Shown here in pieces: positions 1 to 64,000 of a DNA stretch of 64,000 nucleotides. The notes under the pieces were generated by a model that saw only the letters and a list, made by a program, of their open reading frames with translations, did no database searches and was not told where the DNA came from. Source of the stretch: Chrysemys picta bellii. Its lineage: Eukaryota. The position numbers and the translations under genes were made by a program. Numbering within the stretch: position 1 is the stretch's first letter; every line of letters starts with the position of its first letter. The DNA lies in the NCBI RefSeq assembly GCF_011386835.1, contig NC_088802.1, positions 248,001 through 312,000 of the forward strand, read 5' to 3'.

Positions 1-101
1 CCAGGGGGGGAGCAAGGTAAATGGGGCCCCGATTATCCCTCCGCACCACCCTGGGGAGCTGCCCCCTCTCACACTGGCAGACTGGCAGGGAGGGGACGTA
101 C

Positions 102-3100
102 CGGTTCTCCAGGGAGCCCTCTGGGGCCGACCTCTCCATCGTCTCCCTGGGGGAAGAGAAAAAGGGGGTGAGGCAGAGAACGGGGAGGGGGAGCGAGCTC
201 AGCTCCCCCCGGCCATCCCTGCTCCCCAATTCCAGCTCCCTCTGCTCTCCCCACCTCCAGCCCCCTCCATCTCCCCATTCCCCTCAGCTCTCCCACATCT
301 CCCTCCCCAGGGAGCCACCCCAGCTCCCCTCAGTCTCCCTCCCACCCCCCAGACCCTCCAGTGAGCAGTTACTCACCCGCTGCCCGTCCTCACCAGGGGG
401 GCCTGGGATGCCCTGGGAACCCGTCTCACCCTGCAGGGACAAAGCCTTGGATCAGCTGGGTGGGGAGCCATGGGGCTGTGTACGTGGGATGCGCAGGGCC
501 TTTGGGGTGACTGTGTGTGTGATGGGGGCACAGCTGCATGTGCCGTGGGGGTGAGTGTGACTGAGTATGTAATTGCAGGGCGGGGGGTGCATCGCAAATG
601 TGCCGGATGTGTATGTGTTCTGCTGTGAACTGTGTGCAGCTGTGTTGTTGTGTGCATGTGCACAATTGCAGGTGTGCTGTGTGTACTATGTTTGTGTGAC
701 TGCACGTGTGTGGGGCTGTGTGTGAATGCAGTGGCTTTGTGTGTATTGTTGCGTATCTGAGTGTGTGCACAGATAGTTAGGAGAACGTTAGCGTGTGCGT
801 GGTTGTGTCTATGTGACTTTGTGATTGCACACACCTGGCTGCACAAGTGGGAGAATGTGTATGTACTGCGCGGTGCGCTGTGTTTGTGATGACACGGCTG
901 TGGGGATGTGCGTGGTTGTGCATGTGTAGTGTTCCGCGTGGCTGTGGCTGTGTGCGTTGCGCAGGGTGCGTAAGACTGTGAGTAGATTCTGAGGCCAGAA
1001 GGGCTCGGCTGCCCCTGTGTCGCTCCGGACGTCGGTCTGTCCCGAAACAAGCCCTGCTGGAACTAGACTGTGTATATCTGTGTGTGTAGATACGCTTGTG
1101 TGTGCTGGTAGGTGGCGTGTGACTGCGAAGGGGGGGCAGCGGCTCTGGCTGTGTGATGTACAGTTGTGTGTGTATCAATGCTCAGAGGGGGGTGCACAAT
1201 TGTGTAGCGCACACATGGGCTGGCCAGAACTGACCGCGGGGTGGCCCCATCTCTCAGGGAGATCCCAACAGTGCACCAGGACTGTCCCCCACCACCACCA
1301 CCACCACCACGAGGCGCCCGGCCAACGTGACTCACCCTGTACCCCTTGTCCCCCGGCAGCCCCGGCAACCCGTCAAAGCCTCGGTCGCCCTGCGGAGAGA
1401 AGCACAGAACAGCTCCCTGAGCCAGCACGCCCCAGCTGGGGAGACGCCCCTGCAGGACCCCCTCCCAGCCAGGGCACCCCATCCCCGGGAGGTGGGCTGC
1501 AAATCCCCACTGGGAACGAGGGTGGGCCCCCGGGGATCCCTGTTCTGAAGCAGTGATGTTCCCACACGGAACGGGAGGGTCGCTGGTTGAGTTAGTGGGT
1601 CTCCAACGTGCTAGAGTGGATCTCTGGTGCACGAGGATCACCACGCTGCGTGGGTGGGTTACTAGGACAGTGCCTCACCAGGAGATTCATGTACGCACTG
1701 AGTGGATCACTCACACAGCAAATGACTAGATCGCTAATGGATCGTCATGCTGAATGAGTGAGTTACTAGAAGAGTGGATTACCCCTGGATTCATGCACAC
1801 TCAGTGGATAACCAGCTCAGGTGATCTAGTGATCTTCAATGCCTTCACCACATGGACTATTGGTGGATTCGCAGGAGCAGTGACCTAGTGGATTACCAGC
1901 AACGCAATTTACTGGATCAACACTGCTACAGTCCAGTGGGTCACCAGAGCAGTGACCTACTGGATCATCTGTGGATCTACAGTGCTGGGACCTAGTGGAT
2001 CACCAGCCCAAGGAGGCCAGCTCACACCCAGTGCCTTGTCCACAGAAGCCATTACCCGTTACCTTAACGCCATGCTCCCCAGGCATCCCCCGAGCACCAT
2101 CGGCTCCAGCACGACCCTGCCAGAGAGACACAGAGACGGGGTGAGAGGAGGCTCTCCGGGCACAGAGGCTCTCCTGCCCCCACCCTGGGGTATCCCCGTC
2201 AGGATCCACACACTTACCCTCCTTCCAGGCTTCCCCGGGGGGCCAGACAGGCCCTGCGGCCCGCGGGGTCCCTACAGAGAGAGAGGGAGGGAAAGGGTAA
2301 GCAGACCTTCCCCCACAAGCAGCATGGGGGGGGGAGAAAATAAATAAATAAATGGAGATATCCCATCTCCTAGAACTGGAAGGGACCTTGAAAGGTCATC
2401 AAGTCCAGCCCCCTGCCTTCACTAGCAGGACCAAGTACTGATTTTGCCCCAGATCCCTAAGTGGCCCCCTCAAGGATTGAACTCACAACCCTGGGTTTAG
2501 CAGGCCAATGCTCAAACCACTGAGCTATCCCTCCCCCCCAAGAGGGAGAAATGCGGGTGGGAGCTCTCCAGGGTCCGAGGGGCTAATGGGGATTCTGGGG
2601 TTCAGATCAGGGTTAGGCTCCAGGGTGGGATGGGGCTCATGGGGTCAGACGGGGGGGTTCTTTCCTAGTGTCTGAGGGGTTAATGAGGGGTGGGGTGGCA
2701 GAGAGCGGTAACAAAGGGTAAACAGAGGGGCGGGCGGCAGTGACCCCGGCTCTGGGTCAGGGTTATAAGTCACAGGAGCCTGTGATCCAAACAGCCCAGA
2801 AAAAATCCAGCGTCGAACCAGAGGTCAGAGGTCACTTGCCAGCGTCAAGGGTTAGACATCACGGTCAGGGGCCACTAATCGTGAGTTAGGGTCACAGACC
2901 AGAGGTGGGGGTCACGGGTCATTCACCCTGGTCAGGGGCCAATGATTGGGAGCCAGGTTCAGAGACCAGGCTCATGGGCTGGAGAGAGGTCAGGGTGAAG
3001 GGGTCAGAAGTCAGCAACTGGGGTCAGGTTCCTGAGGTTACAGTGAAGGGATCAGAGGTCAGTGACGGGGTCATGTCCATGGGTTGGAGCAAGAGTTCAG

Positions 3101-6100
3101 GGCAGGAGCAAGGGGTCAGAGTCGGGGTCGTGCTGGGCTCCAACCCCCCGATCTCCTGCCAAGGCCAAGCCTGTTACCTGGGGTCCGAAGTCTCCGGCTT
3201 CCCCCTTCAGCCCGGAGCCCCCTGGCTGCCCCTGGAATGAGACAGCAGAGCAGAGGGGGTTACATGGGGGCAGCACATGGGCTCAGGGCCACAACCCTCC
3301 CCACAATCTCCCCAGGGTGCTGGGACCCACAGAACCCGGGGACGTGAAATTCCAGTGACACCAGCCCCCCGCCCCACACCCTGCCCCACACCCCAGGGCA
3401 CTGGGACCCACAGAACCTGGGGACATGACATTCCAGTGACACCAGCCCCACAGCCCCACACGCCCAGAGCATGGGAAACACAAGGACATGAAGCCCTAGT
3501 GACTCCAGCACTCCATGTCCCACCCCAGGGACAAGCCGACATGTCCCCCTAAGCCCTGACACCCACTCCCACATCCCCAAAGCACCAGCCATCAAGCGAT
3601 GCCTCCTCCCAACCCCGGCCCAGAGCAGGTACCTACCAGGGGCCCAGGCCGGCCGGTGTATCCCATGGGTCCTGGGGGGCCACGCAGGGCCATCTGGGGG
3701 GGAGAGAGGAGAAGGAGAATTAGACTGCAGCAAGCCAGGATCCCAGCCAAACACAGAACAAAGCAGGGAATAAGGACTGGGACCAGAACAGGGCTGAACA
3801 GGAAACATGGGGATCCAGAAAATTACTGGGGTTTGGGGGGTAAGAACGGGGTCCCAGTTGGGGATCTAAGAGGGGAATAAAACATGAATTTATCAGCATC
3901 GATAGACTGGAGGGAAAACAGCGACACTCAGTGTTCTAGAAATGAAGCTACAGACTTCCTGGGGTTTTAGGAAAAAGCACATTGTGATGTCAGCAGGATT
4001 CTAGAAGGAGATAAGCATGGTCCTAGAATTAGGGTTCTAGAGGGGTGACAAGTTGGGGCCTCATTGGAGTTCTAGAACAGGGGAAACTGTGATTTGCTCC
4101 GCACTCAGGAGGGTTAATAAGGTTTGAGGTTTGAAGGGAAGATAAATCAAATCACAGTCTTAAGGCAATGATCCATGATAGTCTTGGGGTTCTAGAAATG
4201 CAGTAAAATGTTTTGTGACACTTGTAAGGGTTCTAGGTGGGCATAGATTGTAACCCCCGTGGTTCCAGGAGAGCAGTCAATTGTAATCTCGTCCTGGTTC
4301 TAAAGGGCAGTACACTGAGATGTTGTTGAAGAGCTACTTAACCATAAGGTTATAAATGAACCTAGAAGGATAAGAAACGGATCTGCTGAGATTCTAGAAA
4401 GGTGACAAACCATTATCCTGCCGTTCTAGAGTGGCAGTAAATTGTGACCTTGGGGAAGCTCTGGAAGGGCACTGACCACTATTTGGTATGGAATCTTAAA
4501 GAACAATAAAAGAGTGACCCTTAACATGGTTCTAGAAAGGTAATAAATTGTGATCCCACTGAGGCTCTAGAAAGGTGACAACCCATTGGTATCTGGGTTC
4601 TCGATTACCAAATTTATCAGGGCTCCGGGGAAGAAAATAAGGCAGGATCTTTTCCAGGCTCCTTGAACCCCCTACCCTGCCCAACTCTCCCTGCCCTGTC
4701 TCCATCTGGACTTACCCGGGCTTGCTGTAAGATGGCCTGCGCTTGTGCCTCTTGTGCTGACACCGCAGGCCCCTTGTCTCCACCGCTGTTCCCAAACCGG
4801 AACTGGAGGACGAACGACAAACCTTCAGCTGTGAAAATCACACTGCCGCCATCCCAGAACTCACGCCGCCATCCCAGAACTGGGCTCCTGGGAGACATGC
4901 CCGGAGCCCTTCCTAGAGCTCTAGATCCCAAGGCAGGCTCTGTCCTTCACACTTCACGACGGGGCGGGAGGGGGGGGCAGATCACATTGCCAGAGCTCCC
5001 CTGGCCTGTTCTAGACTCCCAGAGATTTACTGCAACCTATCCAATTCCGGGCTGCATTCTTGGTATTCCCCTTTCTCGTCTAGACTCACACATATCCACT
5101 GCATGCTCTATGGTTCTAGGTAATACTACTAGAGTGCCCATTTCTGTTCCATACTCACATAAGCTCACTGTATATCCTTGCTAGTTTCAGGTAATGCTAT
5201 CAGGGTTCACCCTTATGTTCTAGACTCCCATAGACTCCCTGCATCATCTTTGGTTCTAGATAATGCTATTAGCACTAGCCTTTCGGTTCTCAACTCACTG
5301 TACTCTCCAGTTCTAGATCACACTACGAGAGCTCTCCCTTCTATCCTAAATTCCTATATCCCTATTATATTATCTACATTTCTAGAGAACAGCACCAGAG
5401 TCTCCTGTCCTGTTCTAGATTCCACGCAGGCCCATCCACTGTGCAATCTCCAGTTCTAGATCACAGGTTTTTCTTCTGATCTAGACCTAGACATCTTCTC
5501 TGGTTTTAGGTAATATTTGTAGAATCCATCTCATCTGTTACAGATTTATACTCTGACATACCTCTGTTTTAGGAGTTACTCTCTGGGTTCTACATTCAAA
5601 TAGCCCCACTACATACTAACCAGGACTAGCTAAGTGAGTCAGCCTCCTCTCTCCCATATCTTAGATCCTCACAGATCCACTCTACAATCTTCAGTTCTAG
5701 ATCACAGTACTAGAGTTCCCCTTTTTGTTTTAGACTCCAGCTGACCCACTGTATCCTCCCCAGTTCTAGGTAACACCATCTCTGTTCTCTCGTCCCTTTT
5801 AGATCCCTACAGGTCCATCTATCCTCTCTGGTTCTAGGCCATACTATCAGAGTTCCTCTTGTTTTACTCTAGACCCTGCAGGCCCACTGTATAGTCTACG
5901 GAATTAGGTATCTGAGTTCTTGAGCCCCACAGACCCATTGTATCACCTACTAGTTCTGGATACTGCTAGCTGAATCCCCAGGCCTGCCCTAGACTTCCAC
6001 AGACACATCATATTATCCCTAGTTCTAGGTAACACAATGAGAGTCTTCCCTGATTTATTCAAGACCCACAAACCCACATTATCCTTTCTGGTTCTAGATC

Positions 6101-9100
6101 ACACAATTAATTCCCCTGGTTTTATTCCAGACCTGAGAGCCCCCACCTTCCATACACTTCCTTGATCCAGCTCCCACAAGTATTTCTTCTAGTTTTATTC
6201 TAGATCCCACAGAGCCACCCCAGTTCTAGGTTACCCTATCAGCACCTTCCCCTGCTGTTCTAGACCCTAATCAGCCTATGTTAGCCCATTCCATTCCAGA
6301 CTGCAGCAGCCCCATCATTATCCATCAAACACCTCCTTACTCACAGGGAGCATGAGAGACGTGCCAGGAGGTCCAGGCGTCCCATCCGAGCCAGGGAGAC
6401 CTGAACGGCCAGGAGGACCCTGTTGGAGAGAGAGGCAGAGCGGGAGGTTATTGCATGGGGGGGGTCCGATCGTCCCCTCAGACAGTGCTGCTGCTGCCCC
6501 TGCCCTTCTCAGCACCCACAGCTCCCCCAGCGATGCGCCGATCTCCCCCCACACAGTGCCAGTCTCATATTCTCCCAGCACCCTGACACACACTGACCCT
6601 TGCCAGGATCTCTGGTCTATCCCCAAACACCCCAGGCCATCGGCGCTGCATATGCACACACGTGCACAATCACACACGCTAACGCATGCACACTCCCAGG
6701 CACTCACACGCACAGCGCCTTCCCCAGCCAAGGGGGCACAATGACATCCCACCCCAGCGCACACTCGCGTCTCCCCGTGCAAACACCCACTCACTCCTCC
6801 CTTGGAAGGGGGACCGCGGTCTCCCCCAGAGCTGATGCTGGACCCACAACTCCTGCCATGGGGCCAGGTTCCAGCTCGCACTCACCCTCTCGCCAGGATC
6901 TCCTGTGGGTCCCGGGGGGCCCTGTGTGCCCGGTGGCCCTGATATGCCCTGAGGAAACACATGAGAGACGCACAGTGAGGTTAATGCACCAGCAGGGGGA
7001 TCTGCCCCCGGCCCCAGAGCATCCCCCAGAACTCCCTGGACAGACAGACAGACAGGCTCTTACCGCAGGTCCCTCAGGGCCGGGGGGGCCCTCCACCAGC
7101 ATTCCCTGCAGAACAAGAGGCAGAGAACAGGGTTACGCCAGCGACAGGCCCGGGTGGGGCGAGGGCACAGCGGGCGGGGGGGGGGGAAATAGAGCCCCCA
7201 GCTGAGGAGGCCTTGGGCAGAGACAGCCCCGGCCATGAGGTGCCCTAGAGAGACTGGGGACTGCCCAGGTGAGTTTGAAAAGGGGGAGGATCTCCTGGCT
7301 CATCCACACCCCTCGCCCACTCCCCCCATCAGGAGAGAGGGCCATGGACTGTGCACACATGACTGTGCACCCTCCCACGCACACAGACATATACTAACCC
7401 AAACATGCAAATACGGTGGCATGCATGCACCAGGGTGTGCAAATACACACACACACACGCCATGGTGTGTAACAGATGCACATGCATGGGAACTAACACC
7501 TACATGCAAACTAGATGTGCAAACACAGGCACTCGCAAATACACATTTGCACACGCATACACAATTGTGCACAGGAACAGGTGCAAGCACTGACAGACAG
7601 ATGCAAATGTGAATCTGCATGCAGGGGCCTGTGCAAACTCATGCACACACTCAGAGGCACATGCAACATATGTGCACACACATGATTTTTCACACTTAAG
7701 GTGTGACAATACATATATGCTTGTTCACACAGGTGCGTGCAGACACGCACACATGTCCCATCCTGCCATGCGCACCCTGCCCCCCCCGCATACATACACT
7801 CGTCTGTGCCTATCATCAAACTACAGATCACTACGTCCATCGCACACACACAACCCCGGGGGGGCTCCAGGCCCAGGTGACCTGTGACGGGGCATGCAGG
7901 GCGCACTGATCCCTGAATAGGGCAGGGGCTGAGATAGGACAGGAGGCGCTGGGGGGGCTCTGTCCCATGCACAGCAGGATATCCTGCTCCTGCCACAGGG
8001 TGCATTGGGGGGCTGCATGGGGTGGGGCACCCCAGGGCCTGGACTATGCAGAGATGGGCAACATACAGGCACGAACAATGGAGGGGCTGGTGGGAGCAAT
8101 TGGTCTCCCCCAACCCATCGACGCAGGGACCTACCGGTTCCATGACAGCCGGCTCTCCCTTCTCTCCTTTGTAGCCTCTGACTCCGTGCACAGCCTGAGG
8201 GTAACACACATATAACCGCAAAGAGGGGCCCGGTCAATATAATGCACCCGAGGCCCCACTCTGGCACCCTCCCAGCCCTGCAAATCCCAGCTCCCACACC
8301 AGGAGGCAGGGCTCATCCAGCACCACTCAGCCGCACCACCCCGGGCTCTGTTAACGGAGGCTCCCTATCCCCCATGGTCTGAGGAAAGGTGGAGTAAAGT
8401 CTGAGTCAAAACTGGTGCAAGGGCTCAGTGAAAATGGAGCAGGGTCCAAGCGAGGTGCAAATAAAAGTGGAGCTCATCTCACTAAATTCGGAGTAAAATA
8501 GGACTAAAGTTTGAGTAAAACTGGAGAAAGCTCTGAAAACGGAGCAGGATCTGTGTAAATGTGGAGTAAAGTCTGAGTAAAAATGGAGTACACATGGAGC
8601 AAAAATCTGCATTTAAATGGAGCAGGGTCTGAATAAAAGTGGAGTAAAGGTGAAGAAAATGCAAATCAGGGTCTATGTAAATGTGGAGTAAAGTCTGAGT
8701 GAAACTGGAGTAAGGTCTGCATTTCCGTGGAGCAGAGTCTGTGTAAATGTGGAGTAAAGTCTGAGTAAAGCTAGAGTAAACCTGGGGCAGGTTCTGTGTA
8801 AGGCCCCAGGATTTTGTCCCAACCCTTCAGTTACCCTCCTGGGACCTAGGCAGACACGGCTGCTGTTTCTCATTGGAGCCCATCCTCACCCCTAACAGCC
8901 CCCTTGGAGCCTCTGGGTCTGTTGAGTTAGGATGCTTTGATAGCTCTGAGCTAATCAATGCATCGCGATCCACAGCGGCTCTGAACGGAAATGGAGGACA
9001 GGTTACATCACCAGGTGAAACACACCCCAGGGGAGGGGGTCATGGGGAGGAGAGATTTAAAGGCCCACATCTGGAGATGCCCCTGGCCCTAAATCCCCAG

Positions 9101-12100
9101 CCCCACTGAGATGGCAGCGTGGGGGGAAGGGAATTACCGCACCCCTTTGGGGGGTTATCCCCCCAAATCGGTAATTGACACCAGCGCTGACAATACTCGG
9201 GGAGGTGGGTGAATAACAGAGATGGCTGTACATGGGGATGACATCACAGGGCGTAAGATGACATCACAGAGTGGGGATGCCCTGGCGGGTTAGGGGCATT
9301 GCCAAGGCAGAGGATGTCAAGGTTACAACATCCGGTGCGATGCCATCGGGGCATGACATGCCCATCTCTGAACATACGAGGTGTGGGAGAGGGTGCTGAT
9401 GTCACTCCGAGCAAGAAGTGACCTCACAAGAGAGGAAGCGCATCACAGGAAATGGAACGGCGGAGGGAAAGTGACACAATGATCAGTGAGGTGCAGGGAA
9501 GGACTGCTAAAGACAGGAAGCGACCACCACACTGGACAGGAAGTGAAGGCAGTGAACAGGAAGTGATGCCACACTGGACAGCCATGACCCCTAGGAGGCC
9601 AAGCAGGAAATTACCATGACACAACAGTAAATGCTGACAGGGATGCCACAAACAAGGAAGTGACACCACACAGGAAGTGCCAACATGGCAAACAGCAATG
9701 ACACCATGAAAAGCAGGAAGTGACACATCAACAAACAGGAATTAACACATCAGAAAGCAATACCACGGCAAACAGGAAGTGATGCCAGGACACACCAACA
9801 AATGGCCACAAACAGGAAGTGACACCACAACGATAACAACACAGAGCCATGAATGGGAAGTGACATCTCAACAAACAGGAAGTGACACCATGAGACACCA
9901 ACACAGGACCACAAACAGGAAGTGACACCACAATAGGAAATGCCGCCAACAAAAGACCACAAACAGGAAGTGACACCACAACAAACAGGAAGCGACCGCC
10001 GAAAGACCATCCAAGAGAGGCCAGCAGGAGGAAGGGCCCGAGGACACATCCCCCGTGCCCCACTTACGCCTCCGTTCTGGGGGGTCTCTGCGGAGAGCAC
10101 GGGCCCCAGCTCTGATGGCTCGGCTCCCTCGGGAAAGTCCTTATAGACATACTCGTACTCCTGCCCCGTCACAGCTGTGTCCTCCCCCGTCACGTACTCC
10201 TCCACAAGCACCTCGTCCTCACCCGGAGCGGCAGGGGGCGGGCTGGGAGCCTCCTGCCCCACGGGATGGGGGAGAAGGGGAGAATGAGAAGAAACCCAGC
10301 AACGCATTAATGCCCAGCACGGCGCCTACTGGGAGACAGGCTCAAGGAGATGTGACGAAACTGGATCCCCCAGACCTCCTTGACTCCCAGCCCCCTCTCT
10401 CCCAGCTCTAACCCGTTAGATCCCATTCTCCGCCCAGAGCTGGAGATAGAACCCAGGAGTCCTGACCCCCAGTCCCAAATCCTCAGTCCTTTCCCCACAG
10501 ACCCCTATCTCTGCCCCCTGGAGCCTCTCCCCCAGGGTCTCCATCTCTCCCATCGTGGGATCAGCACAGAGGCAGCTCTCGGGGGACCAGCCCTGAATTG
10601 CATGGGGAGGCTTTAAGGCCCCACCCCACTGAGACAGACAGTGGGGCTGTGGGAACTAGGGGGGAGCTAGACCTCACCCTGGAGCCAGCTCAGCCCTCTG
10701 CGCCTTCCCATCCAGCCCCTTAGCCACCCCTCAGTCCAACCCCAGGGCGGTTACCTCAGCCCAGGGCTCCCAGGGGGAGTGGGGAGTCACCTCCAGCCCC
10801 GTTGTCTCCTCCCAGTAGTCACCATCAGGGTCCTGGTCAGGGGGTAGGGTATAATCCAGGTACTCGCCAGCCCCCCAGGGCTCCTCTGTAGGGGACAGCC
10901 CCACATCCTGGGCCAGGGGCGGGGGGCGGGTTCAGCAGTCACCAGGGCCAGGGGGGAACAGGGTTGGAACAGCAGTCATGGGGGCAGGGGAAGAAAGATN
11001 NNNNNNNNNNNNNNNNNNNNNNNNNNNNNNNNNNNNNNNNNNNNNNNNNNNNNNNNNNNNNNNNNNNNNNNNNNNNNNNNNNNNNNNNNNNNNNNNNNNN
11101 NNNNNNNNNNNNNNNNNNNNNNNNNNNNNNNNNNNNNNNNNNNNNNNNNNNNGATAAACATGCATAGGGATGGATAGACAGATGGACAAACAGGCAGATT
11201 ATGCCCAGGGATGGATGGATGCAGTGGACGAACGGAAGTGCATGGAGATGGATGGAGATACAGGCATGAGGACGGTTTGACAGATATGCAAAGGGATAGA
11301 TGGATTAGAGGAGAGAGAGAAAGAGGACAGAAGTATTAGTAGGTTATTCTTGTTCTCCCCCCTGCCCTGGGGAAGGGGCAGGGACAGCGGAACTGGATTC
11401 ATCCCGGATCGTTTTCCCGGACACATAGAGACAAACCGATCGCTGATGTAATCGCGCCCCCCTGCAGCGCCCCCTGCCAGGGAGCGACTACCCCTTGTCA
11501 CTCAAGCGGGACTTGGGGTGTCCATTCACGGGAAAGAAGGTGCAAGATAAATAAACACACAGAGAAAATGTAAAGGAAGTGGGACATGGGACCTTTCCCG
11601 TCTAGGGGGCACTCCCTCCCATCCAGCCCCAGGGCAGGGACTGGCTGGCTCAGGGGGGCAGGGAATGGGACACAGGACCTTTCCCCTCTAGGGGGCGCCG
11701 GCTCCAATCTGGCCCCAGGGCAGGGACTGGCTGGCTCGGGGGGCAGGGAATGGGATTTGGGGCCTTCCCCACATTCCCCATCTGCTGGTTTATTTATGTT
11801 GCCAAGGCGTTTCCCGAATGGCCCCATCACAGACAGACAAACAGACACGAGCGAGACGCACAGATTGGGGAGGGAGGGGATGGGGTGGGGGGGAGCATGC
11901 TCCTCCCCATAGATCTCAGATCGTGCTGCCCCCTCAGGGGGGTGCCCAGCACCGATCTGGATGCCTCGCTCTTGCTCTACCTGCTGGTAGCCGTTGCCGT
12001 GTTTCCTGGGTGCGCCGGCGCCAGCGTAGGCCTTGCCCCCCGTCTGGGCCTTGCCCAGGGCATTTTTCACGGCCAGGTGTTTCCCCCAGCTGCCATCTTG

Positions 12101-15100
12101 GCGTTGCCAGGGGACTTTGCGTTGCCAGGGGACTTTGTGTTGCCGGGGGATTTGCCGTTGCTGGGGGATTTGCCGTTGCCGGGGGACTTGGCGTTGCCGG
12201 GGGATTTCCCGCCGCCGGGGGCTTTGCCGTAGGCTGGGGCCGTGCTCATCAGCTGCTGCCGTTTCTGCTGCTTGGGCGCCGGCTTGACGGGCGCCTTGCG
12301 GCCCGGCCCAGCGGGTTTCTGGTGCCGCGACGGCGAGGAGGAAGAGGATGGATGTGATGAGGGTGAGAATGAAGATGGCAGCGACACACACACAGACCGG
12401 GAGCCGGGCACAGAAAGAAAACACAACACAGACGGCATGAGTTCACGGGGAGCAGGGGTGCAGGGGCTGCTGCGAGGACTCCCTGGTGTACGGAGCACCC
12501 CACATCCCTCGGGGTCACCCCAAACCCCCTCTGTCCCTGGGAGCTTGTTACATTCAGAGCACCCCGAATCTCCAGGGGTCACCCCGGACCCTCTCCATCC
12601 TGGAGACCTGCATACATACAGAGCACCCCAAATCTCCAGGGGTCACCTCAGACCCCCTCTTCCCCTGGGGACCTGCATACATACAGAGCACCCCAAATAT
12701 CCAGGGGTCACCCCAGACCCCCTGTGCCCATGGGGACCTGGATACATACAGAGCACCCCAAATCTCTAGGGGTTTCCCCAGATCCCANNNNNNNNNNNNN
12801 NNNNNNNNNNNNNNNNNNNNNNNNNNNNNNNNNNNNNNNNNNNNNNNNNNNNNNNNNNNNNNNNNNNNNNNNNNNNNNNNNNNNNNNNNNNNNNNNNNNN
12901 NNNNNNNNNNNNNNNNNNNNNNNNNNNNNNNNNNNNNNNNNNNNNNNNNNNNNNNNNNNNNNNNNNNNNNNNNNNNNNNNNNNNNNNNNNNNNNNNNNNN
13001 NNNNNNNNNNNNNNNNNNNNNNNNNNNNNNNNNNNNNNNNNNNNNNNNNNNNNNNNNNNNNNNNNNNNNNNNNNNNNNNNNNNNNNNNNNNNNNNNNNNN
13101 NNNNNNNNNNNNNNNNNNNNNNNNNNNNNNNNNNNNNNNNNNNNNNNNNNNNNNNNNNNNNNNNNNNNNNNNNNNNNNNNNNNNNNNNNNNNNNNNNNNN
13201 NNNNNNNNNNNNNNNNNNNNNNNNNNNNNNNNNNNNNNNNNNNNNNNNNNNNNNNNNNNNNNNNNNNNNNNNNNNNNNNNNNNNNNNGGACTTGCTACCT
13301 CCCTTCCAGGCTGCTGCCCCCTCTCCGCACTCTGCTGGCTTTGGGTCCCCCCATGCTGCCACCCTAGGCCCCACCCAGCCCCCCGCCCTTCTCTTCCCCC
13401 ACCCTGCTGCCCCCTCCTCCCCCACTCTCAGATGCCCCAACACCCCCCTGCTGCCATTCTCCTCCCCCCCCCTTTGTTGGGCAGGAGAGACGGGGGTGGG
13501 GGAACCACAGAAGGAAAAAATGTTTCTGAGAGGGAAAGTTCAGGCCTGGGGGGGGGGCTCCTTACAGCCCCCCCAACCAGGGCTGGGGGGGTGATATCCC
13601 TCCCTACAGCAACCCCATATCTGCCCCTCCCCCCAGCCATTCCCAGTGCCCCCTCACTATGTCTGTCCCCCCCAGCCAGTTACTACTCCCTCCGTCTGTC
13701 CCAAGGGACCCCCCCTTCCTGCCCCCCCCCCGGGTTAGGTGAAGGTGATGGGGGGAGGGAGATTAAAATGTTACACAGCGGGTGTGTGAAGAAACACAAC
13801 TACACAATGGGCACAGAGAGACACCACTACACACTCACACCAACAACCCCACACACACACACCAGGGGGAGACACAACTATACAACTGTCTATACACACA
13901 ACCTGGGGGGATGGACACAGATACACAACTATATGCACTCACACACACAACATACACACACACACCCCTTGTGGCAGGAAACACAAGTACACAACTGTAT
14001 GCAACACACGGAGCTATACACCTGCACACGCACACACCCTACTGGGAGACACAACTGTACAACCCCCCGCCACACGCACACACACAACACAGGGCCAGAG
14101 CGGTGCGGACCAGGCACATGCACCCCCCGAGTCCACCCCTCCCATCCCGGAGTCAACCCTGTGAAGGGAGAAGGAGGGTGCAGGGGGGATGCAGGAGACA
14201 CGGAATGAAGAATATGGGAACAAGGGGGGACAATGGGGGAGCAGGGGGGCACAGGGGGCTGAGCAGAGGAGGGGGGGTGCAGTGGGGAATGGAGGGGTGG
14301 GGGTGCAGTGGGGGGCACAGTGGGGGAACGGAGGGGTGGGGGTGCAGTGGGGGGCGCAGTGGGGGAACGGAGGGGTGGGAGTGCAGTGGGGGAACGGAGG
14401 AGTGGGGGTGCAGTGGGGGGTGCAGTGGGGGAACGGAGGGGTGGGGGTGCAGTGGGGGGCGCAGTGGGGCCCTGCACTCACTTCCCCCGGGGTTATAAAT
14501 CCCCCCACACTCAGGAGAGGCGGCTCTGGCTCAGTGCAGGCCGGGCCAGGCAGGGGGTCGGGGGAAGCTGCAGCCCAAAGATAAATAAACCCCCGCGCCC
14601 AGCCCAGCGCACACTCCTGCCCTGTTCCCAGCACAAAGAGCCTGTGTTTGTGCAGGGCCCGGGGGGCGCAGGCCAACACGGGCAATGGGGGCTCTGGGGG
14701 GCACAGGCCAACATGGGCAATGGGAGGCCCCGGGGGGGCACAGGCCGACACGGGCAATGGGAGGCCCTGGGGGGCACAGGCCACACGGGCAATGGGGGCT
14801 CTGGGGGGCACAGGCCACACGGGCAATGGGGGCTCTGGGGGGCACAGGCCAACATGGGCAATGGGGGCTCTGGGGGGGCACAGGCCAACATGGGCAATGG
14901 GGGCTCTGGGGGGGCACAGGCCACAAGGGCAATGGGGGCTCTGGGGGGGCACAGGCCACAAGGGCAATGGAGGGTCTGGGGGGCGCAGGCCACACGGGCA
15001 ATGGAGAGTCTGGGGGGCGCAGGCCACACGGGCAATGGGGAACCCTAGGGGCACAGGACACACGGGGCAATGGGGGCTCTGGGGGGCACAGGACACGCGG

Positions 15101-16841
15101 GCAATGGGAGGTCTGGGGGATGCAGGCCACATGGGCAATGGGGGTCCCTGGGGGCACAGGACACGCAGGCAATGGGGGACCCTGGGGGCCACAGGACACG
15201 CGGGCAATGGGGGACCCTGGGGGCGCAGGACACATGGGCAATGGGGGGCCCTGGGGGCCATAGGCCACGCGGGCAATGGGGGGCCCTGGGGGCGCAGGAC
15301 ATGCGGGCAATGGGGCAAACCCGGACAAGTCGAGGGGGCGGATCCCCCATTTTCAGTCCAAGCCAGTCCGGGCGGGGGGAGGCTGGATAAACAGGGTTGG
15401 ATTTATTGCACCCGAGAACCCCCCTGTGCCCCCAAGCCAGCAATTCCCCCCTCCCAGAGCCCCCCAATACCTGAGACATCCCCACTCTGCCTCTGATGCC
15501 AGAGAAACCCCCACAGCCCCCCACTGCCAAAGATCCACCCCCAAGCCTGGGGGAGGCTCCCCCATAAGAAGTTGGGGGGAGCTAAAGTTGGGGGTGGAAT
15601 AAAAAGGAAGGACTGCACCCCCCGAATTCCTGACCTCTCCCTGCCCCCCACTCCATGACCCCTTCATCCAGTTCTCGTTGCCCTAAAATCTCAGCTGTCC
15701 CTAAACCCCCAAATTCTGGCCCCTGTTTTCAGATCCCCTGAATTTCTGACCCTCCTGCACCCTTAACCCCCTGCTCCCCAGTGGCTGTCCCCTTGTCCCC
15801 CCATGGCCCCAGTGCCTGTCCCTAGGATCTGTCAGTGCCTGCGATGCCCAGGGGAGAAGATGCTGTCTCTGCCACATCACCCCAGCTGGCACCCCCAGCC
15901 CTCCCCGGCACCTGCTGGCAGCTCCGCAAAGCACAATGGGGGGGCTGGGTGACAGGCGGGGGACACCCCTCCCTGGGGCACCTGGCGCGGGCCTCAGCTG
16001 CCACAGCTGGGACCTGCCTTCCCAGTCCCCCACCCATCTCCCCTCCGGAAACCGGGCACCCACCCACCCCCGGCCTGCCCTGAGTCTCCACTCGGGCACC
16101 CAGACCCCGGACCCGGCACCCGCCTGCCCCCCACACCAAATCCGGGCTCCAGGGGACCGTGCCAGAGCCACAGCACCTCTGCCCCCCGGCGCTGATACCC
16201 CCCATGCCAGCCCTGGGCTGGGCACTGACCTCCTACCGCAGCCCCTGATCCCCCCCATCCAGGGCACGGACACCCCCCGCCACTGCGTCCCAGAGACAGA
16301 CAGACACACACACAGCTCCCGGTCCCAAACACAGAGACCCCTGTGCCCTCCGTGCGTCCCCGACACAGACACCCCCCAGCACCCCCCTGCGCCCCAGACA
16401 CCCCCAGCACCTCCCTGCGCCCCGACAGCCCCCCGAGCACCCCCCTGCGCCCCGACACAACCCCCCCGGACCCCCCTGCGCCCCGACAGCCCCCCGAGCA
16501 CCTCCCTGCGCCCCGACACCCCCCCCGGACCTCCCTGCGCCCCCACACAACCCCCCCGGATCCCCCTGCGCCCCGACAGCCCCCCGAGCACCTCCCTGCG
16601 CCCCGACAGCCCCCCGAGCACCCCCCTGCGCCCCGACACACCCCCCCCGGACCTCCCTGCGCCCCCACACAACCCCCCCGGATCCCCCTGCGCCCCGACA
16701 GCCCCCCGAGCACCCCTGCGCCCCGACACAGACCCTCCCCCGCCCCACTCCCCCCCCCGTACCTGCCCGGGCGCACAGAGCGGGCAGCAGCAGGAGCAGG
16801 GGCAGCAGCCCGGGGGCCCGGGGGCGCCTGGCGCGGGCCAT
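102..16841 (-). CDS. COL11A2: Collagen alpha-2(XI) chain, 5' part; the gene runs off the left edge and TSPN exons 2-5 are not in the sequence
   Basis: Exons on - strand: 16841-16763 (signal peptide [26 protein letters not shown]), 12318-11981 (basic exon, see findings), 10907-10755, 10253-10068 (acidic, ...[10 protein letters not shown]), 8194-8135 ([14 protein letters not shown]), 7105-7064, 6948-6886, 6419-6345 (GTSLMLP), 4802-4716 (FRFG...[14 protein letters not shown]), 3693-3637, 3231-3178, 2271-2218, 2116-2063, 1389-1336, 430-377, 146-102. Gly-X-Y exons are 45/54/57 nt with AG/GT ends. Peptides match mammalian COL11A2 and the gene neighbours RXRB. Confidence 0.96.
440..1210. repeat. Degenerate (TG)n-rich intronic tract
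   Basis: Visible TG/CA simple-sequence composition; similar tracts at about 7350-7860, 13780-14100, 18990-19580 and 21700-21930. Confidence 0.7.
2341..2539 (-). mobile_element. tRNA-derived SINE with CR1-type 3' tail (turtle polIII/SINE type)
   Basis: On - strand: A box TAGCTCAGTGG (2527-2517), B box GTTCAATCC (2482-2474), CR1-like tail GACTTGATGACC...GGTCCCTTCCAGTTC, then an (ATTT)n end. Confidence 0.88.
8380..8800. repeat. Degenerate tandem repeat (AATGTGGAGTAAAGTCTGAGTAAAACTGGAG-like)
   Basis: Recurrent GGAGTAAAGTCTGAGT blocks in the COL11A2 intron between 8194 and 10068. Confidence 0.75.
9510..9995. repeat. Degenerate tandem repeat built on AAACAGGAAGTGACACCAC
   Basis: Nine CAGGAAGTG copies counted between 9537 and 9972. 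Confidence 0.8.
10755..10907 (-). CDS. COL11A2: COL11A2 variable-region acidic exon ([19 protein letters not shown]...EPWAE), 51 codons, phase 0-0
   Basis: cccag|GAT acceptor and GAG|gtaacc donor; 153 nt open; acidic and Tyr-containing like the mammalian variable-region exons. Confidence 0.8.
11000..11152. other. Assembly gap (153 N)
   Basis: Run of N. Confidence 0.99.
11981..12318 (-). CDS. COL11A2: Putative Lys-rich alternative exon of COL11A2, about 113 aa with six KSPGNx repeats; needs +1 nt in the C-run 12083-12087 to be in frame
   Basis: Pyrimidine tract plus caccag|AAA acceptor and CAG|gtagag donor. Repeat variation is mostly synonymous in the KSPGN frame. Confidence 0.7.
12788..13287. 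other. Assembly gap (500 N, probably a placeholder size)
   Basis: Run of exactly 500 N, flanked on the left by a tandem repeat (12480-12787). Confidence 0.99.
14660..15320. repeat. About 35-bp minisatellite (GGGGGGCACAGGCCACACGGGCAATGGGGGCTCT) in COL11A2 intron 1
   Basis: Roughly 19 tandem units. Confidence 0.9.
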
Positions 16842-17900
16842 GGCCGAGGGGGGCTCTCCGGAGTCCGGCAGGCGCGGAGGGGGCAGCCCGGGGTCGGGGG
16901 CGCAGGGCGAGAGGGTCCCGGCTGCTCGGTAGCTCCGGCTGCCCCGTGTCCAGCCCCGGCTCTGTCTGCGAGCGCCCGGCTCCCCGGCACTGTCCCAGCC
17001 CGGCCAGCTCCCCCCCGGCCCGGCCCCCCTCCAGCCCTGCCCGGCCCCCCCGGCCCGCCCCACTGCCTGGCCCCCCCGGCCCGCCCCAGTGCCCGGCCCC
17101 CGTCCAGCCCTGCCCGCCCCAGGTCCCCCCACTGACCCCCCTCCAGCCCTGCCCGGCCCGCCCCACTGCCCGGCCCCGCTCCCAGCCCTGCCCGCCCCGG
17201 GCCCCCCCACTAACCCCCCCCAGCCCATCCCGGTCCCCCTCCAGCCCTGCCCGGCCCCCCCGGCCCGCTCCACTGCCCGGCCCCCGTCCAGCCCTGCCCG
17301 CCCCAGGTCCCCCCACTGACCCCCCCCCCAGCCCGGCCCGGCCCCCCTCCAGCCCTGCCCGGCCCGCCCCACTGCCCGGCCCCGCTCCCAGCCCGGCCCG
17401 CCCCGGGCCCCCCCACTGACCCCCCCCAGCCCGTCCCGGTCCCCCTCCAGCCCTGCCCTGCCCGGCCCCCCCGGCACGGGCCCCGTCCAGCCCTGCCCGC
17501 CCCGGGCCCCCCCAGCCCGTCCCGGTCCCCCTCCAGCCCTGGCCGGCCCCCTCCACTGCCCGGCCCCCGTCCAGCCCTGCCCGCCCCGGGTCCCCCCACT
17601 GACCCCCCCCCAGCCCGGCCCGGCCTCCCTCCAGCCCTGCCCGGCCGGCCCCACTGCCCGGCCACCGTCCAGCCCTGCCCGCCCCGGGCCCCCCCACTGC
17701 CCCCTCCAGCCCTGCCCGCCCCGCCCCACTGCCCGGCCCCCCCCCCAGCCCGGCCCGGTCCCCCTCCATCCCGCCCCGGCCCCCCCACTGCCCCCCCAGC
17801 CCTGCCCCCCCATCACGCCCCCCCCCACTGCCTCCTCCCTCCCGGCCCGGCCCCCCTCCAGCCTTGCCCCCCCACACTGCCCCGGACTCCCTCCAGCCCT
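16370..17900. repeat. GC-rich minisatellites flanking COL11A2 exon 1
   Basis: CCTGCGCCCCGACA units at 16370-16740 and CCAGCCCTGCCCGGCCC units at 16990-17900. Confidence 0.85.
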
Positions 17901-20900
17901 GGCCACCCCGACCCCCATCATCCTTCCCTTCCCTCCCCTCCCCACCACACCCCAGTCTTGCCCTGCTCGCCCCAGCCCTGCCCTCCTCTCCCCTCCTCGG
18001 CCGGGAGACCCATCCCTTCCTACGCCCCTGCCCACTCCTCCCACCCTGAGATCTCAGCCCCCCACTCACACCTGCAGCCCCTCCCAGCTCCGCTCCACCC
18101 CCCTGCCTCGCTCCTTACCCAGCTGGGAGACCCCTCCCCTCTACCCCCCCACACTCCCACCCCTCCCTGGGAGACCCAGTTTCCTGCAGACTCTGCCCCT
18201 AACCGCCCCTCCCCCCACCTGACCCACAGCCTGATCTCTCCGCCCACTCAAAAAATCCCCTCCCCCCAGAGATGCCCTTCCTCCCTTCACCCCTCCCAAG
18301 CCCCCCCCCCCGACCCTTTCAAGGTGAGACCCACCCCAGTGCCACCTCCTTCTCCTGGCTCAGAGCCCCCCAACTCCTAGCAACCGCCCCACTAACCCAG
18401 GAACCCCCCCCCATCTCCTAGCAGTCCCCGCCCCCCGCTCATGCAGGGAACCCCCCAGCCCCTGGGGGATGCTGTAGGAAATGGGGCTCCCCCTGCTGGG
18501 TGTACTTGAAGGGAGGGGGAGCTAATTACACACACACACACACACACAGCCCTGGACTGCACCCATCCCTGCCCCCGAGCAGGGACACAGCCCCTGGGCT
18601 GCAAAATCCAGACTGGCTCAGGGGGGCGGGGAATGGGGCAGGGGCCTGTCCCCTCCAGGGGGTGCCGGCTCCCATCCGGCCCCAGGGCAGGGACTGGCCA
18701 GTTTGGGGGTGGGAGCCAGGAGGCCCCCATCTCCCCAGCACAGCCCATCGGTCAGGGTTGGGTGCTGCCTCCTGGCGGGGCAGAGGGGCCAGCGAGCCGA
18801 ACTGCTGATTCCCCCCAGAGCCAATCAGCCAGGCCAGCCCCTGCGCCTTCCCCTCTCTCCCCATCAGCAGCTTCCCCAAAATAGCACCTGGGGGTCCCTG
18901 CCCAGGGCCCCTGCAGCATGGGGTGTGTGGAGGGGGTGCGTGGATGTGGGGGGCCCTGCCCAGGGCCCCTGCAGCACGGTTGGGGTCACGCACAAGCACA
19001 GATAATTTTGCATGAGTGACCCTATGCGTGCAGGTGCCCACAAATCCATGTGCTGCACTGGGAGCTGTGCTGGTGAGCCCGTGTGTGCGGCTAGAGGTGT
19101 GAGTGTGTCTGCTCACAGCCTGGGTGACAGCGCATGTGTGTGTGCACATGTGTGTGTTAGCATGCCCGAGGGTGTATGTCAGTGTGCACACGCGTGTCAG
19201 TGTGCATGTGGGCACTGGCAGCAATGGAGGGGTGGGGAAGGACACACTTCTGGACGAGGCCCTGGCCTGGCTGGTTTGATCCCTGGCTCCGCCGGGCCCC
19301 ACAGCATATCACTGGGGCTCTCTGGGCCTCAGACACCACCCCCTCCCTCCGGGGCCCCACGCTTGGTCTGTGCAAGGGGGGGGGGGAAGGCACAATATGT
19401 GGGCGGGAGGCAGGAGGGTACCATCCCATCCCCCCTCAGCAGGGCTACGGGCTCCCCTGGAAATGGCCTACTGATCACGGCGGCCGTGTGCACTAGTGAG
19501 TATGTAACCATGCACGAGTGTGCATGTTGCAGGCATGTGTATGTGTGAGGCTGGGCACGTGTGTGTGACTGTGGGTGTGCGCGCATATGCCTGCCACCTG
19601 GAACACCCTCTTCATCACTGCCCAGGGCCTGTCCTGGCCCAGCCCCAGTCACCATCCAGCCCCCACTCAATGCCATCGCTCACTCGGTACCGTCATACAC
19701 CAACCCCCCCCCGCCCGCTGGCTCCAAGCTGCCCCCACGCGGGAGGGGCAGATCCCCACAGACAGCCACAGAACTCCCCCCCCCCCCCCGCGCCCGAACC
19801 CGCCTCCCCACTCACCCGTACTGGGACGCCTGCCCCAGCCCCAGCCGCAGGGACAGACACTACGATCGCCCAGTTCTGCTCATGCCCTCGGCAGCTCCTG
19901 GCACCGGCCGGATGCTGGCCCCCGGGGCTGACCCAGCCCGGCCGCTCTCAGGCTGCCGGTGCGCCAGGCTCAGCCTGTCCCGCTGCCCCTGCAGCACGGC
20001 ATCGGGGCCTAGTGCCCCCCGTCTGTCTCTGTCTGTCTCCGGGGGGCCCTTGGCCTGGCCTTACGCTGTAACCACTGGGGCTGGGGCTTCGCTCTGGGTT
20101 TGTGCCGCGCCTGGCGCAACGGAGCTGGAGTCCCCGCGCTACCATAATATAGCTAGCAAATACCAACAGCCAGCGGGGCACCCAGCACTGGGGGAGAACA
20201 GCCTGCCCTGCGGCTCCCCGTCCGCACACCGGAGACACCCCAGCTCCCTGGAAATCCATCGGTGCTGCCCCCTGAGGGAGACTAGAGCCCCCGGGACAAG
20301 CCCCTGCTGCCGCTAGCTCGCCCAGCTCCTGGACCCCAGCCCGGTGCTCCCGCCATGCCCTGCATGTGAGGGAAGGAGACACGGGGGGAAGACCCATGCG
20401 GGGAAGGCACGCGGGGGGGGGGGGGGGGTGGACAGGAAAGCCGCCGTGCCCAGGAGACTCCAGCCCAGCCCAGCCCGAGGTATATTTGGATCCAGAGCTC
20501 CGGCCCCAAGCTGTAATCACGGCTCTGTAATTAGCCAGCACTTCCCCTAGGAACCAGGGGCCCGGCCTTGAGGGTGGGAGGCTGGAACAGATGGAGACTG
20601 AGCCTGAAAATAGAAGGGGAAGGTTGGGATGAGGGGACCCCTGGGGGAGGGGCAGGCTGAGGGGGAGGGGAGCCCGGGGGGAGGGCCAGGCTGGGATGAG
20701 GGGACCCCGGGGGGGGGGAGTGGCAGGGGGAGGTTGGGGGAAGGCTGAGATGAGGGGACCCCGGGGGGAGGGGCAGGCTGAGGTTGGGGGAGAGGAAGAT
20801 TGGGGGAAGGCTGGGATGAGGGGACCCCGGGGGGAGGGGCAGGCTGAGGTTGGGGGAGGGGAAGGGGGAAGTTGGGGGGATGGAAGGGGGGAGCAAGCTG

Positions 20901-22559
20901 GCTGGGAGGAGGAGACAGGAGGGAAAGGACAGGGGCCGGCAGGGAAGGGGGCCGGTTGGGAGGGGCAGGGGCAGGTGGGGGTCAGTGGGGGAGGCAGGGG
21001 GAGCCCCGTCTGAGGCCCAGGGCCAGGTCTCTGACTCAGGGCGGCCCCACCCCAGCGCCCGCAATGACAGGCTCCCCGGTAATTGCAGGCTGGCTCGGCC
21101 TGCCCCAGGGAGGCTCCCAGAGCCACCCACATCCGCCCAGGGCTACCCATATCCTCGGCCAGGGGGCGGGGGTCATGGCCCAGCGGGGACAGCGCTAGCT
21201 TCGGGGTGGGTGCATGGGGAACAGGCACGCGGAGAGGTGGGAGACTGAACCCCGGGTCAGGGGGATCCCACGGGGGAAGGCTGGACCCTGGTGTCCCGGG
21301 TCCCACCGGTCGGGCGCAGGGGGTGGTTGGTTCCTGAGCTGCCAAGGGTCAAAGCCCACCTGGCCTCTGCCAGGGGCTGTTTGAGGCCCTCGCCCCCTGG
21401 GATAGGGGGAGGGGGGTTGTGGTTCGTGGCTGGGCCCCGGCCCAGCAGCCAGACAGCCGGGCCGTTCATGCCCTGCACAGAGCTGCCTCTGTCTGCCCTG
21501 CGGATAAACACGGCACCGAGACGCTGCCCAGGTTCAAAGGGGCCCCCGCCCGGCCATCTCCCAGCCACAGGGTGGGGCTCTGCGCTGGGACAGGGGGTGC
21601 CACAGTAGCCTGGCTGGGAACAGGCCCCCCACTGTCCGTGAGGCAGGGAACGTCCTGCAGGGGGCGGGGCCTGTGTGGGAATCACACGGCCACCCCGTGT
21701 GCACCTGTGTGCGTTGCACTAGTGTGTGCGAGGGAGTCGTGTGTGTCTGGCGAGGCGCGTGTGCTTGGCATATGTTAGTGCATGTGCCATGTGTGTGCGT
21801 GTGTGTGTATGCATGTGTACCTGCATGCTGGCCAGTGAGTTTTAGAGGCCAGCTCGTCTGTGCACAAGTGTGCGTTTTGCACCAACGCCTGTTTCTCCGA
21901 GGGCACGTTGGGTTGTGCACGTCTGCACCTGTGGAGTGAGGTCTGCAGCACTGGATCTCCCATAACTGGGGGCCAGATGGGGTCCCTGAACGGGGGGCAA
22001 CTACCTCTGCTGGAGCCATGTCTTGGGTCCCCCCCTGCCCTGCTCCAGCCCCCCAGGGGGACAAACACCAGTAACCCACAGACACCCCCCCTCTAACACT
22101 CACCCACACAGACGCTCCCCCCCACCGGCTATTTTGAGAGATGGGAGTTTGCTCTGGGCTGGGACCAGAAATCGACACTGTGGCTGGAGGGGAGGCACCA
22201 TTCCCTGCACGCCCCCACCCCCACCCCCGCCTGCCTTGATCCAGCCCCAGGCCCGGGGACTGGCTGGCTGGGAGACCAGGGGGGGGGGGGGGAAGGGAAG
22301 AGGGACATGGGGCCTTTCCCCTCTAAGGGGCACCTGGGACCCAGTGTCACCCACTCCCGTAGGAGTCCTCTACCCCCAGTACCCCAGACCCTCCCCCAGC
22401 ACAAGGGATCAACCCCACCTAATATCCCAGCCCCCTAACCTCCCCTAACCCTCCCCCACAGGCAATATCCCAACCCCCCCCCCACACACAGGGGGGCGGG
22501 GGCGAGAGTTTAGAGCCCCCAATCCTGCCTCCTCCCTCCAACAGCTAACAAGGCTGGGG

Positions 22560-22800
22560 TGGGGGGGCCCGATCCTGCCCCCAGCCGCTCTCTGGGCTGT
22601 GGGGGAACAGACCGAGGGACCCGATCCTGCCCCCAGCTGCTCTCTGGGCTGGGGGGGAACAGACCGAGGGGCCTGATCCTGCCCCCAGCTGCTCTCTGGG
22701 CTGGGGGGGAACAGACCGAGGGGCCCGATCCTGCCTCCAGCTGCTCTCTGGGCTGGGGAGGAACAGACCAAGGGGCCCGATCCTGCCCCCAGCCAGCCCA
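22560..22800. repeat. About 52-bp minisatellite, 5 units
   Basis: CCGATCCTGCCCCCAGCTGCTCTCTGGGCTGGGGG recurs about every 52 bp. Confidence 0.85.
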
Positions 22801-23928
22801 CTGGCGCGAGGTCTGCACGGGGTCCCCGGCCTGGCAGGTGAGCTCCGCTCCGGGCACAGGGCAGCTTTGAGCGGGGCCCAGGCCGGCTGAACAAAGCCAC
22901 CTTGTCCGCCCCCCCCACCCGGCTCAGACAAGCCCCATTGATGAGACACAGCGGGGTCACCTCAGGCCACGGGAAGGGGTGTTTCCTGGCGGGGGGAGGG
23001 ACCCCACGGGGACTGGCCGGCTGCGACTCGGCTCTCCCTGCAGTGGGATCCCCCCCCCCCCATGTAAGGGCAGGGGATAGCTGGGGGGGAGGCTGTGTGC
23101 ACAAGAGGGGGGAAGGATGGGTGGAAAGGACTTGGCTGTGCGGGGGGGGTCACATGTCCCTACAGCAGAGGGGAGGTGTCAGGGGACCCAGCTGTGCCAG
23201 GATGGGGGGGTGAGGTGTCCCTGCAGCAGGGGGGAAAGGGGGGTGCTGATTTCTTGTGGATAGAGATGGAGGCCACGGCTCGAGGCGGGGGGGTGTCCCT
23301 GCGGTCCAGGCAGACTGGAGAAGCAAGCGCGGCTGGGGGGGACAGGAGACTAGATAGAACCATCCCTGCCCCCGACATCCCTCCTGGATTGTCACCCTGG
23401 AGAAGGACCAACACCCCCCCCCCCGACAGTGTGAATCACCCCACAACTGTTCCCCCCATCCCAGCCAGGGGTCACAGCTCAGCCCCAGGCAATGGGACCA
23501 TCCCGCCCCACCCTGATGAGCAGGGGAGTCACTCAGGCACCCCCCCCCATAGGCCCCCTGGGTCCCAGTTTGAACCATCCTTCCTCTCCCCCGCCCCCCA
23601 ACCCGGGTCCAGTTATGGACCACGCCCCCTCCCCCTCCCCACGTCCTGGTCTCTTCCAGCCCCCCACCTCAGTCAAAGTTTGGACCATCTCCCCCCCCTG
23701 CCCCCAGGGTCCCAGTGCCCCCACCAGGTCCCTGTCCCCCCATGTCAGAGAAACATCCCTTCCCAGGGTCCCCGAGGAACACCCCCTGCCCCCCCACGGT
23801 CCCAGCCCCCCCTAGTCCCCGAGGAACACCCCCTGCCCCCCGCGGTCCCAGTCTGCACGGGACACCCCCCGGAGCCCCGGCATGTCACCACCAGGGGGAG
23901 GCGCTGTCTGTGGTTGAGAAGCAGCAGC

Positions 23929-23934
23929 TTTAAT
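23929..23934 (-). terminator. Candidate RXRB poly(A) signal ATTAAA
   Basis: First AATAAA/ATTAAA found on - strand after the stop codon, giving a 3' UTR of about 1.35 kb; preceded by a U/A-rich stretch at 23976-23964. Confidence 0.5.
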
Positions 23935-25283
23935 CACTGTAACTCCAAAGCAATGGGGGGGGTTAATAATAATAAAAGCGAAAATAACGGGGGGAGGGGC
24001 GTGCGGGGGGGAAGGGCCGAGCACAACGGGGGGCGCTGCTAAGGCAGGGCCCCCACCCGACACACCCCTACCCCCACAGCAACTCAAACAAAGTGTCCAA
24101 ACAGGGGTGCCCCCCAGACCCTGCAAACGGGGGGGGGGGGGGGGGGAGTGACATTCCTGCCACCCCCGATTCACCAGGGGTCTGAGCTCTGGCTCACAGC
24201 CACACACACACCCCGAGGCTGTAGGGCCTACAATAACCCACACCCACACCCCCCCGGGAGAGCTCACGGTCAGTGTGGATGGGGAGGCTGAAGTCTGGAC
24301 TCCGGAAGGGGGCGGGGGGGTCTGGTACCTGCTGCATAGTTTGAGGTGGGGGAGGGGCGCAGGGTGTCGATTCAAAGTGCTAACCGGGTGCCTGAGAAAT
24401 GGGGGTTGGGGGGGCGAGCAGGGCATAAACCCCCAAGCCCCCCACCAGGGACTGCCCCTCCCCCAGCAGAATGGCAGGGAGGCTTGGGGGTGGGAGTTGA
24501 GAACTAATGACAGACATGAGCTGCCCCCCCCCCAAGAGTGACCCCCCCCCAAACAGGGCAGGTAACAGCCCCCATGGGCCTGGGTGGGGGGCGATCAGCA
24601 CTGACACAGACCCCTCCCCCCCCCCCCCCCCCCCACCAACAGCACAGGAGTCACTCCACGCACACCCATTCCTCACAGGAGCACTCGAGGGGGATTTCGC
24701 CAGAAGACCCCCCCCAGACAGGGGAAGGGGACCATGCCAGGAACCCTTGAAGGGGGTGAAGCCAGAAGGTCCCCCCACAAGGTGAGGGGCTGGGCCAGGC
24801 TTCCCACGCCATGGGGGGTCCCACTGCCCTGCAGAGAGAAGGGGGAGATGGGGGATTATTTTACAGTGGGGAGTTTGGGGGGGCTCCTCTCACCCCCCTA
24901 CCTGAAATCTCTAGCTTTGCTCCCCCCGGTACACCAATACTGGGGTGCCACAGCACTGAGGGAGCCTCGGAGGTCAGCCCGGGGTACCTCCAGGGGGTGC
25001 CAGCAACTGGGGGAACGAGGTACACCCCATGGCCCACCCCGGGGAGCGGTCTGGGGCCACCCCAGCTCTAGGCAGGCACACAGAGTACACCCTAGGGGGC
25101 TCCCAAACCCAGGATGGGGAAAGGGGGAACACCCAGGGGGCCCCCCAACACGACAACTGACAACACTACCCCCAGGGCCTTCTCCTGGCAGCCCCCCAAA
25201 AAGAGTCCACAGCCCCCCAGTCCAGCGGTGGGTGCCGGGGAGCCGCCGCAGATTGCGCCGCTCTCGTGTGGCCTGCTGGGGGC

Positions 25284-33529
<8,246 letters not shown>

Positions 33530-33599
33530 CCCGGGGGTCCCCGCTCCGTGCCGGGGGGATCCGGGCCTCAGACCCCCCCGGGCTCCGGCCCGATCCAGG

Positions 33600-34353
33600 C
33601 TCCGCCACCGCCTCCTGCGGGAGCCGAGCGGACCCACAGTGCACCGCGGCCGGGCCCAGCCGACCCAGCATGCCCCGCGCGGGGGCCTCCCCGGCCCAGC
33701 ATGCACCGCGGCCGGCCGCAGTATACCCCGCGCGGGGAGGGGGGATTCCGGCCCATCATGCACCGCGCGAGGGCTCGTTCAGCCCATAATGCACCGTGGC
33801 CGAGCCTCTAAACCAGCCCACAATGCACCACTGACCAGCCACGAGAAGCCGCCCCCTCCGCCTTCCCGGCATGCAATGCTGTGAATCATAGAGACGGGAT
33901 TTGTTCCAGACAGTCACTGTGACGGCTGTATCTCGTGGACCCGGCTTTCCTCCACCCCACTTACACTAGAGACGGGAGGACATTCCAAACTGTCCCCTTT
34001 GGTTGCTACCAGACTGGCGGGGAGGTGAAAGCGCTCCGCCCTAAACAAAGATGGCGGCCGCTAGTCAGGCTTCACGCCGCCCCGCACAAAGATGGCGCCC
34101 CCATGGTAACTGTCTGGCTAAGTCTCGCCGCAGTCACCATCTTTGTGAGGGGCACACGGACGGCCTACTGCGGCCTCCATCTTTAAGAGGGGCGATGTTA
34201 AGATCTATGGTGGCCGCCATTTTTGTGAGGGGCACTGCCTGCTCGCGGGGGGAGGGGTGGACGGGTCTGGGGATTGTTCCCGCGAGATTTTGGAGGGGGA
34301 GGAGCCTGGCTGCCACGTCGGGTCTGAGCCGGAGCTAACGGATCCCAGTGACG
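33600..34353. promoter_or_regulatory. CpG-rich bidirectional promoter of RXRB and SLC39A7 with ZNF143/Staf and YY1 motif arrays
   Basis: Head-to-head genes. Seven CCCANNATGCACCGCG-type sites at 33633-33880 and five AAGATGGC/GCCATNTT-type sites at 34048-34223. Probable non-coding SLC39A7 exon ends at ACG|GTGAGA (34353). Confidence 0.8.
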
Positions 34354-34892
34354 GTGAGACCCCCCGGGGCATAGAGAGCAGGGAGGGGGCTAGAGGGGCC
34401 GCACGGCGCCCCGGGGCATAGAGCTGGGAAAGGGGGGCTAGAGGGGCCGCGTGGATCTGCGGTCAGGGAGCTGGGAGGACGAGGGGCCCCGTGGCCATAG
34501 AGAGGAAGGTGTTGGGGGCTAGAGCGCCCTTGGGTCGGGGGCTCGAGGGGCCCGGGGGTCACAGAGACAAGCCCAGGCTGGGGGGGCTGCGGGCCCTGGA
34601 CACGGCGGGGGGGTAGAAAGGCCTGGTGGGCTGGCATGGCAGGTAGATGGGGGCCACTGGGAGGTATAATGACCATAGAGATGCTAGGCAAGGGGGGCCA
34701 GAAAGGGCCGCACAGACCCTAGAGACTATGGGAAGCCCCGGGCGATAAATACGTGGGGGGCAGAAGGAGCCACTGTATGATCCTAGGCCTGGGCAAACAG
34801 CGTAGGCAGGGCCGTGGCGCTGGGAAGGAGGGCACTGCGGGGTCATAGAGATGGCAAAGAGCCGTAGAGGGGACAGGGAAGGGAGTCTAGAG

Positions 34893-35197
34893 CGGCAGTT
34901 CTCAACCAGGGGGTTCACGTACCCATGGGGGTACGCGGGGTCTTCCGGGGGTACATCAGCTCAGCTCGATACTTACCTAGCTTTACAACAGGCTGCATGA
35001 AAAGCAGCAGCTGAGTCAGTGCAGACTAAAATGTCACACAGCCGATAAGAAAGCCAGCCATGGTTCAGTAACCGTGGTGTAGTGTTATGTCTGGTTTTGT
35101 AAGCAGGTAGTTTTTAAGTGAGGTGAAACTTGGGGTACGCAAGACAAATCAGCCCCCTGAACGGGGTGCAGTCGTCTGGAAAGGCTAAGGGCCGCGG
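34893..35197. mobile_element. Old non-autonomous hAT (Charlie-like) DNA transposon in the SLC39A7 5' UTR intron
   Basis: Left end CGGCAGTTCTCAACC, degraded right end, and 8-bp TSD GTCTAGAG/GTATAGAG fitting the Charlie NTCTAGAN target. Confidence 0.6.
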
Positions 35198-35676
35198 GTA
35201 TAGAGCGTGTACTACGTGAGTCCTAGTGATTGGGAGAAGGATCTTGCAGGGGTTCTTCGAGAGCGGCGTTTCTCACTCTTTCTGATACCCGGGTTGCTGC
35301 CCTTCCAACCTGTGTCAGGGAGATCTCTGAGACGGCGCCGGTCCCCAGACCGGTCGTTGAGAAACGCTGTTCTAGACCCTCCTCTTGTGATCCCCATGAC
35401 CCAGCAGTGCCGCTCTAGACACTCCTCTCCATCACTATGGCCCCGCAGTGCTAGATCTGCTTTGGGTAGTTATGGTCGTGCAGGCTCTAGACTCTGCTGT
35501 GCCGCTATGATTTTACACTGGCCTCTCTAGAATTTCTTCCACTTTTCTGTGGCCTCTCTACCTCTGCTGGAGGGAACGGGGACTAGAGCGAGGGGATGTG
35601 TGAGTGTGACAGGAAAGGTCGTGGTGTGACAGGAAAGGTCGTGCTCACACTCCCGCTTTCCAGCCGTGACAGCAGG

Positions 35677-38600
35677 ATGGTGGTGCCTGGACGGACGCAG
35701 GGCAGAGCGGGACTCTATGGCCCAGTCGCCGCCATGATGGTCTGTGCAGCGCTGATACAGATTACTTCTTCGCACGAAGATCTGCACCACGGGCATTCGC
35801 ACGAGGATCTGCACCATGGGCACAGCCACGCTGGGCACAGCCACGAGGATCTGCACCATGGGCATTTGCACGAGGATCTGCACCATGGGCACAGCCACGA
35901 GGATCTGTACCATGGGCATTCGCACAAGGATCTGCACCACGGGCACAGCCATGCTGGGCACAGCCACGAGGATCTGCATCATGGGCATAGCCATGCTCAC
36001 CACAGCCACTCGCATGGGGACTTCCACGGCCATGGGCATTCGCATGAGGACTTCCACGGCCCCAGCGAGGCCGACTTTAGCCACCAGCCCAAGGAGGTCC
36101 GTGTTCCGCACTCGGCTGAGGGGTCCCCAAGCCACCAGCAGTTGCCTGGGAAGGAGAGGCAGGACTTGGTCAAGCTATGGACACACGTGAGTTCCCGTGT
36201 CGAACGTGGAGGTGCTGCCTTGCACGTGCTTGCACTGGCGTAACCCCCTGACAGTCTCTCTCCTCCCCCCCTCCCCGTAACCTCTGCAGGCCATCGGGGC
36301 CACCTTGCTGATCAGCGCCGCCCCCTACTTCATCCTCTTCCTCATCCCCGTGGAGTCCAACACTTCCCAGCACCACGCCCTGCTCCGGCTACTGCTCAGC
36401 TTTGCCTCGGGGGGACTCCTGGGGGACGCCTTCCTGCACCTCATCCCCCACGCGCTGGGTGAGCAGCACACAGATGGACTGGGACACGGGGCCTCTCCCC
36501 TCTCAGGGTCCTAGCTCCAGTCCGGCCTGGGGCAGGGGGACTGGCTGGCTCGGGGGCAGGAAATGGGATACGGGGTGTTCCTCTCTTGGGAGGTACCTGG
36601 GGTGCGGCCGATCTGGCTCAGGGGGCAGGGAATGGGCCCTGGGGCCTCTTCCTTCTTGGGGGTCTGGTTACTCATCTCTGCCCCTTTCCCTCCCCAGTGC
36701 CCCATTCCCACCACGCAGAGGGCGGCCATGCCCATTCTCACTCCCCCACGGTGTCGGCTGGCCACGGTCACTCCCACCAAGGTGAGGCCGGGGGAAGTGG
36801 GGGCAGTGGGTGGGGGAGGGAAGGCCAGACAGACCAGGGAAAGGGGGCTGTGGTTGGAGGCTTGTGTGGGGCAGCGTGCAGGGGGGCCCAGAAGGGCTAG
36901 GGTTTCTACGGAGAGCTGGAGTGGCTCATGTCTGTGACTGGGACAGGGGATGGGGGTAATGGCTATAGGGGAGGTGTAGTGTGGGGCAGGTTCGTGGGTT
37001 AGCACTCTTTCCCCCCACCCTGGCAAGTGATGGCGGTGGGACTCTGGTCCTGGGAGGGGGCTGTACTGTGGTGGGGGAAGGGGGGCTGGCAGTCTCTTTC
37101 CCAGCCTGCCCCCATCATCTCTGCCCCCCAGGGCAGGATCACCAGCGGATGATGGCTGTGGGGCTCTGGGTCCTGGCTGGCATCGTAGCTTTCCTGGTGG
37201 TGGAAAAGTTTGTGAGACATGTGAAAGGGGGACATGGCCACGGGCACAGCCACGGCGGACACAGCCATGGTACGTACCACACGGGACACACACACACACC
37301 ATGGTTCCCCCAGCCACGGGCACAGCTGGACCCCCCCACACACACACACGCATGTCCACCCGCCCCCATGGATCTCCCAGCCTTGGGCACAGCCATGGTA
37401 CGTACCGTCCAGGACCTCCCCTCCCCATGTCCCCCCAGATCCCCTCCCCACATCCCAAACCACACACCCCCCAGATCCCCTACCCATCAGCAGAGCCACG
37501 GTGGCACAGCCACGGTACGTACCAGCTGGAACACCCTCCCCCATCTCCAGCACCCCCGGGAGCTCCGTCTGTTTCGCTGAACCAGGAGAAGGCGAAGGGG
37601 TGACGTGATCCCAGTCTCCATCCTGCCGGGCTCCCCGGTCTAGCCCAGGAAGGTCTAACGCCATCCACCGGCTGGGGAATGAACCAGTGGAACCATTTCC
37701 CAGGGTCCTGGCAGATTCTCCACCCAGCCGTATTTAACTCACGGTTGGCTGGTTCTCTCCTAGATCGGCTCTGGGGATTATCATGGGGCAGGTCTCTGGC
37801 CTATGCTGTACAGGGGGTCAGACCAGTCCCTTCTGGCCTGGAATCCATGGATTGGAGTGGGCTTGGAAAGGGGGGGCCCATATAAGGGCCCTGACGGTCT
37901 GCAGGTGACCCTAGGGATCAGTGGGAGGGGTGCTGGTGGTCCTGGACCCACATGAGTCCCCCTCCTGTCCATGGGCGGGCTCCCGGGAGAGGGACTCGAG
38001 CAGTCAGCCCTGACCCCACACCTAGCCCCTGGTCCACCCACAGCTCCCAAGGCGAAAAGCAGTTCTGGCGAGGAGGACAATGGGCCCCAGGAGAGGAAGG
38101 CCGGCAAGGCGCGTGCCCCTGACAAGGCAGCCCCCAAGAAGAGGGGCCAGGAGTCAGAGGAGCGGACTCAGGAGTCCAGTAAGTCGTTGGGGGTGGGGGG
38201 TGCTGGAGGGAGGGAGCTGGGTCTGTGGGGGGGCACCATGGCACAGAGAGCATCTGGGGAAGGATAAGGGAGGGGTGTGGGGGAGAGGGTTTGAGGGGGG
38301 CTGTGATCAGGTTGGGGGGGTTTCAACTCTTGTCGCCCTGCCCCCAGCAATGAAGGTCTCTGGGTACCTGAACCTGGCGGCCGACCTGACGCACAACTTC
38401 ACAGACGGGCTGGCGATCGGGGCGTCGTTCCTGGCGGGGGCCGGGGTGGGGGCCGTCACCACCCTCACCGTGCTGCTGCACGAGGTGCCTCACGAAGTGG
38501 GCGACTTCGCCATTCTCGTCCAGTCGGGCTGCAGCAAACGCAAGGTACAGCCCCTGCTGCCCCCAACCCCCTTGCTAAACCCACCCGGACCCCCCGCTGC

Positions 38601-39097
38601 TGCCTGTCCCCGCCCTGGGACCCCTGCTGTCCCCGCCCCCTTGCTAACCCTGCCCCAGACACCCACTGCTGCCTGCCCCCGCCCCTATATTCCCCTACTC
38701 ACCCTGCCCCAGAACTCCTGCTAAGGCCTGCCCCCGCTCCCCTGTATTCTCCTGCTGACCCTGCCCAAACCCCACTTGCCCCCCAGTCCCACCAAACCCC
38801 ATAGCCCTCCACTGACACCCCCTGGTCCCTCTCTCTCCCCCGCAGGCGATGAAGCTGCAACTGCTGACGGCGCTGGGCGCCCTGGCGGGCACGGCCTGCT
38901 CACTGCTGGCCGAGGGCATCGGGGAGGCGGCCACGGCCTGGATCCTGCCCTTCACGGCGGGCGGGTTCATCTACGTGGGCACCGTGTCGGTGATCCCAGA
39001 GCTGCTGCGGGACGCGGCGCCCCTGCAGTCCCTGCTGGAGGTGCTGGGGCTGGTCTGCGGCGTCGCCATGATGGTGCTCATCGCGCACTACGAGTAG
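35677..39097 (+). CDS. SLC39A7: Zinc transporter ZIP7 (HKE4), 494 aa
   Basis: Exons 35677-36186, 36290-36458, 36698-36781, 37132-37269, 38044-38178, 38348-38544, 38846-39097. His-rich N-terminus plus HNFTDG and [14 protein letters not shown] (LIV-1) motifs. ATG in strong context just after an acceptor at 35663. Confidence 0.97.
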
Positions 39098-40659
39098 CAG
39101 GCCCAGCGGGGGCGCCTGGGGGGCAGTGGCGCGTGGACCCAGGCATCCGGGGTGGGACTCCGTGTGGACTCCAGGGGTGGGGGGTGTGGTGGACCCTGGC
39201 ATCCAGGACACGGGGGGGGGGGGGAGCGGGGGCCAACTCTGCATGGACCCAGGTGTCCAGGGTGGGGGGTGCTATGTGGGCTGTGGAGGCGGAAGCCACA
39301 TGAATCCTGGTGACCAGGGTGGAGGACCTGCGCCCTCCCACATCCCAGATGCTGGGTCCATCCAGAGCTTCCCCCCGGGGCGGGGGTGCTGCGTGAGCCC
39401 TGGGGGGCAGGGAGGATGCAGTGTTGTGCCGTGGGGAGGGGGTGGGACGGACACTGGTGTCCAGGTGCTGACACTCACTCTGGGATTGGGTGGTGGCGTG
39501 GACCCCGGTAGTGGGGCTGGCGCAGTGCAGGCTCCGGGGCTGGGTGAGACCTCGGGCAGGCACCATACAGACTGCAGGGGTGTGAGGTGCCCTGTAGATA
39601 CAGACACCTCTGCTGGGGGGAGGGGGGCAGCCGCACAGCCCCAGCAGCCAGGGATAGAGGATGGCCCAGACACCGCCGTGGGCGGAATCTCATTGGCCCG
39701 GCCTCCGGGGGCATCATCTGACTTCCAGCTGAACAGGGGGGTGCGAATGTGGGGCAGGGGAGATAATGTGCTGCTGCTTGATTTGTTTTCTGGAGGGTCC
39801 AAAACCAAGTCCGTCCCCACCTCCCTGGCCTGTGTCCCCCCTAGGAGTGAAATGGGGGGCAGCCGGGCCGCCCCTTCCTTTGGAAGGGGGAGCTTATGGA
39901 AGTGAATCCTCCAGGCCACATCATGGGTTGGTTTGGAGAAGATGGGGAGAAAAGCCCTGCCCTCTGGACCACATGGGGGCTACATGGGGGGGTTACCCAG
40001 ATCCTTTGCTTCTTGGACCAGGTTTTATTGGGCAGATTAACCAGAATTCTCTCCCACAACACACCCTGTGTGACCCAAAGCAGCTATCCAGGCTAGTTCC
40101 ATATGGGGCGGCTGCCCTGACCCCCCCACCACACTGGGGACCAAAGGGACGCGGAGCGGGGCTAATCAAGACACTGCTAGGCAACAATGCCCTGACAGAG
40201 GTTATTTTGGAGGGGACTGGGGGTGATTCTGGGGTGCAGGGGCTTTGGTGATGGAGGGGACAAGCAGAGCCAGTCATCTGGGGCTGCTGGGGGAAGCGGG
40301 GGGGATTGCATGCGGACCTGGGGGAATTAGCACGAACTGCAGGTTCAAGGGGTACCATGCGGACCCAGGCATCCGGGGCCGGAAGGTGAATCACAAGCAC
40401 GCAGCTCGATGGTGTCCCTATTGAATGGTATGTCCTGGGGGAGGGCTGTTAATTGGGGTGACTTTGGAACGTGGTGGGTGCGGGGTCAATTACTCCCCTG
40501 GGGGGGCAGGAAAGGTTTTATAAGGGGGGGTATATTTTTGTATATGATTTTGCTTTTGTATGGGTGGGCTGGGGAGTGGGGGCCAGGAGGGGATGGGGTG
40601 GGGCCATGCAGGACGACTATGTGGATGATTGTCGCAAAAATTGTGTCATTAATTAACGA

Positions 40660-40665
40660 ATTAAA
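40660..40665 (+). terminator. Candidate SLC39A7 poly(A) signal ATTAAA
   Basis: Preceded by U-rich UTR (40530-40562) and followed by GU-rich sequence. Confidence 0.6.
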
Positions 40666-40751
40666 CAATGATCTGAGGCGCTGTTGGTGCGAAGTCTGTA
40701 TGTACTGGAGAGAGGGGCGGCAGTACCCCGTGGACAGCAGGGGGCATGGAG

Positions 40752-40875
40752 TAGGGTGACCAGTCAGCAACTGTGAAAAATCGGGACAGAGGGTGGGGGT
40801 AATAGGAGCCTATATTAGAAAAAAGACCCCAAGATCGGGACTGTCCCTATAAAATCGGGACATCTGGTCACCCTA
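40752..40875. mobile_element. hAT MITE, 124 bp
   Basis: Perfect 12-bp TIRs TAGGGTGACCAG / CTGGTCACCCTA and a perfect 8-bp TSD GCATGGAG (40744-40751, 40876-40883). Confidence 0.93.
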
Positions 40876-41230
40876 GCATGGAGTGACCCCTTCACTGCCT
40901 GCTTCATCAGGGTCTGGTCCTGGCTCCCATCCCCCGAGCAGGGAGAGAACCCAGGAGTCCTGGCTCCCAATCCGCCCCCGCGGGGGTGAGAACCCAGGAG
41001 TCCTGGCTCCCAACCCCCGAGCAGGGAGAGAACCCAGGAGTCCTGGCTCCCAGCGTGCGCCCCCCGCCCCCAGAGAACCCAGGGGTCCTGCATCCCCCTC
41101 CCGCCTGCCCCCCCGCACCCCGATTCTGGGCCGGGAGGACTCTGACCATAGAGTTCCCGCCTAGCGCTGCCGTCCGTGGGGCCCGCCCCCGCTCTATGGT
41201 CCCCGCGCCGCCCCCCCCCCCCCCACTGTC

Positions 41231-44200
41231 ATGGCGGCCCCGCTGCGGCTCCGCTCCACGCTGGCCCTGGTGACAGGTGCCCCCAGCAGGGGGCGCTCGG
41301 GGGCGGGGCCTGACCCCCCCCCCGGGGATCCAGCCCCCCTCCCCCATCCAGCATTTGAGGGGCTGGGGCAGGTTCCGGGGGGGCACTTGGGGGGGGGCTG
41401 TGTGGGGGGGCCCCCGAGGCGGGGGGGGGCAGGGGGCATTTGGGGGTTCTTGAGGAGTCCCTGAGGCTGGGGGAGGTTCGTGGGGGGGCTCGGTGGGGGG
41501 GTGTTTCTGGGTCCCCCCCCCCCCGTCTCTGACGCTGGTCCCCCCATGGCAGGCGGGGGCAGCGGGATTGGTACAGGTATCTGCCCGGGGGGGGGTTTCT
41601 GGGGGTCCCTAGAGGGGTTCTGGGTCCCCCCCACCCCCATCTCTGACGCTGGTCCCCCCATGGCAGGCAGGGGCAGCGGGATTGGTACAAGTATCTGCCG
41701 GGGGGGTTCCGGGGGTCCCTAGAGGGGTTCTGGGTCCCCCCCCATCTCTGACCCTGGTCCCCCCATGGCAGGCAGGGGCAGCGGGATTGGTACAGGTATC
41801 CGCCTGGGGGGGGTTTCTGGGGGTCCCTAGAGGGGATCTGGGTCCCCCCCCATCTCTGACGCTGGTCCCCCCATGGGCAGGCGGGGGCAGCGGCATTGGC
41901 CGCGCTGTCTGTGCCCGGCTGGCCGAGGAGGGGGCGCTGGTGGCCGTGGCCGACCAGAATGAAGCGGGGGCTGCGGAGACAGTGCGGGGGCTGCCACGGG
42001 GGGAGCCCGGCCAGGAGCATGAGGCGTTCGGGGTGGACGTCAGCTCAGCCCAGAGCGTGGGGGAGCTCATGGCTCGGATCCAGGTAACGGGGCTGGAGAG
42101 AACCCAGGAGTCTGGGCTCCCCCCACTGTAACCAATGGATTCCTCTCCCCTCCAGAGGACCCAGGAGTCCTGGCTGCCGCCCCATCACTCTAACCACTAG
42201 GCCCCACTGCCCTCCCTGGGAACCCAGGTGTCCTGACACCCCTCCTGGCCTCCGGGAGAACCAGGCTCCCTGATCCCGCCCCCCACCCCACTCTAAGCAC
42301 AAGCCCCCACTGGTGTCCGGGAGAACCCAGGCCCGCTGACCCCTTCCCCCGCCCACTCTAAGCACAAGCCCCCACTGGCCTCAGGAGAACCCAGGCCCCC
42401 TGATCCCCCCCCCCCACTCTAAGCACAAGCCCCCACTGGCCTCAGGAGAACCCAGGCTCCCTGATCCCCCCGCCACACTCTAAGCACAAGCCCCCACTGG
42501 CCTCGGGAGAACCCAGGCCTCCTGACCCCCTGCTGTCCCCAGGCCCGGTTCTCCGCCCCGCCCCGGGTCTGCGTGAGCTGCGCCGGAATCACCATGGACG
42601 AGTTCCTGCTCAAGCAGACAGAGGCAGCGTTCGACAAGGTGCTCCAAGTCAACCTCAAGGTACGGGGTCTCCAGATGGGGGCAGGGCAGGGCCCCCCCAG
42701 CTGGCCCCCCCCCCCCAGGCTAACCTGGTCCCCCTCTCCCCAGGGAACCTTCCTGGTCACCCAGGCTGTGGCGCGTGGGCTGGTGGAGAGCGGAGCCCCA
42801 GGGGGGTCCATCATCAACATGGGCAGCATCGTGGGCAAGGTGAGAGCTGCGAGCTTCCTCGGAGCAGTGTCCTGGGGGGGATAGTGGGGGCTGTGAGCTT
42901 CCTCAGGACAGTGTCCTGGCGGGATAATAGGAGCTGTGAACTTCCCTAGAGCAGTGCTATGGGGGGATAATAGGGGCTGTCAGCTTCCCTGGAGCAGTGC
43001 CCTGTACTCACATGTCCCTCTCCCTGACAGGTGGGGAACCTGGGGCAGGTGAGCTACGCAGCATCCAAGGCTGGCGTGGAGGGGCTGACCAAGACCGCTG
43101 CCAAAGAGCTGGCCAGGTGGGGCTGGGGGGGGACTGCAGGGTGGCAAGGGGGCAGGCTGAAGTGAGGAGGGCGGGGCAGGCTGAGGGGGAGGACTGCAGG
43201 GCAAGGGGGCAGGCTGCGGGGTGGGCTGGGAAGGCTGTGGGTACAGGCTGGGCAGTGCAGCTGGGGGGCAGGCCGAGGAGGCCTGGGAAAAGTAGGGCAA
43301 ATCATGGGCAGGGGGGCAGGGGGATGATGTGGGGGGCTATTCTGGGAAGATGGGGGGCTGGAGCTTAGGCTGGGGTGGAGGTTTGGGAGACATAGTTGGG
43401 GGCAGCTGGCGGTTGGGGGGAAGCAGGTCAGGGGGAGCTGTGGTGACCAGGCAGGGGGGCTGCCCTCTCCCTCATGGTCCCCCCCAGGTTCGGGATCCGC
43501 TGTAACGTGGTGCTTCCCGGGTTCATCGCCACCCCCATGACGGACAAGGTGCCTCCCAAAGTGCTGCAGAAGGTAACACCGGAGGGTCTGGGCCCCGTAA
43601 CTCCCCCGCCCCCTCCCTTCAGAGAACCTGCCCTGTATTACCCTGAGCCCCACAACCCCCTCTGCCTCGTATCTGCCTCCCCCTGAGCCTCACAACCCCT
43701 CTCTGCCCCATATCTACCCACCCCACAACCCCCCTGCCCCATGTTCCCCTCAGCCCCATAGTGCCCCTCTACCCCGTTATCCACATGCCCAGCCCACGTT
43801 TCCCTCTGAAGAACCTGCCCCATATTCCCCCATCACCCTGGCCCCCTCAGCCCCCTCTGTTCCATACTTCCCCCAGTGCACTCCTCCCCACGGAGCCCGA
43901 CAATCCCTCAGCACCCCTTATTCCTGCCCAGTACCCCCCATTGCTCCACAACCTAGGGGATGGGGGATATTGGGGCTGTGAGCTTCCTCAGAGCAGTGCC
44001 CTGGACGGAGCTATGAGCTTCCTCGGAGTGGTGCATGGGGCGGGGGAGTGGGGGCACTATCTCCCCTGAGGCACCCAGCCCATAACCCTTTATTACCCCC
44101 TCCCCCCTGCAACTCCTCTCCTTCCCCTGCAGATCCGTGCCCTGCCCCCTGGTTCCCCCCCTTTCCCCTGGGGTGCAGGGGGGCTCCATGCTCACCAGCC

Positions 44201-45091
44201 ATCTCTGACCCCTCCTCTCCCGCTGCTCAGTTTGCAGGGATGGTGCCGTTGGGACGACTCGGGGACCCCAAAGGTGAGACCCCCGACTCAGGGTGCCCTG
44301 TGCAGTGGGGCTGGATCTGCTGGGCGTGGGGAGGAGGGGTGTGGGGCACAGTTCTGGGGGGTGCATGTATAGATTGGGGTACGGCGGGGTTGGGGCTGTG
44401 CACACTGATTTGGGGTGTTGCACAGAAGACTCCCCACTAGGGAAGGGGCCGTGGCTCCCACACGTGTGGCTGTTACTGACCCACCCCCCCTTCTGCCCTC
44501 AGAGGTCGCTGACGTCTGCGTCTTCCTGGCCTCAGACGAGAGTCGCTACATAACAGGGGCCAGTGTGGAGGTGACAGGTATGGGGCGGGAGTCAGGAGCC
44601 AGGACTCCTGGGTTCTCTCCCTGGCTCGGGGAGGGGAGTGGGGGCTGCTGGGTTAGAGCGGGGGGGGGGGCTGGGAGCCAGGACTCCTGGGTTCTATCCC
44701 CAGCTCTGGGAGGGAAGTGGGGGTTGGAGAGTTAGAGCAGGGGGGCTGGGAGCCAGGATTCCTGGGTTCTCTCCCTGGCTTGGGGAGGGGAGTGGGGGCT
44801 GCTGGGTTAAAGCAGGCGGGGCTGGGAGCCAGGACTCCTGGGTTCTCTCCCAGTTCTGGGAGGGGAGTGGGGTCTAGTGAGGTAGAGACCAGCCAGGATG
44901 GATGGGAGGATGGGGTGAGAGACAGAGATATGGGGAGGGGCAGGGATACGGGGTGCTTGGGAGTAGGGGCAGGGGTGGGGGAAAGCGGGAGGAACAGAGA
45001 GACGAGGGAGTGGGGGGAGACAGTTGGGGGCTCCCTCCTCCATCAGGGGCTCCCTCATTCTCTCTCTGTTGCAGGGGGTCTCTTTCTCTGA
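41231..45091 (+). CDS. HSD17B8: 17-beta-hydroxysteroid dehydrogenase 8 / 3-oxoacyl-ACP reductase alpha subunit, 255 aa
   Basis: Exons 41231-41276, 41881-42083, 42543-42659, 42744-42839, 43031-43116, 43488-43572, 44231-44273, 44503-44577, 45075-45091. SDR motifs TGGGSGIG and YAASK; C-terminus VEVTGGLFL. Confidence 0.97.
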
Positions 45092-45239
45092 TGGATCTGC
45101 CTCCAGCCTCTGGACACAGCCCACCGCTGGGAGAAGCAGCAATTGCCAAGTGTCTCCATGAGCTGCCCCCCGGGAAGCCCCCAGCCCTGCAGGATCTGGG
45201 GAGCGGAACTGAGTTGGAGGGTCCGGGGCGGCATATTAA

Positions 45240-45245
45240 AATAAA
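45240..45245 (+). terminator. HSD17B8 poly(A) signal AATAAA
   Basis: About 150 nt after the stop codon, overlapping an ATTAAA. Confidence 0.8.
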
Positions 45246-48200
45246 ACACTGATTGTATCAGGGTGATTCCGTCTCCCATTGATTTCTTCCCTGATGCTGC
45301 CGGACTCCTGGGTTCTATCCCCAGCTCTGGGAAAGGAGGGGGATCTAGTGAGTTAGAGCAGGCAGGGGGCTCTGGGAGCCCGGACTCCTGGGTTCACCTC
45401 CTGGCTCTATGCACTCCGTTCCTCTCGTTGTGCCTCAGTTTCTCCTCTGTAACCCAACGACAAATCCCTGGAGGAGGCTGCGTGTGGGGCTGCATTCATG
45501 AGTGTTTGCAGCCGCGGGGGGTGGGGGGAGCCTGGGACTGGGGAAAAGGGGAGGGACTGGCACAGGTGGGGGGCAGGGATTTGGGGCCTGGGGGTATAAG
45601 AACTGGGGCGAGGGGAGGAGTGGGGATATTGGGGAGGGGCTGTGGGATTAGAGTACTATGGGGTGGTGGAGGCAGGGAGTGGGGGGCTGTGGGGAGGGGA
45701 AGAGGTTTGGGGAAAAGTGGATTGGGGGCTGTGGAGAGGAGGGGCAGGGAGTGGCGGGGCTGTGGGAAGGGAAGGAGAGGGTGGGGGGAAGAGGGGATTA
45801 AGGGACTGTAGGGAGGAGGGGCAGGGGGTTGGGGGGCTGTAGGGAGGGGATGGGGCTGTGGGGAGGAGGGGCAGGGGGATTGGGGGGCTGTAGGGAGGGG
45901 ATGGGGCTGTGGGGAGGAGGGGCAGGGGGATTGGGGGCTGTAGGGAAGGGATGGGGCTGTGGGGAGGAGGGGCAGGGGGAGTGGAGGGCTGTGGGGAGGA
46001 GGAGCAGGGGGATTAGGGGGCTGGATGTGGAGAGGGGAGGGGGCTCTGTCCGTCCCACACGCTTCCCTCCTGTTTGAAGCCGCCGCCCCCTTGTCCCGGC
46101 GGGGCGGGCGGTGGGGGGGGGGGTCGGTGGGGGGAGATGCCTCCTATTCACAGCCCCATCTCTCAGGGCAACGGCCGGGGGCGGGGGAGCCGCGCACAAA
46201 GGGGGCAGAGGGGAGGGAGGGACCCTCGTGTGTCAGAGCCAGGATGGGGGGGGCCCTTTGGGGGGCTGAGCCCTTCTCCCCCTGTGTAAGCCCTAATCTC
46301 GGGGGCTGAGCCCCTCGCCCTGCCCCCCAAGTAAGCTGGGGGGGTTGAGCCCCCCTCCCTGCCCCCCAAGAGCTGGGAGCTGGTGGTCTGGGCCCCTCTG
46401 GGGTGGTCTGAGCCCCTCCCCCACCGCCCTGGGTGGCTGCCGGGCGGGGGGCGGCGGGGGGACACACACCGCGCCCCATAGTGGAGGGGGCGGACCCATC
46501 CCCATTCAGGCAGCTTCCCCCGAGCCTATTCAGCGGCCGGAGGGTCCCCCGCCCCCTCCCCCTCCTGCCTATTGTGGCCCAGCTGCCCGGCCCCTCGAGG
46601 AGGTTGTGGGGGGGGTCCGGCCGGAGCCTGTCCCAGCTCACACACCCGGGACGGAGCCGGCGCACAGAGCCCAGGACGGGGTTCGGGGAGGGGTGGGGGG
46701 ATCCGTGCGCCCCCCATGGGAAATGGGGGGGAGGGAGATGGGGGGGCAGCACCCCCTCTTAGCTGCTGTGGGGAGGGGGCGGAGGGAGGAAACCAGACAC
46801 CCCATCTCATGCGGGGGGCTCGGCCGGAGCCCCCAGGGGCGAGGGAGCCGGTGGGCAGGGGCTGGGGGGTTCAGAGGGGGCAGGAATAGGGGGTGGGATG
46901 GGTGCTGGGGGGGATTTGGGGTGGAGGTCTGGGGCTATGTGGGGAGGGGACTGGATTTGGGGCTGGGAGCGGGAATGGGGCTGCAGGGGGTTGTGGGGGG
47001 ATTTGGGGGGGATTTCCCCAGCGTGGGTGGGGGGTAGGAATGGGGCTGGGAGCGGGCCGGTTGTGTGGGGGCTGGGACACAGGATGGGGGAGATGGGGGT
47101 GGTCAGGGTGGGGTGTAGGGATGGGGGAGCAGGGTGGGGGTAGTGAGCAGGGAAGTGGGGGAAGGAATAGGGGGCTGGATTGGGAGGGATTGGGGGGCAG
47201 GAAGGGGAGCAGGAATTAACCCCTTTTCTCCCTCCCCATGAGGGGGAATTTAGGACGGCAACAGGTGGAGTTCCCCCCCATCACATACTGACCCCAATGG
47301 GGGGAACTGGTGTCAAACCTCCCCCCCCCCCCACAGCTGGCCTGGGACGGATGGACAGCCGGACAGCCAGGGACTTTGCAAACCCTTCCTCTTTGTGTCT
47401 GATGGGGGAACACCCCCAGCTCCTGAGGGGCGGGAGTCGGGGGGCTGGGGGAGGTCTGTCCAGCCGTCTCTCCCCACCTGTTTCTAGGCGGGAGTTGCTG
47501 CGGGGGAGGGGGCTGGAGAAGCTTGTGTTAGCTTGTGGGCTTGTTAGCTCCTGTATGTTCTGGGTTGTGTCAGCCGGGGTTGGGGGGTGTCCTGCATGTT
47601 AACATGTGTGGCAGTCCAGGGCTGGCTGGGTTAATGTGTGGGAGGATGCGTCGCCATATGTGTTTAGCAGACAGGCTGTTGGGCGTCCCACGTGTGTTAG
47701 TGTGTCTCTGCGTGTGTACATGTGTATGGGCTAGTGTGAGGGCTGGTGGGGGTCCCCGTGTGTATGGGTGTGCGCTAGCTTGTGCATTAGCATGTAGGAT
47801 TTTGGGTGTCCTTTGTGTTATTGGGAGGGCTGCAAGGTGTCCCATGTGTCTCATGTGTACATGCCTGTGTTATTGTGTAGGAGTCAGGTCTCTGGCACGC
47901 TGAGAGCTTTGCGGTGTCTGTGGCCATGCGTGTTGCGTGAGGGTTGTGACGTGCACTGCACGCTAGTGTGTAGGATTTACAGTGTCTGTGTTAGCGTGTT
48001 GCTTGAGGGTATCCTGTGTGTTACCATGTCTTGAGGGGTGTTAGTGTGTGTCAGGCATGTGGGATGGAGGGGTTCTGCATGTTAGCGTGTGGGCTGTAAG
48101 GTGTCCTGGGTGCTAGCATGTGACATGCATTATCCAGGGGAATCTCCATGGGACCTCTCAGCACTCGGTGGGGGGAGAACTGACCCTCTAGGACCACCCT

Positions 48201-49997
48201 GTCCTGGGACCATCCTGAGGGACTATTCCGGGCTGGGCTGTCTCAGACCCATCCCCCCCAGTCCATGTCCCATGCCTAGGTTCCAGGGATCGGGGTCCAC
48301 AGGGTGAGTTCCCTGCTTTCGTTAATTGACTGATTGTGTGTGTGTGTGTGTGTGTTAGGAGGTAAAGGGTGAGCTCCTGAGGTCACACACATGTGAATTC
48401 CTGGGATTATCCATGTGTGCTCTCAAGATATCTGGGTTCATATGTGGGACCCAGGTCTCAGTGGTCATTGAGTTCAGGCAGGCATGTGTCAGACGTGTGT
48501 GTGTATGTGTGTGCACGCACCTCCACATTTACTTCCATGTGTGTAGAGGATCATGTATGTGGGATTACATGTACTGACATCACAGCTCACACTTGGGTGA
48601 AGCCACGTGTAGATCACGTGTGAAGCAGATGCCATGTTTAATGGTGAGCTCGTGTGTTTGCAAGAACATAAGAATTGATGTTTATTTCTGATTAGACAAT
48701 GTTGGATCACATTTATCTGTGAGTTCATGCATGTCTGCATTCAAGTTCTTGTGAAGTCACATTGACACTTGTGCAATTCCATGTGTACGCCTGTCACACC
48801 CTGTGCTGCTTGTGAGTGCGGGTGTGTCAGAGGTCATGGGAGCTCAGTGTTGTGCCAGACGATTGATGTGAGTTTGTGTGTGTTAATTAGCCTTGCTCAT
48901 AAGTCTGTGAGCTCAGCTGTGGTCAGTTTGTATCACATGCATATGTGAACTCATGTGAATGAGCTCACGTGTTTGAAGAGCTCCTACATGTAAGAGTATG
49001 TTTGAGTTCATGTGTGTTTGTGGTTATGTATGCACATGCAGGTGGGTGGTGAGCTCACATGTGTTTACATCATGGTTCACGTTTTTTTTACTACATGTCT
49101 GTGCCACACAAGGTCACTTTTTTTTTTTTTTTGGTTCATGGATGGCATGAGGGCATATATGTGAGTTAACAAAGATTTGCATCAGAGTTCATACATGTGT
49201 GAGTTCATGTTACCCATGATTCCATGTGTGTTTGGACCAGATCCCATGTGTCAGTTCCTATGTTTGAGTTTACACGTCTGACAGCTCACGTGTATAGCTG
49301 TGAGTTAACATCTGTTTGCATAACAGCTCATGACTGCCATGTTCAAATGGACACATGTTCATGCCAGGGATCACACGTGTGTGAGTGTGCGGGTTTATGT
49401 GCATTTGTAGCCAATCATGTATATGAGGTCACATGACCAGATTCACGTGTGTTGGTTGCCCTGTTTGCACGTGTAGATTCATATGTTTAGACAACTCTAT
49501 TGACAACAGAGTTCACTTTTGTAGCAGACTCATTTATTGTGGGTTCATGTATGTTTGCATCAGGCACTGTGTGTGTGTTCACATATATGCTTGTGTATGG
49601 TGTGTGATGCGTGTGTGTGATTGTGTGTGATAACGTGTATGATTGTATAGTGTGTCTGAATTCACGTGTTTGCATCACAGCTCACCCATGTGCAAGCCTA
49701 TGGGTTTCCAGTTCAGTTCAGACGTGTAATGTGACACATGTGAGCTGGACATGTTTGCATAATGGCTTATACATGTGATATCGTGCCTGTGAGTTCACAC
49801 TGATCTGAACCCCAGTCCACAGCTGTTCCAGCCCAAATGCTTATCAGCATGTTGCCGTCCTGTGTTGGTCTCACTGCTCATGGGAGGTGACGTGTGTGAA
49901 TCGTCCCCCTCACGCTGTCATTCATACCCCTCCCTGCACCGTGGCTGCCCCCACATATCCCCCAGCCCCCAACTCTGCCCACGGCCTGCACTGAACA

Positions 49998-50068
49998 CCG
50001 GCTCCTGATTGTCCAAACGCAATTCTTGTGTCTGCGCCCAAGAATTGAGTGTGGACGTCGTGAGCCGG
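49998..50068 (+). ncRNA. MIR219: microRNA mir-219 precursor (mir-219a-1 orthologue by position)
   Basis: Exact mature miR-219-5p TGATTGTCCAAACGCAATTCT at 50006-50026, with complementary 3p arm AGAATTGAGTGTGGACGTC from 50041 and closing stem CCGGCTC/GAGCCGG. Lies between HSD17B8 and RING1 as in mammals. Confidence 0.97.
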
Positions 50069-50634
50069 GGTTTCCTATCGACGCCTGGCGGAGACGGGGG
50101 GGGGGGGACGACCCCCACAGCACCCCACACAGCCTGGGGGAATGGGGCCTGTCCCCTCTACGGGGTGCCGGCTCCCATCCGGCCCCAGGGCGGGGACTGG
50201 CTGGCTCAGGGGGCGGGGGGAGAGGGCGGGTGACTGTCCCCTTCCAACCTCCCTCATCCATCACCCCAAACTTGTCAGCCCCTATGACCTCTGCCCTTTG
50301 ACCCCCCCATCTCATTATCTCTATGGAGACCAGTGGCCAACCTTGGCAGGTGGCAACCCATAACCTGGGGATTATCCCGCCCCACCTTCACCATGTGAAA
50401 ACTGATTGGCCAACGGGTGGGGGTGCAAATATAGGTGCAAATGATTGGTCGACAGATGGCAGGGAATATAGACAGCGCCCTCTGATTGGCTGCTAGGGAA
50501 GGTCACAAACCCAATTGGCTGAATGTACTTGCCAGCTCCCTCCCCCTGCCCATTCTGGTTGGACAAGAGGTGGGGAGATATGGATTTGTCATGACCTGAT
50601 TGGCCAACGGTGTGAAGGCGACACTCTCTGATTG

Positions 50635-50937
50635 AAGAACAGGAGGACTTGTGGCACCTTAGAGACTAACAAATTTATTAGAGCATAAGCTTTCGTGGAC
50701 TACAGCCCACTTCTTCGGATGCATATAGAATGGAACATATATTGAGGAGATATATATGCTCTCTGTATGTGTGTATATATATCTCCTCAATATATGTTCC
50801 ATTCTATATGCATCCGAAGAAGTGGTCTGTAGCCCACGAAAGCTTATGCTCTAATAAATTTGTTAGTCTCTAAGGTGCCACAAGTACTCCTGTTCTTCTT
50901 TTTGCGGATACAGACTAACACGGCTGCTACTCTGAAA
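50635..50937. mobile_element. Penelope-like retroelement remnant: 123-bp inverted repeat plus 40-bp tail
   Basis: Arms 50635-50757 and 50775-50897 with about 3 mismatches; 12-bp TSD ACTCTCTGATTG (50623-50634, 50938-50949); hammerhead-like cores in both arms. Confidence 0.85.
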
Positions 50938-52384
50938 ACTCTCTGATTGGCTGACAGGTGGGGGGCATGCAGGTGGCTCAGGGTTTAGGGTACAGTGCCC
51001 CCCGAAGTGTTAAGGGGCCATTTCCAGGGCGGCAGGGCCTGACAGCAGAGCCCGGGGCAGAGGGAGGCGAGGGGAGACCCTGGTTGGGGTGACGGGGCAG
51101 TGAGGAGAGGGGGGTGGGGCTCTGCCTGTGTCTGGTGTGAGCCCCTCCCAACTCCAACCCTAGCGCTAACTACCCCACCCCCACTCCCGCCCCATAATCC
51201 TCTGGGCCCTTTCACTGGGCACAATGGGCAGGGGGGGGGGGCGAGGGGAGGGGGGCAGCCTGTGTGGTCCCAGCCCCATACAAAGGCCCGGCAGAGACAC
51301 CCAGAGCAGCTACTGCTCCCCGCCCACCCCCCTTCTTAGCTTTACCCCACCCCACCCCCTTTCCTAGCCAGCCCCTCCCCCCCCCAGCAAACACCGAGCC
51401 CCTGTCCCCAAGGGGGCGAATGGGGGGGGTCAGGTCAGGAGGCTGGGGGAGAGAGAGAGAGAGGAAGGGGGCACTGGCAGGCAGCCCACCCGCCCTCTTT
51501 CACCCCATCTGCACCCCCAACCCCTCCAGTCTCCTTCAATTCCAACCCGGCCCCCTGCTAGCTCAGCCCTGGGCTCCCCCCGCCCCCCAGCGCTGCCAGT
51601 GCCCCTCACTCCTGACCTGCAGCCCCCCCCCAGTTCCCAAGTTCTGGGGTCACCCTGATGGAGGTGTTGTGGGGGGTAATGGCAGGTAAATCAGACGTGG
51701 GGGGGGGTCCCGCAGCTACGGGGAATAGACTCTGGGGTCTCTGTCTCGGGGGGCTGGGGGTCCCGGTCTAGGGGGTTAAGCTCCGCCTAGTGTGAGGGAT
51801 CGGGGGGGGGCAGGGGAGGGACAGGGTGGGTGGTTAAATCCCTTCAGAAATGGGTCTGGGGGAGTCTGTTGGGGCCAGGACCTCCCTGTGGGCAGGGCTG
51901 GGGGTCGCTGTGGGAGGGGGCATTGGGGAAGGTCTCTGTTGGGGGGCTTGGGGGGGTCTCTCGGGGGGGAGACTCTCTGGGGGAAGGGCCGTGGGGGTCT
52001 CATTAAAGGGGGCTGGGGGGGTCTCAGTCTCAGGGGTCTCTCCAGAGGGGAGGGGGGATTCTCTGGGTGAGGGGCCATGGGGGTCTCATTGAGGGGGGCT
52101 GGGGGTCTCTCCAGAGGGGAGGGGGGTCTCTCTGGGGAGGGGCCGGGGGGTCTCATTGAGGGGGGCCGGGGGGTCTCTCCAGAGGGGAGGGGGGACTCTC
52201 TGGGTGAGGGGCCATGGGGGTCTCATTGAGGGGGGCCGGGGGGTCTCTCCAGAGGGGAGGGGGGTCTGTCTGGGGGAGGGGCCGGGGGGTCTCATTGAGG
52301 GGGGCCGGGGGGTCTCTCCAGAGGGGAGGGGGTCTCTCTGGGGGAGGGGCCGGGGGGTCTCTGTCTCGGGGGAATTCCCCGGGA

Positions 52385-52578
52385 TCCCCGCCCGCCCCGT
52401 TCCGCTTCGGGAGGGGGCGTGGCCGGGCGGGTGACATCACCGGCGGTGGAGGGGGGGAGTACCTGGCGTCACGGGGAGGGAAGGGAGGAAGTGACGTCTC
52501 TGATGGAGGGGAGGCCCCGCCCCCCCGAAAGTGAAGGAGGAAAAAAAACCTTGTTTGTGTGTCGGACCCGGAGAGTCG
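52385..52578 (+). promoter_or_regulatory. RING1 promoter and non-coding exon 1
   Basis: CpG-rich, with GC boxes, an ETS-CRE composite GGAAGTGACGT (52487-52497) and donor TCG|GTGAGG at 52578. Confidence 0.7.
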
Positions 52579-52584
52579 GTGAGG

Positions 52585-55500
52585 GGGGGCCCTGCAGCTG
52601 GGGGGATCCTGGGGGGCTGGGAATGGGGGGGCCCTGCAGCTGGGGGGACCCTGGGGGGCTGGGAATGGGGGGGCCTGCAGCTGGGGGGCCCTGGGGGGCT
52701 GGGAATGGGGGGGGCTACAGCTGGGGCGACCCTGGGGGGCTGGGAATGGGGGGGCTGGGAATGGGGGGGCCTGCAGCTGGGGGGACCCTGGGGGGCTGGG
52801 AATGGGGGGGCCTGCAGCTGGGGGGCCCTGGGGGGCTGGGAATGGGGGGGCCCTGCAGCTGGGGGGACCCTGGGGGGCTGGGAATGGGGGGGCCTGCAGC
52901 TGGGGGGCCCTGGGGGGCTGGGAATGGGGGGGCTACAGCTGGGGCGACCCTGGGGGGCTGGGAATGGGGGGACCCTGGGGGCTGGGAATGGGGGGGGCCC
53001 TGCAGCTGGGGGGCCCTGGGGGGCTGGGAATGGGGGGGGCCTTGCAGCTGGGGGGCCCTGGGGGGCTGGGAATGGGGGGGCCCTGCAGCTGGGGGGACCC
53101 TGGGGGGCTGGGAATGGGGGGGCCTGCAGCTGGGGGGCCCTGGGGGGCTGGGAATGGGGGGGGGCTACAGCTGGGGCGACCCTGGGGGGCTGGGAATGGG
53201 GGGGCCCTGGGGGCTGGGAATGGGGGGGCCCTGCAGCTGGGGGGCCCTGGGGGGCTGGGAATGGGGGGGCCCTGCAGCTGGGGGGACCCTGGGGGGCTGG
53301 GAATGGGGGGGCCTGCAGCTGGGGGGCCCTGGGGGGCTGGGAATGGGGGGGGGCTACAGCTGGGGCGACCCTGGGGGGCTGGGAATGGGGGGCGCCCTGC
53401 AGCTGGGGGGACCCTGGGGGCTGGGAATGGGGGGACCCTGCAGCTGGGGGGACCCTGGGGGGCTGGGAATGGGGGGGGGCCTACAGCTGGGGCGACCCTG
53501 GGGGGCTGGGAATGGGGGGCGCCCTGCAGCTGGGGGGACCCTGGGGGGCTGGGAATGGGGGGCACCCTGCAGCTGGGGGGACCCTGGGGGCTGGGAATGG
53601 GGGGACCCTGGGGGCTGGGGGGACCCTGGCGGCTGGGAATGGGGGGACCCTGGGGGCTGGGGGAGCCTGGGGGGCTGGGAATGGGGGGACCCTGGGGGCT
53701 GGGGGAGCCTGGGGGGCTGGGAATGGGGGGGCCCTGCAGCTGGGGGAGCCTAGGGGGCTGGGAATGGGGGTACCCTGGGGGCTGGGGGGAGCCTGGGAAT
53801 GGGGGTACCCTGGGGGCTGGGGGAGCCTGGGGGGCTGGGAATGGGGGGTACCCTGGGGGCTGGGGGAGCCTGGGGGGCTGGGAATGGGGGGGCCCTGCAG
53901 CTGGGGGGACCCTGGGGGCTGGGAATGGGGGGGCCCTGCAGTTGGGGGGACCCTGGGGGCTGGGAATGGGGGGGGCCCTGCAGCTGGGGGAGCCTGGGGG
54001 GCTGGGAATGGGGGGATCCTGCAGCTGGGGGAGCCTGGGGGCTGGGAATGGGGGGGGCACTGCAGCTGGGGAGACCCTGGGGGGCTGGGAATGGGGGGGC
54101 TGGGAATGGGGGGGCCCTGGGGGCTGGGAATGGGGGGGGCCTGCAGCTGGGGGGCCCTGGGGGGCTGGGAATGGGGGGGCCCTGCAGCTGGGGGGACCCT
54201 GGGGGGCTGGGAATGGGGGGGCCTGCAGCTGGGGGGCCCTGGGGGGCTGGGAATGGGGGGGGCTACAGCTGGGGCGACCCTGGGGGGCTGGGAATGGGGG
54301 GGCTGGGAATGGGGGGGCCCTGGGGGCTGGGAATGGGGGGGCCCTGCAGCTGGGGGGCCCTGGGGGGCTGGGAATGGGGGGGACCTGCAGCTGGGGGGAC
54401 CCTGGGGGGCTGGGAATGGGGGGGCCTGCAGCTGGGGGGCCCTGGGGGGCTGGGAATGGGGGGGGCTACAGCTGGGGCGACCCTGGGGGGCTGGGAATGG
54501 GGGGCGCCCTGCAGCTGGGGGGACCCTGGGGGCTGGGAATGGGGGGGACCCTGCAGCTGGGGGGACCCTGGGGGGCTGGGAATGGGGGGGGGCCTACAGC
54601 TGGGGCGACCCTGGGGGGCTGGGAATGGGGGGCGCCCTGCAGCTGGGGGGACCCTGGGGGGCTGGGAATGGGGGGGCCCTGCAGCTGGGGGGCCCTGGGG
54701 GGCTGGGAATGGGGGGGCCCTGCAGCTGGGGGGCCCTGGGGGGCTGGGAATGGGGGGGCCCTGCAGCTGGGGGGACCCTGGGGGGCTGGGAATGGGGGGG
54801 CCTGCAGCTGGGGGGCCCTGGGGGGCTGGGAATGGGGGGGGCTACAGCTGGGGCGACCCTGGGGGGCTGGGAATGGGGGGGCTGGGAATGGGGGGGCCCT
54901 GGGGGGCTGGGAATGGGGGGGCCCTGCAGCTGGGGGGCCCTGGGGGGCTGGGAATGGGGGGGCCCTGCAGCTGGGGGGACCCTGGGGGGCTGGGAATGGG
55001 GGGGCCTGCAGCTGGGGGGCCCTGGGGGGCTGGGAATGGGGGGGGCTACAGCTGGGGTGACCCTGGGGGGCTGGGAATGGGGGGCGCCCTGCAGCTGGGG
55101 GGACCCTGGGGGCTGGGAATGGGGGGACCCTGCAGCTGGGGGGACCCTGGGGGGCTGGGAATGGGGGGGGCCCTACAGCTGGGGCGACCCTGGGGGGCTG
55201 GGAATGGGGGGCGCCCTGCAGCTGGGGGGACCCTGGGGGGCTGGGAATGGGGGGCACCCTGCAGCTGGGGGGACCCTGGGGGCTGGGAATGGGGGGACCC
55301 TGGGGGCTGGGGGGACCCTGGGGGCTGGGAATGGGGGGACCCTGGGGGCTGGGGGGCTGGGAATGGGGGGACCCTGGGGGCTGGGGGAGCCTGGGGGGCT
55401 GGGAATGGGGGGGCCCTGCAGCTGGGGGAGCCTAGGGGGCTGGGAATGGGGGTACCCTGGGGGCTGGGGGGAGCCTGGGAATGGGGGTACCCTGGGGGCT

Positions 55501-55735
55501 GGGGGAGCCTGGGGGGCTGGGAATGGGGGGGCCCTGCAGCTGGGGGGACCCTGGGGGCTGGGAATGGGGGGGCCCTGCAGTTGGGGGGACCCTGGGGGCT
55601 GGGAATGGGGGGGGCCCTGCAGCTGGGGGAGCCTGGGGGGCTGGGAATGGGGGGATCCTGCAGCTGGGGGAGCCTGGGGGGCTGGGAATGGGGGGGCACT
55701 GCAGCTGGGGAGACCCTGGGGGGCTGGGAAGGGGG
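52585..55735. repeat. About 3.1-kb G-rich minisatellite (GGGGGGCTGGGAATGGGGGGGCCCTGCAGCTGGGGGGACCCT, about 40 bp) in RING1 intron 1
   Basis: Roughly 80 units with higher-order repetition. Confidence 0.97.
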
Positions 55736-55936
55736 CGAAAATCCTGTGACTCGAGGAGGGACAGTTCTGGCTCGGGGGACCCTGGGGGCTGGGAGATGGG
55801 GGAAGAGTGGGAGGCTCAAGGGGCAGCCCCTGGGGAGTTCGGTGTATGTGGGGAGCTTCCTGGGTAACCCCAGCTTTGGCTGCTCCCCATTAATCTGTCT
55901 CCCCCCCCAGCTCCCCTCCCCTCGGCCCCCACCACC

Positions 55937-64000: not shown

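What the first reader, a model, noticed from the sequence alone, without database searches (positions are those of the whole stretch)
11981..12318. Strongly basic COL11A1-exon-6b-like cassette with KSPGNx repeats in COL11A2
Seen: a phase 0-0 exon candidate that, after the 1-nt correction, encodes 113 aa with 18 K, 3 R and no D or E. It contains six 18-nt repeats (12100-12207) whose variation includes synonymous aaa/aag and ccc/cct changes. It lies 5' of two acidic exons. Established: mammalian COL11A2 exons 6-8 are acidic, whereas the paralogue COL11A1 has a basic alternative exon 6b at the equivalent position. Inference: a retained ancestral, repeat-expanded, glycosaminoglycan-binding isoform that could matter in cartilage or shell.
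Basis: partly seen in the sequence, partly recalled or inferred. Interest (0 to 1): 0.75.

Follow-up and report, generated by a model that had tools for sequence, protein, structure and literature searches.

The report
Basic alternative exon in turtle COL11A2
Turtles splice a previously unassigned, strongly positively charged 113-residue exon with KSPGN repeats into the otherwise acidic N-terminal variable region of collagen XI alpha-2, giving this chain the kind of acidic/basic isoform switch so far described only for its paralogue COL11A1.

Summary
Contigs of three public runs (three organism codes) all carry an extra base in the C5 run at 12083-12087. The true exon is therefore 339 nt: 113 codons, phase 0-0, 18 K, 3 R, no D/E, pI 11.2.

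It is a real exon of COL11A2 on the minus strand. Its donor at 11981 is joined by GT..AG introns to acidic exon A (10907) in one run and to acidic exon B (10253) in another. A third run holds a 5-kb spliced contig that has A and B but not this exon.

The exon, its splice sites and its frame are kept in Mauremys mutica and Chelydra serpentina. Repeat number changes in 18-nt steps. pN/pS is 0.35 in the KSPGN frame and about 1 in the other two frames.

RefSeq has the Mauremys copy as a separate "neurofilament heavy polypeptide-like" gene. I take that to be a mis-assignment.

Homology to COL11A1 exon 6B is not shown: no alignment, no KKK motifs, and a different order relative to the acidic exons. 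Ancient origin and glycosaminoglycan binding remain untested inferences. The scan had not noted this exon before.

The parts
11981..12318 (-). Basic cassette exon of COL11A2. It is 338 nt as assembled and 339 nt in reality, encoding 113 aa (KPAGPGRK...KSPGN x6...GNGYQQ), phase 0-0.
   Evidence: Searches give the sequence and translation. One search shows the donor joined to exons A and B in RNA contigs, and contig ends at 12320 at the acceptor. Searches give the orthologues. One search gives pN/pS 0.35 in this frame only.
12083..12087 (-). Homopolymer run (C5 on +, G5 on -) where the assembly lacks one base. The real sequence has six.
   Evidence: table 4: 'put in behind 12082: C' in every contig covering it (X1 3.8/3.8, X11 109.3/109.3, X14 5.24/5.24). 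Chelydra has G6.
12103..12210 (-). Six 18-nt units encoding G/A/T-K-S-P-G/S-N. A seventh, degenerate unit (AKMAAG) follows.
   Evidence: TRF period 18, 12098-12230, 7.4 copies, 84% matches; unit table. About seven units in Mauremys (one degenerate) and eight in Chelydra.
12319..12365 (-). 3' splice site: pyrimidine-rich tract (ctcaccctcatcacatccatcctcttcctcctcgcc) followed by cag.
   Evidence: RNA contigs of X1 and X11 stop matching at 12320. That is expected if the upstream exon ends in AG, as Chelydra exon 5 does.
11975..11980 (-). 5' splice site, gtagag.
   Evidence: table 5: joints 11980->10906 (X1) and 11980->10252 (X11), both CT..AC on the + strand, which is GT..AG on the gene strand.
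10755..10907 (-). Acidic variable-region exon A. 153 nt, 51 aa, net -14, itself skipped in some transcripts.
   Evidence: Joints (11981->10907 and 10755->10253). P0016 (Chelydra COL11A2) holds its tail.
10068..10253 (-). Acidic variable-region exon B. 186 nt, 62 aa, net -14.
   Evidence: Joints. Present in P0001 and P0016.
8135..8194 (-). Next COL11A2 exon ([20 protein letters not shown]), the start of the minor helix.
   Evidence: AG/GT borders. Matches P0016.

Best explanation
This is an alternatively spliced, in-frame cassette exon of the turtle COL11A2 gene (collagen XI alpha-2, minus strand). It lies in the intron between exon 5 (the end of the N-terminal TSPN/Npp domain) and the acidic variable-region exons. 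When included, it inserts a 113-residue peptide directly after the Npp domain. The peptide is probably disordered, has no acidic residues, and carries a lysine about every sixth residue (six KSPGN units). Inclusion shifts the summed charge of the variable-region exons from about -28 (A+B) to about -7 (basic+A+B) or +7 (basic+B). SHOWN: the sequence, the 1-nt assembly error, use of the donor, joining to exons A or B, the existence of a skipping form, conservation of frame and splice sites in three turtle families, and frame-specific purifying selection. INFERRED: the acceptor is joined to exon 5. By analogy with COL11A1 isoforms A and B, the exon acts as a charge switch on the part of collagen XI that projects from the fibril surface, changing its affinity for polyanions (glycosaminoglycans, acidic matrix phosphoproteins, mineral ions) and/or neutralising the neighbouring acidic segments, and so modulating fibril growth or propeptide processing. 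The tandem 18-nt array grows and shrinks by slippage, always in frame. RefSeq's separate 'neurofilament heavy polypeptide-like' gene in Mauremys is this exon wrongly assigned.
For:: GT..AG joints 11981->10907 (X1) and 11981->10253 (X11). In X11 the exon contigs have word depth around 100 against 11.5 for the intron contig (rough). X14 has a 5075-nt spliced contig with exons A+B whose 114 upstream letters do not lie on the basic exon. An extra C behind 12082 appears in all three runs; the only true relative among 1.84 billion representative proteins is XP_044838785.1 (Mauremys mutica). It reads intron read-through, then this exon (117 aa), then exon B, in frame; the Chelydra contig has exon 5 ending ...CCC GAG| in phase 0, the exon orthologue (372 nt, 124 aa, open, AG/GT), then exons A and B of a gene that NCBI names COL11A2 (KAG6920732.1); the two loci are collinear at 85-90% identity; pN/pS is 0.35 in the KSPGN frame (Fisher p 0.005) against 1.38 and 0.93 in the other frames, and nonsynonymous divergence is 6.6% against 13% in flanking introns (p 0.0045); pI 11.15, net +21. 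(PMC8008188, PMC11800387): the COL11A1 precedent of acidic 6A (pI 3.34) versus basic 6B (51 aa, pI 11.9) isoforms, which differ in interactions.
Against: The acceptor junction to exon 5 is not seen directly. Exon 5 is missing from this window, so only the contig ends at 12320 speak for it. The runs are recorded as 'RNA? (a guess)', and their RNA nature rests on the spliced joints themselves. The joint in the window's own species (X1) is a single low-depth contig with 24 nt on its short side. Overall nucleotide identity of the exon between Chrysemys and Chelydra (91%) is not clearly above that of the introns (83-91%). In the Chelydra assembly the last ~15 codons are frameshifted, and the frame is kept only by a donor 2 nt upstream, which may be an assembly error. 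Tissue, inclusion level and any binding activity are unknown. There is no canonical heparin-binding motif.
Confidence: 0.8

Rival explanations
1. The exon is a lineage-specific exonisation of an intronic minisatellite in turtles. It is spliced in as tolerated noise and adds a harmless disordered stretch to an already variable, disordered region, with no function of its own.
For: Exon nucleotide identity is no higher than in the neighbouring introns. The variable region is poorly conserved in general (PMC7558312). No relative was found outside turtles. The Chelydra tail is frameshifted.
Against: pN/pS is 0.35 only in the coding frame, and nonsynonymous divergence is half that of the introns. 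The frame, both splice sites and the phase are kept in three families. All repeat-number changes are multiples of 18 nt. In run X11 the joint from this exon has a higher contig depth than the A->B joint (rough).
Confidence: 0.12
2. One reading: the exon is the orthologue of COL11A1 exon 6B, inherited from the single pre-duplication clade-B collagen gene, lost from mammalian COL11A2 and expanded by repeats in turtles.
For: Both are lysine-rich cassette exons with pI 11-12 in the first part of the variable region, after exon 5, in paralogous genes. From my own knowledge, pro-alpha3(V), a third paralogue, also has a basic segment in its variable region.
Against: There is no sequence similarity to rat 6b and no KKK triplets. 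The order differs (basic before acidic here, 6A acidic before 6B in COL11A1), and the size differs (113 vs 51 aa). No COL11A2 representative from any other vertebrate matched the exon in an all-against-library HMMER search. That is weak evidence, because isoforms are collapsed into 50% clusters and the peptide is of low complexity.
Confidence: 0.2
3. RefSeq's view: an independent small gene ('neurofilament heavy polypeptide-like') nested in a COL11A2 intron.
For: XP_044838785.1 is modelled this way. Pfam DUF1388 (KSP-type repeat) matches the peptide at E 7e-10. The Chelydra annotation also calls a separate 196-aa gene at this place.
Against: The model's first 43 residues are the in-frame translation of the polypyrimidine tract and intron upstream of the acceptor. 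Its C-terminal 66 residues are COL11A2 exon B. Only PF07142 is on record for it, with no intermediate-filament domain. The exon is in phase with exon 5 and with exons A and B.
Confidence: 0.03
4. Alternative frame: the exon is read in the frame that is open across all 338 assembled bases (…[19 protein letters not shown]…), giving an Arg/Gln/Pro-rich peptide with no need for a sequence correction.
For: That frame is open from 12442 to 11501 as assembled, and it is also open in Chelydra.
Against: Reads from three runs and the Chelydra assembly show that the missing base is real. Exon 5 ends in phase 0, which sets the KSPGN frame. The Mauremys model reads the KSPGN frame into exon B. pN/pS in that alternative frame is about 1.
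Confidence: 0.01

Closest known systems
COL11A1 exon 6B (basic isoform B of the collagen alpha1(XI) variable region)
   Same: It is an alternatively spliced, in-frame cassette directly after the Npp/TSPN-coding exons of a clade-B fibrillar collagen. It is lysine-rich with pI 11-12, and it sits beside acidic alternative exons, so splicing flips the charge of the fibril-surface domain.
   Different: No detectable sequence similarity. It has regularly spaced single lysines in KSPGN repeats rather than four KKK triplets. It is 113 aa rather than 51. It lies upstream of the acidic exons and can be co-included with exon A, whereas 6B lies after 6A. It is in a different gene (COL11A2) and is known only in turtles.
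Mammalian COL11A2 alternatively spliced exons 6-8 (Tsumaki & Kimura 1995; Zhidkova et al. 1995, as listed in the references of PMC7558312)
   Same: Same gene and same region. These are phase-compatible cassettes used in many combinations. Turtle exons A and B are of this acidic kind.
   Different: From my knowledge of those papers, all the described mammalian exons are acidic and no basic exon has been described for COL11A2. The held paper library gave none either.
Neurofilament heavy chain KSP repeats / Pfam DUF1388
   Same: A repeated K-S-P motif, with a Pfam match above the curated cut-off. This is the source of the RefSeq name.
   Different: The resemblance is compositional only. The peptide is an exon of a secreted collagen, there is no filament rod domain, and the intracellular proline-directed kinases that act on NF-H would not normally meet it.

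Membership tests
COL11A2 variable-region cassette exon | Lies inside COL11A2, between the last Npp/TSPN exon (exon 5) and the minor-helix exons | tested here: met
   Downstream exons A, B, the minor helix and Gly-X-Y exons lie on the same strand. [quoted passage not shown] In the collinear Chelydra contig, exon 5 lies 3.5 kb upstream of the orthologous exon.
COL11A2 variable-region cassette exon | Spliced in frame to COL11A2 exons in RNA | tested here: met
   Donor side: GT..AG joints to exon A (X1) and exon B (X11), and the Mauremys model reads exon + exon B. The acceptor side is only inferred, from contig ends at 12320 and from exon 5 ending ...GAG in phase 0.
COL11A2 variable-region cassette exon | Length a multiple of three with phase 0-0, so it can be included or skipped | tested here: met
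   339 nt after the base shown by reads, and 372 nt in Chelydra.
COL11A2 variable-region cassette exon | Both inclusion and skipping forms exist | tested here: met
   Inclusion in X1 and X11. The X14 5075-nt contig has A+B with 114 upstream letters that are not on this exon. This rests on contigs only, so no quantification is possible.
COL11A1 exon 6B-type basic exon (homology) | Sequence similarity to exon 6B | tested here: not met
   BLASTP of the rat 6b peptide (47 aa, taken from PMC8008188 Table 2) against the Mauremys exon gave no alignment at E<=100.
COL11A1 exon 6B-type basic exon (homology) | Repeated lysine-triplet (KKK) motif | tested here: not met
   No KKK is present, and the only adjacent basic pairs are RK, KR and RK.
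COL11A1 exon 6B-type basic exon (homology) | Strongly basic composition (pI about 11.9) in the variable region after exon 5 | tested here: met
   pI 11.15, 21 K+R, 0 D/E. The comparison value comes from PMC11800387.
COL11A1 exon 6B-type basic exon (homology) | Position after an acidic 6A exon, used as an alternative to it | tested here: not met
   The basic exon is the first variable-region exon here. No acidic ORF lies between exon 5 and it in Chelydra, and it is joined to acidic exon A in X1.
Heparin/glycosaminoglycan-binding peptide | Cardin-Weintraub consensus XBBXBX or XBBBXXBX | tested here: not met
   The regex search found none. High net charge may still bind polyanions.
Heparin/glycosaminoglycan-binding peptide | Measured binding to heparin, HS or CS | not testable with these tools
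   This needs recombinant peptide and heparin-affinity or SPR measurement.
Neurofilament heavy polypeptide | Intermediate-filament rod domain and an independent gene | tested here: not met
   Only PF07142 is on record for XP_044838785.1. Its N-terminus is intron read-through and its C-terminus is COL11A2 exon B.

The most novel reading that the evidence does not exclude
The basic cassette is not a turtle novelty. It is the surviving COL11A2 copy of an acidic/basic charge switch that already existed in the single clade-B fibrillar collagen gene before the vertebrate genome duplications. It was kept as 6B in COL11A1 and as the basic segment of COL5A3, was lost or overlooked in mammalian and avian COL11A2, and is used in turtles for perichondral or dermal ossification, including the shell.
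Probability: 0.15. Interest if true: 0.7.

Novelty: new variant of a known kind. Interest (0 to 1): 0.5.

Why it matters
Collagen XI sets the diameter of cartilage collagen fibrils, and its N-terminal variable region is the part left exposed on the fibril surface. A charge-reversing splice choice has been studied only in the alpha-1 chain, where the basic 6B form is linked to sites of first mineralisation and to bone sialoprotein binding (PMC8008188). If the alpha-2 chain has an analogous but unrelated-looking basic cassette in turtles, two things follow. The acidic/basic switch may be a recurrent or ancient design feature of clade-B collagens. Turtle skeletal tissues may also carry collagen XI isoforms that current annotation hides, because the exon is filed under a spurious neurofilament-like gene in RefSeq. 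There is a practical lesson for annotation as well: a 1-nt homopolymer error and a 500-N gap break the COL11A2 model in this assembly.

Tried and rejected
(1) Alternative reading frame. The frame that is open across the assembled 338 nt gives an IPRQRQ-type Arg/Gln/Pro-rich peptide, which recalled to me the basic tail after the TSPN domain of mammalian alpha2(XI). I rejected it on four grounds: reads show the missing base, exon 5 sets phase 0, the Mauremys model uses the KSPGN frame, and pN/pS there is about 1.

(2) TSPN exons in the window. Motif scans found none, and blastn of the Chelydra contig finds nothing upstream of 12734.

(3) Full-length COL11A2 proteins of other vertebrates. The word search sees only proteins of 0.55-1.75x the query length, and three searches returned only P0001, P0016 and P0017. 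The one HMMER job gave a single true relative.

(4) The look-up of encoding contigs for the Mauremys protein returned 'not on record', so there is no Mauremys DNA.

(5) Pfam on exons A, B and piece 2 gave nothing. The DUF1388 hit on piece 1 I judge compositional. Pfam on a presumed RXR ORF and on Chelydra exon 5 also gave nothing.

(6) Literature. Searches for a basic COL11A2 exon, for zebrafish variable regions, and for COL11A2 with turtle found no precedent. The review by Fang et al. 2012 on minor-collagen variable regions is not held.

(7) Run X4 was listed as holding 0.78 of the words but laid nothing on the exon. I take no conclusion from that.


Full report
**1. What is in the sequence.**

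The gene runs on the minus strand. Collagen Gly-X-Y exons lie at 102-8194. At 12318-11981 there is a stretch bounded by a good 3' splice site (a long pyrimidine tract followed by cag, 12365-12319) and a 5' splice site (CAG|gtagag).

Read from 12318, it encodes [36 protein letters not shown], then six xKSPGN units, then AKMAAGG. As assembled, it then hits a TGA. The rest of the exon ([34 protein letters not shown]) is in another frame.

Tandem Repeats Finder confirms an 18-nt array at 12098-12230 (7.4 copies).

**2. The 1-nt correction is real.**

I laid the contigs of four public runs on 9990-12480. Every contig that covers the place, in X1 (organism code A), X11 (code C) and X14 (code E), has an extra C behind +12082, in the C5 run at 12083-12087. 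The Chelydra serpentina genome has the same six G on the coding strand.

The true exon is therefore 339 nt: 113 codons, phase 0-0, with 18 K, 3 R, no D or E, pI 11.15 and net charge about +21.

**3. It is an exon, and it is alternative.**

The same call shows joints with CT..AC ends on the + strand, which is GT..AG on the gene strand:
- 11981 to 10907 (exon A) in X1.
- 11981 to 10253 (exon B, skipping A) in X11.
- 10755 to 10253 (A to B) in X11 and X14.

These joints also show that the runs, recorded only as 'RNA? (a guess)', contain RNA.

In X11 the contigs on the exon have word depths of 97-109, against 11.5 for the contig that runs from the exon into the upstream intron. The tool warns that depth is a poor measure, so I use this only as an indication.

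In X14 a 5075-nt spliced contig carries exons A and B. Its 114 further upstream letters do not lie on the basic exon, although X14 contigs do match that exon elsewhere. That contig is a skipping form.

Contigs of X1 and X11 stop matching the genome at 12320, two bases beyond the acceptor. One X1 contig goes on for 28 letters that lie nowhere on the stretch.

**4. Gene identity and the missing upstream exon.**

A HMMER search of the first 78 residues against 1.84 billion representative proteins found one true relative. It is XP_044838785.1 of Mauremys mutica, which RefSeq names 'neurofilament heavy polypeptide-like'.

Its sequence has three parts:
- 43 residues of in-frame intron read-through.
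- The orthologous exon (117 aa, about seven repeat units, one of them degenerate).
- COL11A2 exon B.

Its 14-kb contig (L001) is collinear with the window at 85-90% identity. It contains, in order:
- Exon 5 of the TSPN/Npp domain ([26 protein letters not shown]...QQRPARPE, ending ...CCC GAG|gtgagg in phase 0).
- The basic exon 3.5 kb further on (372 nt, 124 aa, eight repeat units, open, AG/GT).
- Exons A and B.

Exon 5 ends in AG. This explains why spliced contigs match the window two bases past the acceptor. It also sets the KSPGN frame.

The window itself has no TSPN exons. They probably lie in the 500-N gap at 12788-13287.

**5. Is the protein under constraint?**

Nucleotide identity between Chrysemys and Chelydra is 91% in the exon and 83-91% in the flanking introns, so the exon does not stand out at that level.

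The pattern of change does stand out. Over 97 alignable codons, pN/pS is 0.35 in the KSPGN frame (Fisher p 0.005), but 1.38 and 0.93 in the other two frames. Nonsynonymous divergence (6.6%) is half the intron divergence (13%, p 0.0045).

Repeat-number differences are whole 18-nt units.

One oddity concerns the Chelydra assembly. There the last ~15 codons are frameshifted by a 17-nt insertion and a 1-nt deletion. The frame into the next exon is kept only if a GT two bases upstream is used as the donor. I cannot tell whether this is real or an assembly error.

**6. How it probably works.**

The next two exons are strongly acidic (A: 51 aa, net -14; B: 62 aa, net -14). Including the basic exon therefore moves the summed charge of these exons from about -28 to about -7, or to about +7 when A is skipped, as in X11 and the Mauremys model.

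In COL11A1 the equivalent region stays on the fibril surface after the Npp is removed. The acidic 6A (pI 3.34) and basic 6B (51 aa, pI 11.9) isoforms differ in their interaction with collagen I, in processing, and in binding of bone sialoprotein (PMC11800387; PMC8008188).

By analogy, I propose that the turtle exon is a charge switch that changes which polyanions the alpha-2(XI) N-terminus meets, or that masks its own acidic neighbours. This is inference.

The peptide has no Cardin-Weintraub heparin-binding motif, no KKK, no N-glycosylation sequon and no Ser-Gly. Its lysines are spaced six residues apart over about 50 residues.

**7. Comparison with the known.**

The exon works like COL11A1 exon 6B. 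Membership by descent is not shown, for four reasons:
- BLASTP against the rat 6b peptide finds nothing.
- The hallmark lysine triplets are absent.
- The exon order differs: basic first here, acidic 6A first in COL11A1.
- I could not examine any non-turtle COL11A2 locus.

The Pfam DUF1388 hit and the RefSeq neurofilament name are compositional.

Paper searches found no description of a basic exon in COL11A2 of any species. From my own knowledge, the mammalian alternative exons 6-8 are all acidic (Tsumaki & Kimura 1995; Zhidkova et al. 1995).

**8. Verdict.**

It is unproven on origin and on function.

It is a new variant of a known kind of isoform switch, shown so far only in three cryptodiran turtle families, plus several coded close relatives that hold near-identical DNA.

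**9. Limits and rules followed.**

- I used one read-laying run of 2.5 kb, and it returned contigs only.
The corrected exon was built only inside scripts, for translation and for pN/pS.
- The N runs were left untouched.
- One short peptide (47 aa of rat Col11a1 6b) was typed in from Table 2 of PMC8008188 for the BLASTP.

Noticed in passing
window 12788-13287 (500 N) and 13288-16760: COL11A2 exons 2-5 (the TSPN/Npp domain) are absent from the window. This is so even though a signal-peptide exon candidate lies upstream and the variable-region exons lie downstream. Chelydra has exon 5 3.5 kb upstream of the basic exon, but nothing in the window matches it. The gap very probably hides these exons.
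   Followed up: partly
window 16841-16763, minus strand: Likely COL11A2 exon 1. It reads ATG...[26 protein letters not shown], followed by G|gtacgg. It sits inside very GC-rich minisatellite DNA (GQWGG/GRAGLDGG-type open frames on both sides).
   Followed up: partly
window 11000-11152 (153 N) versus L001 8117-9257: The small N run corresponds to about 1.1 kb of IHPS-type microsatellite-like repeat in Chelydra. No exon is visible there.
   Followed up: partly
window 10410-10493 and 11586-11753: Two intronic segments collect word depths in the thousands in all four runs, with many loose ends. They are dispersed repeats that are abundant in transcriptomes. The second is an 86-nt unit present 2.1 times (TRF 11575-11755).
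   Followed up: no
window 12162, 12169, 12172, 12173: Reads differ from the assembly within the third repeat unit. In X1 and X11, GGC AAA reads GCA AAG (G to A, K unchanged). In X11 and X14, AGC reads GGC (KSPSN becomes KSPGN). This is either allelic or species variation, or a collapsed repeat in the assembly.
   Followed up: no
L001 7250-7305 (Chelydra): The tail of the Chelydra exon is frameshifted relative to Chrysemys and Mauremys (a 17-nt insertion and a 1-nt deletion). A T insertion creates a GT two bases upstream, which would restore phase 0. This is either compensatory evolution or an assembly error.
   Followed up: partly
L001 1-2300 (Chelydra): A CR1/LINE-type reverse-transcriptase open frame lies in the intron upstream of COL11A2 exon 5.
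   Followed up: no
L001 4100-5900 and window 14000-15400: Both species have long proline-rich-looking tandem repeats in the introns upstream of the basic exon, open in all three frames. The units differ between the two species.
   Followed up: no
L002 (Logan contig of SRR18112698): A more distant species (65% identity over the intron) keeps exon B (…[31 protein letters not shown]). The contig does not reach the place where the basic exon would lie.
   Followed up: no
window 26123-26000, minus strand: An open frame reads [37 protein letters not shown], which I recognise as the ligand-binding domain of a retinoid X receptor. This fits RXRB lying head-to-tail upstream of COL11A2. Pfam gave no hit on the 150-aa stretch.
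   Followed up: partly

What the first reader, a model, noticed from the sequence alone, without database searches (positions are those of the whole stretch)
41525..41900. HSD17B8 intron 1 repeat creates three in-frame 24-nt candidate microexons duplicating the Rossmann TGxxxGIG motif
Seen: each 105-114-bp unit has the real branch point and acceptor (CTGAC...CCCCCCATGGCAG) followed 24 nt later by a donor: 41553-41576 (CAG|GTATCT), 41667-41690 (CAA|GTATCT) and 41772-41795 (CAG|GTATCC). All are phase 1-1 with 85-90-nt spacer introns. Including the first gives ...[20 protein letters not shown]; the other two encode GRGSGIGT. Established: TGxxxGIG is the SDR cofactor-binding loop. Inference: exon birth by junction duplication that could change cofactor binding.
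Basis: partly seen in the sequence, partly recalled or inferred. Interest (0 to 1): 0.75.

Follow-up and report, generated by a model that had tools for sequence, protein, structure and literature searches.

The report
Decoy splice-acceptor repeat in turtle HSD17B8
Intron 1 of the painted turtle HSD17B8 gene holds three extra tandem copies of the gene's own intron-end/exon-start junction; this repeat occurs in most turtle lineages, probably stays unused by splicing, and does not look like three newborn coding microexons.

Summary
A 105-bp tandem repeat (41517-41899, 3.5 copies, 90% match) repeats the branch point, pyrimidine tract, acceptor AG and start of HSD17B8 exon 2. Each of the three upstream copies is followed after 24 nt by a GT, in phase 1-1. 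One correction: the spacers are 90, 81 and 85 nt.

The window is Chrysemys picta bellii. The same junction repeat occurs in 8 of 9 turtle species examined, with 1 to at least 27 decoy acceptors. It is absent from Carettochelys, a gull and a skink. All decoys share one origin and one breakpoint.

The donor-like GTATCT arose by two substitutions in one superfamily. Pseudo-exon length and frame are not conserved: 24 nt in emydids, 24-29 nt with in-frame TAG in Mauremys, and no donor in Chelonia or Emydura. Among the emydid copies, the pseudo-exon has more variable positions than its flanks. No turtle protein model whose sequence I read carries the 8-residue insert.

The candidate donors are weak and the exons are far below the usual size for exon definition. 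G runs fill the spacers, as in human CBS 844ins68, where the distal acceptor is used.

Low-level inclusion therefore remains untested. This scan has already reported similar arrays on other DNA of this genome (AQP14, RBM14).

The parts
41231..41276 (+). HSD17B8 exon 1 ([15 protein letters not shown] plus the first base of a Gly codon); donor CAG|GTGCCC
   Evidence: Exon chain fitted to public protein P0130. Rough donor score is -0.04, the weakest in the gene.
41277..41880 (+). Intron 1 (604 nt), G-rich, with the junction minisatellite in its 3' half
   Evidence: No unusual RNA structure: z = +2.75 against shuffles for 41231-41960.
41517..41899 (+). Tandem array, period 105, 3.5 copies; the last partial copy is the real intron-1/exon-2 junction
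   Evidence: TRF; unit alignment A1.
41553..41576 (+). Pseudo-exon 1 (24 nt, GGGSGIGT) behind decoy acceptor 1; branch A at 41532; donor-like CAG|GTATCT
   Evidence: rough donor score 1.9.
41577..41666 (+). Spacer 1 (90 nt) with a G-quadruplex-like run at 41587-41624
41667..41690 (+). Pseudo-exon 2 (24 nt, GRGSGIGT) behind decoy acceptor 2; branch A at 41646; poor donor CAA|GTATCT
   Evidence: rough donor score -1.25.
41691..41771 (+). Spacer 2 (81 nt) with a G-quadruplex-like run at 41700-41734
41772..41795 (+). Pseudo-exon 3 (24 nt, GRGSGIGT) behind decoy acceptor 3; branch A at 41751; donor-like CAG|GTATCC
   Evidence: rough donor score 0.43.
41796..41880 (+). Spacer 3 (85 nt) with a G-quadruplex-like run at 41806-41842; ends in the real branch point (A at 41859) and acceptor, which has one extra G (CATGGGCAG)
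41881..42083 (+). Real exon 2 (203 nt), starting [13 protein letters not shown]; donor CAG|GTAACG
   Evidence: 100% match to P0130.
42084..45091 (+). Rest of the gene: exons 3-9 at 42543-42659, 42744-42839, 43031-43116, 43488-43572, 44231-44273, 44503-44577 and 45075-45091; intron 3 is only 84 nt

Best explanation
This is an old, turtle-specific minisatellite. It was born from one tandem duplication of about 100-110 bp that covered the last ~70 nt of HSD17B8 intron 1 and the first ~33-38 nt of exon 2.

The locus lies within about 0.3 Mb of a sequence end in five species' chromosome records and 1.55 Mb from one in a sixth, Mauremys. It is GC-rich and full of repeats. Unequal exchange or slippage has since changed the copy number many times, from 0 to at least 27 decoys per species.

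Every upstream unit keeps a full branch point, pyrimidine tract and AG, and so forms a decoy acceptor. In the common ancestor of emydids, geoemydids and tortoises, two substitutions turned the copied exon sequence CTGTCTG into GTATCTG. This put a weak donor-like GT behind each decoy. In Chrysemys that leaves three in-frame 24-nt pseudo-exons.

I infer that the spliceosome joins exon 1 almost always to the last, real acceptor. Only that acceptor is followed by a full-size exon (203 nt) with a good donor. The 24-nt pseudo-exons are too short and their donors too weak for exon definition. The G runs packed between the identical acceptors would favour the distal site, as shown for human CBS 844ins68.

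Shown here: the anatomy, the age, the shared origin, the lack of coding conservation, and the absence of the insert from the turtle protein models whose sequences were read.

Inferred: silence of the decoys in mRNA, the mechanism of distal choice, and near-neutrality.
For: Array and unit anatomy.

The window is identical to Chrysemys picta bellii CM062329.1, about 290 kb from the record's start.

The same junction repeat is found in:
- Malaclemys, 4 decoys
- Mauremys, 9-10 decoys
- Chelonoidis, at least 1 decoy beside an assembly gap
- Gopherus, at least 27 decoys
- Chelonia, 7 decoys
- Dermochelys, 1 decoy
- Emydura, 8 decoys
It is absent from Carettochelys, a gull and a skink.

In a tree of 57 units, all real junctions form one clade and all decoys the other, with support 99/99. 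The breakpoint CTGTCTGC|GGGGGG is shared by Emydura and Chelonia decoys, and the testudinoid GTATCTG aligns to it.

Pseudo-exon length and frame vary between species:
- 24 nt in emydids
- 26-29 nt in most Mauremys copies, five of them with an in-frame TAG; two copies are in frame (24 and 27 nt)
- 17 nt or no donor in Chelonia
- no donor in Emydura
One Mauremys unit has lost its AG. Five of 24 pseudo-exon columns vary among the 7 emydid decoys, against 2 substitutions in the 32 nt upstream.

Rough donor scores are 1.9, -1.25 and 0.43, against 3.2-6.7 for 7 of the 8 real donors. There are six G runs of 3 or more per unit.

Chrysemys has RefSeq models of 255 and 227 aa only in the clusters listed. 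None of the roughly 25 turtle models whose sequences were read has the insert.

In two Malaclemys units the spacer would be only 62-68 nt.

Literature: duplicated 3' splice site with G runs in CBS 844ins68 selects the distal site (PMC1802585, citing Romano 2002). Donor-side junction minisatellites are mostly silent in F7, LMNB2 and PDGF (PMC1557585).
Against: The decoy acceptors match the real one apart from a single extra G in the real copy.

The real exon-1 donor is weaker (-0.04) than two of the three candidate donors.

An 84-nt intron is spliced in this same gene, so 81-90-nt spacers are feasible. GC-rich genes with short introns can use intron definition, which would favour the nearest acceptor.

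In-frame products would escape nonsense-mediated decay.

All emydid and tortoise pseudo-exons are multiples of three (24, 27, 33 nt). This rests on only about two independent indels.

Only 15 of the 26 members of the main protein cluster were listed. An insert-bearing isoform could be among the rest.

Persistence of the array in 8 of 9 turtle species is long for a neutral minisatellite.
Confidence: 0.72

Rival explanations
1. One reading: one to three of the 24-nt pseudo-exons are spliced into a measurable share of Chrysemys HSD17B8 mRNA. This would give isoforms with 8, 16 or 24 extra residues that repeat the glycine-rich NAD-binding loop, and would alter or disable cofactor binding in the HSD17B8-CBR4 reductase.
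For: Complete acceptor signals matching the real ones apart from one extra G in the real copy, 24 nt in phase 1-1, and no stop codon. Candidate donors 1 and 3 score above the gene's own exon-1 donor. Spacers of 81-90 nt are comparable with the real 84-nt intron 3. All 7 emydid pseudo-exons keep exactly 24 nt. In-frame products would not be removed by nonsense-mediated decay.
Against: No protein model whose sequence was read carries the insert. Frame and donor are not conserved outside emydids and tortoises. The pseudo-exon has more variable positions than its flanks. Unit 2 has CAA|GT. Gopherus tolerates at least 27 such units. Two Malaclemys spacers are only 62-68 nt. From my own knowledge (Dominski and Kole 1991), internal exons under about 50 nt with ordinary sites are usually skipped. 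An 8-residue insert between strand beta-1 and helix alpha-A would separate the loop from one of its two anchors; this is inference, not modelled.
Confidence: 0.15
2. The array is kept because it works at the RNA level. It could be a landing pad of branch points and pyrimidine tracts that helps the very weak exon-1 donor find a partner. Or it could be a G-run/G-quadruplex platform that tunes intron-1 retention and so HSD17B8 output.
For: The array persists in 8 of 9 turtle species across both suborders. The exon-1 donor is the weakest in the gene. Each spacer has a G-quadruplex-like motif and six G runs. Several RefSeq models in Caretta and Chelonoidis read through the last unit, which hints at retained or internally started transcripts.
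Against: Copy number ranges from 0 to at least 27 with no sign of an optimum. Carettochelys and Dermochelys manage with 0-1 decoys. Unit length and content differ widely (76-111 bp). There is no excess RNA structure. Other junction minisatellites in the same genome were judged neutral by earlier notes of this scan (unchecked here).
Confidence: 0.08
3. The repeat, or its copy number, is an assembly artefact of a GC-rich homopolymer-rich region.
For: Long C and G runs are error-prone. Chelonoidis has an N gap at this place.
Against: Other turtle assemblies carry the same kind of array with species-specific units. Chrysemys and Malaclemys share apparently orthologous units.
Confidence: 0.03

Closest known systems
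Human CBS 844ins68 (duplicated intron 7/exon 8 acceptor junction)
   Same: A tandem duplication of an intron-end/exon-start junction gives identical 3' splice sites with G runs between them. The distal, authentic site is used and the normal protein is made (PMC1802585, citing Romano et al. 2002). Here too the identical acceptors are separated by G-run-rich spacers, and the annotated protein uses the last one.
   Different: CBS has one extra copy, as a human polymorphism, with 68 bp between the sites. Here there are 3 extra copies (0 to at least 27 across turtles), fixed across lineages and about 105 bp apart. Each has a donor-like GT that could close a microexon. Distal choice has not been shown experimentally here.
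Junction-spanning minisatellites on the donor side: F7 IVS7 (37 bp), CBS IVS13 (31 bp), IFI6/6-16 intron 2, LMNB2 (100 bp), PDGF intron 4 (81 bp)
   Same: In these minisatellites one unit spans an exon/intron boundary, so the authentic splice site is accompanied by many identical pseudo-sites that mostly stay silent (PMC1557585). Unit size (about 100 bp in LMNB2) and copy-number variation are similar.
   Different: Those arrays repeat 5' splice sites downstream of the real one, and the most upstream (authentic) site wins. Here 3' splice sites are repeated upstream of the real one, and the most downstream is the annotated one. In IFI6 and CBS the first pseudo-sites are used at some level, so silence cannot be assumed.
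Neural-type microexons (3-27 nt cassette exons)
   Same: Size (24 nt), multiple of three, flanked by AG and GT.
   Different: Known regulated microexons are conserved in length and sequence across vertebrates and have strong flanking signals (my own knowledge). These are not conserved even among turtles, have weak donors, and no UGC motif is visible between branch point and AG.
Acceptor-junction array in turtle AQP14 and donor-junction array in RBM14
   Same: Same genome and same kind of minisatellite built from the gene's own splice junction. Earlier agents reported that transcripts used only the genuine copy (not checked here).
   Different: Different genes. The HSD17B8 units also carry a donor-like site that closes an in-frame pseudo-exon repeating a cofactor-binding motif.

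Membership tests
Splice-junction-spanning minisatellite (F7 IVS7 / LMNB2 / CBS type) | Head-to-tail tandem array of a 30-110-bp unit inside an intron | tested here: met
   TRF: period 105, 3.5 copies, 90% matches.
Splice-junction-spanning minisatellite (F7 IVS7 / LMNB2 / CBS type) | One terminal unit spans the authentic exon/intron boundary, so pseudo-sites copy the real site | tested here: met
   The last partial unit ends at 41899, 19 nt into exon 2. Decoy acceptor sequences equal the real one except for one extra G in the real copy.
Splice-junction-spanning minisatellite (F7 IVS7 / LMNB2 / CBS type) | Copy number varies | tested here: met
   Between species, 0 to at least 27 decoys. Variation within Chrysemys was not tested.
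Splice-junction-spanning minisatellite (F7 IVS7 / LMNB2 / CBS type) | Pseudo-sites are silent or nearly so in mRNA | not testable with these tools
Only indirect evidence exists: no protein model read carries the insert.
Alternative microexon (cassette exon of 27 nt or less) | AG acceptor and GT donor flank a short in-frame segment | tested here: met
   41553-41576, 41667-41690 and 41772-41795, each 24 nt in phase 1-1. The donor of unit 2 is CAA|GT.
Alternative microexon (cassette exon of 27 nt or less) | Length, frame and splice sites conserved in related species | tested here: not met
   24 nt only in emydids. Mauremys has 24-29 nt, five copies with an in-frame TAG. Chelonia and Emydura lack a usable donor. 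The pseudo-exon is the most variable segment among emydid copies.
Alternative microexon (cassette exon of 27 nt or less) | Observed inclusion in transcripts | not testable with these tools
None of the turtle models read has the insert, and only 15 of 26 cluster members were listed.
HSD17B8 / classical short-chain dehydrogenase-reductase (host gene) | TGxxxGxG cofactor loop and YxxxK active-site motif; adh_short domain; closest solved structures are HSD17B8 | tested here: met
   P0130 reads [11 protein letters not shown] and SYAASK. Pfam PF00106, PF13561 and PF08659 are on record. PDB 4cql and 2pd6 (estradiol 17-beta-dehydrogenase 8) match at E of about 1e-94. The window's exons fit P0130 exactly.
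CBS 844ins68-type duplicated 3' splice site | Identical tandem 3' splice sites with G runs between them | tested here: met
   Four acceptors 105-114 nt apart, with six G runs of 3 or more per unit.
CBS 844ins68-type duplicated 3' splice site | Exclusive use of the distal site, dependent on the G runs | not testable with these tools
   Needs RNA reads or minigenes.

The most novel reading that the evidence does not exclude
In emydid turtles a minor but real share of HSD17B8 mRNA includes one to three of the 24-nt pseudo-exons. This would yield subunits with a doubled or tripled glycine-rich NAD loop that enter the HSD17B8-CBR4 tetramer and change its cofactor use or act as dominant negatives. 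That would be an exon caught at birth from a splice-junction minisatellite.
Probability: 0.05. Interest if true: 0.65.

Novelty: new member of a known kind. Interest (0 to 1): 0.3.

Why it matters
Arrays of perfect copies of a real splice site are natural experiments in splice-site choice. The known cases are nearly all on the donor side and in humans.

The turtle HSD17B8 series offers 0, 1, 3, 4, 7, 8, 9 and at least 27 near-identical acceptors in front of the same conserved exon. In one superfamily each acceptor is paired with a weak donor. RNA-seq across these species could show how far decoy acceptors and sub-minimal exons are ignored, and whether G runs explain the choice.

As a claim of new coding exons that alter a cofactor site, the finding is weak. 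As biology of the enzyme, it is probably ordinary.

Tried and rejected
One of them, the search of solved structures, used P0130, which is identical to the window's own product.

2. Searching or folding the microexon-containing protein. No structural model of the insert exists.

3. Alligator as outgroup. Its protein P0012 is not on record for locus look-up. I used a gull and a skink instead.

4. RNA structure that might hide the decoys. The fold of 41231-41960 is no more stable than shuffles, z = +2.75. Rejected.

5. Codon-level selection on the pseudo-exons. There are only 5 variable sites (3 synonymous-like, 2 not), too few to test.

6. The multiple-of-three lengths in tortoises and emydids. 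These rest on about two independent indels and are contradicted by Mauremys. Not taken as evidence of coding constraint.

7. Literature on turtle HSD17B8 intron repeats. Nothing relevant was found. One paper search failed on a syntax rule.

8. The donor weight matrix uses frequencies recalled from the literature. It is a rough ranking only.
Full report
**What is there.** Positions 41517-41899 of the window form a tandem array with period 105, 3.5 copies and 90% matches. Aligning the four units shows that each upstream unit repeats the end of HSD17B8 intron 1 and the first 19 nt of exon 2 almost exactly. Similarity to the real exon falls away after ATTGG at 41899.

- The repeated intron end is CTCTGAC, a C-rich tract and CATGGCAG.
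- The three upstream acceptors open 24-nt stretches at 41553-41576, 41667-41690 and 41772-41795.
- These are followed by CAG|GTATCT, CAA|GTATCT and CAG|GTATCC.
- They are in phase 1-1 and would encode [16 protein letters not shown] and GRGSGIGT.

**The host gene.** The window is identical over the whole gene to Chrysemys picta bellii CM062329.1, about 290 kb from the start of that chromosome record. A search for an exon chain consistent with the public 255-aa RefSeq protein P0130 gives nine exons:

- 41231-41276
- 41881-42083
- 42543-42659
- 42744-42839
- 43031-43116
- 43488-43572
- 44231-44273
- 44503-44577
- 45075-45091

The introns are 604, 459, 84, 191, 371, 658, 229 and 497 nt. The protein carries TGGGSGIG and YAASK. 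Its best solved relatives are human HSD17B8 structures 4cql and 2pd6, at E of about 1e-94. The annotated protein uses the last acceptor.

**Other turtles.** I fetched the orthologous loci through their public proteins and analysed intron 1.

| Species | Decoy acceptors | Notes |
|---|---|---|
| Malaclemys | 4 | |
| Mauremys mutica | 9-10 | 111-bp unit |
| Chelonoidis | at least 1 | beside an assembly gap |
| Gopherus flavomarginatus | at least 27 | over 3 kb, with a seven-unit higher-order repeat; the array runs off the fetched locus |
| Chelonia mydas | 7 | 111-bp unit, 96% matches |
| Dermochelys | 1 | |
| Emydura (side-necked) | 8 | 76-bp unit |
| Carettochelys | 0 | |
| Gull (Rissa), outgroup | 0 | intron 1 holds unrelated 31-bp repeats |
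| Skink (Tiliqua), outgroup | 0 | intron 1 is about 100 nt, with no repeat |

In the five species with chromosome-scale records where the locus lies near an end (Chrysemys, Malaclemys, Chelonia, Dermochelys, Gopherus), it sits within about 0.3 Mb of that end. In Mauremys it lies 1.55 Mb from the start.

**One old origin.** In a maximum-likelihood tree of 57 units, the nine real junctions form one clade and all 48 decoys the other, with support 99/99. Decoys group by family within their clade. Some Chrysemys and Malaclemys units pair as apparent orthologues.

The alignment of representative units shows why:

- Emydura and Chelonia decoys still carry GCTGTCTG from exon 2. It is joined at the same point to GGGGGG-TTTCTGGG from the upstream intron. 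This is a shared duplication breakpoint.
- The original unit therefore reached about 33-38 nt into exon 2. It predates the split of side-necked and hidden-necked turtles.
- In emydids, geoemydids and tortoises the same positions read GTATCTG.

The three Chrysemys 'microexons' are thus copies of one mutational event. A donor-like GT of this quality, in frame, within 60 nt of an acceptor is expected about 9% of the time in this window.

**No sign of coding constraint** (unless noted).

- The pseudo-exon is 24 nt in all seven emydid decoys.
- In Mauremys it is 26, 26, 27, 26, 26, 29, 24 and 28 nt. Five of these copies have an in-frame TAG; two (24 and 27 nt) are in frame.
- One Mauremys unit has lost its AG altogether.
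- In Chelonia it is 17 nt or has no donor. In Emydura there is no donor.
- In tortoises it is 24, 27 or 33 nt to the position homologous to the emydid donor (units; one search's best-scoring donors give 21, 24 and 27). All are multiples of three, but this traces to about two indels.
- Among the seven emydid decoys, 5 of 24 pseudo-exon columns vary. The 32 nt upstream show 2 substitutions and one C-run shift, and the 9 nt of donor region show 1.
- Two Malaclemys spacers would be only 62-68 nt.

**Splice-signal strength.** I used a rough donor weight matrix, with frequencies recalled from the literature, so it ranks only.

- The candidates score 1.9, -1.25 and 0.43.
- Seven of the eight real donors score 3.2-6.7.
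- The real exon-1 donor scores only -0.04.

The decoy acceptors cannot be told apart from the real one. What differs lies downstream: a 203-nt exon with a good donor, against 24 nt with a weak one. From my own knowledge, internal exons below about 50 nt with ordinary sites are usually skipped (Dominski and Kole 1991).

Each unit carries six G runs of three or more and a G-quadruplex-like motif about ten nucleotides past the candidate donor. In human CBS 844ins68, a duplicated acceptor junction, G runs between the two identical sites promote use of the distal one (PMC1802585, citing Romano et al. 2002). The fold of the region is no more stable than shuffles, so I do not invoke RNA structure.

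**Transcript-level evidence.**

Direct evidence is therefore missing.
- Indirectly, a protein word search anchored on exon 2 and the cluster listings returned about 45 turtle HSD17B8 models. None of the roughly 25 whose sequences I read has an 8-residue insert after LVT.
- The clusters listed hold two Chrysemys RefSeq models, of 255 and 227 aa.
- Only 15 of the 26 members of the main cluster were listed, so this absence is not complete.
- Several models begin inside intron 1. Examples are Chelonoidis MAGRGGSGIGIGIY..., Caretta MTVCWGVFLG..., and 242-aa [10 protein letters not shown] models in Gopherus, Emys and Terrapene. These show either retained or internally started transcripts, or annotation trouble caused by the array.
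The effect on the Rossmann loop is therefore argued only from the known role of TGxxxGxG between strand beta-1 and helix alpha-A.

**Comparison with what is known.** Minisatellites that repeat a gene's own splice junction are known on the donor side in human F7, CBS IVS13, IFI6, LMNB2 and PDGF. Their pseudo-sites are mostly, but not always, silent (PMC1557585). CBS 844ins68 is the acceptor-side analogue with a single extra copy. Earlier notes of this scan describe the same kind of array in this genome's AQP14 and RBM14 genes (unchecked here).

The HSD17B8 array is a further member. Two points are particular to it:

- It has been carried across turtle evolution with very different copy numbers.
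- In one superfamily each decoy acquired a weak donor.

**Verdict.**

| Reading | Estimate |
|---|---|
| Silent, near-neutral decoy-acceptor minisatellite | about 0.72 |
| Measurable inclusion of the pseudo-exons | about 0.15 |
| RNA-level regulatory role | about 0.08 |
| Assembly artefact | about 0.03 |

The decisive test is junction counting in turtle RNA-seq, or RT-PCR across exon 1-exon 2.

Noticed in passing
window 41545-41547, 41659-41661, 41764-41766, 41873-41875: Every unit has an ATG in a CCATGG context 8 nt before the acceptor. In Malaclemys, Gopherus and others the ATG of the real unit is in frame with exon 2. Several public models (Gopherus flavomarginatus, Emys orbicularis, Terrapene; 242 aa, [10 protein letters not shown]...) start there and lack strand beta-1, so they are probably mis-annotations caused by the array. 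In Chrysemys an extra G puts this ATG out of frame.
   Followed up: partly
L009:1-3026 (Gopherus flavomarginatus): The same junction minisatellite has grown to at least 28 units over more than 3 kb. It has a seven-unit higher-order repeat of about 750 bp and runs off the fetched locus. Exon 1 was not reached.
   Followed up: partly
window 41359-41511 and 41587-41842: There are six G-quadruplex-like motifs on the sense strand of intron 1: three upstream of the array and one in each spacer, about 10 nt past each candidate donor.
   Followed up: no
window 42230-42540 (intron 2): About five tandem copies of a roughly 60-bp unit (ctctaagcacaagcccccactggcctcaggagaacccaggc...) lie just before exon 3. 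This is another minisatellite close to a splice acceptor.
   Followed up: no
window 42850-43000 (intron 4): Three to four copies of a roughly 55-bp unit (gggataatagg.gctgtgagcttcc...agcagtg) lie between exons 4 and 5. A related copy sits in intron 6 near 43950-44030.
   Followed up: no
window 44590-44870 (intron 8): A run of turtle SINE-like copies (gggagccaggactcctgggttctctccc...). Similar elements lie at 40800-41100, upstream of the gene.
   Followed up: no
L003 (Chelonoidis abingdonii) and proteins P0126, P0010, P0002, P0124, P0128: RefSeq models in Chelonoidis and Caretta translate part of the intron-1 repeat as an N-terminal extension. The Chelonoidis locus has a 1474-N gap just upstream, so its copy number is unknown.
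   Followed up: partly
L008:616-971 (Carettochelys) and L010:872-1468 (Rissa): Intron 1 of the same gene holds unrelated minisatellites in the pig-nosed turtle (44-bp unit, 8 copies) and in a gull (about 31-bp unit). The intron seems repeat-prone in several reptile lineages.
   Followed up: no
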